Source: Xylographa opegraphella (taxonomy: Eukaryota). From it: DNA of 64,000 nucleotides. Positions 1-64,000 of the stretch are shown one piece after another; the first letter of the stretch is position 1; the number at the start of each line of letters is the position of its first letter. The DNA is taken from positions 372,001 to 436,000 of the forward strand of contig JALDZX010000011.1 of the NCBI GenBank assembly GCA_022813865.1. Reading direction: 5' to 3'. The notes beneath the pieces are model-generated. The model did no database searches. It was not told the DNA's origin and saw only the letters and a list, made by a program, of their open reading frames with translations. The translations under genes were made by a program, and so were the position numbers.

Positions 1-1348
1 TGCAGATTGCATGTCGTACTTCATGACGACTGTCACTCCAGCGACGAGGTATGCTACAGCGGCCCGTGACAGTATGATAGACTCTAAGTGATAATAGTAC
101 CTCCACTGTCACGGTAACTGCAACAGGCACAACCACCAACGTTTTTACCATTACCAATACAGGGACCTCCACGGCCACGTAGGCTCCCCCAAAGAGTTCT
201 CTTCTCTATTCTCAACCCAGGATAATGGCTAAGCCGATTGTATAGCATACCTATCACGATTACTGTACCAGAGACTGTGACGGTAACTATACCAGATGCT
301 GTGACGTTAGTCCAACCTACCTTAATGCTTCCTTAAATAATACGGAGTGAACTGACCCCTTTCTCCAGTTTTACCGCGCGCGCCGTCAAGAAGCGCTTTG
401 AAATGGCCGACCTTGTCCAGAAACCAATGGTCTCATTGGCACCCCGGCAGGTGACTGTGGGCCCCTCGGCCATACCGTCTTACGCCTCCACCTGCTCGGG
501 TTCTGTTCACTACTCGTCCGCTTGGTCCTGCGTCGGTGTCACGGCTTCCACCACTACGGCGCCCAGCCCTGTAACAACCACCACGTACGTATTTTGGAGA
601 TACCCCTTTTCTTTTGCAAGTAGAAACCGAGCCACGTATACGAGTTGAGAGACCTCACCTCACCATGCGCTTTTCTAGCCCTATGACAAGCCTCAGTTTT
701 AGTTCGTATGTTATAGTGCTAACCCAGGTCTTCGTACCAGTGTTACCGTCACAACAGTCCAGACTTCTGCTGTCACAGAGACAAGCTCTGCCATCGTAGT
801 TGTTGACGTCTCCACAACGGTCCTTGACACCGTGATCGTCGCTACCGCCACCGTCGGGAACTGTGCTGGTCAGTGCAGCCTTATCCATCGGCAAGAGAAC
901 CGAGAGTGCTAAACAAGTGTCATCTTCCACAGGTCCAACGCCAACGTTCGTCCTCGCCGGTACTGGTAGGTTTGCCGGCCAATACGCTCAAGTCACCGAC
1001 AGCGGCAACCATGTTGACGACGTCATTGTTTTCGGCCCTCAGGCATCGGCTTCGACCGTCTCCATCAACGCCGCCAGCTTCCTGTTTGCCGGTGCCGACT
1101 ACGCAAACAGGAACGGCGGCGGCGTGGGTTCGATCTTCTATTTCAATACCGTTGCGCAAATCGCCGCAGGAGGCTACGCTTCCGCCTCGTGCTCGATCGG
1201 GGCCGGTGATCTGCTGGCCTGTTTCGATCAAAGTGCGACTCGCTTTCAACTCTGCCCCGGCTTGACGTATGCGGGGAGTGGGGTCGTGCTGGGTTCTGCG
1301 CTTATTCCGAGCTGCACGCCCTTAACGTTTGTGGCTACTTGTCTCTGA
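1..1348 (+). CDS. Thr-rich, probably secreted/cell-surface protein (5'-partial, multi-exon)
   Basis: Spliced exons read ...TSTVTVTATATG...TARAVKKR...IPSYASTCSGSVHYSSAWSCVGV...VTVTTVQTSAVTETS...GPTPTFVLAG...CTPLTFVATCL*. Has a KR dibasic site, the fungal IPxYASxC...YSSACSC-type motif, a Cys-containing C-terminal domain and GT..AG introns. Confidence 0.7.
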
Positions 1349-2309
1349 GATGCTGGGTTCCCACCACCGCTTGGGGGGGGAAGGGGGGGGTTGGGGGAGT
1401 TTCTTATCTGCCTAAGGCGTATATGCATAACACGGGCCTGAACGCGGGTGAATTGACATCGGTGGTTGGTTGATCTATGGCATTGTGCATGGCGTAACAT
1501 ACCCACTTTCATAGACAAAATCATAATTTTGGTTCGCACATCAAGCCATACGTTCTAATTGGTGGCCGGTCGACGGTCGTGCATTGTCTCGCGCGGCTGG
1601 GATGCGCGCTTGGCGGTTACAGACGAACCGCTCTCCTCCGCCATACCACACACACAACCCATTCTTATACGGTGAGTTGTTAGCGGAGGTACAGGCTGCT
1701 GTCGCTGGCCAGCATGCTCCTTTCTCACTTCGACGCCCGCACCACTTGTATCAATTAAGCACGCCGCACGCTGCTCCCACTCCCCCCTTGCTGAATCCTA
1801 GCCACAAACCCCTTCCCATCTAAGCATCACCACCAACCTCCTCAACGCTCAGCACGCTCCCGCAAAGCGGAACAGTCACCCCCAGCGAGGCGGGGGAGCT
1901 ACGCCATCAGCACTGGATGAACGGGGGAGAGCGGGGTAGTCGAGAGGGTTTTGGAGCGAGGTGGGGGTCCTTCCTGGTGGGCATTCATTGTAATGCTAGG
2001 TACCATAGTTTTCTGATGGCGGAGTGTTTGGTGCTGGGGAATGGCTGTCGGCCGGGTGGGTTGTTTGATATGCAGAGCACGGGAGGTGGGTCGAGAACGC
2101 GAGTGGGGCGGGGAGGGGAGGAGGGGGGTTGTGGATAGGGCATGGTGCGCAGCATGCCGGCTGGTTGGGCAGTGCGGATGGTGGTATAGGGGAATGACAA
2201 GTCCGAAGTCCAGGTCGGTTGAATCAGGGGGGCGTTGTGATCTTCTACCCCCGGAGGACGAGTATGTATGCATTGCGGACCATTGGCACTTCCACTGACC
2301 CAGGCGCTG

Positions 2310-2311
<2 letters not shown>

Positions 2312-2344
<33 letters not shown>
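2312..2344. repeat. (CT)16 microsatellite
   Basis: Directly visible. Confidence 0.95.
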
Positions 2345-2347
<3 letters not shown>

Positions 2348-3652
2348 AAAGGCCTCGTCTCCAGTTCCGATCTGCAACGCTCCAATCCCCTTCAAGTAGC
2401 CTAGCTTATTCCTCCGAATCGACCGCTGAGATGTGCCTGGAACTCTAGCACATCGACCGCATGAGCGCAGTATCCAGGGGTATTCCAACACATACGCGTT
2501 CAATCGCGAGCGCGTCTGCTCACCGCGCTAGGCCAATGGGTGGCTGGAACACTGCGACCGAACAGCAGTCCTTCCAGCAGCTAGGAACATATCAAGCGAA
2601 GAGTGCTCTCACCAATCGTCAACGCGGACCGGCCGCCCAGCGCTCTCAGGTACCCACTCTGCGAAGCAGCATTCGCTGTCGTTGGAAAGGAAGCAGTCAA
2701 AGTGATAACAGGTAATGTGAGACTTGGCTGTACTACTACTCGTACTAACCGGCTATTCTCTCCCTCGCGCTCTGTATTGTCGCAGCAGATGTGATTCGTG
2801 TGATGAGTACCGAAGCGGCCGATGAAATGTTCAATCTCATTTGAAGCGTTCTATACCCAGATTAATAACAAGCGATAATGGCTTCAGAGAATCGGTGATA
2901 CGGCGAGAAGGCCCTGCTTTTACCTCGGTTGATGTGGTATTGAACACAAGGCAGAATCCCGAATTGCATATCACGATAGCAGCTCCGTAGTGACGATGTC
3001 CATAAAAGTGAGAGGATACAGTCAGACTCATCATGTGGCCAAATAAGCAATCCCTGAGAAGCCGGTGCATTCGATCAGGCTATACCGGAACGAGCAAAGC
3101 TTAGTTTACGCCGGTCTCGGGGGAATGACCCATAACCACAGTTCAAGGGCTTCATAGACAGGAATATCGTGTCATTGCTCAGAAAAGTTCGCTTATTCAT
3201 CGTCTTGGCATATGATGATGGTTCAATGGCAGCCAGGGTAGACAACCAAGTCGATATCACGTTGAAGTGAAATTCATAGTCATAGAGGATATAGAACTGC
3301 AGACTGAATACAGTCGGTAATAATAGGCGTGTACAAGAAGAGAATAGAAGCATAAACACACGTTTACGGGACGATCAAGATAATGAAGCTGAATCGTCCA
3401 AAACACGTGACCAAGGATCCTTGGCGTAAATGATGACAGAGCCTTCTACGACATACTGGTTGGCTGTAACCTTGGTCAACAAGGGCAGAGGCCGATAAGT
3501 AACTACATCTTGATAAGCAGAGGGGCAAGCTGTCAAAATTATCAGAAAATGTAACGCCAGTCTCGGCGTATTCGGGAATATCTATGATAGTAAGGGTCTC
3601 TCATTGCCGAATAGATCAGAGGCTGATGGCCTCCTTGCTCGCTCAAGCTCGC

Positions 3653-4684
3653 TCAAAATTGATCTGTTTACGAATTAGCAATGGCTCAATGGCGGAAGAC
3701 GATCACAAGACTGGAGTGGACACGAAAGCAATGCAGTCATGTCGGTGCTTCCATCCTTCAAACTTACCAAGCGTCATACTCATGCTGACGTCCGTATTCT
3801 CTACCATCTTCGTGAACTCTTCGAAACTGATTTTTCCATCCCGGTCTTTATCAGCTTCCATTATGGTTTTGTCCACAATCTGTCACCTAATTGTCAGCCC
3901 GCAACCCTCGGCCCGTCGCCATTTGTGGAGTATTCTGTATCACATCCTACACCATTCTCCAGAAGTACCTCGCTACCTCTCACTTTAGAACTCACCTGCT
4001 GCAGCTGCATATCCTTCAGATTGCTCCCCACCATCATCTTCAGCACAATGAACAGCTCCCCATTACTGATATATCCGTCGCGGTCAATATCATACACCTT
4101 GAATGCGAAACGTAGTTTCTCTTCCTTATTGCCCTTGGAGCTGAAGGCGCTGAGACCAGAAACGAATTCTTGGAAGTCGACGTCACCGCCGCCGTCTTCG
4201 TCGAAGATGGCAATCATCCTAAGGATCGATCAAGCATCAGTAAGCGCGATAAGTATAGAGTGACAGAGAAGGTTGGTGTTGAAGGAAGAGGGACATGGTG
4301 TCCGGTGCTGAGGAGGAGACAGACCGCGTCGCCAGAGGGTTCGAAGAAACTTGTGGTAGGGAGAGGAACTCATCACGCTCAATTGTGCCGGAGTTGTCCT
4401 ACATACAGGTCAGTCACACTTGATGGGGATCTCTCCATATTAAGCTAAGCGGCTTCCGCGCACTTTGTCCAGCTTCATGAACCGCTTTCGCAGTCGATCG
4501 ACCTCTTCCTTATCGACTATGCGTCGAGTGCATGATTAGGACGTGCGCTCGGCCAAGAACCAGATCAGAATGCTGACTGATACACACAGTTTGATCCTGA
4601 CACTATGTTCTCCAATGTTTGGGCACTGGAGCCCCCGGTTCGTCTTCGCGCATCGTAGAGCGCTGCTGGATTTGCGGACGCCAC
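3653..4684 (-). CDS. CNB1: Calcineurin B regulatory subunit (6 exons; probable GTG start)
   Basis: Exons 4588-4684, 4464-4516, 4325-4398, 3996-4218, 3768-3879 and 3653-3663 splice in frame to ...[68 protein letters not shown]...SMTLDQF*, with four EF hands. Confidence 0.97.
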
Positions 4685-5215
4685 GATTGCTGAATAAACA
4701 GTTGTGCAAGATTCAAAACGACCGTACTTCTATAACCTTCCGACAAAGGTAGATCTCGTGAAGAGTCAAGGCGCACGATGAAAGAGACGGGTGATGGGGG
4801 TTGCTGGCAGCGAATTTGGAGTGTTCTTCACAATAGTGCAACACATAAAGCACGAGACAAACGACCGCTTCTGATATGACTCTGTACCGTAGAATTGGCT
4901 CTCGCTAAAGTTGGACCGCATACCCGTAGCCACAAGAACCAACGCCTTACCATTCTGAATCGAACCCCTCATCCCCCCTCGCCCGCCAGGCCCTGGTCAC
5001 ATCACAACAGGCAATCTTGCGCTAAGCAACCGCAAACCACGTCCCCAAATCTCAGCTTTTTACAGTGCGACCGGTGGTTATCATCATCAAAACATCCACA
5101 TTCACACCTAAAATCACGACTCAAAATTGCATGTCTCATCACCAAATTTCCCAAAAACTCTGGTGATGATTTTTTTACACGGTCGCCCCCCAAGAAAGGG
5201 TCGTGATTCTTGAAT

Positions 5216-7194
5216 ATGACCCGCTCTAGTGCGCCACGACTAGGATTTCGACAGCGCAAGCTCAATACAAAGAGCCAGCTTCCCGTTCTTCGTGAGTCTG
5301 ATTTTGAGACCGAAGGCGGCGGAGAAAATGCCGTTCCAAAAGTCGAAACTGGCGTCGAGAAGGCCGAAGAGACCGTACGTGTGCCTATCTTTTTTCTAAG
5401 TTTTTGCGACAGACCCTTCTTTTGCTTAGTAATGCACCGTTTCCCGCCAGACTTGCCTCTCTTTGTGTAATGATGTTGCCATCATTTCGTAGCCCGTCGA
5501 AGCAACTAACCACGTTCACATGTAGGAACACCATCTTCAAGCCGCCATCTCCGCGTCCCATGCGGCCGCCACTGGGGGAAAGGTCGCCCAGATATACATT
5601 CCCACTCCGGATACCGTCCATAGTTCCATTCAGTATGACCGTCTGTACCCCCCCGTCTTCTCTCAGCCGGCCACGTATATCCGCTTCTCCTCCACGGTGG
5701 AGGACTGCTGCGGGTGTCCGTATAATCTAACTGAAGAGGATGATGTCTGTCTGCGGCTGATCAACGAGAAACGGAGTGCATCTACGCAATGCACCGAAGA
5801 TCAGTTTGAAGAAGTTATGAACTTTTTTGAAGAAACAGCCAAGAACAAGCAGCCGTTCGCAGCTGTGGACAATCCTCCTGTAGTTGCTTGGGAGGAGATG
5901 GAGAACTCTTTCGACGACAATTTTGACGGTGCACTAAGATCATATGCCATAGAGATCTATGGACATTGGAAAAGCAGGAGACTAACCAACGGAAACCAGC
6001 CGCTGATACCCGGCTTGAAAGTAAGGGTATCTGACACCGCAAACTCTGAATAGGAATCGCTAATATGATCATAGTTTGGCACTGGGACTGACACTGACGA
6101 CGGCGATCCATATGTCTGTTTCCGTAGAAGAGAAGTCCGGCAAGTCCGGAAAACACGAGGCAGAGATGCTCAGAGCGTAGAGAAACTCAAGAAACTAAGG
6201 AAAGAACTCGAAGAGGCTCGACAGCTTCTCGCCCTCGTCCGTCAACGAGAAATCACCAAAAGGGAGCAATTAAGCGTAGACAGACAGCTCTTTGAGCAAA
6301 GGAGTAATCTGAGGCAAGTCAAGAAAAATCTCCCTGATCAGTACAAGGAGGGAGACGACGAGCTTTTGATCAATCAAAAGGTATGGGTGTCGTCGAGGAA
6401 GTTTTGTCAGTCCGTTAACTGACAAATCCCAGCCTCAGAAGAAGAAACCACTGGAAATCGCAACCTCGCAACGCACACCTGCAGGTCTACTTCGGTCAAC
6501 CTCTCGGAGCGATGGGCGCTCTGTGGAAGCAGACATGGTATCATTGCAGGATGTACTGGCTGAAAGGGAGAACGAAATCCAGAGGGAGATTGAGATGAAG
6601 ATATCTCAGCACAAGAAATGGAACGAAGGCTACATCGATCAAACCAGAGCACCCCTGACACCTCCGATGGAAGAAAATTTGAGGTCGAATTTTCGTACCG
6701 CACGGACCGAGTACTTACCTACCCCTCCAGCTTCAGTTTCTGAACATTCAGGAGACATTATTGCTGACGAGGGTTCGCCAAGTCGGAAAATGGATGATTC
6801 GATTACTGTCCGCTATGCTTCCCCGACCTATGACGGATGTCTTCGAAGCCAACCATCATTCCGAAGAAGAGTCGGAAGAGGAGGACGCCTCATAATCGAT
6901 CGTCGAGGAATGAACCTCCAGTCAAAGGAAGGTATCGACCCTGCAATGGTAGATCGTTTCAAGTTTGACCGAGATGATGATGACGATGATGAGGTGTCGA
7001 CATACCAAGTTGATCCATTTGATATTTCAAGCATGCGCTATCGAGCTGCAATAGTCGGCAGCTTACAGGCGCATCCACAAGCGCAACCTCAGATTTCAAA
7101 ACGTGCACAGATCGAAGGATCTACTTCCAGTTCTCAACGATCAGCAGCTGTTGCAAGTTCTTCCACCCCACCAAAGAACGCACCTTCTGATTGA
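5216..7194 (+). CDS. EPL1: Enhancer of polycomb-like protein, NuA4 subunit (4 exons)
   Basis: FRQRKLNTKSQLPV, VETGVEKAEE, EHHLQAAIS, VEDCCGCPYNL, DPYVCFRRREVRQVRKTRGRD and FRRRVGRGGRLIIDRR motifs. Confidence 0.95.
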
Positions 7195-7497
7195 AAAACT
7201 TACGTGCTGTGTCACTGTGAAGTGCGTTCCACCATAGAGCGGACATCAGCGCTGCCTCTCAACAGCATTACTTGACCTAGCAGACTTGACTTAGAATCTG
7301 CGAAACTTTTGACCTGCAACTCACCAAATGCAGAAGGTTTAAGAGGCCGTACACCCGTAGCCGGATTTGACAAGACCAGTCAATACGGCTGGCTTCGCAA
7401 GCGGAGAAGCAAGCTTAGCATGCGTGTAGGATTGAAGGTGTATAACAGGCTCCGTAAAGGAGTGGAGTCACTAAGTAGAAGACCACCCAAAGAAACT

Positions 7498-9140
7498 TTA
7501 TCTCTTCTCAACAAGCTTGCGGGACTTTGAGTCGGAGACTGATCTTTGCCTCTTTACACGGTGATACGCGCCGTTTCCATTCCTCTCCCCTTTAGATGTT
7601 GAGTCTGTTGTGGAAGGCAGTACCACATAAATGTTGTAGAGGTATAATAAAGCAGCTTCAATGATGTGCTTCTCTCCCAGGCGGACTTTTATAGCCATCC
7701 GTTTTCTTCGTTGTGCGACATTTGACTGGTCGTCGATTCTCAGCGCTTGCAACAGTGCTTCATCTTGCGCGATAGTGGTTTTGTAATATTTTCTTCGTGC
7801 TGTTAGAACATCCATAAGTACTCGTACGTGGACCGGATTGAAAATTGGTTTCGGTGCTTTCTTAGCGTGTTTTAGTTGCTCAAATTCTTCTTTGGGTGCA
7901 GTAAGTATGTGCAGTGACTGTAGCAGAGCTGGGTCGAATCCAGCGTAAGGGCGAGATGCATTCCCAGCTCCATGGGAAATGTCGAATGATTCCTCCCACA
8001 AATCCCATTGTTCTGCCAGTGTGATCTTTGACATCATTAGATGACTTTTATCCATGTTGGTACAAATACTTACTCGTTCGTCGAGTTCCTTTTCTGTGAG
8101 CAGTAACGCGAAATCATTTGTATCTCTATTCTCACCTTTACTCTTCGTACAAGCTTCTTTTATTTTCTCGGAGACGATTTCCACTACGTCCCACTGCTTG
8201 TACTCATCACTTACATAACCGTATCGTCTCACCAAATCGGATTGTGGCAAAGGGCCATAGTCATTGAAGATCTCTTCTCCTTTCTTGATATGCTTGGTTG
8301 CGATCATAGTGAGATACTTTGCACTATGATATAGTCTAGCCTAGTCCACTGTCAGTAAACTTTGGTATTTCGAATTTGGAGACAATACATTATTCTTATC
8401 CCCGTCTGCATTTAGCATGTCTGCCAACGGCACCATTCCCTTAGGTTTTTCGTCTTCGTCATCTGATACAAAGCCTTCCTCGTCCACATCTTGTGCGTTT
8501 TCGTCTCTTTCTAGATCAAAGCCGTAGGCCATGATCAAGGTTGCCATTTGGTGGGCGGAGGACATGAACCATTCGTCCGACCTTCCAGTCATAATTTGTT
8601 CACATTGCTTTGCCAAGGGCAGCAAGACCTCTGCAAAGGTCTTATCGGCATCAGCTTTGCCTATCTTGGATATGACGGCACTTCCTTCCAGTTCTTTGAG
8701 TTCGTCTTCAGACCAATGGATGAGAGTATCGATTTCTCTAGGCAGCACACAGAAATACGAAAACCACCTTCCAAGCTGTCCGAGACTACATTCATATATC
8801 ATGACAAGTACTAGGCTCAGCCATGGATCCAGTTGATCTATTTCTGGGATTTTGCTCCGTAGCTCCGAGTTGGCGGTGCTCAGGACTGCGCTCTGCGGAA
8901 TAGAGAAAAGCTCGCAATTCTCCTCAATATCCACTCGAGCAACTATTAGAGGTCAGCTTCACTGATCCATTGTAAGTGGTGCGATGGCATATACAAACCG
9001 ACTCCTCGACCACGTCCCAGAGCAGTCAGGTCTGTCAGTGCGATTTTCTGGCTAATGGAAGCTCCTTCGCCGTTGAGCCACTCCAGGAATTCTTCTGTCT
9101 GCCGTTGATTCCCAGCGCTCCACTGTGGGTATGCAGCCAT
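7498..9140 (-). CDS. SET-domain protein-lysine N-methyltransferase (SETD6/Rkm4-like)
   Basis: FLEWL...GRGRGV, MAYGFD, GMVPLADMLNAD and GEEIFNDYG...LVRRYGY, followed by a Rubisco-LSMT-type substrate-binding tail. About 4 exons. Confidence 0.9.
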
Positions 9141-9520
9141 GATAGACAGGCAGTGAAGTGGCTGGATAATTTCACAGCATGCTTGAATGTCTGAGAAGGG
9201 AACGGCGCTGAGGGTTGTGGGAGATGCGTCTCTAGGCTTAGCGCCAAGCGCAGTCCACCCCGCTTCGAGTATTATTCCACCACGTCCCACTGTTTGCTGC
9301 ATTTCTCTCACATTCCCAAATCTGTAGCTAGATTTACGGCCACAGTGTTCTACAAGTGATAAATTGTATTCTTTCAATCTCCAGTCGTCAATGTCAAACG
9401 CAAAGCTGTGAATTTTTGCAAATTTTCAAGATTAATGTCTCTAATGAACTTACATGTACTCCACTTGATATTCAGAACCTCGACATAAAACTCCATAAAA
9501 AAGCCTCTGCATCCCAATCA

Positions 9521-10627
9521 ATGATCGCCCTCGGCCTCGAAGGGTCCGCCAACAAACTCGGCGTGGGTCTGATCCTCCACCCAGCAAAGAGAGGCCCCGC
9601 TATCATCCTATCCAACATCCGACACACCTTCGTCTCCCCACCTGGTGAAGGCTTCCTCCCCAAAGACACAGCCAAACACCACCGGTCCTGGATCACGCGC
9701 CTAGTTCTTCAAGCTCTCAAAGAAGCTGGCATTACCATGGCAGACATCGATTGCATCTGCTACACCAAAGGCCCCGGTATGGGTGCCCCACTACAGAGCG
9801 TGGCCATCGCGGCGCGAACACTAAGTCTACTGTGGGGAAAAGAGCTGGTGGGGGTGAACCATTGCGTCGGACGTATGTCAAGTTCCCGCATCTAAATGGC
9901 AGGAAAGCCCGAGCTAAGTCACGTAGATATTGAAATGGGGCGCGAGATCACCTCGGCGCAAAACCCCGTGGTCTTGTATGTCTCAGGAGGCAATACGCAG
10001 GTCATCGCTTATGCCGCGCAGCGCTATCGGATCTTCGGAGAAGCGCTCGATATAGCGGTGGGGAATTGCTTGGATCGGTTTGCGCGTACGCTTCGCATCT
10101 CAAACCATCCGGCGCCAGGGTATAATATCGAGCAGATGGCGAAGCAGGGTCGTCACTTTGTGGAATTGCCGTACGCGGTCAAAGGGATGGATTGCAGCTT
10201 CTCCGGCATATTAGCGTCCATTGACATTCTGGCTGACAAGTTGCAAAACGGACCGACGGAGCTCAAGGACGAGGAGACTGGGGAGCCGATCACCCGAGAG
10301 GACCTGTGCTTCAGCCTGCAGGAGACCGTATACGCGATGCTGGTCGAGATCACGGAAAGGGCGATGGCTCATGTGGGATCAAGTCAGGTACTGATAGTGG
10401 GAGGGGTGGGGAGCAATGAGCGCCTGCAGGAGATGATGGGAATGATGGCGAAAGATAGAGGCGGAAGTGTCTTCGCAACCGACGAGAGGTTTTGCATAGA
10501 TAATGGTATCATGATCGCTCACGCCGGACTACTGGCATATCGGACCGGGTTCCGGACTCCTCTGGAGGAAAGTACTTGTACACAACGATTTCGGACAGAC
10601 GAGGTTTTGGTGAAATGGAGGGATTGA
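9521..10627 (+). CDS. KAE1: tRNA N6-adenosine threonylcarbamoyltransferase (KEOPS subunit)
   Basis: [27 protein letters not shown] (across one intron), [16 protein letters not shown] and TQRFRTDEV. Confidence 0.98.
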
Positions 10628-10923
10628 CCAAGATCTGATCAGGCTGCTTCCAATCAATTTCTACTATATGCTATCAAATAAGAAGCAGTGAGCCTATCAC
10701 ACCACCAGCATGCTCACATAGTATTCCTACCAGGGGCGAGAAAAGGTCTCAAACCCATCATCCCTAGAATCTAGCCAATTGGCTAGAGTTTCCCTATGTC
10801 TGAAATGTTCCGAGCGCCTGATTTCGTCACAACAGATCCAGTCATAACCGCACGATTGCTATGAAGTTTGAATTCTTTCCCGACGCCAAGGTTGTTGCGA
10901 ATAGTACATGAGTTTATTTCCTT

Positions 10924-12635
10924 TCAGTAGTCATCTACATTGGTCGGTCGATACATGATTGTCGTAACGTACTACCGAAAGTTTTAGTAGGAGCTCATCC
11001 TCAAGGTTTCCAACAAAGACTCACCTTGCGCTTGTATCTTGTCGTCAGACTCGTAGCCAAGACTTCGTTCTTGATACTACTGGTCGCCAAATGATTGAGG
11101 ACTGTGTGATTGGGCATGTTCAGCACACTGCTATCATCCTTCATTGGAGTCGTCCCGTTGAGAATTGATTTTCCTAGAAACAATGGCAAACTGGGAGGAG
11201 TCGGGATGTCCAAGACTGTGCCAGCTGCCCGCTGAAATCGATTCGTCTTCTCCTCCCGATCAAGGTCCAGAAGATAAGGTGGTACGTCATCGCCATAATA
11301 CACCGGTTCCGCAGGCCCTTCTGGATCGGTAGGTTGAGTCTTGCCTACAGAGTCTGGTGCATGGTCCTTACTCTCAACGCCAGGTGGCAGTATTTGCGGC
11401 GGGAAAACACCCTCAGGTACTTTATCCTGGGACGGAGTGCTCTGAGGTATATCATCAGGGTTGACCTCGATGTAATTGACAAGAATATTAGTGTAATCCA
11501 CAGCGGTAGGGAGCTCGTCCGAGAGGTGCATCTCTCCATCAACAATAAACTTGACATGATGAGTCCCAGGTGGGAGCTCAAGGACCGTAGAGAGGACATT
11601 TGTATTTGGACTGTCGAGATAGTTGGTCAGTCATAGCAACTAGTGATGGTACGGCCAGACGGAGCCCGAAGAAGTTATTAGATACATGAATCATGAAGCT
11701 TAACAAGTGAAACGGATAGCGGAAAACACACGGGAAGCTGCATGACATCAGGGGTCACCGCAGATTTCAGAGACATGCTGCACGTGCTCACAAAAGGAAC
11801 CGTTGAGATGGAAGACTCACTCTCGATGCATGCGATACTTTCTGCTCCATGCGGCAAAGGTACCCGTTATGTACACACGATCGCCAGGTTGCTTCCATTC
11901 CACCAACGTGGGTACAGTTCCGCCCCGAGCGCCCTCCAACCCGAAGCTCTGCAGATCATCCTCCGTCTCATCCTCGTCAATGGTAGTGTGACTGAGCAAT
12001 GAGGTACGACGTCGAAGAGTACCGTCTGATCCAGCTTCATCTAACGCGGAGGCAAGATCTGCAGGACTGATGATGGGAGAGCCCGGGGTATATACTTCTT
12101 CCTGAATGGGTAATGGTAGACGTGGCGGGAAGTTGAGGTTCGATACTGGTATGTAGTTGGGATCACGGGGAGGGCCTGAAGATTCGAACTGTGAGTCCGG
12201 GCCCTTCTGCCGCTTGTCGTGAGAGCTTCCAGGGACTCGCACGGGGTTCGATTGCTGTTCTTGGGCGTGCTCCCGCCTTCGGATCTCTTGTTTCTCTCTC
12301 CATGCCTGACGAGACTGGGCGTTGCCCATCCTGTCGTCCTGCTTGAATGAGGAAGACTGCCCGTGGACAGGAGACGAGCCGGCGGAATGTGATACCCGGT
12401 GATGCTGATGAGGATGTGGTTTGGGGGTCAGGGCATTGGGCGAGGCCAAGGACTGTGCTTGGGAGCTGTTCGGAGACTCGTACAGGGACTGCGGGGCGGT
12501 CGTAGGGTTTGACGACGGGTGTTGAAGTGATTCACGGCGCGCAGCCGGGTTTCTCCGTTGCTGTGAATGTGTCGATGGGCCGGCAGCTGGCGAGGCAGGC
12601 GCAGCGCCAGTTGGTTTCGAGGGATTATTCCCCAT
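10924..12635 (-). CDS. Snf1/AMPK beta subunit (Gal83/Sip2 family), 3 exons
   Basis: N-terminal MGNNPSK myristoylation motif, CBM48 region (VYITGTFAAW, LPPGTHHVKFIVDG) and ASC domain (PNHTVLNHLATSSIK...RYKRKYVTTIMYRP). Confidence 0.95.
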
Positions 12636-13033
12636 TCTGAGGCGTACAGGGCCTTATAACACAGCCAATCACAAGGACATCGAGTGCAGCCAAAGGAGCC
12701 AATGCAAAGCTCAACACAGTCAGCACAGCCTGCGGCGGTCACGGGCGCGTGACAATCAGGAACGAAGCTGAGGATCTTTTTTAGACGTTAGGGCTTCTCG
12801 CTAAGGCTTCCCCACAACGAACAGGGGATGGCCCGCCAAGGGGGATCGCACACGGGCCGACTTTAGTGTTCAGGGGTCAATGACCGAGTGACCGAGTGAC
12901 CGACCCGGCTTCTGCCCTGCCAGACTCTCCGTAAGCCAGGCTCCCTCACGACTCGGTAGTCCAAAGGGCTACCTAATAATAATGAAACTTCCCACCATGA
13001 CCTGACCGTGTCGGGTCTCGCGCTCAAGCGCCC

Positions 13034-13607
13034 ATGTCAGTCTCCACCGTTTTATCCACCGCAGCCACTGTGCTTTACTACATTGGCTTGCCTGTCATAA
13101 TTATCCTGAGGCTCCTTTCGGCAGTGCTGATCTTCGTTGCTGCACCCGTCCTCCATGTAGCTGACTACTTGATTCACGGGGCGCTTTGGCCAATGCGTCA
13201 GCTTGGAAGACTCGAGGCATGTCAAGCACAATCATTGCGCTGATGAGCTCGTAGCTGATCACCTGCAGACTCTGTACATTTACTTCGGAGTCGCGGCTCT
13301 CGTAGGCATCTGTACTGCTGCCGTTTTGCACTATTCCATGACCTTCCTGGTCAGAAACCTTGGCATTGATAGGATAGCGGAGGAGCGCGGCAGGACTCTG
13401 TCATCATACCGAGCCGAGAAAACCGCAAGGGAAGCGGAAAAGCTACGACAGACTCTACCAAAGGTGGGTTTCAAACGCATTCGGCTAGACAGTGGTGTAA
13501 AGGAAGAATACTCGGACTGGCGGAAGCCGGGCAAGGGCTTCGGTATCAAAGGCTTACTTTCAACGACCATACTCGAAGAAGAGGATAGCTCGGAAGCAGG
13601 ATTTTGA
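13034..13607 (+). CDS. Hypothetical membrane protein (2 exons)
   Basis: Hydrophobic exon 1 joins TLYIYFGVAALVG... and ends in an LLSTTILEEED tail, a pattern I recall from a fungal hypothetical family. Confidence 0.65.
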
Positions 13608-13812
13608 TACTGTTCCGCCCATGTCCGCTCATCATGCATGCGTGATGCAGCTTAGTGTTTTTCAAAAGACTGGGTATCATTCAATCAATGCTTCCAACAA
13701 GCCGCGTCTTGCGCCTGAAAACGCCCATTCTCCGTATATTATACCATATCCCCATAGCCAGCAACTCGCTGTACCTTCAGTTTCCTAACGCCGTATAATC
13801 AAGGAGAAAAGG

Positions 13813-14388
13813 CTAATCTGCAGAAGCACATCCTCGACACCCGCAGCTCACACATTCGATTGTTTGATCCTCCTTCAGTTGCACTTTTGGTACACGACAA
13901 ATGCAAGTGGCATTGAAGTTGGTCTCCTTGGTTTGGACGCAACGTAGACAGCACAACTAACCAAGGCGGATATAGTCAGCTATGCTCCAGTTGTGGTGAT
14001 ATTGTACCGACCTTCTCATAACCCTGCTTCTTCCACTTTGCGATCAGGCTGGCGTCTGCATATCCATTCTTGAGTAGCCACTCATATAGCTGTTTCGAGA
14101 TGGCCTCCTTGTTATAGTAAAGATCATAGATGTAACGAGAACCTAACACATGTCTGTCGTTAGTGCCCACAACTTACACCGAGAATGAGGAGTGCCTGGC
14201 TAAAACTATCACTCACGTTGATGGCTAATTTGGAATATTGGCCAGAGAACCTCATGCCTCTTCTTCCCTTCATGAGACGCGTTCTCCGCATCCTTCATCT
14301 TATTGCTGAATTCCAACAAGGTGTCTTCCAGGTCATCAAAGCCATCCGGCGGCGATTTACGATTTCGAGCAGAGCGGATCGGAGGCAT
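13813..14388 (-). CDS. BUD31: Pre-mRNA splicing factor Bud31/Cwc14 (G10)
   Basis: [47 protein letters not shown] and [13 protein letters not shown]. Confidence 0.97.
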
Positions 14389-14657
14389 GTCGACGATCAA
14401 CAGCTCACTGAATGAAGTAGTCGAGTATCTTTCTATCTTCTATTATTGAGGTTTTCGTACAATATAGCTCCATCTGAGCTTGGAGGAAACTGTTGCGCGA
14501 TTAAGAAGCTCAACCTCGAAAACTTCAGCCCTACTCAGCGTCATACGGTACGCTAGCAGGCCCCTGGCGCGGCTCGGCCATCCAATCGCCTGATACCCAA
14601 GCAGCGTTCGGGCTTGGGAGTTGGGACCACCATTGTCTTTGCAAGCTCAGTTCCGAT

Positions 14658-15286
14658 ATGGTGATTAACCCGACGTATCTTGCGCATCGTACTCAGTCTT
14701 GTGAGTATACCGCCTAAAACCATGGACTATCTCACTAACCTTCGCAGCGGGCAGCTGGGATATCGCGAAGCGGAGGGTTATCCAATCCTACCGGCAATGG
14801 CTTCGTTCTGTAATCCTGCCACTTTCAGAAATCCTCGACCTGACTGACCATCCTTACCGAAGGCCCCTGAAATACAGCAGATGTACTCCTTGAATAAACC
14901 GGTGGCGGAACTGCGGACAAAAATGCGGACGGAATTTGAGCGGCATCGATACGTTAGCCAGCTGCCGGTCGTCGATATGTTGCTTTTCCAGAGTCATGCG
15001 GAGTATCAGGTACCTTCTACTCTACTTCTAGGACTATTGTTCCTCACGATTGAGCTTCGATCGTCATGGGGCTGGGCCACATGACGCTAATACATTGCTG
15101 TTGGCAGGAAACGTTGAACTACTGGAAACAATTGCCTCATGTTCTCAAATATTTTAGGCCGGATGATGATCCTAATGCGAAACTGCCGCAGAATTTCATG
15201 ACGGGGTTCTTGGAGGTATGAGATAATAATATGGGGTGATTTGCGAAAGGGCACAAGCTGACAAGGCTTTCCAGGGACGAAATTGA
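14658..15286 (+). CDS. NADH:ubiquinone oxidoreductase 14.8 kDa subunit (B14/NDUFA6, LYR family), 5 exons
   Basis: MVINPTYLAHRTQS, SYRQWLRS, APEIQQMYSL, ETLNYWKQLPHVLKYF and FLEGRN*. Confidence 0.93.
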
Positions 15287-15429
15287 TATTCCGGCTCTTG
15301 TCAAGGGTCCAAATACATGTAGATAGCGGAAACAAAACAAACGGTCCCTTGAGATGCCGCTGTTCAAGCGCCGTCCTCGCTATGCAAGACCACTTTACAG
15401 TTCCTTGATTCAATGGAAAGCCAATCGCT

Positions 15430-16032
15430 TCATTCGTGCTCCCTCGCCACGAACGCATCCCTCGCCTCCGTGAACTTCTCCGTCACAACATCACACAAAT
15501 CCGCAAGGTCATCAAACCCTTTTTCAAGAGCATCATACACAGAAGTACCCTCTATGGCCTACGTTAGCTCGACTCCCATTACCAATCAACCCGACGATTA
15601 TGATTGAGGATCACACACCATAAGTCTGAATCCTCACATTCATCTTCGCCTCGCTCGGATGCGGGATCGAGTATCCGCAAAACTCAACCTCCGGACTGCG
15701 CACATCACTTTGTCAGATCTCGCACGAGCCTAGCCCTCTACCCGTGCTTAGAGACATCAGAAACCTACTTCTTCATAATCATATACCGTAATGTATTCCC
15801 CAGGGTATGATCTTCGCCCTCAAACTCGAACGACGCAGCTGTTTCGCTGGCACCGGGCAGCTGTCATCATCTCATTAGGATATCAAGTGGCGTAATGTGA
15901 TATTACCAGATTACGTACAACCCTCACGCGCTGGGGTCCTGTATCGATATGCTCTGATGCCTGTGCAGTAGCCTCATTGTCTGCAGGAGCGTCGGCCATG
16001 GGCTGGTCTTGCGACGCTTGGGGAGAGGCCAT
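15430..16032 (-). CDS. RPC19: RNA polymerase I/III subunit AC19
   Basis: Not in the ORF track. Spliced reading [14 protein letters not shown]...[23 protein letters not shown]...[25 protein letters not shown]...[15 protein letters not shown]...REHE*. Confidence 0.93.
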
Positions 16033-16993
16033 GATGTTGCGGTTTTGCAGAGCTGTGCTGATTGGTGGGCAGACTTTGACATGCGGTTAATGCCCCTTTG
16101 GGACTAGCGCTCTTGGACTACTACCTGCGTTTTGCGGGGAAGCGCAGCGGATGCGAAGGCATCAGAACCAATGGCGACGGTGGAGGAAGCGGAAGGTAGT
16201 GTACTTATCTTGTAAACGTGGTACACAACGTTTACAGGAATGTAAGCTATAGGGCATCCGGGCCTGCTGCTTTGCGAGTGCCTTCCATATTTCTCACACC
16301 CCAAAGGATAGAATAGTTCAGCGGTAAGCGTTGGCGTACTCGTGTTCCATAAAAGACTCATCAACGGGGTACATATCCGCAAGCTCGTCTACAAGAAGTG
16401 CATCTTTGCAAGACTCAAAGTCCGCTTAGTTCTACAAGTGAAGCTGACGAATACAATTTACTTTGCCCTCCCAGTACACCACGCTCCTGAACAGACTCAA
16501 AACCAGTAACATAACGAAAACAATGGACACTCATACGCAACCCGCGTAACTGTATGCACAAGTCTGCACAACTCACTAGCTCTCGCTCGACGCCTGCGAT
16601 GAAGCAACACTCATGTTCACGACCAATATCCTATAGTTCCAAAGGTTTAAGCGGACGCGGACTCGTTCCGCCGCAGCATTGCTAGCTGTTCTGGGCAATC
16701 TTGCCTGAGTCCATCGCGGATTCTTACAAGTGGCGAGATCGCTGCAGCGCAAGATACTGTTGTTGGTGCCATAAACGCAGTACGCGAGAATGAAGTGCAA
16801 GCTTACATAGGCTGAGACATGACATGGGGTTATCGGATTGGGCAGCTGAGGGTTGTTACCAGAGACGTCATGGTCAGGTTACTTCTGTAAGACGAGAACG
16901 GGAAGCACGAAAGGTAAAGAGTAAGGTACTCAGGCTGGACTGACCTCGTCCAGCGCAGGTCGGGTACTCATTCTAATCCCTGTATACCTCGAA

Positions 16994-17424
16994 ATGCTGC
17001 GCATATATCTGGGCTTGCAATGAGGTTCGCCTATATTATTAGCGCTGCGGCATTGAGGGCGCAATCGAATGAGACGCATCGTTTTGATCAAGTTGACAAG
17101 TTACACAAGGTTTCCAAGGCCGATAAGAACATCTCATGTAGTGCTGAATCTGGCTGTGCTCAACGATCGTCGGGAAGAGAACTCGAATGAGTATCATACT
17201 TGACAAGCGATTTTCAAGCATTCTCTTGTGCTTTCTGATTAGACACCCAAGCATTACGTGACTGATTCGATACTGAAAAAAAACAAAGGCTTTGAGGACT
17301 TTCGCACCAGCCTGAATAAGAAGAATCCTTGCAATAGACCTTATGAGAGCGCAAATGCACGTTATGGAGCAAAAGTGGAAGTCATCGGATGTGCGCACAG
17401 CTCTACTTGCGCTAGGCGCTGAGA
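16994..17424 (+). pseudogene. Degenerate relic of the Pca1-type Cys-rich N-terminal region
   Basis: CC..ACNEVRL(frameshift)LALRH* and RYGAKVEVIGC(2-nt deletion)ALLALGAE match Pca1-family motifs as I recall them (CCDxSCLDRLALRxC and RYxxxLxxLGCICRALLALGQESCC). Confidence 0.55.
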
Positions 17425-17872
17425 TCAGTTCCACGAGTTCTATGGCGCCGATGCATCGATCCGAAGTCTTACAGGTCTGGTCCGAAGTTCTACTGATGGC
17501 GAATTCCGCGCAATTCAAGAGGTGCCTCAGTCATACCATAGGCTCGAAGGTAATGAGGATTTCGAGTTCTACAAGAGGCAGAGCTCAGCTACTAGCCATT
17601 GTCGCTCTGCACCGAGAATCGCCTCACAAGGCTAGACATGATCGATAATCCGCAACTGTGTCCTTACGTTCAAGAAGATTCCTGCCAATGCAGTTACCAA
17701 GGCCACAGCTGAAAACCCGAAATTGAGGTTTTGAGCTAGGAAATTCATCCGTCCATGTGGAAGTGAGCAACCACCGATCATCACAGTCGAAAAGCTCTCG
17801 AAGTCACTTTCCTGTCTAAAATACACGAATATCAATCCGGACCCCAACGACCGCTTGAGGTGTCAACTCGCA

Positions 17873-20542
17873 ATGATGTTCAATTTGTCCTGTTGCGCCA
17901 AGGATACAGCTGTATACAATGATCAGAAGACTCAGGATTTAAACATCTCCGACCATGGCTCGAGTAGTCGGGCTTTTGAGATCTCTCAAGATACCATAGC
18001 GGACTCAGTGGACGACGGATCCTCAAACTGCTCACTGAATTGTCATAATCGACATTGTGAGACTCCCGGAGCTGCTCTATCGGCAGAGAGCTCGCTTACA
18101 AGGTCAGACGTCGATGATCTGGAGAAGGGTATGGTATTCCTTGAGCACGTCGTATTAAGCGTCAAAGGCATGACTTGTACCGGCTGTGAGAAGAAACTTC
18201 TCAAGTCGGTAAATTCATTACAATTCGTACAGAATGCCACCACCAGCCTCACCATGGAACAAGTGCAATTCGACCTTGATGTGTCCAGGAGTGTACTGAC
18301 GGTTGATGAAATTGTTTCTTCGATCGAGAAAATGACTGGCTTTACATGTATCAGAATTTCAAAATCAGGCCAAGAGCTTGATGTTTTTGTCAAAGGATCT
18401 GTACAAGCTTTCATCAGTCGAGGATACCCTTTTGGAGTGACTTGCGTATCGGCTATCGACAAGTACACAGTTCGTATAAAATACAATCCATCAGAAATTG
18501 GAGCAAGAGATCTTCTTTCAGACTTATCCGCTACCTTGACCCCTCCAGGATATTATTCCCGGGAATCCACGGACAATGTACACTTTCGAAGGACGCTTTA
18601 TACAACAATCCTGTCGGCCATTTTGACCGTACCGGTTCTAATACTAGCATGGGCACCACTTCCAGAGAATCCGGTTATGTACGGCTCTATATCACTTGCA
18701 CTAGCTACAATCATTCAAATTACCGTTGCAGGACCATTCTATCCTAATGCTTTCAAAGCTCTCGTCTATGCAAGAATGATCGAAATGGACCTGCTCATTG
18801 TTCTCAGTACCTCAGCTGCATACGTTTACTCGGTCATCGCTTTTGTCTACGAAGCGAGAGGGTTTCCGCTAGCTACAGGAGAGTTCTTTGAGACGAGTAC
18901 CCTCTTAGTCACTCTCATCATGGTCGGGCGGACCGTTAGCGCTTTTGCCAGACAAAAAGCACTGGAAACCATTTCTATTCAGTCTTTACGGGTATCGAAA
19001 GCACTTCTATTCCATCCGGTAAGTAACAATACAGAAGAAATTGACGCGCGTCTACTGCAGTACGGTGACCGATTCAGAATCTTGCCAGATATGAAAGTCG
19101 TGACCGACGGTATAGTTGAGTCCGGAGAAACCGAGATGGACGAGTCTATGATCACGGGCGAAGCGGTGCCCGTCTTGAAAACCAAGGGCTCGAATGTTAT
19201 TGCAGGGTCATTGAACAGTTTCGGCATGGTCGTCGTGAAAGTGACTCGCCTTCCGGGTGAGAATTTCCTATCGGACATCAGTGATATGCTGGACGAGGCC
19301 AAATTTATCAAGCCCAAGGTGCAAGAGATTGCCAATCGCGTGGCCTCATACTTCACGCCCTTCATTCTGATCATAACGCTTGTGGTCTTTATCATATGGA
19401 TTGCCATAGAGATAGCCATACGGCATGAAAGCGCAGCTACTGCGGCTACCGCAGCGATGACATACGCTATCTCTACACTCATAGTCTCCTGCCCTTGCGC
19501 TATTGGATTGGCGGTCCCCATGGTTGTGGTTGTTGCGTCTGGCGTAGCTGCAAAGCACGGCGTGATTCTCAAGTCGGCTTTCGCCATCGAAAGTGCGCGG
19601 AAGGTGACGCATGTAGTTTTTGACAAGACTGGTACCCTTACACAAGGAAAGTTTTCAGTTGTGCGTGAGATCTATCTCGCGAGAGGGGATATTTCTCCGG
19701 GCTCATTGGCACTTGGCTTGATGTCAAATAGCAAGCACCCGATAGCTTTAGCGATTGGTGCGCACTTCAAGCAAAAAGGCGTCGCTGCCACGACAATTGA
19801 AGGTGCCGTCTCCCTCGTCGGCAAGGGAGTACAAGGTAAATGGAACGATCATGTCGTTCGCGCTGGCAATCCCAAATGGCTTAACCTCGAGGATCTACCC
19901 GCCGTCAAAAGCTTGTTCTCGTCCGGCCTCACCGTTCTCTGCCTCTGCTTGGATAACGACCCCCTTGCCATCTTCGGCCTCGAAGACTCCCTCCGGCCCG
20001 ATGTCCCAGAAGTAATCACTCGACTCCAACAACGCAACATCAGCGTCTCCATACTGAGCGGGGACAACAACGCCGCCGTTCACTCTCTAGCCCTAAAACT
20101 CGGTCTACCCGCTTCTCACGTGCGCGCCCAGTGCAGCCCAGCCGACAAACAGCACTACATCCGTACCCTTCTCCAATCGCCCGAACACACAGTCTTGTTT
20201 TGCGGCGATGGCACAAACGACGCTGTCGCTCTCGCACACGCCAGCATCGGCGTGCACATGAACGAAGGCACGGACGTGGCGTCGAGCGCGGCGGATGCTG
20301 TACTCCTGCGTCCTGCGCTTTCGGGTATCCTCGTGCTGATGGACCTCTCGGCAGCTTTCCATCGCCGCGTCTGCTTCAATTTTGGGTGGGCGTTCGTGTA
20401 CAATGTGTTCGCAATCCTCCTGGCAGGTGGGGCTTTTGTGAGCGCAAGAATCCCGCCACAGTATGCAGGGCTGGGGGAACTGGTCAGCGTGCTGCCTGTG
20501 GTGGCGATTGCGATGCAATTACGTTGGAGTAAGTTTGAGTAA
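17873..20542 (+). CDS. P1B-type heavy-metal-transporting ATPase, Pca1-like (Cd/Cu export)
   Basis: Single ORF with an HMA GMTCTGC motif, ITGE, CPC, DKTGT, KHP, GDGTND and about 8 TM segments. Confidence 0.95.
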   Translation: MMFNLSCCAKDTAVYNDQKTQDLNISDHGSSSRAFEISQDTIADSVDDGSSNCSLNCHNRHCETPGAALSAESSLTRSDVDDLEKGMVFLEHVVLSVKGMTCTGCEKKLLKSVNSLQFVQNATTSLTMEQVQFDLDVSRSVLTVDEIVSSIEKMTGFTCIRISKSGQELDVFVKGSVQAFISRGYPFGVTCVSAIDKYTVRIKYNPSEIGARDLLSDLSATLTPPGYYSRESTDNVHFRRTLYTTILSAILTVPVLILAWAPLPENPVMYGSISLALATIIQITVAGPFYPNAFKALVYARMIEMDLLIVLSTSAAYVYSVIAFVYEARGFPLATGEFFETSTLLVTLIMVGRTVSAFARQKALETISIQSLRVSKALLFHPVSNNTEEIDARLLQYGDRFRILPDMKVVTDGIVESGETEMDESMITGEAVPVLKTKGSNVIAGSLNSFGMVVVKVTRLPGENFLSDISDMLDEAKFIKPKVQEIANRVASYFTPFILIITLVVFIIWIAIEIAIRHESAATAATAAMTYAISTLIVSCPCAIGLAVPMVVVVASGVAAKHGVILKSAFAIESARKVTHVVFDKTGTLTQGKFSVVREIYLARGDISPGSLALGLMSNSKHPIALAIGAHFKQKGVAATTIEGAVSLVGKGVQGKWNDHVVRAGNPKWLNLEDLPAVKSLFSSGLTVLCLCLDNDPLAIFGLEDSLRPDVPEVITRLQQRNISVSILSGDNNAAVHSLALKLGLPASHVRAQCSPADKQHYIRTLLQSPEHTVLFCGDGTNDAVALAHASIGVHMNEGTDVASSAADAVLLRPALSGILVLMDLSAAFHRRVCFNFGWAFVYNVFAILLAGGAFVSARIPPQYAGLGELVSVLPVVAIAMQLRWSKFE

Positions 20543-20938
20543 AGGTCGGAGATGATATGAAGGCAAGTAAGGGGTCGCGGGCTGAAGTCTTACGTAATTT
20601 TATACATACCACACGAGGGGCTAACGCGGACTGCATTTGTTCATTGTCATGAGTAATAGCTAAAAGTGTTGTTCTTTTGTTCTGTACTAGCTATTATACA
20701 TTATAAATCTCGTGTTCATCGTTACATGGGAAAATGATCAAGGGTATCTACAAAACGAGTCGTGACATCACACATCTTATCATCGAAAAGGAAGACTTAC
20801 CTAGTCCTCACTTTTAAAATACACTCCTAAATCCCGAAGAATACCTCCCACTTTTACGTCGACTTATCCAATTAAGGGAAATTTCCCGAATTTTTGTTTT
20901 GTTGTTTGAGCTTGTCTGTGAAGACCGCATTATTCTTG

Positions 20939-22114
20939 CTACTCCATACTCAGCTTCTTAAAGACGGCCTTCGTCTTCGATGCGGCCATGAACAACGACG
21001 ATTTGGATAACGCCGACGACTTCGTGATGACAGAAGCATTGTCCAGCCGCTGCTTATCGGCGCCCCTGATCGTCAAGGTATTATTCGGTCCCTTGCGCGT
21101 GATGCCCGTAACAATCGTCGCAGTGGGTTCCTTATGCACCTGACTGACGGCCGTCGAAGCGGGAGCATGTGCGGGCCTCCGCAGCACGGCTGGTGAAGGC
21201 GACGCTCTCGGCCCCTTCGCACGATCCGCCACGCCGGCAGCTAACTCGGCTCTCGCGTTGACGGCGTGAACCTCCTTGGTGTACTGCCGCTGGATGTATT
21301 CCCGCGCTCGCTTCGATTGAAGGTCTTTGATATGCGCCATTTGGGCTTCGACCTGCAGGTCGCCGGGCGTGTCCTCGAAGATCTGGCAGCGCAGATGCGA
21401 CCAGCGGATCTTTGAGATTTGTGCTCGGCGCGCGCGGTAGTCCACGTTCGGGTCGGTGCCGTCGAAGAAGTTGGCGTCGGCTTCGGCCATGGCCATCTCC
21501 GCGATAATGCCGCTGGGGACGGCCCCGATAAATTCGGAAGGATTGTAGTTCCGCACGTGTCGCTTGAGGGGTGGGACGCCAGGGCCGACAATCTCAACCC
21601 CGAGAATGTGGCGCGCATGCAAGAAGTCGTGCTCCTCCCATTTTTCGGTGCCGATGACGATGACCTTGAACGGGAGGTTGTCGGGCACGTGTGGATTGTT
21701 CATGGTGAGGTAATGCGTTCGCCAGTAATCTGCACGGGTCAGGGCTGCGATGAAGTAGGCTAATGGGATCGTGTGCGCGTCCGGCATCTCGTATGGGAAG
21801 AGAGGAAATGGCTCGGTCGTTGACGATTTCCCCTGGGTGTCGTTCGGAGGATTTCCCATACTGGAGACTATGGGTCTTGGTTCAATGTCCAGTAACGGGT
21901 AAGGTTGATCGAAGTCGAAGGATCCACCTATTTTGTCGACTTTCACTGGTTCATCTACTGAAGATTTGTCCCCACCATCGCTTTCTGTGGATGTTGACAT
22001 TGGAGAATTTGGCCGTGACGCGAAATCCATTGGTGGTTGGGATTGAAGAGGATTGGGCCCGAGAAGCGTGGCTACGGGTTTCCGGGAGATGGTAGCAGTC
22101 GAAGAGGGTGCCAT
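20939..22114 (-). CDS. Hypothetical protein, 391 aa, intronless
   Basis: Long ORF with GC3-biased codons. No family recognised. Confidence 0.7.
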   Translation of the reverse strand: MAPSSTATISRKPVATLLGPNPLQSQPPMDFASRPNSPMSTSTESDGGDKSSVDEPVKVDKIGGSFDFDQPYPLLDIEPRPIVSSMGNPPNDTQGKSSTTEPFPLFPYEMPDAHTIPLAYFIAALTRADYWRTHYLTMNNPHVPDNLPFKVIVIGTEKWEEHDFLHARHILGVEIVGPGVPPLKRHVRNYNPSEFIGAVPSGIIAEMAMAEADANFFDGTDPNVDYRARRAQISKIRWSHLRCQIFEDTPGDLQVEAQMAHIKDLQSKRAREYIQRQYTKEVHAVNARAELAAGVADRAKGPRASPSPAVLRRPAHAPASTAVSQVHKEPTATIVTGITRKGPNNTLTIRGADKQRLDNASVITKSSALSKSSLFMAASKTKAVFKKLSME

Positions 22115-22251
22115 TATTTTCGTGGTGGAGGTTTGTGCTGTCCGGTTTTTGGAGGTCGAAAATATTTTGAAGGTTAACAGAAGTGGTCCTGAACAAGCTT
22201 CGTCAAGAATATTGGAGAGATACTACCTGTGATTCTCCGAACACTTAGTGG

Positions 22252-22350
22252 TTGTGCTGATTGTGTTGATTGTGCTGATTGTGTTGATTGTGCCGATTGT
22301 GTTGATTGTGCTGATTGTGTTGATTGTGCTGATTGTGTTGATTGTGCTGA
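22252..22350. repeat. 9-bp minisatellite (TTGTGYTGA) x11 with alternating 18-bp higher-order unit
   Basis: Directly visible. Reads (SAQSTQ)n on the minus strand. Confidence 0.95.
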
Positions 22351-22839
22351 TTCTACAATGTGTAGCTGATTCTGTTGAGCTGATTGTGCTGGTTGTTCTG
22401 GTTGTGCCGACTGTGCTGGAGACGATGATGGATGATGGAGCGATTTAGAATCGTGATATAAGCAACACATACAACAAGTCAAACAAGGAAGCAAAACAAT
22501 GTCGTTATTCCAGACAAAGGAATCACGAGTAGATTCCATGATCAGAGTCAAAACAAGTAAACGAATGAGACAAGCAAACAAAGCGATCAATAAGAAAGTG
22601 TCCATGTTATCAGATTGATAAGAGCTCCTTTGGGGTGAATCCTGGTTCTTTCTAGGAAACGTTTTGATTTCTGAAAATCTTGCTCCCTTTATGCTGGTTT
22701 TACATAAGACCCACGGCATGCCCCACAGTAACAGAGCAGTATATCATCCCAACAGCAACTGTCTTTATAATCAAATGTGTATATCTTCTCAACAGCACTC
22801 TTTATATATATCAAACTTTCATTTTCTCATACCTCCACA

Positions 22840-23265
22840 ATGAAAACATCTGCTCTTCTCCTCGGTGTTCTTTTTACCGGCATTGCGCTTTCTCACCCAA
22901 TCGACTTGGGTAATTCCACTCTCAACGCAACGACTCTGCAGAGCCGTGAAATCCTTGCAGGAACCCAGTCCTTGTTCACAATCACCACGTATCCCGAGCC
23001 AAACTGTAAAGGACTCGAGATTCCAATCATGAACCCCACTTACAGCGATGGCACGCAGGCCAAGGTATACAGCTACAAAATGAATCGCGCCCTCGAGCCA
23101 GGCGAGCAGTTGGACTTTAGCTTTGATATTTGTACATATGGTGTCACACTCAATGTGTGTGTCCCATGTTCGGAGTTCTACTCATCAGCCTGGGCCCAAG
23201 CCCCTGCTGGAGTTTGCTTTGACCTGGGCAAGAGGGCCGATTGCTTCCGGCTCTGGCATCACTAG
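22840..23265 (+). CDS. Small secreted cysteine-containing protein (141 aa)
   Basis: Signal peptide MKTSALLLGVLFTGIALS, 6 Cys, and a TATATA box at about 22803. Confidence 0.8.
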   Translation: MKTSALLLGVLFTGIALSHPIDLGNSTLNATTLQSREILAGTQSLFTITTYPEPNCKGLEIPIMNPTYSDGTQAKVYSYKMNRALEPGEQLDFSFDICTYGVTLNVCVPCSEFYSSAWAQAPAGVCFDLGKRADCFRLWHH

Positions 23266-23706
23266 ACGGGCGAGGCTTTCTGGTTTTTCTGTGCTGCGCA
23301 TAGGGAAAATGTATATAGTTGTCTCTAAGTATAGACGATTCGCATGTTCCAGGTTAACAAGTGTTTCACAACAAACATGAGCTATGACAGTGACAAAGCG
23401 AACATTAGACTGCCTGCCTTTGTCCATACATTGGATGAAAATCTCAAAATGCAAAGCTGTGGGTGTTGACTAAGTGCTTGAATGTGTAGATGTCTGGTCC
23501 GGATTCTCGCTAATATTACCCCCTGGTTTAAGAACCACCTCCCGTCATGAAGCGGGGGCACTAAGCTACAAGGAGCAGCATGCAGCAAACCCTAAGATAA
23601 CTTCGTTACTCGAGAGACAACCAATTTCGTCAATTCTCAAACACATCCACCCCTCAACGAACAGAAATCAGAACTATCCATCGAAAACTAATTTCAAGTT
23701 TCAACC

Positions 23707-25165
23707 ATGGCTTCCAAAGGAGAATATACGCTGCTCTGCCTAGAGAATCCCCTACTTGGTACCCAATCCTCCCACCACGCAGTCTGTCGGAAGCTAACCT
23801 AATTCCTCTGTAGATATCCAAGGTCAAGGGTGAATTTCCTCTCTCTCCCTCCCCCTCTCCAACCACCCTGCTGATCGTCCCAGCGATGCCGCCATGCTCG
23901 AGAAATACGGCCTCAAAGCCAACGACGCCATTCTCGCCGAGGAAAAGCACATGGGCATCTTCGACGACCTGCTCAATAACCGCGACGCCAAGTTGATCGC
24001 TGGCGGCGCCGCGCAGAACACCGCTCGCGGAGCCCAGGTAAATCCGCCTACCCGTTTGCCCAATATGCTTCCCACCGCACACCCTTCCACATCACATACA
24101 TCCCCCAGCCGCTAACTCACCTGCCAGTACATACTCCCCCCCTCCTCTGTCCTCTTCATCGGCTGCGTCGGCGCCGACTCCACCGCCGACACCCTCCGCG
24201 ACGCATGCAAGAAAGCCGGCCTGCACGTCGAATACCTAGTCGACCCTGCGCAGCCAACCGGCCGCTGCGGCGTAGTCATTACGGGCCACGACCGCAGCCT
24301 GGTCACGCACCTGGCGGCCGCAAACGAGTACAAGCTATCGCACTTGACATCGCCGGAGATCTGGCCGCTCGCACGCGCGGCGCGCATGTACTACGTCGGA
24401 GGCTTCCACCTGACCGTGTGCCCGCCAGCTGCCATGGCGCTGGCCGAGGAAGCGGCGAAGGAGAATAAGGTCTTTGTGGTGAACCTGAGCGCGCCATTCA
24501 TCCCGCAGTTCTTCAAGGATCAGCTGGACAGCTTGATGCCGTACTGTGATTATGTGATTGGGAATGAGACGGAGGCGGCGGCGTATGCCGAGAGCCACGG
24601 ACTGGGAGGGAAAAGTGTGAGCGAGATTGCCGCGGCGATTGCCGGGATCGAGAAGGTGAATAAGGGGCGGAAGAGGGTCGTGGTCATTACACAGGGGACG
24701 GAGGAGACGTTGGTGGCGGTGCAGGGGGAGTCAGGGGTGAAGGGGTTCAAGGTGCACGACGTGGGGAAGGAGGAGATTTGTGATACCACGGGTGCTGGGT
24801 ACGTGAAGATTTTCTTCGAAGAATATCCGTGTGAACTGATGACTGACCTTAATCTAGGGACGCTTTCGCAGGAGGTTTCCTGGCTGGGTTGGTGGAGAGC
24901 AAGTCAGTGGAAGAGTCGGTACACATGGGTCAATGGCTGGCCAGTCTGAGCATCAAGGAGTTGGGCCCTCAGTACGTCATTGTCCTATTTCCCGTGTTCC
25001 CTTCCTCCTCCAAAGCACGTAACTCGCCTGGTTGAAATCACAAAGGATCTACCATCGCACATGATCTCTTCCATCGAATAGCACAATGCTAACAGCTCAT
25101 TCTCTCTCTTCAGATACCCTTACCCCAGACAGACCTACCAACCAGCATCCCTCACGTCCCAGTAA
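23707..25165 (+). CDS. ADO1: Adenosine kinase (PfkB family), multi-exon
   Basis: LLCLENPLLD, AGGAAQNTARGAQY, NLSAPFIPQFF, DTTGAGDAFAGGF and LGPQYPYP. Confidence 0.97.
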
Positions 25166-25736
25166 ACGGACATTCATTTTCGCAGAAATGGCATAGCGAG
25201 GCGTTCTCTCGGGTTTCAACAACTGAGCGGGCGCGTGAGCTTGCTCGGGCCACGATAGCACGACGCAACGATCTTCCACGATCCACGATAGAGTTTATAG
25301 ACTGGCATGATCTGCCGCGCAAAAAATAAGACTTCATCATTTTGGTCATCCCTGGACATAAGCCACGTGACAATGTGCCCGGTTGGGGACAAGTGCCACG
25401 AATTTGTATTTTTTCACTCTCGAGAGACGGGCTTCGGAAGCCTGGTCAGCGGAACGACGCACCAACAATGATTGGAAACCTAGCCATCGTATCGTAAATG
25501 CGATTGCAAATTTTGTCGTTCGAAGTCCCGTGTGTCAGACGTCCGAGCCATGAGTGTCATGCCCTTGCAAATGTGCAGCCGAGAGTACCAACTTCCTCTC
25601 GGTGCAAGAACATGAAACCCACTAGGTTGTTACACCACTGTGACCAGGATTCAAACGGGAAAAACCGATGATGGTATCCATAGCAGTACCATACACGTTA
25701 ATCTGGAATCTTCCTGCGCATAGTAACCGTTGCCCA

Positions 25737-28303
25737 CTACGCAGGCGGCGTATGGTTCGGAAACAGACTGCTTGGCGCGTGCATGCTGCTCACGCTCGAC
25801 GGAACAAGGTATTCATTCGCATATGATTGCAGTGATAAGCGGTTAGGCGAGAGTGCCTTTGCGGTACCAGGCCTGGAAGATACTTCGTTCGCAGTGGGAG
25901 CGAAGACGGTGTTGTAAATGCTAGGCAGTAGTGGCCCTGGTGTTCTCTGGTGAGGCGGCTGACGAGGCGTGTTGTAGTTCGAGTTGTTCAGAAAACCTTG
26001 TACTGTCGAACTCCCAAAAACCCCGTAACTTGTATCGTTGCCGGAAGTTTTGACGGGAGATTCGTCGAAGGAATAACTTGGTGGCGTTGGTGGAGCTCGA
26101 ATCGGACTAGCATAGTAGTCGTGGCAGTCAGAGTCATTCGTTGCTTCCGAACCGACGATGTTGTCAACCATCTCCTCCATGCCCAACTTGGCCGATACGG
26201 AAACAGACGCCGATTGGGATGCCTCGTCATTGATGATGGATTTGGTAGCATATGCACCGGCTTCTTTTGCTGTGGAGATATCCTCACGGTCAATACTTGT
26301 TGATGAGATCGTCGCATGACGGCCTTCAGGGCTGGCCAAGAGCTCAGAAGGCATGCCTTCCTCACGATAGGCGAAGGTTGATGTTCCTGCCAAAAGCTCT
26401 ATTGGAATATTCTGCAAACGGTCAACAGTGTTACGACATACATGGATCCACTTACCACGTCCAAAGCTAATGTTAGACCATCGTTGAGAAAATCGCGAAT
26501 TCTCCATAACATCTCCACGTTCGGGTGTTGCCTCTTCACATTGGCCGCGTGAAACAAGGGCTTTGGTGCGCCCGTCTCGACATTGATGTACCTTTTCTGT
26601 AAGAGCTTGTGCTCAAACGGCTTAAACCCCAGAGTGTCTTCATCCTCCTCAAGAAGGTATTCAATTGAAGGTATATGCAAAGGCGAAACAGTCACTAGAA
26701 GGGTCAATGTATTCGCATATATCTTCCACAACTCTTTAAGCTGCACGTTGATTGCTGTGTCATCAAGCTGTGCGGCAAGAATAGCTGAATTACGTATCAA
26801 CCATGAACTGTACTGTCGCAGTCCGGGCAAAACGCGACGGGCGACAGCAGTTATCTTCTCCGACCCTTTTGCAGTCATTTTGGAACCCGGACCAGGCTCC
26901 GTGGCAAAGCATTCCAGTTCAGGTTGCAATACTTGGAGCAAAGTGAACATAGTCTTGACATTGAGGCGCAAGAAATAGTAATAAGCTTGTTGTAGCACTG
27001 ATGACTCTGGCTGTGCTATACAGTTCATCAGCTAAACAGACGTGCTGTGTATCGAGCGGAAGCTCACATTTCCACCGGACAAAAGCAAAGTACTCGGCCG
27101 CGATGTTGACGAGAACAATTTTTTGCAAGATTCCTTCCAACGAACGTTCTTTCAGCTCGATCGCGAGCTGGCTAATTACTTCGTTCTCAAGTTCTTCGTG
27201 TCCGATAAAGTCAAGGCCTTTGTAACATTTCGCATGAAGCAGCAAAAACCACCCTAACAACGTTTTTGTCGAGTTTGATTGGTCCTGTTGCGCGTCGTCG
27301 TTCGTCAACTCACCTTTTTGATCGGCCCCAATAATCTTCTTAAACCCGAGTTCAAGGTTCCCCTCAGCAGTTGGGTGAGGTTCTTCAACAGCAAGAGCTC
27401 GATAAAGATGATAGATGGATCGAAGGTGGTTGCCATCGGCAAGGGCTATTACTGCCAACTGATTATGGGAAGCACCCGAAGAAGGCCGAACATCTCCGGC
27501 AAGATCATAATAACCAATTGCTGGCCCCCAATTTCGTTCTTTTGTAGTCAATTCCGTTTCACGATATCTCGAAAGATCGCCGAGTCGAATGAGACTTTGA
27601 TGACAAGAAGACAATATTTGTTTGCGCAGGTCGTTGGAAATCGCAACGGATTCACCATTTAGAGGAGCTGGCCTCAAGGTCAGCGCTGCCTTTTCCATCA
27701 TAACCCATGCGTGCTATCACATACCAGTTGAGTTGAGCTTTCGCGCTATGGCGTCGACTTCTGGGATGCCACCAAAATGGAATGCCAGTTTCTGGATGTA
27801 ACTACGATAGTAGCGTTGGCTCGCTTTGATGAAGTCGAGGTAACTCTTCATGTACTTGCGTTGCTCAACAATTCTTCTCTTTCCTCCTCCACTTTTGTAC
27901 TGCGATGCAGAGTCGATTAGGCCGGATGATCTCTGTATATGGTATCAAGATTACCCACGTAGCTCAATTGTTTCCGGTAGTATTTGTTGACTTTGCCATG
28001 CATATCCCATAGGATGAGCTCAATGCTTCTGTCTTGCGCATAACCGAAGTGCAGGAAGATGACGGCGTCGCACTGGGTGCGGTACCTTGAACATGTGAGT
28101 ATATATACTTTACTAGAGTACTCCATGCCTACTCCGCAAGCTGCCGGTTGATCTCCTGTTGATCGGCGCGAATGTCGGCAACCAAAGCCCGGAGTTGTTT
28201 TACTGATTTCTGAGCAGCTCTTCAAAGAGTCAGTGACTGCTATTCAGAGAAAAAATGTGTCAGAATAGCAGTACATCCATGCCTGTTGGACATCCGCATC
28301 CAT
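25737..28303 (-). CDS. Est1/Ebs1/SMG7-like protein (EST1 14-3-3-like domain), about 6 exons
   Basis: MDADVQQAW..., YLDFIKASQRYYR, CHQSLIRLGDLSRYRE, GASHNQLAVIA and YLLEEDEDTLGFKPF, followed by a disordered C-terminus. Confidence 0.88.
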
Positions 28304-29341
28304 GTTCTGTACTTATCAAACAGTAACTTCAGGCCGACCCCACGGTCAACCGGGCTGTCAGAAGTGAGGCCGGAGCTCAAGGCTCAGAGCAGCGTCGAGA
28401 GTGTCCATCAGCGCAGATTTAGACCCATGTGATAACGCTAAGGCACTAGGGTGTTGAAGGACCAACATAGAAGCACAACCTTCTTGCTGCTGATTATCTC
28501 TAGTTCATGACATCCATTGAAAAGGTGGGGAAATGCGCGCGAGACATAAACTTAGGTCAAGGGTTAATTTTATGCAACGACATAAATTGTGCTTGCTCTA
28601 GGGTGAGGGCTCGCACTAGTCCTAGGGCCTCAGCAAAGTAACCTCACTTTCTGCCTTGCGAGTGCTGGAAGGCGAAAAGGGACACCGTGGACACATTTCG
28701 CAGTGTAAGATTTACTGATATTCACTCATATAATACTTTTAGAGCGTTTTACGGGATGATCATGACATTCTAAAGGTTTCCTGGTTGAGGTAGTGCTCCA
28801 ATTGGCTATGATTGGTTATTTTCTGCATATATCAGGACACCATCTATCATCGTTTCTGTTATTTTGATTTAAATCGCCACAGATCTCCATATTCAACATA
28901 GTGTACGCGTTGGCTCAACATATACGTGTGACACGCTCAATGCCAGGAGGGATCTTATGTCTTATTGGGTCTTCTCTTTCTTCCCGAGGTCGATCTCTTA
29001 TCAAATCACCTTGTAGCTATTTCTTGCTATACATCCCAAGCCAGCTAGCTATCCATTTCTCTAAATCCCAAGGCCGTTCCCGTCTTTCGATCAACCATCT
29101 CGGAAGTGCATCTTTCACCAAAATACCTTGATCTGTACCACCCACCAAGCACTTGCTCACACACCACACCCCAGCCCCCATCCTAGCTTCCCCCTCCTCC
29201 CTGCACCTCACAATTGCCAGCCAAAGCCACTTCCCCACTTCGCATAGTCTCCAGCACCACACCCTCACTCCCCCGCCCCCCCACCAATCTCGACCCCGCA
29301 AGCAAAGCAGGCCCCCTCATGCTAACACAGGTCCTCCTCAC

Positions 29342-30342
29342 CTAGCACCTCGCCAACCCCCCTCTCCGCCCACCCCTCCCTCTCCGCACGCTCGGCGGCA
29401 CGAAGCGGAGCGCCCCGAGCCCGTCCGCCAGCGAATCCATCTCCGCGTCCGCTTTCACGGCCGAAGGCTGCGCGGTTCCTGCATCCCCGACTCCGTCCGC
29501 TCCCTTATCCTCCTCCATCCCTTCTCCCTCCTCCACCAACCCCTCCCTTTGTACCGCAGAGCTCCTCCTCCCCCCTCTCCTCCCCCTGCCCCTCCCCCTC
29601 TCGCTCTTCCGCATCGGCGGCGAGCGCAACATCGAAGTCCGCCCCTCGAAACCCGTATTCACGATCTGAAAGTCAAAATTCTGTGCACCACCAGTCAGCC
29701 CCCAGACGCTCATCCACTCCAAGACATAAACGCCCCCCCCNNNNNNNNNNNNNNNNNNNNNNNNNNNNNNNNNNNNNNNNNNNNNNNNACTACCACATCT
29801 CCCCCCTCCCCCAACCAAAAAGCCAACTCCAACCCAAACCTCAAAAAAGAGAGAGAGAGAGAGCACAAAAAAACGCACCTTCAAAAACCCATGCTTATCC
29901 ACCAAATGCGCACGCCTCTTCCACGGCGTAGCGCAGACCTTGTCGCACTCGGGGAGGAGGAAGCAGTGGTACTAGATATAAAGAAAAAAGCACCCAGCAT
30001 CAGCCCTCTCTCTCTCTCCCTTTCCCCTTAACCCCTATGCCCCCCCTCTTCCCCCCCCCCCAACACAAAAAAACTCACCACCTTCTCCCCCCTCCCCCTC
30101 CTAACATCCACCAACGGGTCATGGTTCTCCGCGATATGCAAACCGAGCCACGTCGAGCTGGGGAAAGTGTGTCCGCATGCGTGGCAGATGTGGGTGGAGG
30201 GGCTGAGGGTGGAGGGGATGTCGAAGGGAGGGGAGGGCGAGGAAGCCGGCGAGGGCGAAGTGCGTGGGATTTTGGACATGGGGACGTCGCTGGTGGTGGT
30301 GGTGGGGGAAAGGGTGGTGTAGGAGAGGGGGCGTTTGGGCAT
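29342..30342 (-). CDS. C2H2 zinc-finger protein, ZNF511-like (3 exons)
   Basis: CHACGHTFPSSTWLGLHIAENHDP, YHC..C...RRAHLVDKHGF and ALRFVPPSVR. The N gap lies in an intron. Confidence 0.85.
29741..29788. other. Assembly gap (48 N)
   Basis: N run next to a poly-C tract. Confidence 1.
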
Positions 30343-30823
30343 AAGGTAGGGTGTGGGGTGGAAGGTTATGGGAAGTGGGTGAATGTGAATGAGTGGGTTT
30401 TAATGGTTCCGTGGAGGCGGTGAGTTGATCGTTGTGAGGGGGAGACCGAAAGAGCGGTCGTGCGAGTGCTTGTGGGAGCACGCTGTTGGAAGTGCAGTCT
30501 GGCGTATTGATCGCATCGGATTATAGGCGTGTCCGGTCCACGACAATAGCAGCATCAGCGCAGTCTACGGGAAACAGCTCCACATTAAGCACTTATAAAA
30601 ACACCCAGGCACGTGCAATTCGCAAAATCGTCAAGAGGCCTAGCGTCAGCATTCACATATATTGCACCTGGGAGAAATTGATTGAGTGGGTGAATGTCCA
30701 TTGAATCTAATCTACCAGAGGCACATCGGATCAAAAGAACATGCGTAGGCCCGGGCAGATCATCAACCTCCTCAAGCCCAAGCGCAGCCGCCGGGCTTGA
30801 GCAGGTCGCGGAACAGCCAGAGC

Positions 30824-32800
30824 CTACAAATGGAGGTCATGCCAACCCCCAACCCACTCAACATCTCCGTCCTCGTCCTCGGGCTCCGCAAAGCCTTTGC
30901 CGTGATGATATTTGTCCACCTGATGATCACGACGCCAATCCAAAATCTTGAGCCCAACGCCAGAGGTGTCCTTGCGCTTGTCCTGACGGTCCCAACTCCC
31001 CGAACCAGCACCCGTTCCTGCTCCATAGACTGCGTTCCCAGAACCGGTCTTCATCCCGAACCCACTTGCAAATCCACGACGCCAGATTCCCCCAGTATTG
31101 GTACGCTTTCGTCTCGTCTCTTGGTTCCCTTCTTCATCAGAACCTGAATTGGCTGCCCGACGGCGGTTCCCCAGAGCGGCCCACTTGTCCAAGATGGAGT
31201 TCGAACGCTTCATCGGTGGCGAATAAGGGGGTAGCTTGTCAGAGGCTTTCGGAAGATGCTCAAACGAACCCATCGCGTCATAACTCTTGGCATTGAAAGC
31301 CTGCGTGTTATTGTCCATTGAGCTCTGGTTGCGTACATTGACGGCAGAGCTCCTTGCTTCGCACAGAGCCAAGGGACGCATCGTAACATCCTCGTCCACG
31401 CTCTCGGAGCTCCAATTCAACCCGTTGAATTGACGTCTCGCATCCTCTTCCTCTTCTTCCTCGTCTTCATCCCACATGTCACTCCAGCTCTTCGACGTTG
31501 TGTTTTCTTTCTTGCCAAACACAGAAAACATTGCTGGCACAGGCTTGGAAGCAGTGATCGGAAGAGATCCGGCGATCGGAGTCGCATCGTTGCTCGTCTT
31601 GTTCTTTGGATTCGGCTGACGCAGATTCATGGATTTCACAGATGCACCGAGAGCAGAATCAAGCACGGAAGCGAGCGATTGTGTTTCAGCAGACGCCGAG
31701 TACCACGGAGATGAACTCTTTTCAGGAGCAGGGAACAAGTCATCGTTGTAGTCTTCCGTGTCCGGAATGGCCGAAAGTTGTCGAGCAGTCTGAGGCGGAC
31801 TCATGTGCAGAGCCCGGGCCCAGGGAAACGCGCCTCCTTGCTCGATCGGTGGACTCTGAATGGATGGGGTTCGAAGAGGTTGGCGGTTGGCACTGGCGGG
31901 CACGACCTCACGATCCTCGGTGCAGAATTCATCGAACATCTCATCATCAGTGGTGAAGCTGACAACACGTTGGAGCACTGCCCGGACAGCTGACAGAGAA
32001 CGCTTCTGCGGTTCGATGCATAAGGCGTGGACGAGAACCTCGAAGGTATCTTGGGACATGTTGGGGAAGACATCAAAGAGTGACTGTCGATCACGAACAA
32101 AGTCGGCAAAAAGAACATCGGAATCGGACGGAGTGACGAAGGGATTGCGGCAGAACAAGATGTTGAGCAGGCAAATACCAACAGCCCAGATGTCCACCTG
32201 AGCAGGGCAATAACCAACATCTGCAGGGTCATACTGTTCTGGTGCCATATACCTGTCACTACCGACACCTGCCTCGAGGGTCCAGGTCTCCGTCGTCGAC
32301 AAACCAAAATCACCTAGTTTCATGGATCCATCCTGAGCGAGAAAGATGTTCTCTGGTTTGATGTCACGATGGTAGAGACCCTTGGAGTGCATGAATTCCA
32401 CTGCATTGACCAGTTGAAGCATGAAGCTGCGAACATGCTCCGTCTCCAGTGGTCCACGACCCAGTCGAATGGCTTCATAGAGATCACCCATTGAGCAGAA
32501 TTCCAAGACCAAGTACATGTGCGAATTGGTCTCGAACGCGTGAACGAGGTTGACGATGTTCGGGTGAAAGCCGAGACGGTCATGGCAGGCTAGCTCCAAG
32601 AGATGATCGGTGTCCGATGCTGCAGGACATGCAGGATTGGTTGTTGACTTGCCAAGGCACTTGATAGCCACGAGATCCCCATTGACGAGATCTTTGGCCA
32701 AGAAGACCATACCGAAAGATCCATGATTAAGCGGGGAGATCGATTCGAAGCGATTGTCGAGCACAAGCCCCTCGATAAAACCTCCTTTCATACACGTCAT
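30824..32800 (-). CDS. KSP1: Ser/Thr protein kinase, Ksp1-like (intronless)
   Basis: LNHGSFGMV, VAIK, YHRDIKPEN, DFG and GSDRYMAPE, followed by a KSWSDMWDED tail typical of Pezizomycotina Ksp1. Confidence 0.85.
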   Translation of the reverse strand: MTCMKGGFIEGLVLDNRFESISPLNHGSFGMVFLAKDLVNGDLVAIKCLGKSTTNPACPAASDTDHLLELACHDRLGFHPNIVNLVHAFETNSHMYLVLEFCSMGDLYEAIRLGRGPLETEHVRSFMLQLVNAVEFMHSKGLYHRDIKPENIFLAQDGSMKLGDFGLSTTETWTLEAGVGSDRYMAPEQYDPADVGYCPAQVDIWAVGICLLNILFCRNPFVTPSDSDVLFADFVRDRQSLFDVFPNMSQDTFEVLVHALCIEPQKRSLSAVRAVLQRVVSFTTDDEMFDEFCTEDREVVPASANRQPLRTPSIQSPPIEQGGAFPWARALHMSPPQTARQLSAIPDTEDYNDDLFPAPEKSSSPWYSASAETQSLASVLDSALGASVKSMNLRQPNPKNKTSNDATPIAGSLPITASKPVPAMFSVFGKKENTTSKSWSDMWDEDEEEEEEDARRQFNGLNWSSESVDEDVTMRPLALCEARSSAVNVRNQSSMDNNTQAFNAKSYDAMGSFEHLPKASDKLPPYSPPMKRSNSILDKWAALGNRRRAANSGSDEEGNQETRRKRTNTGGIWRRGFASGFGMKTGSGNAVYGAGTGAGSGSWDRQDKRKDTSGVGLKILDWRRDHQVDKYHHGKGFAEPEDEDGDVEWVGGWHDLHL

Positions 32801-32991
32801 CTTGATATGGAGGTAAGGAACGTGGCAAAGCCGGAACTAGGTGTGACCGTACAGGACTCGAGAAGAACAAGTTGGCAGGACCGACAGCCTTGACAGCCTC
32901 ACGCTGATTTTCCGAAGCGAGGGTACGTCCAAGGCAGTTGTTGTAAAGATAAATCCAGAGACGACGAGATTGATAAGAACCGCAAAGTAAG

Positions 32992-33268
32992 CTAGGAAAT
33001 GTATAGTGGAACGGGAATGCTGATGAGCCGTGATAATTGAGACCGAGAGAGCCGAGTCAAGAAGACAACGCTGGAAAGACAAGGTACACCTCCCCACCTG
33101 TCGCTCATGAACCAAACCCACAAATTCGCTTTCGTTTTTTTTTTTCAGAGGCTCATGTACAGATAAGGATGTCGAATCGATAACGATGTTGCTCGGCAAT
33201 ACAGACTATGGTTGGAAAGCCCTCGGGCTTGATCTAGCTTGAGACCAATTGTAAAGTTATCGTGGCAT
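32992..33268 (-). promoter_or_regulatory. Three candidate uORFs in the KSP1 leader
   Basis: 33257-33268 MPR*, 33145-33156 MSL* and 32992-33108 (38 aa). These are the only minus-strand ATGs in 32801-33860. Confidence 0.5.
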
Positions 33269-36200
33269 GGTATTATCAAAAGGCGTATCGGCAAAGCGGA
33301 AGAACGAAGGCACGAAAGTGGAGAAAGAGTTGTCGAGCACCGAAAGGAGAGGATGTCGATGAAGGCCGACCGAGTCTCGGAGATTGAGATGTGTGTATTC
33401 GTGGAGTCGTCACAGGAGAAGTAGGAAAGGTGAAAGGAAAGAAAGGTCGTGAGGCGATGCTGTCCTGAAGGTCAGATGACCAGCCTTGACTCGAGGACGT
33501 TGATTGATTACGGTGACAAAGCCAAGCCCAGACAAACAACGACAACGGTTGCTGAGCCTTCAGTTGCCAACGGTGGCAGATCGACCGAGTATGTTCGAGG
33601 AAGATGAAATCGAGACGATCGAGCCTTTGGCGAGCTAGCTAAGGGCACTCAGTTGGCTCGGGATGGCTGAAGTCGCTGTCTTGGAGAGTCGTAAGAGGCG
33701 GCGGCGGAAGAGAATGGAGGCGGAGTATTAGAGAGCTTCGACTTGCGTGTGCTGCTGGGTATGAGAAGTGAAGAGAGCGGGACGGCGGGGGGATACGTGA
33801 TAAAGACGAGGCGGTGGTCGTATGCAACAACGAGTTTGGGGAGCGGTTGGCTCTCTTAGATCATTATTGGTGAGAGATGGATGGGTGAGAGCGGGAGAGT
33901 GAGAGCGAGAACGGGAGTAGGGGTGGAAGTGAGAATGAGAACGGAAATGGGAATGGAGTGGGGGATGTTGGTCAAGAGTGTTGCAAGATAATCATGATGG
34001 CAGCTTGGGAGGCGATGATTCCATGTAGAAGCAAGACAAAACAAGAGAGGCAACGGGCCAGAGAGCAAGAGAGAGAGAGAGTGAGAGCTTGCAAGAGTGG
34101 CCTAGTGCCGTTGGCATGCGGTCTTGGCCCAAGCGCTAACGTCAACAAGCCAAGAGGCAAGTCTTGGCCCAGCTAGCAGGCCGCTAATGTCACTAGCTGG
34201 GAATTCCTGAGTCTGCGTGTGACAACAACGGAAGCGGACAACTTGTTGCACTCCTAGCGAGTCCTCCCTCACACTGGGCCGACTTTCCACGACATTCCAT
34301 GGCCTAATGCAGGACCCCTGACCACCGAAGCAGGTCGAGACAACAACAACAAGGCCGGTGTCGACGCAGCGATGATACAGGCACCACACTTGGGCTCCTG
34401 CAGTGCATGCTTGGCGAGGCCGGGGAGCCGTCCAAGAGCAGGTGCACGTTTGAGGGGCCTACGGGGGAGAGAGTGACGAGTGAGTGCGGAGTGGTGCCCC
34501 TGCTGTTCACTCTTGTCCAGTGCTGTATGTAACATGGCTTGCCTACAAAAGTACGTTATCGTCCAGGGAGTCCGACCTCGGCCTTGCGACATCACCAAAA
34601 GACGAGGCAGGTTTTGCCTCTGTTTGCGCGTCAACAACGCTTGCATCAGTAGCAGCAGTAGTAGTAGTAGTAAGAGTAATAATGCGACCGTGACTTCTGT
34701 CATGATGGCTATCAGCGGCATGATGATTGCGACAGCCGGCTCTCTGAGCTCGCCATCATCCGTCGCATGACTCTCGACCCTTACCCCATCATTGTTTCGC
34801 TCCTGTTTCTCGACACGTACGCTCTTCTTCGACCGGAGCTTACCCCGCCATGTCGCTCATGCAAGCAGCCATCGAATCGTGGGCGTCAAGACGACGGAAA
34901 AGGGGGCAGCGACTGGCCAAAGCTCGCTCTGGCCGCAATCAGGATCGGCGCAGTTCGTGCACCACAAAATAACAGTGGAAATTACGGTTCGAGGGCAGTT
35001 GCGATGGCGACTTCACTCGCCCAGCTGACACCAATCGTTTTGCGGGCTTGAAGTTATTCTTGGTCGGCGCAGCGACGTCAGGTCCAAAAGCGTCGAGGCG
35101 TGCCTTGCTGGCGTGGTCCTTCTTTTACCGCTTATCTCACCTGATGGTGTCGAGAAGGGGACGAGCATCGAATCAGCAGTCGAACGGCCACACCCTCTTC
35201 CGTCGAAGAGAGTCCTGCCAGCAGGACCCGGATTATCGTTGATGCAGAGCTGCTCGGTAGTGAGGAGCCGATCAGCTGGATCGAGTCGTACTCCGGACGT
35301 GAAAGGGTGAAGGACTGCTGACCGCCTAATCGCCAAAAGGCATCCGTAGCGCCGCTCTGAAGCACTGGTTTCAACCAAGGACCAGATTCGGAGAATAGTC
35401 CCTGGTAGCTGCTCGTGCCCTTGCCAGTAGTGAGAGGCCACAGGACGAGAATTCCTTATTGATAATAGGGATCGTCGTGGTTCCGGCGAGCCAGCTGTCA
35501 GTTGTCGCTGCAGGTATCACCAAGGCGCCTAGGTCGCGTTGGGGACCTGGTGGTGATGCTTCTCTTCACCACTCGACGCAGCCCGCCCGGTCCGCCCGCC
35601 ACGCGCTCCTCCAAACAATTCTCGTCGACTGGCTGCGAGCAGCCCCTTCGTCGCCGTGCGCTCGAGCTCCCGCCCCTCCGCATTTGCGGCCGCACCCCGA
35701 GACAGGCCCCAACAATGCAGGGCGGGTTGCCACCGGGCTCGTTGGACCTCCGCTTTGCTGCATAAGTTGAGGCCCTATTATCCGCGCCTAATGCACGCCT
35801 CGGCCTGCCCCCCATCACCGCTTACCTTACCTAAGGTACCTTATCCGTCCGTGACTCGGGCCTGGACTCCACGATCGTCGTCCGGCGACCTAGCGTGCAT
35901 GAATGGAAACGATTTAGAGCATCTTCACCGCTGAAAGTCTTTGCACCTTTTCATGACTTTCCATTTGCCAGTCTGCTGAACTTTCCGTCCGAACGCTGCG
36001 GGCGACGATGGGCGATTTCCGGAACGATTGGACGGCTTGGAACACCAACGACGCCAAGCATTTGAGCGGTACCACGTTGCGAGCCATCTCACGAACGTTA
36101 GGGCGTCTTCACCGCTGAAATCTCTGTGTTCACTGCGTTTTGTTGAATCGTTCGAGCTCGTCTGTCGCAATCGTGTTCCTTTCAATCATGTTCGAGGCCG

Positions 36201-37692
36201 GAAGATCATGGCGTTACGCCCGTGATAGATCGACACCAATCGTGGACCCAATCTATTTCCAATTCTGTTATTTTTTTCTATCAGTGTGATGATAGCTCGT
36301 CTTGTGGGTTTCCGACAGAGCGTGTCGTCGAAACATCGAGTTTCACGTCGCAGGCTACCTGTCCGCAGAACATCGTGGCAAGATAGCCAACATACACGAT
36401 CAGACGCAGATCCAATGCTCTCATCCTCATGCCCAGCTACCACCAACCAAACAGAAGAAGCCGCATTGCGCTGCAGCAATTCAGATCCGAGATAACCGGC
36501 CGCGGCATTCTCAAACCTTTCATTCATGAAAAGGCATTCTTGCATCTTCCCGCCCTGTGAATCCCCAACGACCGAGCACACCGTCACAGCACCACCGGTT
36601 TCCCTCACCTGCATCTCCGCTCTATCCTCCACCATCGACGTATCGACCACCGAGTCGCTCATCTGGCATCATCTGCAGTTCTGGCTGCCCTCTCCCCCCC
36701 CCCCTCCCCCCTCGCCCACTCTTAATCCTCCTCCCCCTCTCGCATCCAACCAACCACCTCGCACCGCCTCGGAACTTTCCCCCGCCCCTCTGTCCTGCAT
36801 CATCCGCCTTGGAGCCCGTCCATCCACTCTCCTCATCACGACCTCCCCGCGCCGCTGCGCTCCTCCACCTCCCCTCGCGCTCCCACCCACTCCTTCTCCC
36901 CTACACCCTAACCCCTCCCTCCTTCCCATCCAACAGACCCAGCCCACTCGCGCCAGCCGGCAGTCCAGATCCCGTGCTGGCACCCACTAGCCGTCGGACC
37001 TCACCCCACGTTACTGGGACGCGGAATACCGGCGTTTGCTCTGCTGCGGTTGGCTACTCTTGGCGAAGGGTGGGGAGGGGGCGGAAGGGGACTACTATTG
37101 GCGGGCGGAGGGGCGCACGGAAGCATTGGAGGCAGCGGAGAACGGGAAAGCGGAAGAGGGTTTCCATCGTGAATTAATCCGCGAGGTCATGCACGGACGG
37201 TACTCAGGGCTGGAAAAGGGGGGTAAATGGCGGGGACGGCACGCGGTGTATGTCTCGCGGGAAATTGGCCTACTAATTCCACTTCACCACGATAACTAGA
37301 AAAGCGCAATCACACAAGACGATGGATGGCATGGCAGTTATGAAAAAAGGATTCATCGGCCATCGAAACGCCTGAGTTAATGCTCATAAAGATGCTCGTG
37401 GAACGCCATCCGCCCCCGAAAGGAAGGCTGTCCCAGATATCGCTGCCGCGCGGAAAGCGAGCATTATCCAACCCAGCACGCCTTTTGGAAAAGAAAAAAA
37501 CATGACGGACAATTGCCCAATGCTTGGCGAAAGGTATCGCCGTGGCAGCTAGCACGTAAAAGTCTACCGGTGTAGGTAAGAAAAGAGTCGTCTCGCAATG
37601 CAGGGCAATGCTATGCCATGCAAATACCCTACTATCATGTCGTACCAATTTCGTCGTGTCGAATACGGTGAGCCCGATCAGACGCCTTGCGT

Positions 37693-38350
37693 TTAGGCAT
37701 CCTCTTTCTTCTCGCCTTGGATCGTTATGCTATCGTTGAGCACGCCGTCGAGGCCCGAAGTGGTGGTTTTGCTCGAGGGGGGAGAGAGCATGTTCTTGGA
37801 TGAGGTCTTGGCGAAGAGGGATTGGGGTTTGGCTCTGTGTGTGGAGAATGTTAGTTACTGACACCCTCTTTTGACATTGGATAGTGAACATTGCAGCGTC
37901 TTGGAGCGGAAAGCAGATGACTGGCTTCCAACGGGCAGCTCATTATACAAGACAAGAACAGATGACAAGGAACAGAACAACCCACTTCATGAACCGCTTC
38001 TGTCGCATGCCCGCCAGCTTTTGCGTCGTAGGAGACATGATGGTGTCGGAGGGCGAGATGTAGGTCGTCTTGTGCCTATGAATCCATAACGCATTAGCAC
38101 ACCCTTTCAAGCTATGACCAGAACCCATAAAAGCATAAGTGGCGGGGCAATGAAGAATGTCCCGAAGCTCAGGATTTGCCCGGCTGAGTAAAACATACCC
38201 GTCATCAGCCAGCTTGGACTGTAGAATCTGGCGGTGATACTCCATGCTCTTGGTGTCCTCGCCGCTCTCCATCGTGGGCTTGGAGTTGGCTTTGGGGGCG
38301 TGAGGCGCGGAGGTGTTGATATCACGAGCGGCGAGCACGTTGGTAGACAT
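37693..38350 (-). CDS. SPO12: Spo12-family protein (3 exons)
   Basis: KSMEYHRQILQSK, YISPSDTIMSPTTQKL and KPQSLFAK. Confidence 0.88.
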
Positions 38351-38699
38351 TGTGGAGTGAGTGAGTGAAAAGTGACGAATGAACAGGTCTCGGAGGTAGA
38401 AGGGCTTGCTAAGTTGGAGCTCGTTTTGAAGAGATGTGGGATAGTGAAAGTTTGTGAGAGATGCTGTGACTTGGAGTGCAAGCGGTTTTGGGAAAAGAAC
38501 GATTTAAAGTGTTTGCAGGCTTTGTTGGCCGGGCAACCACTGGACATTTCCCATGGTGATTTACTGTTCAAAGTTTATCGTCATAGCATGACGTTATCAG
38601 ACAACTTATCAGGTCTATTGTTGTTTGTTTTCTCAGAAAGCCTTAGTATATTGGTGGGTGGAATTATACAACCATTTATCTACTTCAAGATATATATCA

Positions 38700-40192
38700 C
38701 TATAACTTCGACTTCGCTTGCACCCCATACTCCATTAATAACCTTTCACCTTCCTTCTTTTGCGCCTCCAACTTTTCAATCACAAATCGACCCCGTTTGT
38801 TCTCGTTCCTGCCCATCTGCTGCAAATGTACCTCGTCAGGGCCGTCCGCGATCCTTAGAGTCCGAATTTGCGCCCACATATTTGCCAACGGGGTATCTTG
38901 ACAGACACCCATCGCGCCATATGCTTGAACCGCGCGGTCAATCACAGTGAGGGCCATTTGTGGTACCAGTATCTTTGCTTCCGCGATCTCGAGTAGTGCA
39001 CCTTTCGCGTTCGACTCATCGATTTTGATAGCCGCGTTAAGGACGATAAGACGAGCGGCGTCAATCTCGAGACGAGATTTGGCGACCCACTCTAGAATAA
39101 CACCGTGCTCGTTGAGCTGTTTTCCGAAAGGCTTCTTATTGGGGTCGTTTATACGAGCGAGCATCCATTCAAGTGCTTTCTCTGCGGCTCCAATCGATCG
39201 CATCGCGTGGTGTATTCTGCCTGGTCCGAGACGCCCCTGAATGATTTCAAAGCCTCGACCTTCGCCAAGAACCATGCACGACGCAGGGACGCGGACGTTA
39301 TTAAAGGTAATATGGCCGTGACCATGAGGAGCATCATCGTAGCCGTAGACAGACAGCATACGCAAAACCTTTATGCCTGGTGTATCGGCAGGTACGAGCA
39401 TAACAGACTGTTGCTTATAGACATCGGGGTTGTTGGGTGAGGATTTGCCCATGACTATGTAAATCTTGCATCGAGGATCGCCAGCGCCACTGCTCCACCA
39501 TTTCTGCGTATACTTTCAGCATATCATCCTTTTAATGTCTCGGTAAACTCACTGAGCCGTTAATGACATATTCATTGCCTTCTCGCCTCATCGTCATCGT
39601 TATGTTCGTTGCATCACTGGATGCGACATCCGGCTCTGTCATCAAGAATGCAGATCGAATCGTGCCATCAAGTAGGGGCTGAAGCCATTCTTTCTTCTGA
39701 GCCTCATTCCCGTATTTCGCAATGACCTCCATGTTGCCGGTATCTGGCGCAGCACAGTTCGTAGCCTCCGAAGCGACCCTCGATTTGCCCAGGTGTTCTG
39801 CCATCAAACCATACTCCAAGTTGCTGAATCCAGCTCCCTCCTTGAAGTGATTCTTCGGCAGAAACATATTCCACAGCCCCAGTTTCTTCGCCTTGACCTT
39901 TAAATCGTCGATCACAGATGGATAGGTGTTCCATCTTTGCTCTGCTTCGCCGAGTTGTGAGTAGAAGACTTGGTCTGCGGGAACACATTCTTCCTCGACG
40001 AACTTCTCTACCTGTGGATAGACAATATTAGGGCAGAGCTCCTACTGTATGGAGTATGGATAGTACCAAGTCCAGTGTCTTCCTTGCTCTTTCACTAACA
40101 GCCCATCTGGCGATGATGGGGATTCTTTCGGAGGCGGTCTGGGGTCTTTTACTATTGGCAAGCAAGTTCTGACTGTATTGATTTTTAGACAT
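38700..40192 (-). CDS. Peroxisomal acyl-CoA dehydrogenase (ACAD10/11-like)
   Basis: [44 protein letters not shown] and [11 protein letters not shown], with a C-terminal SKL PTS1. 3 exons. Confidence 0.95.
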
Positions 40193-40312
40193 TATTGGCG
40201 GTGCTTTAGAAATGGATTCCTATTCAAACCAAGACACGAAAGCGGCCAAATTGTGAACTTCGGGGGCCAGCAGCTTCCCTTCTAACCCCACAATCCTCCA
40301 ATCATCCCCATG

Positions 40313-40328
40313 CCTCGGTCCACCTCGG
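40313..40328. promoter_or_regulatory. Two CCTCGG FarA/FarB-type sites
   Basis: CCTCGG at 40313 and 40323, about 120 bp upstream of the acyl-CoA dehydrogenase ATG. Confidence 0.6.
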
Positions 40329-40444
40329 CACCTTTGGCGCAAGCGGAGTTTATCCGATGACACTGCTGATTGCGCTACTAAAGCAGAGAGCTTCGTACCA
40401 TTTTCGTGGAGGGATATGGTCTAAAGCTTTGAACAGAGTCATTG

Positions 40445-43400
40445 ATGGCACTCGGTCCATCAGGGGGCTATGTAGCCTCCAGCAGCTTACAAGACCTGGG
40501 CGACGCTTCGCTACCTATCTTCAATGTCGAAAGAGTCCAGCTTCAATTCTCCATCTCCTCCGACTTTGTAGCTGCCCAAGTAGCAAACAATGTTCTTGTA
40601 TTGGCGCTGTCAACCGGGCGAGTCTTGCGTATAGATCTTGACAGTCCGGCCGATATTGATGGTCTGTTAACATCTCCTTCGTTCTCCACGACGGCATTGA
40701 CCGTTCATAGATATTGATCTCCCGAAAAAGTCGTCCGAGATTGGGCTCATTCGCCGCATGTTTCTTGATCCTTCGGCGTCTCACCTAATCATCACGACTA
40801 CTTTCGGAGAAAACTACTATCTACATACGCAATCAAAGCAACCCAAAGCGCTATCCCGGTTGAAGGGAGTGACGATTGAAAGTATAGGTTGGAATCCTTC
40901 CTTACCGACAGCTTCAACAAGAGAGATATTGGTTGGTGCCTCAGACGGGAATATCTATGAGACGTACATTGAACAGTCGAATGAGTTCTATCGAAGGGAG
41001 GAAAAGTATCTCAAGTCTGTCTATAAAATATCCGACGGGGCTGTAACAGGTATATGGGTGGATATTTTAGACAGCCGGCCAGACGTTAGACGGATCCTTA
41101 TTGCTTCACCCAACCGGCTCCTACACTTTGCTGGGCGGATAGGACGACATGGCCAAGAAGGATCAGGAAGCATATTCACAAAGCTTTTCGAGACGGAAGC
41201 ACCTACCGTTCAAGAAGGAACAGACAATGCATCTTCAGCACCTTCGGCGCTAGCGATTTCTCCAGATATTCCAAGCTCAAACTCAAAAGAAGAAGGACTA
41301 GCTGATGGAACTTTTGCTTGGCTAACCGGTCCAGGTATCATGTATGGTGGTTTACAGTCTTCTGCAGATTTATCGAATCTTGGTATCAGGACATTCAACA
41401 ATATTAAAGCTTTTGACAGACTGAAGATCCCTGCTTCGGAGAATGCCAGTGGTCGGAAGAGGCCTATAAAGGATCCGATACAAGGCATTGCTCTTACTCA
41501 ATGGCATATTCTGGCATTTGTCGAAGGGCGGATCATTGCAATCAACCGGCTAGACGAGCGAATCGTTTATGACCAACTCGTACTCGATCCCAGTCAAAAA
41601 GCGATAGGTCTTTTTGCCGATCAAAAGAAAAATACGTTCTGGCTATTTACTAAGCAAGAAATTTTCGAAATAGTAGTCAATGACGAAGAACGTGATGTAT
41701 GGAAGATCATGCTCAAGGACCAAAAGTATGACGCGGCTTTGCATTATGCCTGTGGCGCTACTCAAAAAGATGCCGTGGCGACCGCCTCTGGTGATTTCTT
41801 GGCCGGCAAAGGTCAGTTCCTTGAGGCCGCTGCAGTGTACGGAAAGAGTAGCAAGCCGTTTGAACAGGTTGCTCTCTTGTTCATCGATGAGGGCGAGCAG
41901 GACGCCTTGCGGAAATACCTCTTGACAAAGCTGGCAACTTTTAAGAAGAATTTCATTATGCAGCGAGTCATGATTGCCAGTTGGCTAACAGAGATATTTA
42001 TGACCAAGTTTAATAATCTTGACGATACTATCACAACGAAAGCTGAGTTGGTCGCACAGACGAATACTGCAGAGACGAAAGACGAGCTTGCAAGTGTTCG
42101 ACAAGAATTCCAGGATTTCATTACGCGGTATAAAGGGGACTTGGACAGTAAGACTACTTACGAAATTATTAGCAGTCATGGACGGGAACAGGAGCTGTTG
42201 TCCTATGCTACCGCGATAAATGACTATAATTTTATATTGTCGTACTGGGTGCAGAGGGAAAGATGGTCCGAAGCCCTGGACGTCCTCAAGAAACAGACCG
42301 ATCCGTCCATATTCTACAAGTATAGTAGCGTCCTCATGATACATGTTCCCACAGAGCTTGTCGATATCCTCATGCGCCACCGGGATCTAAATCCTCGTAA
42401 CCTCATTCCAGCACTTCTGAACTACACCAAAGACAACGCCGGACCTCTTTCGCAGAACCAAGCAGCTCGATACTTGGTGTTCTGTATCAATCAACTTCAT
42501 TCAACCGACGCCGCTATACATAATACACTGATATCAATATACGCATCACATCCGGCCCCGTCTGAAGCTGCTCTTCTAAGCTATCTATCGGCTCAATCGG
42601 CCCATCGGCCACCATCATACGATGCAGACTTTGCACTTCGCCTCTGTATACAGCACTCGCGTGTTCAATCATGCGTACATATATACTCACTCATGGGACA
42701 GTATGCCTCGGCTGTGTCCCTGGCATTGAAACATAACGAAATCGATCTTGCTTCCCTCATTGCCGATCGTCCCGCAGACGCCAATCCGGCGCTGCGAAAG
42801 AAACTATGGTTGGCCGTGGCGAAGAAAGTCATCAGCCAGCAGGGTACAGGCTCCATCAAAACCGCAATCGATTTCCTGAAGCGCTGCGACCTCCTTCGGA
42901 TCGAAGATCTCATCCCATTCTTCCCGGACTTTGTAGTCATCGACGACTTCAAGGACGAGATCTGTGCCGCGCTCGAATCCTATTCGAGACACATCGACAG
43001 CCTCAAGACCGAAATGGACGAGTCGGCTGCGACCGCCGAGTCCATCAAAGATGACATCAAACGCCTTGATAGACGCTATGTTATCGTCGAGCCGGGTGAG
43101 GGTTGTAGGGTTTGTGGACTTCCCCTGCTCAGTCGACAATTCTTTGTCTTCCCTAGCTGTCAGCATGGTTTTCACAGTGACTGCCTCGGTAGGAAGGTTG
43201 TGGAAGGAAGTGGACTGACCACCCGAGGAAGGATCCGAGAATTGCAAGCCAGTATCGGAAGAGGAGGGGGTGGAGCAAGGAGGGAGCGGGAGGTTCGAGA
43301 ATTGGATGCTCTCGTGGGGAAGGAGTGGTATGTTTCCTATCCAAGCACTTCAGCTTCATGACTAATCTGTCGTTTAAACAGTGCCTTGTGCAGCGACTTT

Positions 43401-43466
43401 GCTATACGCCTGATAGAAGAACCATTCATCTCCGACACGGACAACAAGGACGAATGGGCCGTCTGA
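40445..43466 (+). CDS. VPS18: Vacuolar protein sorting 18 (HOPS/CORVET; Pep3/DigA)
   Basis: MFLDPSASHLII, clathrin-like repeat region, LRIEDLIPFFPDFVVIDDFK and a C-terminal RING-H2 (CRVC...CQHGFHSDC...CALC). 3 exons. Confidence 0.96.
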
Positions 43467-43695
43467 ATCAAATGCTGCCCATTAATCACGTGGAGCATGG
43501 AGGTAATGTCACCATATGAGAAGCGAATATATCATCAGCAATCGCCGCTATCAAGTCTGCTAATAATCGCATGACTGAAATAGAAACGGGTTGGACATGC
43601 ACATGAGAACTCAAAGCACACCCTCCATGCGAGCGCCGCCATACTACTATTCCCGTTTCAACAGGATGAATAGGCCAGTAACCACTCAAATAGTT

Positions 43696-44034
43696 TCACC
43701 GGAAGCTCCGAACCTGCCCATCTTTGGAATTGACCTGAAAACCATGGCCAGTCATTTAGCGTCTTATGCTCACCGGCCGACCATCAGCGTCTGCAGACAG
43801 CATATTGACCGTCATGGTCGGTGGCTTTTCCCCCTTCAATTCCTGCCACAAGCTTCTGGATGCCTGCAATACACTTCAAAAACAGGATGTGCCATGGATC
43901 GTGTACTGCTTCCTTACCTTGGACGAAGTCTCCGTCGTCGTGGTCTTCCCAGAACCATCCCCCTGTATTTCCGTCACCATTTGCGAGAATGAGCGTTCTA
44001 CCTTGTTGGAACGAGGAGTCTTGGAGATGGGCAT
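43696..44034 (-). CDS. Possible small spliced orphan (about 69 aa) or remnant of a decayed gene
   Basis: MPISKTPRSNKV...TSSK|ASRSLWQELKGEKPPTMT|VNSKDGQVRSFR*. Two GT-AG introns (43864-43917, 43735-43809) each remove an in-frame stop. Confidence 0.3.
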
Positions 44035-46471
44035 GACGGATGGATGGTGCGGTAGGAAGTACTGGGCTTGCGCTAGATCTTTCGGGGGTATCTTGATAGG
44101 TCTGGAGGTTTAGAGATGGAGCCGGTATTCTTCGAAACGTTGTATTTAGTGTGGTGGAGCTCGTAAGGTCGATGGAGCGGGTAGCATGGAGAAATAATAA
44201 GTCCGTTTGTGGTATACTACTATTCAAAAGAGAGAACATTCCAGATCCCCCACTCCCCGCATTACGAGGCTCAGCGTGTGAGTCTCGCAGGTAACCTACC
44301 TATTTAACCTACCTCGGCTGTGACAAAAGTGGCGATAAGGCACCGATAAGGGCGAGCGACACCGCATTTTTTTGCGACAAGGGCGCAACACGGCGGGTCT
44401 TTGCGCCGACTCTTTGTGTGACAGAACCGAGGAGCGGGGGGGGGGCTATGGCGAAGAAGAAAAAGCTCGTCGGATCAGCGCAATGAGCTTTTACATTCTC
44501 GATATGGAATCGAGCTACTGCTGCTGCTTCACGACGTGGGAGTTCCATCGGTTGTTTTCGCTGCTTGACGGAGGGGGTCGGAGCTTTACAGGATTTCGCG
44601 GGCTCCCGTCCTCCCAAGCGGAGATAAGGGCTTGTTGCTTAAGGTAGCATACCGCCGGCTTCGGGGTGGATTCTTAGGGATGTGGGCGAATTGTACTTAG
44701 TATGTTGCTGTATGGTCCGGGAGGGGGTGTCGGCGGTTCAGTTCCGCGTTCATCTACGATATGCCCAAGGATGATCATACTCGTATTGATGATTGATCAG
44801 TCGATATTACTCAAAGGGATCGAGCGAGAACAGAAGCATGCCCAGGTTGAGGTGGTTGGCGAGTTTGTCATTGGTTTGTGGATAGCAGGAATCGCTAAGC
44901 GAGGCTTGGAGGGTGAGCATCAGCGAATCCACTTGCACGAGAGAAGCGAACTCTGTGGAATGGTTGTGAGGAATAGAGCTGAGTTTTGGGCGTCGAGATC
45001 AATGGTAACATGGTTTTGTGACTTGTTAGGGGAGTTTTGGGGTACCAGAGGCACAGACAGGTAGGTACTTTGTTAATTGATGCACGGGACCTAACTGATA
45101 GCCCTAAGGTAAGCATCGGCGATCAGGGTTCGGCCCTAGTACAATCAAGCGAGTTGCGTCCTTGGCAACGCTCGAGGTGAGACCTGATTTTGCGCGAAGC
45201 ATTATTATTGTGCGGTACTTCGCACATGATGATCATCAATAATGTCTTCGTTATGAGCTGATCGACAATGCTTTACTCCATACACAGTAGCTTATTCTCC
45301 AGAACGTTCCGAGAAATACCTCCGTAGCGCTGACTGTGACAACTGGCCAAGGAAAGAGGTCTCTCACAAGGCAAGTATGGCAGCAATATCAGGCCATATT
45401 CTCCACAGCCATTGAGAAGTAGTTCTCCCTGCTTCTGATCGGCGTACGTGGTCCAATAGTGCTGGATCAAGCCGTCAAGAACTCGGTGTAGAGGTCAACA
45501 TAAGAGCAACGCCGGGACGCGATGGAAAGCACTCCACGTGTACACTGCACTACCCTACAGAGGACTGTGACAGCATATTTGAGTTTTGTAAGGGCTGCCA
45601 TTCACGACACACAATCAAAACCAGCAATGAGTGTGTGTGAACGGAGATGAAGTGCCTGTGAAGCCTTCAGGTTGATACCCACTCCTCCGGCCGCGCGTGG
45701 AACCTTCTTCAACACCATTCTGACGTGCTTCTAGAAACCACGGCCATTTGCGTCGCCGACGTGACACAAGAAACCTTTGAAGACGTGTACATCTGTACGA
45801 CACCGAGGTTCGTTTGCAGAGCTTGGGTTGGAAGGACGAATACAGTCCTGTTGCAAGGACGCGGGTGATGGCAACTGGATCGATCGATGTAGTGTCGCTC
45901 AAGCAAAGCCTGACTACCTTAGCTCCTTAGGTAGGTTCCTTTTGAGCATGCGTTGTTTAGCTCGGGAGCTTGGGGCGTCGGAGAAGGGGGCAGCCTTAGC
46001 CCGGGGGCTCTAATGAGCGGCTTCCAAGCCATACCCGCCCCTCGCTTACTGCGTAGTTTGTCGTTCGTTGCCCGCACGCTGTTGCCAGTCGCTAGCGCGC
46101 CGGTCATGGGTCTCAAATCCTTGCTTCCCCGACTCCCCCACCATCAGTGCTGCAATGAAATCGGCACTGCCGTCGACGGATGCGAAGAGTCTGCACTTGC
46201 ATGTCATGCCGATGGTACTCTGACCAAGTAGCCGCCGCGCCAATGGCCACTTGCTGCCCGGCGTGCTCTTGAGCCTGGCAAGAGATGACAAACCGCGCTC
46301 CATAACATAAGTAAGCCGCCGTCACCGCCCCACCGACGACGGTCGTGACAATTTCTCGTGCGCCATATCTCCGAAACTTTTCCTCTCTCGTGGAGCCACT
46401 CGCGTGTCTACCTTCAAACAGCTCGTGGAAATCTAGCTCTGCAGCTTTATCGCTGCTAGCTGCCGTTGGAC

Positions 46472-48153
46472 ATGGCGACTGAAGAACCTTCTATAGCCGT
46501 GGACGCCGCTTTGACAGCCGACAACGTGAGCTCGTCTCTTCCCGAAAAATGGCCCTCCTTGGTATTCGGATCATTGACGCTTCCACAGTATGGCTCTTCA
46601 GCGGACTCCGCGTACGACTCCGAAGTGTACGCTTCACACGGTTCCTTGTTGCTACAAGCACTCGTTCGTAGCTAAGACCTCGTTGTTCTAGAGCAAGCTA
46701 CACCACCTCGCTCGCTTCAGGGGTCACGGATTACAGGTTTGAACACGGCAGGAGGTACCACGCCTACAAGGAAGGAAGTACGTCTCGACAAGTCGTGAGC
46801 CCGAGACCGGACTGAGCTGCTCACTCATCTTGACAGGTTATATCTACCCGAACGATGAGGTGCCTACTTGATCTACAACGACCATGATCGCTATCGCTAA
46901 AGATCTGCAGAAAGAGAGCGATCGTCTAGACATTGCCCATAAGATGATGGAGGTATGTTTGCGCTCGGTATCCTGGTTTTCACTGTAGCTGAAGCTTTAT
47001 GCTAGGTTTCCATGAATGGGAAGCTGTACCTGGCTCCTCTCAAGGGCGACCCTGGTCGAGTACTGGACATTGGTACGGGAACGGGTATCTGGGCCATGGA
47101 AATGGGTACTGCAGCTCTTTTGGAACGTGATTGTTCAGGAGGCCGAGCTGACAAGTATCTCGTCAGGCGATATGCATCCGAAATCTGATGTACGGTTCTG
47201 TCTTCTACGACGCTAACATGACTAAGCCTGGTGTGAGTCGGAAGAATATCACTAACCCCCAACGCTTTATAGATTCTGGGCAATGACTTGAGTCCCATAC
47301 AGCCGCGATGGTCTGTCAACACTCCTACGCTTTGATTCTTACTTGTTTAATTAGTCGCTTACTATCGTATCCTGCAGGGTGCCACCCAATGTTCATTTCG
47401 AGGTCGATGACGTGGAAGCCGATTGGACATATTCTGAGAAATTCGACTTCATCCATTGCCGCACGATGGGTAACGCCATTCAAAATTGGCCACGTCTTGT
47501 AAAGCAGTGCTACGAGTAAGTGGGGATTTGAAGACTCGTTCAATAACCTTCCGGCACCAGATCACCTTCCCGAAACTGATGAGAACGAACAGATTCACCA
47601 AGCCTGGGGGTTGGGCAGAGTTTGTTGACATTGACCTAACTTGGGTGTCTCCAGACAACACGATGAGTGCAGACAGCCATTGCTTCAGGATGAATACCGA
47701 GTTCATCAAGGCAACGCGTAATGCTGGAATGGAGCCATCCCCAGGCCCTCTTCTGGAAGGATTGATGAAAGATGCCGGGTTTGTGAACATCCACCATCAG
47801 AGGAATCCGTTGCCTGTAGGAACATGGCCCGCTGACAAGCATTTGGTGAGTTTCCTCATGATTCCTTCATGTCAGACGTCCTATCACGAGCCACCGAGGA
47901 CAGGCTCTTGGTTTGTCCGAGGACTGTGCCCTCTGACTGATCGTTGTTCGTACAGAAAGAGGTCGGAGCCTGGAACTACCTCCAATGCACAGAAGGTCTC
48001 GAAGCCTTCTGCTACGCCATCTTCACTCGAACACTCGGCTACACCAAAGAAGAGGTTGAAGTCTTCTGCGCGAACGCGCGAAAGGAGCTCAAGGACTCCA
48101 AACAGCACGCTTTGTTTTACCTGCACATCTGCTACGGCCAGAAGAAATCGTAG
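46472..48153 (+). CDS. LaeA-like SAM-dependent methyltransferase (11 exons)
   Basis: YRFEHGRRYHAY, PNDE.ESDRLD, VLDIGTGTGIWA, GNDLSPIQP, FEVDDVE..W, KPGGWAE, PVGTWP and YGQK. Confidence 0.95.
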
Positions 48154-49053
48154 ACGGAGGCGCAAGCAGGCTCTTCGAAACCAAAAACTAAGACGAGCAT
48201 GCCAGGCACTTCCGTTGTGCCGAACTTGCGCAGTGCTGCCACATCACGAGGCTATCTATGACACAAGTAGTCGTCGAGAGACTTAATTAACGACAAGATG
48301 AATATGAATCCCCATTGTGCTTTAGTGCACTATCAAGTCTACTGGAATATCCGTGATGTTGCCATTCTGTACCGAACCATAACAAGTGTAGATCCGAAGA
48401 TGCGAGCTGCGTGTGCCCAGAACTCAATTCGTGCAAGGATGATACTCACTGAATAGTGGAGAAGAGCGTGCAACATGAGATGATATGTGCATTCGAGCAC
48501 TCATCTGAGATAGTAATAGGCGTAGAGTACAAGTAGATACCTGGAAAGCATAGAGTAGCCGATGATGAGACACCCCCACGCTCGCCACGTTGCTCCATAA
48601 GGGGACGCCTCGACGGGCAAAGCGGAAGCTAGAAATTAGGGGCCCACAGGCGAGTCCTCCGGGGCAGGTCGCAACCGCTTTAGGTAGGAACTACTGGAGT
48701 CTGCCAAGCTTGTGTTTGAAAGGGAAATAATGACGGAATGAACATATTCTGGGCATGGTATCCGACAAGCCGTTCGTATATAGTTTCGTTCGGATAGGTA
48801 GATACTGGCGAGATGTGGTTTAATATACCTGCGATTCCGTCGGAGATAGAGCTCTGCTTTTCTTAACGCTGCAAAGGGGAGGATATTACTCTGTAGAAGC
48901 TTCTCTCCTTGATGATCCTGTTCTAGCTCAAAGCTAGTGCAATTGCCCGATCAGTAACCCAACTGCGCTCAACGCACGCCTGTCAATGAAACACTGCCAG
49001 CATTGTCCTTACAGTTTGTATATTTAAAGTGGCCATGCTCATTCAATTGCAGC

Positions 49054-52000
49054 ATGTTCGCACACTGTCATGGTTCTCTTTGGAACCAGGACGACTTTAG
49101 TAGATGTTTCGAACAAGAGTCCGTCCTATCCGTGCGATACCGTGGTAAACATTGCTGACTCTGGACTCAGTTATCTTCAGACCCTCTTTCCTCTCTTAGC
49201 ATGCAGTCTCTCTCTTCTACATATCACTATTCGACTAGTTCAGTACGCGGCCACGTCACAGCCAAAGAAAGGCTACATAGCTCTTAGTGACGGGGGACGG
49301 CCCTCCGATATCCCCAAAGATGTTATTGAGAACGATGATGAGGCAGACGAAGCTACTTGCATTGATGAGGAAGCCGAGGATGGACATCTTACTCTCAGGA
49401 AGACAATAAGCACAACTGGCTCTGTGGTCGAGATCAGTCGCCCTCGCGGCGCATTGCTTCTGGTGATAGCGGAGATACTCGCCTTGTTGGGAGAAGTCGG
49501 CATCAGTCTTACAGTTCTTATAACCCATACTGGGGGCCACCCTGCGCGAGTCGCCACAATATCTAGATTGTGTGTCTGGGTCTACATTCTTGTGCTCACA
49601 TGCTTGAGGTTACTGCTGCCCAACTTGAGGCGCAATCCACTGCCGAAGCTGTGGAATCATACAGCCAGTCTCTACTCTTTTCAATGGTTATGTACAGTCA
49701 TTCTCTTCCGCACGTCACTGATTCACCCACAATCCCGACACGGACAGGACCTCACAATCACTGACTTCGCCCTCGCTTCGATTCTTGCGATCATTGCGAT
49801 CACTGCCCGGAAAGGGAACCGTACTGTTGTGCTGAAGTACGAAGAGAAACTCGAGCCGTCCCACGAGCCTTTAGCGAGTTTACTATCGATCGCTACCTTC
49901 AGTTGGGTGGACGCGATTGTGTGGAAAGGCTATATCAAGACTTTAGAGCTTTCGGATGTGTGGAATCTTCTCCCAAAGGACAAAGCTGCCAACGTAGTTG
50001 CCGAATTCAGACAAATCAAGAAAACCTCTAAACTTGCCTGGCGTCTATTACGGCATTTCAAGCGCTATCTTCTGCTCCAACAACTATGGACTTTGCTCTC
50101 TATTCTCCTGACTTTTGCCCCTACGCTGCTTCTTAAGGCTATCTTGGAATATATTGAGCAACCTGAAAGTACAACGCCGGCCACCGCTTGGCTTTGGGTT
50201 ACGCTACTAGCGGTCGCCGGAATCGTTGGTGGTATTGCTGATGGACAAGGACTGTGGATAGGACGGAAGATATGTATACGGTTGCGAGCTATAATGGTGG
50301 CTGAAATTTATGCAAAGACTCTCCGACGGCGTGCAGCTATTGGGGCCGATAAGGACCTTGCGGAGAATAAATCCAAATCGAATGAGGACGTCGTTACCAA
50401 AGGCGGAGCCTTAGCTAGACTGCGATCTCTTTTCCGAACAAAAAAGGCCCTGAAGGACGATACAGGAGCCGTAAAGGAGGTCAGCAACGGCACACAAGTC
50501 AATTCTGGCACAATCATTAATCTTATGTCCGTGGACTCCTTCAAGGTCAGCGAGATCAGTGCGTACTTCCACTTTCTCTTCCCTTCGGTGCCTGTACAAT
50601 TGGTCGTCGTGATTATCCTTCTTTATAAAATTTTAGGATGGAGTTCCATCGCAGGTATTGGTGTGATGTTTTTGTTAATGCCGCTTAATCTCTTCTTTGC
50701 TCGACAATTCTCCTCCTCGCAAAAACGTATTATGGCGGGCACAGACGGGCGTATCCACACGACCAACGAAGTCTTACAAAACATTCGCATCATCAAATAC
50801 TTCTCGTGGGAGCTTCGCTTTGCTCGAGACGTGGATGACAAGCGCAGAGTTGAACTCAAGGCTTTGCGCTACAAGTACATAATATGGACCTTTGCAGGTA
50901 CTGTGTGGTCTGGTGCGCCGGTTCTAATTACTGGGTTCTCTTTCCTTCTGTATACTGCGGTGGAAAAGAAACAGCTTGTACCATCCATAGCGTTCACAGC
51001 GCTGTCACTCTTCGGCCTCCTTCGATTTCCTTTGGATCGATTAGCGGATATGACGGCGCGTATTCTCGAGTCTAAGGTCTCCGTTGATCGAATCGAGGCT
51101 TATCTGAATGAGGAGGAGACAGGAAAATACACACAACTGTCTGAATCGACTGAAGAGGGCCATCTCTGCACCAATGTTGGATTTGACAATGCGACATTCA
51201 CTTGGGCAAGCAAGGACGATTACTCTAGATCTGGTAACACCGCCTTCCGAATGATAAACATCGATGTAAAATTCCACATTGGCGCCTTGAATGTCATAGC
51301 CGGACCGACTGGATCGGGGAAGACGAGTTTACTTATGGCATTATTGGGAGAGATGACGCTCTTAATTGGGGCTGTCCACTTACCTGGTGGTAGCCGGGAA
51401 GATTTGAAAGCAGATCCGGCCACTGGTTTGACTGAGAGTGTTGCTTACTGTGCCCAGCAAGCATGGCTTGTGAATGACACCATCAAGCAGAACATCTTGT
51501 TCGCTTCGCCATATGACGAGGACCGATATAATAGTGTAATCGATGCATGCGCTCTCAGAAGAGACCTGGAAGTCCTCGACTCTGGAGATGCGACGCTTGT
51601 TGGAGAAAAGGGTATTGTTGTTTCGGGTGGACAAAAGCAGAGAATCAGCTTGGCCAGAGCTTTATATTGCAATTCGAAACACGTTTTGCTCGACGATTGT
51701 CTGTCTGCCGTGGATTCGCACACCGCCCAGCACATCTTCGACAATGCGATTTTAGGACCCCTGATGATGTATCGAACTTGTATACTGGTCACTCATAACA
51801 TTGCATTATGTGCAGCTCGATCACGGTTTATTGTTGTCTTGGCTAATGGTAAGATTGCTGCTCAAGGGCATCCCCAGGAGGTAATGAGTTCGGGAGCCCT
51901 TGGAGAAGACGCTTCGCGCCCAGCTTCTAAGAGTGGAACACGGCCGCCGTCAAGATCAGATTCGAAAGCCAATCTGGAGTCGGGAGTGTCAGATGGCACC

Positions 52001-54273
52001 AATGCTGAACACTCCAATGTGAAATCAAACGGCAACGCCAATGGCTCAGCTAAGAAATGCAAAGCGAAACCTTTAGCGGACGAGATTGATGAGAGTGCAA
52101 ATGCCAGAACCGAGGGCAAAGCCGAGGGAGCAGTACACTGGCGCGTAATTCAGTTGTACTTTACCTCGATGGGGTCTTCCATTTATTGGATTTTCATGGT
52201 TCTCATGTTCGCCATAGAGCCCGTCTCGCAGATGTCGACGAATTTGTGGATCAGACAGTGGTCGAACTCGTACAGTACCAGTGGCGCCCATGTCATGGAA
52301 GATTTGGGACCACTTAATAGCACTTACGATCATAATACATGGGAAATGGTCCCTCTGGATTACTTTAGAATAGGAATCTCGAAATGGAATGTCCTGTCGT
52401 CTCCGGCACGATCTGCTGAATGGCATGCTTCAACAACTCCGTCGGAGGTTGATATAGGCTATTACCTTGGAGTTTATGCGTTACTGGGCATTATTTATGT
52501 TATGATCTGCATTTTCAGGCTAAGTATCCTCTTCTATGGTTCTCTTAGCGCATCACGATCGATTCACACACGTCTACTCAACGCTGTTCTACGGGCGAAA
52601 TTCAAGTTCTTTGACATCACTCCCCTAGGACAGATCCTGAACAGGTTTTCCAAGGATTTACAGGCAATTGATCAAGAAGTCGCTGCGGTAGCTGCAGGTG
52701 TCGTGCAGGGCGTGCTCAATATTGTGGCCATTGTGATATTGATTTCTATCATTACTCCAGGATTCCTAATTGCCGGCCTCCTCCTAAGTGGTATATACTT
52801 TTGCATCGGGATGTTCTACGTCAAATCTTCACGTGATCTGAAGAGACTTGAATCTGTACAACGGAGTCCACTCTACCAGCAGTTCGGTGAAACTTTAAGT
52901 GGGATAATTACGATCCGGGCTTACGGGGACGAGCGGCGATTTGTGAGAGACAACTTCATACGTATCAACACGCACAACAGACCGTTTATCTATCTATGGG
53001 CTGCAAATAGGTGGCTGGCATTGCGGATTGATTGGGCTGGAGGTGAGCATTTGATTTGGGCCCCCTTGTAATCCCACTGACGATATTAGCATTCGTGGCA
53101 TTTTTTGCTGGAGCGTTCGTGGTTGCCAATGTTGGCAAGATAGATGCTGGAGCAGCCGGACTATCGTTGACCTATGCTTTGACATTCAACGAGAGTATCC
53201 TCTGGCTAGTACGTTTATATGCAGACAATGAGCAGAACATGAATCACGTCGAACGGGTCAAACAATACCTAGAACTCGAGCAAGAAGCCGAGGCGATAGT
53301 ACCAGACAACAGACCACCGGGCAATTGGCCAAGCAAAGGGAAAGTTGAGTTCGTCAATTACAGCACACGCTACAGATCTGACCTAGACCAAGTTTTGAAA
53401 AGATTGAATATCAAGATGGAGGCAGAAGAGAAGATTGGTATCGTTGGTAGGACGGGCGCCGGCAAAAGTTCGCTAGCCATGGCACTTTTTCGAGGCTTGG
53501 AAGCCGATGAAGGGAAGATATTGATTGACGATATCGACATCGGATCGATTGGGCTGCAAGATCTCCGGGAGAACATCACGATTGTCCCCCAAGACCCGAC
53601 CTTGTTCACCGGTACGATTCGCAGCAATCTGGATCCATTCGGACTTTTCACCGACGAAGAGATCTTCACAGCGCTTCGCCGAGTCCACCTCATTGGGTCT
53701 ACAGTATCATCTACAACCACGGCCACATCCTCTATGCCAGTCCCACCGGACGTCCCCTCCACTACTTCTTCATCGACCGGGCTGGCGCCACCGTCCATCA
53801 GCCACAACGACGCCGGCGACGATCTCACTCAAGTCACCACCAACACCCGCGAAAACAGCAACATCTTCGTCAACCTCGCCTCCAGCGTCGCCGAATCTGG
53901 CTCCAACCTCTCGCAAGGGCAGCGCCAACTCCTCTGCCTCGCGCGCGCGCTCCTCAAATCGCCCCGGGTGCTTCTCATGGACGAAGCAACGGCTTCGATC
54001 GACTACGCTACCGACGCCAAGATCCAAGACACCCTGCGCGAGCTCAGGGGCAGCACTATCATCACCATCGCGCATCGCTTGCAGACGATCGTCGACTACG
54101 ACAAGGTGCTCGTGCTCGACAAGGGCGAGGTGGTCGAGTACGATGCGCCGTGGGAGCTGTTGAAGATGGAGGGGGGGATTTTTAAGGGTATGTGTGAGAT
54201 GAGTGGCGATTTTGAGACACTGCTGGAGGGGGCGAGGAGGGCGGGTCAGAAGAAGTTGTTGGTTGATGTGTAG
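49054..54273 (+). CDS. ABCC/MRP transporter, Ybt1/Bat1-like vacuolar bile-acid permease (3 exons)
   Basis: TMD0 begins MFAHCHGSLWNQDDFSRCFEQ|DYLQ. NBD1 has GPTGSGKT and VSGGQKQR. NBD2 has GRTGAGKS, LSQGQRQL and DEAT. Confidence 0.95.
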
Positions 54274-54944
54274 GGGTCTGTGGGCTGTGGTGGGGGCACG
54301 TGGATGGGAAATCCGGTTGGGATAGGCGACGTGGGGAGAGAATTTGCATCGTGTATAGACTGGATCAGGGATTTTGGGTAACTTTATCGAGAGGCAGAGG
54401 GGCGGTGGATGGGTGTTGTTTGCGCCAAGGGAGCTTTTTGTACGGAAAGAAGCGGAAGAGCGCCCGCTATAGATGTGTTTTCTGGGAGCATGGGCGCCGT
54501 GGAGATATATGCAATTGGGGAATTCTGCCTCGTCGTTCTGTGCTTGTGGCGAAGAGATTTCTTCATAGAGTTAGCGCTGTTGGGAGCTTTGCTTGTATAG
54601 CTAGCTACCTTTTCATCGAAAAGGGTTTACAATCTTATTGGTTAATAAGGGCTATCACTTTGCCTTCTTTATGAGCCTTTGATGGCTCTCTCTGTAGGAG
54701 AAAGAGGCGGCGGTTCTCGTGATGGGGATCCTTCGTAGGGCGGGTTGAGGTGATGAGCGCTCTAGAGGGGTTTCGCAGGAATACTTTTGGGGGAGGGGGG
54801 TGTGAGGTGGGCTCTCTCTGAAAGAACTCGGTAGTCGCAGACGTGCATTGGCGGAAGTGAACACAGCCGAGCCTCTGGGGGCTTGGAAACGGAACGACGC
54901 TGTGGTGGTTTCTCGGTCAAGTGGAATGATACCTGGGCAGAGAC

Positions 54945-55064
54945 GGGGGATGAAAAGGGGGATGAAAAGGGGGATGAAAAGGGGGATGAAAAGGGGGATG
55001 AAAAGGGGGATGAAAAGGGGGATGAAAAGGGGGATGAAAAGGGGGATGAAAAGGGGGATGAAAA
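54945..55064. repeat. Perfect 12-bp minisatellite (GGGGGATGAAAA) x10
   Basis: Directly visible. Confidence 0.98.
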
Positions 55065-55340
55065 GGGGTGGGGAGTGTAGTTTTAGATATAGCTGCTAGG
55101 GCAGGTGTTGGATGGTATGAGTACCACTATAAATCTTCGGGTCAAACATATTGTATTATTGGTAAAGGTAAATCTAAGTATATGTAACTGTTTGTTACCT
55201 GCATGACCCAAGCGCCAAGCGCCCAGCTTTCCAACAGTAACAAACCGTTTGAAAGCAAATTTCCTTGCTGGGTATCTTTTTTCACCTTTCAAAGGAAAGA
55301 GCCCGATTTGAGATCAAGATTTTCAACTATCTCACACGCC

Positions 55341-56248
55341 TCATGGATATCGTTCCTAAAGTAAGGTGATCTTAGCAAAGATTGTTCGGAAATTGGAAAT
55401 TAAGCGCTAATGGGGCACAAACCTCTGACCGTCGTATATCATGATATACCACCGAGGCGTCGTTATTGTCCGCTGAGTTGTACGCATCTCGGGCAGCACT
55501 GTTATGCTTTCTGTAATGTTCCCGGGACACTCGTCCAATATGGTCATGATTGAATTTGGTGCGGACGTCTCCGTGGCTATTGCAAGGGTCGTTAGCGCCA
55601 AATGCATGATTGATAAATCGATGAGCCTGCCGATGGGACTTACAAGCGAGCATCACTGGCAGCAGTGGATGCCATATTGTAAAGCCTTTCGTGGTCGTCA
55701 GGGTAATGAAATTTTCCCGCAGTTATCCCATATGCCTGCCCATCCCAAGAACTCTTTGCTGGGGCTGCAAGATCAATTCTTGCCTTGCGGTATACCGAGT
55801 TCGATATCCCTGCGGCTGCGTCGACAGCTTTGTAGATTTTATATTGATTGTACATGGGCGAGCCGGGAGGGTAGTTGTTTGCTCTATCATAGCCTGAGTC
55901 GTCGGCCCTGGGTGCGCTGGCAGTACTGGCGTCGTCCGGGAATTCTCCGTACGGATTTGGTTCGTAGCCTTTGAAATATCGCTTAGACCGCTCCCGCGGA
56001 AGCGAACGCGGTGGGTAAGAGCCGTAGTCCTGATTGGTGTACCGAGGGTCCGATCTCCCTCCGCTAGGAGGGGGATAAGGCTCTTGCACGGAGCTGTACG
56101 ATCCACTTCGGCTGGAAGCGTAAGAAGGCGCGGTCCTGTAGGAGACCTCGCTCGATGAAGCTATCGTGCTGAAATAATAGGCTCTATCGTCCTGATATCC
56201 TGATGGCGGTTGGCCTGGGTACTGAGGAACGGCATATGCGACAGGCAT
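55341..56248 (-). CDS. Hypothetical Tyr/Ser/Pro-rich protein (3 exons)
   Basis: A 202-aa first ORF is spliced through a GTAAGT..GCTAAC..TAG intron to HGDVRTKFNHD..., then through a second intron to ERYP*. Confidence 0.65.
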
Positions 56249-56936
56249 TTCTTGTGAATGGGACAGATGAAAGAGTAGAGTAATTATCAGTATCCGGAAT
56301 ACAGATTGCTATGGCGGTATCTTGAAAATATTTGAATAGAGTCTTGCTGCAAGGAAAAAAACCTAGGGCACACTCGCTTTTGTAGACATTTTAGACCGCC
56401 TGACACTTATCGAATAGACCTACAGTTTACTACGATAAACGCGGTACTCGTGCTCATGGGATGATTGACGCCGAGACTTAGACGCTTTCGAAGCTGGAAC
56501 TATATGAAGCGCTTCTCGTCCTTGTAGTGAGTTGGGAATGGTGATTCCGCTTCCAATCCCATTTGAGAACATGGTTTGAGCGAGACAAAGTCCGCTTTTT
56601 AAGCCGTGGCGCTGGGACGAGGAGAAAGATCTCATCACTAAATCTTATTATATCAAACCTCAACGACCGACTTTGTGCTTCCTAGCGAGGGACGATAGGT
56701 TGTGAGAAGAAGTAAAGCTCTCAGATCGTCTACTGTTTCATCCAATGACGCGAAACAGTAGGGTTGCGCCTAGGTCCTAGGATAAACGCGCGCGCTCAAC
56801 CGCCGACGCTACTTAGGACTAGTCTATCCTAGCCGCAGACGAAACACTAGTGGATTTATAGCAGTTTGAGGGATAAGAAGCCATTGATCGTACCGAAGAT
56901 ACACTCAAGGTACATCCGTCTCCCTTGGTCGCAAGA

Positions 56937-58368
56937 ATGAAGGAACATATCCCGAAGCTTCACTCGCTTGTCAAAAGCTTTCCCCTTGAACTTACCCAAC
57001 TTATCCTTTGTGCACTACCCGACGCTGTCACACTTAGAGCCCTCGTGCTCAGCCATTCATCCTTCTATCGTGCTTTCGTTGCCGGAAGACACCTGATTAC
57101 TTTGCAAGTTCTACTGAATCAGATCTCGCCGGATCTGCTACCCGATGCTCTTGCAGTCTTGAAATCTTCTCGCCTAAAGCCATGGAGCAGAGAGAGTATA
57201 ACGGAGTTCCTGACCTCTTACCACGGAAAACGGTTTTCTCCCTCACCTGCATGGACTATCTCGGATGCCGTCCCTGTTAGTATGCTTCACGATGACATTT
57301 CCTTTTTCATGGCGGATTTTGTCTCCATGGCTCTCGCCGTGCATCCGGTCACTGGTGTACCTGATGTTTTTCCTTCACCGTTAACATCCCGTGAGGAGTT
57401 TCGCATCAGTCAAGCATTTTATCGTTTCGAGCTCTACTGTAATCTGTTCCGAGAACGTGGGTGGAAAGACGATCGTTTCAGACCTGAGGAACAACAAGCT
57501 ATATTTTTCGATCAGTACTCGCCTTGGGAAAACGAGCAACTGGCCTGCGTCCACGACTATCTCTATCGGCGTATGGTTGCCGGTCTGTTCTTACTCTCTC
57601 AGATACTTGATCACGGCTTGACTGACTACCTAGTGTACAATGAATTCGCCGCACATGATATTGAATGGGGAGAGTATCAAGTGAAGTATGGGATATATGA
57701 TTGGCATGCGCCAGAAAATGCCTGGAAGCAAGGTACAGTAAGTTCTGACCACTTATGCCACGCTGTTCGCATATACAGTTCGAGCTGACTCGCTTCGGCA
57801 GCTATCTTTGGGATTGAATTACCTACGCCGGCTTGTTACAGCGAAGACTTATGAAGAGCGTTATCAGTTGTTGGCCCATAACCATCGTAGCGACCATTAT
57901 TTCCTTCACGAAGGTTTAGTGGCATCAAATGGAGATGACGAGGAGGACGACGCCATTGAACTCTGCCAATATGGTAGCGAAGATGAGCGCCGCTATATTC
58001 ACTCTCCATTTCTGAACGATGCTGACCCGGGCCCTGCCAAAGCGTGGCGATGGGCACACGAGCACGTATCGCGCGGTAGCTTTGTGCAATATGAAAGCCA
58101 CAGGGAGCTTCGTGAACGGGGCTATGTGATGTGGGATTTGGCACGACTGGAACAATGGAATCTCTTTGAGCAAGCTTGGAGAAGTGGTATGGAACCAAGA
58201 ATTGATTTTGTCGAGGAATACCGGGCCATGGTAAGGTCGTTCGACGCGAGATCAGAAATATACCAGCGGGGTGGGAGGGGCTGGTGGAGTGAAGGTGACG
58301 AGAGCAAAATCGTGTGGAAGAAGCAGGAGCCGCACCGCCCGCGCGTACATGTGATCAATTGGCCTTAA
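56937..58368 (+). CDS. Hypothetical protein with F-box-like N-terminus (3 exons)
   Basis: FPLEL..LIL..LPD..TLRALV, FYRFELYCNLF, PWENEQLACVHDYL, LRERGYVMWD and IYQRGGRGWW motifs of an expanded fungal family. Confidence 0.75.
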
Positions 58369-60523
58369 CGGTCTGAGCTTCATTACAGCACGGCCGCGCA
58401 ATAGACTAGGAGATTTCGAGGAAGATGAAGAGTGCCGGCATTGCGATTCGTGCAAAAGTTTTGGACCACCGGTTTTACGGTGCAACTGTCCCCATGTTTC
58501 TGTTCGAATCGGAATCTCTATGGAAGGAGATCTGCCCTTGGTTCTCAGTCCTACAAAGTCTACTTCATGCCGATTTAAGCTGGAGCTTGGTTCATTGTCC
58601 GAGCATTATCTCGGACGAACTCCTGATGATGCGGTACGTGGCGCATGGAAGTCGCAGTGCAGCTGGTTGGCCTGCGTCAGACGGATGTATTGATAGCACC
58701 AACATGACGAGGGATGCGAATTGCTTCCCGAAGATCCGGTGATGGCTGAGATGGACGTCGGTCGAACGGACGGAAGCTGTACCTCGGACACGAAACCTCG
58801 TGCTCTTTGCCAGACTTGGTTACGAAAACGACATCAAGAAATTATGGCACATTCCATCCTCGTCGTGAATCGTTATTTGAGCCTGGGAACCACATTCAGC
58901 AGCCAATGTCTTTCCTGGTTGGCTTAGGCTTCTCTTCCATCTCTAGTACCTCTTCCCAGTGGAGCCTTTGAGTCCTCACACTTGCCTGCTAGGCATTTGG
59001 AATGGCAACCGTATTTGAGCAATGGCAGTTCGCTCCCTTGATAGCAGACGTTCGCCGCCAACTTGTCCCTCACTCCAGCGACCTGCCTTGTCCAGGAGTG
59101 TCCTGGGAAGAATACGCACGAGTGCACGTGAATGTTAGGAGACATGGCCCTTTTGTCATGAAAAGAATCGGGGTGAGATAGACTGCACTAGCGTAAAGCA
59201 TAGGACTTGCATCAACGATGGGCTTGAATTATGGGGAAATGGCTTTGTGCCAGGAACCTTCACGAAGCTAGTTTCCTCCAAATGCTTGACGCTCTTTGTT
59301 ACAACACGAGAATGAGTAAATTTTTACTGTATGAAAATGCCAATTCTTCGTGAAAGCCAAAGGAAATGGAGGATGATCTTTAACTGGTAAGGACGCTCTT
59401 CACAAAGCAGCAACTTGTCAGCATGTCACTATTTGGCCTCACTTATGTTATATCACTAAGCTGAATGCTGATACGAAATAAACGTTGTTCTGTAGTTAAT
59501 GTTACAAACGATCTATCACTATCGGCTGGAAGTCCCCGTGTTTGACGACGTTGTGCGCAAAACAAGAGCTGAAAAGAAGAATATATTGCTACACCTAGAA
59601 TAGTACACTGCCTTCGTTTACACCCATCAAGATTGGCGGTAAAACCTAGAGCTGTATCATACAATCATTCGTAGCCCGACCACTGGTGTCGATCGGTAAT
59701 GCTTTCGTTTGCGTAATTTCGAATGTCTTTTACAGATAAAGCCGCTGCCAATCAATATCCGATTATGTTTCATTCCGGACCCCATAATCGCCATGCATAT
59801 ATCCAGAGTGTTGCCGTGTGGGTCGAATGCTCCTGCTCGGGCCAATCTCCTGTGCCTGCACCTTCAACTGTTGCTGGTGCTTTGACTCGTATAAACTTTG
59901 TCTCGTGCTTACCCACATTACAGGGGCTTTGAAGCAAGCCTTTGACTCTGATCGATCAATGATATGAATGTTGTTGAACATAGTCCAATACCACGAATTC
60001 GCTTCCATGAATACTGGATCGCAATGTTGTCAGTACTGCTTCAGAGTATGTAGTATAGCGGCTCCCGCTTGGTGAGAATGGATCCATCGCCGTCCGGATT
60101 GTAAGTATTGTAGAGAATCGTCATAATCATACAGGAAGATATCTTTAGTGAAAAACTCCTTTCAGTCACGCTCATGTCGAATCCTCCCTTGTGGTATCGT
60201 GGCTGAGTATGTGCGGCTGGATCTATCAGCAAATCCTTAAGCCTCGATTAGTCGGTACATCGACGATATTACCGGTACAATCTTCTGCATTACACGTTGC
60301 TGGGTAGTGTGGTGTACCGAACGTTGAAGAACCGGTGTGGAAGCTTGGAGATAAGAAGGCATGAGTTTGATGAAGCGGCAGATAATAAGTAGCCATTGAT
60401 CTTATATGTTCAGAAGCTCAAAACTGTTCTCGACCTTTCACACTTCCCTCATGACAATATGTACGTCGAATCTGACCTCTTTCTCCCTGCACAACTTCGA
60501 AGGTAACGGTGATCACGCCGATT

Positions 60524-63274
60524 TTAGGATCCAGATTGCGGTTGATCATCTTGCTCACTTGTGGACGCTGTGAATTCATCCAAGGATCCGTTAGCACCAG
60601 TAATAGCAGGGCTACTAGCTGTTCGTCGAAGTCCAACTTCTTCTGCGGCCGCCTCGTCCGTGTGCAGTGTTTGGATTGGAATCTTCTCGTTGTCATAGCT
60701 GTCAGATAATGGAGTGGGCGACCTGTACTCAGCTTCCGAGCTCTTAGCAACACCTCCATCTAATGTGGATTGGTTTGATGGGCTTCGCATATGATTGACT
60801 GTTCTTGAGAAAAACCCGTAACGTGAACCGGGCCGTGATGGCGTAGCCGGTGGACTGTCAAGATTTAGGTAGCGAGCGAAGCCAGTGGATGGTCTTGTGA
60901 CCATGTTGTGCACAGCCGTAGGCAATTCAAGATAGGCAGCATTGGGCGTTGTAAGTCTTGGAGAGAAGATTGCAAGTCCGAGGCACAAAAGAATCAGTAC
61001 GAACAGGAGGATAACTATTCTTTTCTGGAAGAGTATCTCGTCTGCCAGAATGGTAAGACGAGCACTGAGAACAATGATCTCGCGTTGCGACTGCTCACGC
61101 TGCGAAGAGAGCTCAAGTACGGTGGACTGCCATATCTGGTCATATTGAAGACGGAATTCACGAAGCTCACTAAATACGGTAGTATTGAGAGTTTCGAGGA
61201 AAGTAGCCGTCTTGGCAAGTTGCCGTCGTTCAACTTTTGAAAATGCTTCTCGTAGTATTCGTGACTGTTCCTCTATATACTGAAGTGATAAGGTAGAATT
61301 GGCCTCGAGTAGCTGTAGCCGCTTGTGTATTGATCTAAAAAACGATTCTTGAGTACTTGGTGTCGGAACTGGAGGCTGATTTGATACCCTGGTAGCTAAA
61401 TAAGATGTTTGATTACTCTGAGTCTTTGCCACCGCAGGAGTTCCGGGAGAATTGGTTACATTCTGAACAAAGCTGACCTTTGGTTCGGAAGACACATGAG
61501 AGCTTTGCTGGATTGTTCTTGTTTTTGATGCATTCCCAGGAGATAGGCGAGTAGTATTGCTATTCACGTTACTCTCTGATTGTTCTGGAAGAGTAATTTG
61601 TGAAATAGAGTGGTTTGCGACTGAGATTTTGGGGATCCGTGGAGGTTGCAGTCTACTCGAGACCGGTAATCGTTGGACAGAGTCCATATTACAGTAATGG
61701 CTGTTGAAATAACAGCGATTGACCAGAAGTTCGTGCTGCTGTATCAACGGACCGTAGTGCGTGGTTCGTAACGATATGCTGTTCATGGACTGAACGGTTG
61801 CAGTTTGCACGCTGCCCACAGAAGACGTTATTGTAAAGGTCTGAGGTACGGTACTTTCCGCCGCCTCCGAAGTATCACTTCCGTTGATTCTTTTTGTTTC
61901 TGAAACAGTGATGGTCTTGCCCTCTGTTACGGGTGCCGGTAACAGAACCTCGACCGGGATGTCGCTGTTTGTTTCGATACCAATCTCGATAATATCATCA
62001 TCCAAGTCCTCTTCACCCCTCGCAGCTTTCACTTCATTCCTGTAGTCATCCATCATGGTCTTGCCATGAATGCGTAAGAGACTGACTGGACAATAATATT
62101 CGTTGCCGTAATGGGTCAAGAACTCGATTCGTAAATATCGAGACCAAATGAGTGGATTCTCTACCATAAAAGCTTGCACATCTCGTGAATTTCTAGCTTC
62201 AAATGTGCCGAGCTCCCGCCACTTCTCCATCTTCACTGGATATCTATCGGAAACACTGACACGAAACGTCCTAAACGTTGAGCTGAAAAACTCAAAATTC
62301 CCTAGTACGACGGTATCAATCAGAATGTCGTTGCACAATTCCACAATGAAATATTTGTTCTTCGCCGAACACAGATTGAGCATATAGCTATCCTTGTTCT
62401 CGACAAGTACAGAGGTAGATCCTTTGCATTCCGGGTTCGTCTTCAGAACCGTAGCAGCGCAATCAAAAGATGCATAATTGAAACGCTCTTTGCACGTTGT
62501 ACCAGCATCTTTGCTTCTCTTATCAGAATCTTTTTTCACCCCTACATCATTGTTTTGGTCCACCTCGATGCTGGCCGAGCCATGTGTGGTGGTCGATGAA
62601 GCACCAGGAACAGTATCGGATGATACGAAGCCACTAAAGTCGAGCTCGATTTCGGCATCTTCCCCTAGTGAGTCCAACGCATCGTTTATGTTACCCGGCC
62701 GTCGCCGTGACTCTGTGCCAACCTTATTGCTTCCTAGGTGTTCAGGATTCTGCCCGGCCTTGCTCAGCATTTGAGACTTCCATTCTTCGAATGACAAAAA
62801 GTTCGCATTGTCTGATAAGGGATCGCCCTCGACATCCACAACCGTTCCCGATGAGGTTGTTGAAGCCTCCGGCGTCTGCGAAGTACTCAAAGTATCTGGC
62901 AAAGGTACCGAGGCTCCTGTGACAGCAGTAATAATCGTATCGGTAGTGGCTAGCTGTTTCTCATTATTTGTGGGCTCAGTCTTGGTCGATCGTTCATTAC
63001 TAGATTTCTGAATGGGTCTGTAGTCGGAAGCAGTTATGGAAAGCGCCGAAGCAGTTGTAGTAGAGGTGGTTTCGCTTGCCCAGCTCGTTCTAAGGCACTG
63101 CTGTGGCAAAGTTTGTGTGATATAGTTGATTGTGCGAAAGGGGCATGTTGAAGCATTAGGGGTAGTTGATACAGACGAAGTTCTTGATGTTGTACTACCA
63201 AGCAATAGTGAGAGACATAGTATATAGTACGTTAGAATGCTACTTGCTCGAGATATTAGTACAGGCCTGCGCAT
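60524..63274 (-). CDS. SLP1: Mid-SUN-domain ER membrane protein (Slp1/SUCO)
   Basis: FLSFEEWK, KERFNYASFDCAATV, HYGNEYYCPVSLLRIHG, QESFFRSIHKRLQLLEANSTLSLQYIEEQS and a C-terminal TM segment. Confidence 0.92.
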   Translation of the reverse strand: MRRPVLISRASSILTYYILCLSLLLGSTTSRTSSVSTTPNASTCPFRTINYITQTLPQQCLRTSWASETTSTTTASALSITASDYRPIQKSSNERSTKTEPTNNEKQLATTDTIITAVTGASVPLPDTLSTSQTPEASTTSSGTVVDVEGDPLSDNANFLSFEEWKSQMLSKAGQNPEHLGSNKVGTESRRRPGNINDALDSLGEDAEIELDFSGFVSSDTVPGASSTTTHGSASIEVDQNNDVGVKKDSDKRSKDAGTTCKERFNYASFDCAATVLKTNPECKGSTSVLVENKDSYMLNLCSAKNKYFIVELCNDILIDTVVLGNFEFFSSTFRTFRVSVSDRYPVKMEKWRELGTFEARNSRDVQAFMVENPLIWSRYLRIEFLTHYGNEYYCPVSLLRIHGKTMMDDYRNEVKAARGEEDLDDDIIEIGIETNSDIPVEVLLPAPVTEGKTITVSETKRINGSDTSEAAESTVPQTFTITSSVGSVQTATVQSMNSISLRTTHYGPLIQQHELLVNRCYFNSHYCNMDSVQRLPVSSRLQPPRIPKISVANHSISQITLPEQSESNVNSNTTRLSPGNASKTRTIQQSSHVSSEPKVSFVQNVTNSPGTPAVAKTQSNQTSYLATRVSNQPPVPTPSTQESFFRSIHKRLQLLEANSTLSLQYIEEQSRILREAFSKVERRQLAKTATFLETLNTTVFSELREFRLQYDQIWQSTVLELSSQREQSQREIIVLSARLTILADEILFQKRIVILLFVLILLCLGLAIFSPRLTTPNAAYLELPTAVHNMVTRPSTGFARYLNLDSPPATPSRPGSRYGFFSRTVNHMRSPSNQSTLDGGVAKSSEAEYRSPTPLSDSYDNEKIPIQTLHTDEAAAEEVGLRRTASSPAITGANGSLDEFTASTSEQDDQPQSGS

Positions 63275-63624
63275 CCTTCATATTTGAGCGACCGGCATCA
63301 CATCTGCTGGACGTATTCGGCGCACGCTCGAAATCGGAGAAGAACACCGTTGTTGTTTGGAGAAGCCACTTTCCAGCCAATCATTGATGATCCTATCACG
63401 AACCAGTGACCACCCTACCTTAGCTAGCGACGGGACTTAGCTTCTCGGGTGTGGACAATCTTGGCTGCGGATGACGCTTCGACAGGGATCATTATCAATC
63501 TTCGGTTTCTCTCTATACGAAGTATCTTGACTCATTGGACTCTTCGTAATACTGTAAGTTTGCGATTACACCAGGATCGATTTTGATTAGAAGACGATAA
63601 ATTAATCAACAAGCGACGTTCGGA

Positions 63625-64000
63625 ATGGTGCTCGCAAAGTCTAAGAATGCGGTCGGGCTGGGTAATAGTCTCATGAATGACCGTTTCGGTAGAGGGAAAG
63701 GTGCAGACCGGAAGAAGGTCTCTGCAGGTATCCATAGAACTGGAGTTGGCGGCGAAACCGTGAGGAGAACGTGCTTCCATTCCAGTGACTCTAATTGCTA
63801 ATAATTCAAGTATGTTACAAACGCCCCGAAGGAAGCTTCGTGGGTCAAAATGCGGAGTGTCACCGAGCAGGGCGCGCTTGATGAGTTCCTTAGCACTGCA
63901 GAACTGGCTGGGACGGACTTCACGGCGGAGAAATTGAATAATGTAAAAATAATACATACCGACCAGCGCAATCCCTACCTGCTATCCGCCCAAGAGGAAA
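63625..64000 (+). CDS. LSG1: Large-subunit GTPase Lsg1 (3'-partial)
   Basis: Not in the ORF track. MVLAKSKNAVGLGNSLMNDRFG...WVKMRSVTEQGALDEFLSTAELAGTDFTAEK. Confidence 0.92.

Follow-up and report, generated by a model that had tools for sequence, protein, structure and literature searches.

Calcineurin B of a Lecanoromycete-like fungus probably starts at GUG

The window, i.e., the whole stretch of 64,000 nucleotides that was analysed, contains a gene for calcineurin regulatory subunit B (CNB1). Calcineurin is the main Ca2+ stress phosphatase of fungi. Read from a GTG on the minus strand, CNB1 is spliced from six exons to 570 nt, which make 189 codons without any internal stop (Table 1). Its assignment to the calcineurin B class is based on EF-hand domains and high sequence identity. 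The window protein is 85–96% identical to annotated fungal CNB (83% when compared to a model with a retained intron), and these values include 95.7% for Lambiella insularis and 93% for Xanthoria and Lignoscripta, where residue 1 aligns with residue 1. Exon 1 finds its best match in Lambiella, a Lecanoromycete, and its protein sequence is conserved among the relatives. The fungus' own genome (24.7 Mb in 241 contigs) contains a single CNB gene; the remaining two matches are EF-hand proteins of 46% and 39% identity. Judged from its sequence, the gene is the sole CNB1 of a Lecanoromycete-like fungus.

CNB1 is arranged head-to-head with EPL1 (5216–7194, plus strand), the two start codons being 531 nt apart. 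Most orthologous loci, Chaetothyriales-like ones included, retain this pair, and the synteny supports the orthology of the compared CNB loci. The position of intron 1 is common to all intron-bearing relatives examined and is missing in the intronless locus L030. Elsewhere in the window, a GA dinucleotide repeat at about 2300–2340 becomes visible as alternating residues of open reading frames. A multi-exon gene occupies 7498–9425 of the minus strand; one of its exons has no Pfam match. Its reading frames resemble a SET-domain lysine methyltransferase.

Table 1. Features of the CNB1 locus (coordinates of the window)
Feature	Position	Strand	Remarks
GTG, probable only start codon of CNB1	4682..4684	-	aligns with the start Met of relatives; GTG in 17/31 orthologous loci
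Initiation context GCAATC-GTG-GC	4680..4690	-	A at −3, G at +4
ATG-free leader	4685..4843	-	closest upstream ATG at 4846
In-frame TAG closing the frame 5' of the GTG	4730..4732	-	15 codons separate TAG from GTG
CNB1 coding exon 1	4588..4684	-	N-terminal extension, ALYDARRR motif
+1-frame ORF, 16 codons	4603..4653	-	ATG at 4653 (A at −3, C at +4), stop 4605–4603
Thr16-Gly17, ACC-GGG	4634..4639	-	place of Met1-Gly2 in short CNB proteins
Intron 1	4517..4587	-	71 nt, branch CTAAT
Coding exon 2	4464..4516	-	holds first in-frame ATG (codon 46), 4478–4476
Coding exon 3	4325..4398	-	spliced gene model
Coding exon 4, EF hands	3996..4218	-	Pfam EF-hand matches; PDB calcineurin B matches, E 1e-44
Coding exon 5	3768..3879	-	spliced gene model
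Coding exon 6, TGA stop	3653..3663	-	spliced gene model
EPL1, 5' part	5216..6053	+	PF10513, ATG at 5216, synteny in relatives

A first-pass annotation of this DNA had claimed that exon 1 lacks an in-frame ATG, that a GTG at 4684 with A at −3 and G at +4 is the probable start codon, and that the frame is closed by a TAG about 14 codons further upstream. The GTG and its context are indeed found on the minus strand in the frame of CNB. The earliest in-frame ATG is codon 46, which has a weak context (T at −3). The TAG is also there; its distance, however, amounts to 15 codons. Genomic DNA offers no in-frame AUG 5' of the conserved coding sequence, and between 4846 and the GTG the window is free of ATG in every frame. 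Coding conservation starts at the GTG codon and ends 5' of it. The ATC that immediately precedes the GTG is an in-frame near-cognate codon, too.

The frame GCAATC-start-GC is a favoured AUG context in this genome, since GCAATCATGGC, the same 11-mer with ATG, occurs there in 28 copies, whereas its backwards control has 3. In Neurospora crassa and Aspergillus, the context positions that matter most are A at −3 and G at +4, according to a study on near-cognate initiation (PMC5487733). The GTG version, GCAATCGTGGC, is found at 13 further sites of the genome (14 in total, about chance for an 11-mer), none of which resembled a gene start by eye. A helper hairpin 3' of the start, as it accompanies some but by no means all genes with a sole non-AUG start, did not exceed shuffled controls in 15 loci, the z values of the six GTG loci being −0.43 to +0.15. 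In the region 4650–4690 of the minus strand, within the 35 nt after the GTG, synonymous sites are near-identical between the window and the loci L006 and L008 (5/6), while the gene body is near saturation (13/43 and 20/44), and a small GCGC stem surrounds the out-of-frame AUG of exon 1. A constraint at the RNA level may be at work here, for which folding gave no significant signal.

Homolog searches and cluster look-ups yielded about 65 proteins, the largest cluster (56 members) being represented by 15. N-termini of the Chaetothyriales and Aspergillus types, whose start Met is spaced differently, were left out, and 33 lichen-type N-termini, with two species present twice, were taken. Among these 33 listed proteins, the residue at the place of the window's Val is Met in 17, Val in 11 and Leu in 5 cases. 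Other residues do not occur. Met is found in Xanthoria, Rusavskia, Flavoplaca, Cladonia, Alectoria, Heterodermia, Lignoscripta and Acarospora, Val in nine species of Teloschistaceae belonging to several subfamilies, and Leu in Lambiella, Brigantiaea, Psora and Protoblastenia. A profile search with 54 matches, two of them unrelated, added three more Val or Leu cases.

The annotated proteins often extend beyond this position. Val or Leu is preceded in 13 out of 15 proteins by K, I or N, whose codons begin with A, and in the remaining two by A or D, whose codons begin with G; a purine at −3 is thereby implied in all 15 proteins that have a preceding residue. Two residues before Val or Leu there is an Ala in 14 of the 15. 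From the coding point of view, these residues are the initiation context read as protein. Farther 5', the tails of different models are unalignable, two models of one species excepted; gene finders that settle for whatever ATG they meet would produce this pattern. Thirteen named lichen species have such tails in their NCBI models (P0002, P0004, P0005, P0036, P0037, P0039, P0040, P0042, P0044, P0047, P0048, P0062 and P0063), and these tails are probably spurious. These 13 species are known from proteins alone, from which we infer their codons as GUG and, for Leu, CUG or UUG. One protein, P0038, comes from an intronless JGI contig of 1070 nt and has been called as a 188-residue CNB that begins at Val. 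The same source gives V where another one gives M for one and the same start (P0121 and P0090). Both observations speak for initiation at this codon.

DNA of relatives was obtained by a pattern scan of metagenome contigs. It yielded 31 loci, 30 of which comprise the CNB core and one is cut by the contig end. The codon homologous to the window's GTG is GTG in 17 and ATG in 14 of the 31, and never any other. The first-pass annotation had proposed to align relatives to see whether the near-cognate codon is conserved; it is, in these 17 loci. They fall into five species-level groups (L006; the L008 group; L012; L014; the L015 group), whose CNB codons are 81–84% identical to those of the window; L014 and the L015 group are 97% alike. 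Identity at 4-fold sites between GTG loci is as low as 0.30–0.68, i.e., near saturation. GCAAnn-start-GC is present in all six GTG loci, the window included, versus one of ten ATG representatives (Fisher p = 0.0009); counted by the four GTG lineages, the contrast has p = 0.005. GTG loci are ATG-free for 154–265 nt upstream, and their AUG-free leader is longer with borderline significance (p = 0.052, 5 vs 7 loci). Two observations count against a sole start at this codon. An open in-frame ATG lies 237 nt upstream in L015/L021, although it is out of frame in the sibling L032. In L006 and P0038, codon 22–23 is an in-frame Met, from which a shortened product might be made that keeps every EF hand.

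The loci also differ in their architecture. In L023, L025, L028 and L033, CNB exon 2 is interrupted by an additional intron, and an in-frame ATG precedes the ATG of strong context by 18 codons. L014, L015 and L032 carry a 5-residue insertion directly behind the GTG; their exon 1 contains three out-of-frame AUGs.

A tree was built from the EPL1 and CNB codons of 12 loci. One clade of 100% support unites the window with all GTG loci and with two ATG loci, L010 and L023; GTG and ATG are interleaved within it. The inner branches of the tree are weak, with 30–68% on DNA and 66–88% on protein. On this tree the start codon changed at least three times, and an ancestral GTG and an ancestral ATG require three steps each. 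Many lichen-forming relatives appear to carry GUG or a Leu codon at the AUG position, which makes the trait wider than one genome. From the sequences, GUG or a Leu codon (CUG or UUG) is presumably used in Baeomycetales, Psoraceae and much of Teloschistales. The start codon would then be shared yet labile across lichen fungi.

Very probably, CNB1 initiates solely at a non-AUG codon, the GUG. This start, as claimed in the first-pass annotation, is strongly supported by comparison: The codon is homologous to the start Met of relatives, is found as GTG in other assemblies, alternates with codons for M or L only, and sits in a context that is stricter than that of ATG.

The NCBI models of the species with Val or Leu assume something different, namely that an upstream exon brings the AUG and that the GTG codes for an internal Val. 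Ten in-frame two-exon models can be drawn in the window, e.g., one that joins an ATG at 4972, via a GTAAGG donor, to the CAG at 4690, but a YTRAY branch site is seen in none of them. L012 and L014 do not allow any such model; the models differ between L014 and L015 and also between L006 and L008, and L017 has four models with a branch site where its near twin L008 has none. Loci with ATG start, taken as controls, have 0–5 chance upstream-exon models each, as many as the GTG loci. A Chaetothyriales-like relative, L034, does have an intron within the N-terminal extension, yet the AG is missing at this position in the window. An upstream Met is present in P0016, an intronless Logan contig, 17 residues 5' of its Leu and in frame, and in P0120, likewise in frame, 8 residues 5' of its Val. 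The tails predicted in different species, however, are mutually unalignable, and an internal residue would not be limited to M, V and L right at the start position. We therefore regard an upstream exon as improbable.

Hardly credible is a start at codon 46 (MKLDK), a decaying copy or an assembly error, because the Met of codon 46 lies within the first EF-hand region of solved structures and is replaced by Lys in the GTG loci L014, L015 and L032, where such a start is ruled out, because the conservation of exon 1 at the protein level argues against decay as well as a start at codon 46, because CNB1 is a single copy with frame and introns intact, and because 17 loci from other assemblies rule out a misread ATG. 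G-to-A RNA editing of the GUG was set aside; we know of no mechanism of nuclear G-to-A RNA editing.

The N-terminal end of the protein deserves a comment. An N-terminal Met-Gly, the site of myristoylation, is typical of animal and yeast CNB. The first-pass annotation had pointed to Thr-Gly in place of it, and by ungapped extension of the alignment with 6tz8_B, Thr16-Gly17 would indeed fall on the position of Met1-Gly2. A link to the GUG does not hold, since ATG-start relatives share the loss: The Met-Gly end is absent from the window CNB and also from the AUG-start orthologs of lichen fungi, Chaetothyriales and Aspergillus. Because these AUG-start relatives lack it, too, the loss of Met-Gly and myristoylation appears to predate the GUG and to be separate from it. 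As far as sequences tell, Met-Gly is not a defining feature of CNB in this clade. The N-terminal extension itself, described before as similar to an NAAAMYDARRR segment of Aspergillus CnaB, is confirmed by PDB 7u0u. The CnaB of Aspergillus fumigatus (PDB 7u0u, 6tz7) and Chaetothyriales CNB have the same extension motif and calcineurin B core but, unlike the window protein, start at Met. Aspergillus has an in-frame Met inside the motif, where lichen fungi have Leu.

The first AUG downstream of the GUG had been noted as out of frame and as encoding a 16-residue peptide; this is correct, and its ATG is the only one in exon 1. It is formed by GAT-GC in Tyr-Asp-Ala, which also sets the A at −3. By its make-up, the out-of-frame AUG is a by-product of the Tyr-Asp-Ala codons. 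It would nevertheless act as a sink for leaky ribosomes, selected or not, since an AUG with A at −3 is there.

Whether it is a decoy selected to work with the GUG, which was the full model of the first-pass annotation, is another matter. The AUG with its A at −3 is real, and GAT encodes the Asp of Tyr-Asp-Ala in 6/6 GTG loci versus 13/44 Asp-before-G codons of the gene body in these loci (binomial p = 0.0007, the loci being non-independent). Moreover, synonymous identity among GTG loci is slightly higher in the motif (0.63) than in the body (0.51). The AUG is kept in the GTG loci, but in ATG-start relatives, too: The same GAT occurs in 7/10 ATG loci (Fisher p = 0.25), and a +1 AUG is found at the motif in 9/10. 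Asp sites of the body range from 1/15 to 10/15 GAT, so that the 13/16 of the motif are only at the top of the range; the +1 ORF varies from 5 to 35 codons across GTG loci, and the six GTG loci are but four lineages. Selection for the AUG is not shown by these counts, and a selected decoy is rather unlikely.

How might the gene work? The ordinary AUG of CNB1 would be replaced by GUG. Ribosomes would scan through a leader that lacks AUG, and at the GUG, aided by its near-optimal context, they would begin translation with Met-tRNAi. The product would be a protein of 189 residues that resembles the one of AUG-start relatives. Being a weak near-cognate start, the GUG would let many ribosomes scan past; they would be caught 31 nt further on by the out-of-frame AUG and make a dead end of 16 residues, not a protein cut at codon 46. 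The net result would be less CNB per mRNA. As may be extrapolated from literature on other genes, CNB output should rise when stringency falls, i.e., with less eIF1 or more eIF5. In a review, CUG and GUG are listed as the most efficient near-cognate starts, and their use is shifted by eIF1 and eIF5 (PMC5666671). Near-cognate starts are used in N. crassa in vitro and in vivo (PMC5487733).

Two further genes of this genome bear on the question of regulation. eIF1 is known to feed back on start-codon stringency via the poor context of its own AUG. Its gene (SUI1; L051, G000:C37) here starts with an ATG that has T at −3 and T at +4; this poor context fits the known feedback. The calcineurin A gene (L059, G000:C227) has an ordinary ATG with A at −3 and G at +4, so that any start-codon control would act on the B subunit. 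Seen from these sequences, a regulation of CNB1 by start-codon stringency is plausible.

The GUG start can, however, be accepted without any regulation. It may be a tolerated, near-neutral weakening, in which a low need for CNB and a perfect context suffice. Close relatives have ATG without other evident changes, the out-of-frame AUG is not a privilege of GTG loci, a hairpin 3' of the start is missing, and calcineurin A has its plain ATG in good context. Against this stand the maintenance of GUG over lineages that are nearly saturated at 4-fold sites and the exchange of Val and Leu codons, which would be hard to achieve by drift alone, and also the fact that a single G-to-A change would bring the AUG back, yet the GUG persists. 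We give this reading a little less than an even chance.

Alternatively, the CNB1 start could be an evolutionary switch. GUG or CUG, together with the AUG sink, would tie the calcineurin level to global stringency, e.g., during drying and rewetting, and lineages back at AUG would have given up that control. This is tentative and doubtful as yet. Given a GUG start, neutral or constitutive damping is somewhat likelier than true regulation.

Sole non-AUG starts are rare, and why weak starts persist is an open question. Here close relatives differ at this one codon, and even a small tree requires at least three changes of it, which makes the question testable by comparison. The GUG start may cap or tune the amount of CNB, a stress-signalling protein; if it caps the B subunit translationally, it bears on the stress handling of lichens. 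Should the switch exist, sister species would form a natural series for one signalling gene, some of them starting it solely at a non-AUG codon and others not. More starts of this kind may be concealed in lichen genomes by gene finders that accept ATG only.

A search for literature on a non-AUG start of calcineurin B, or on non-AUG starts in lichen fungi, found none, with most subscription papers being outside its coverage. Related systems are known. EIF4G2/DAP5 (GUG) and TEAD1 (AUU) are started solely at non-AUG codons (PMC5666671). As is probable for CNB1, the main product of these single-copy genes begins at a near-cognate codon whose context is strong, and an AUG-started full-length form is lacking. 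In fungal 6-phosphogluconate dehydrogenase, non-AUG initiation likewise occurs, but it creates an extra targeting isoform and the AUG form is retained (PMC7214817). Neurospora cpc-1 (PMC5487733) resembles CNB1 in being a case from filamentous ascomycetes, in its fixed position with varying near-cognate codons, in the retained A at −3 and G at +4 and in the link with an out-of-frame AUG. Its near-cognate codons, however, extend the protein at the N-terminus from positions 5' of a main AUG that is kept, and they bypass a uORF. In CNB1, by contrast, the GUG takes the place of the main AUG, and the out-of-frame AUG follows 3' of it. C/EBP-beta (PMC5487733) also combines a near-cognate start of good context with a subsequent out-of-frame AUG and a short ORF. 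There, downstream in-frame AUGs give rise to functional isoforms by reinitiation; the next in-frame AUG of CNB1 in the window would cut into the first EF hand. Sole non-AUG starts, as in DAP5 and TEAD1, and additional near-cognate isoforms in filamentous fungi, as in cpc-1, are thus already known. The notable aspects of CNB1 are the class-wide spread and the switching between relatives: Unlike DAP5 and TEAD1, as far as the cited text describes them, the codon of CNB1, known here from sequence, toggles between AUG, GUG and a Leu codon within one fungal class, and it does so in the subunit of a signalling phosphatase.
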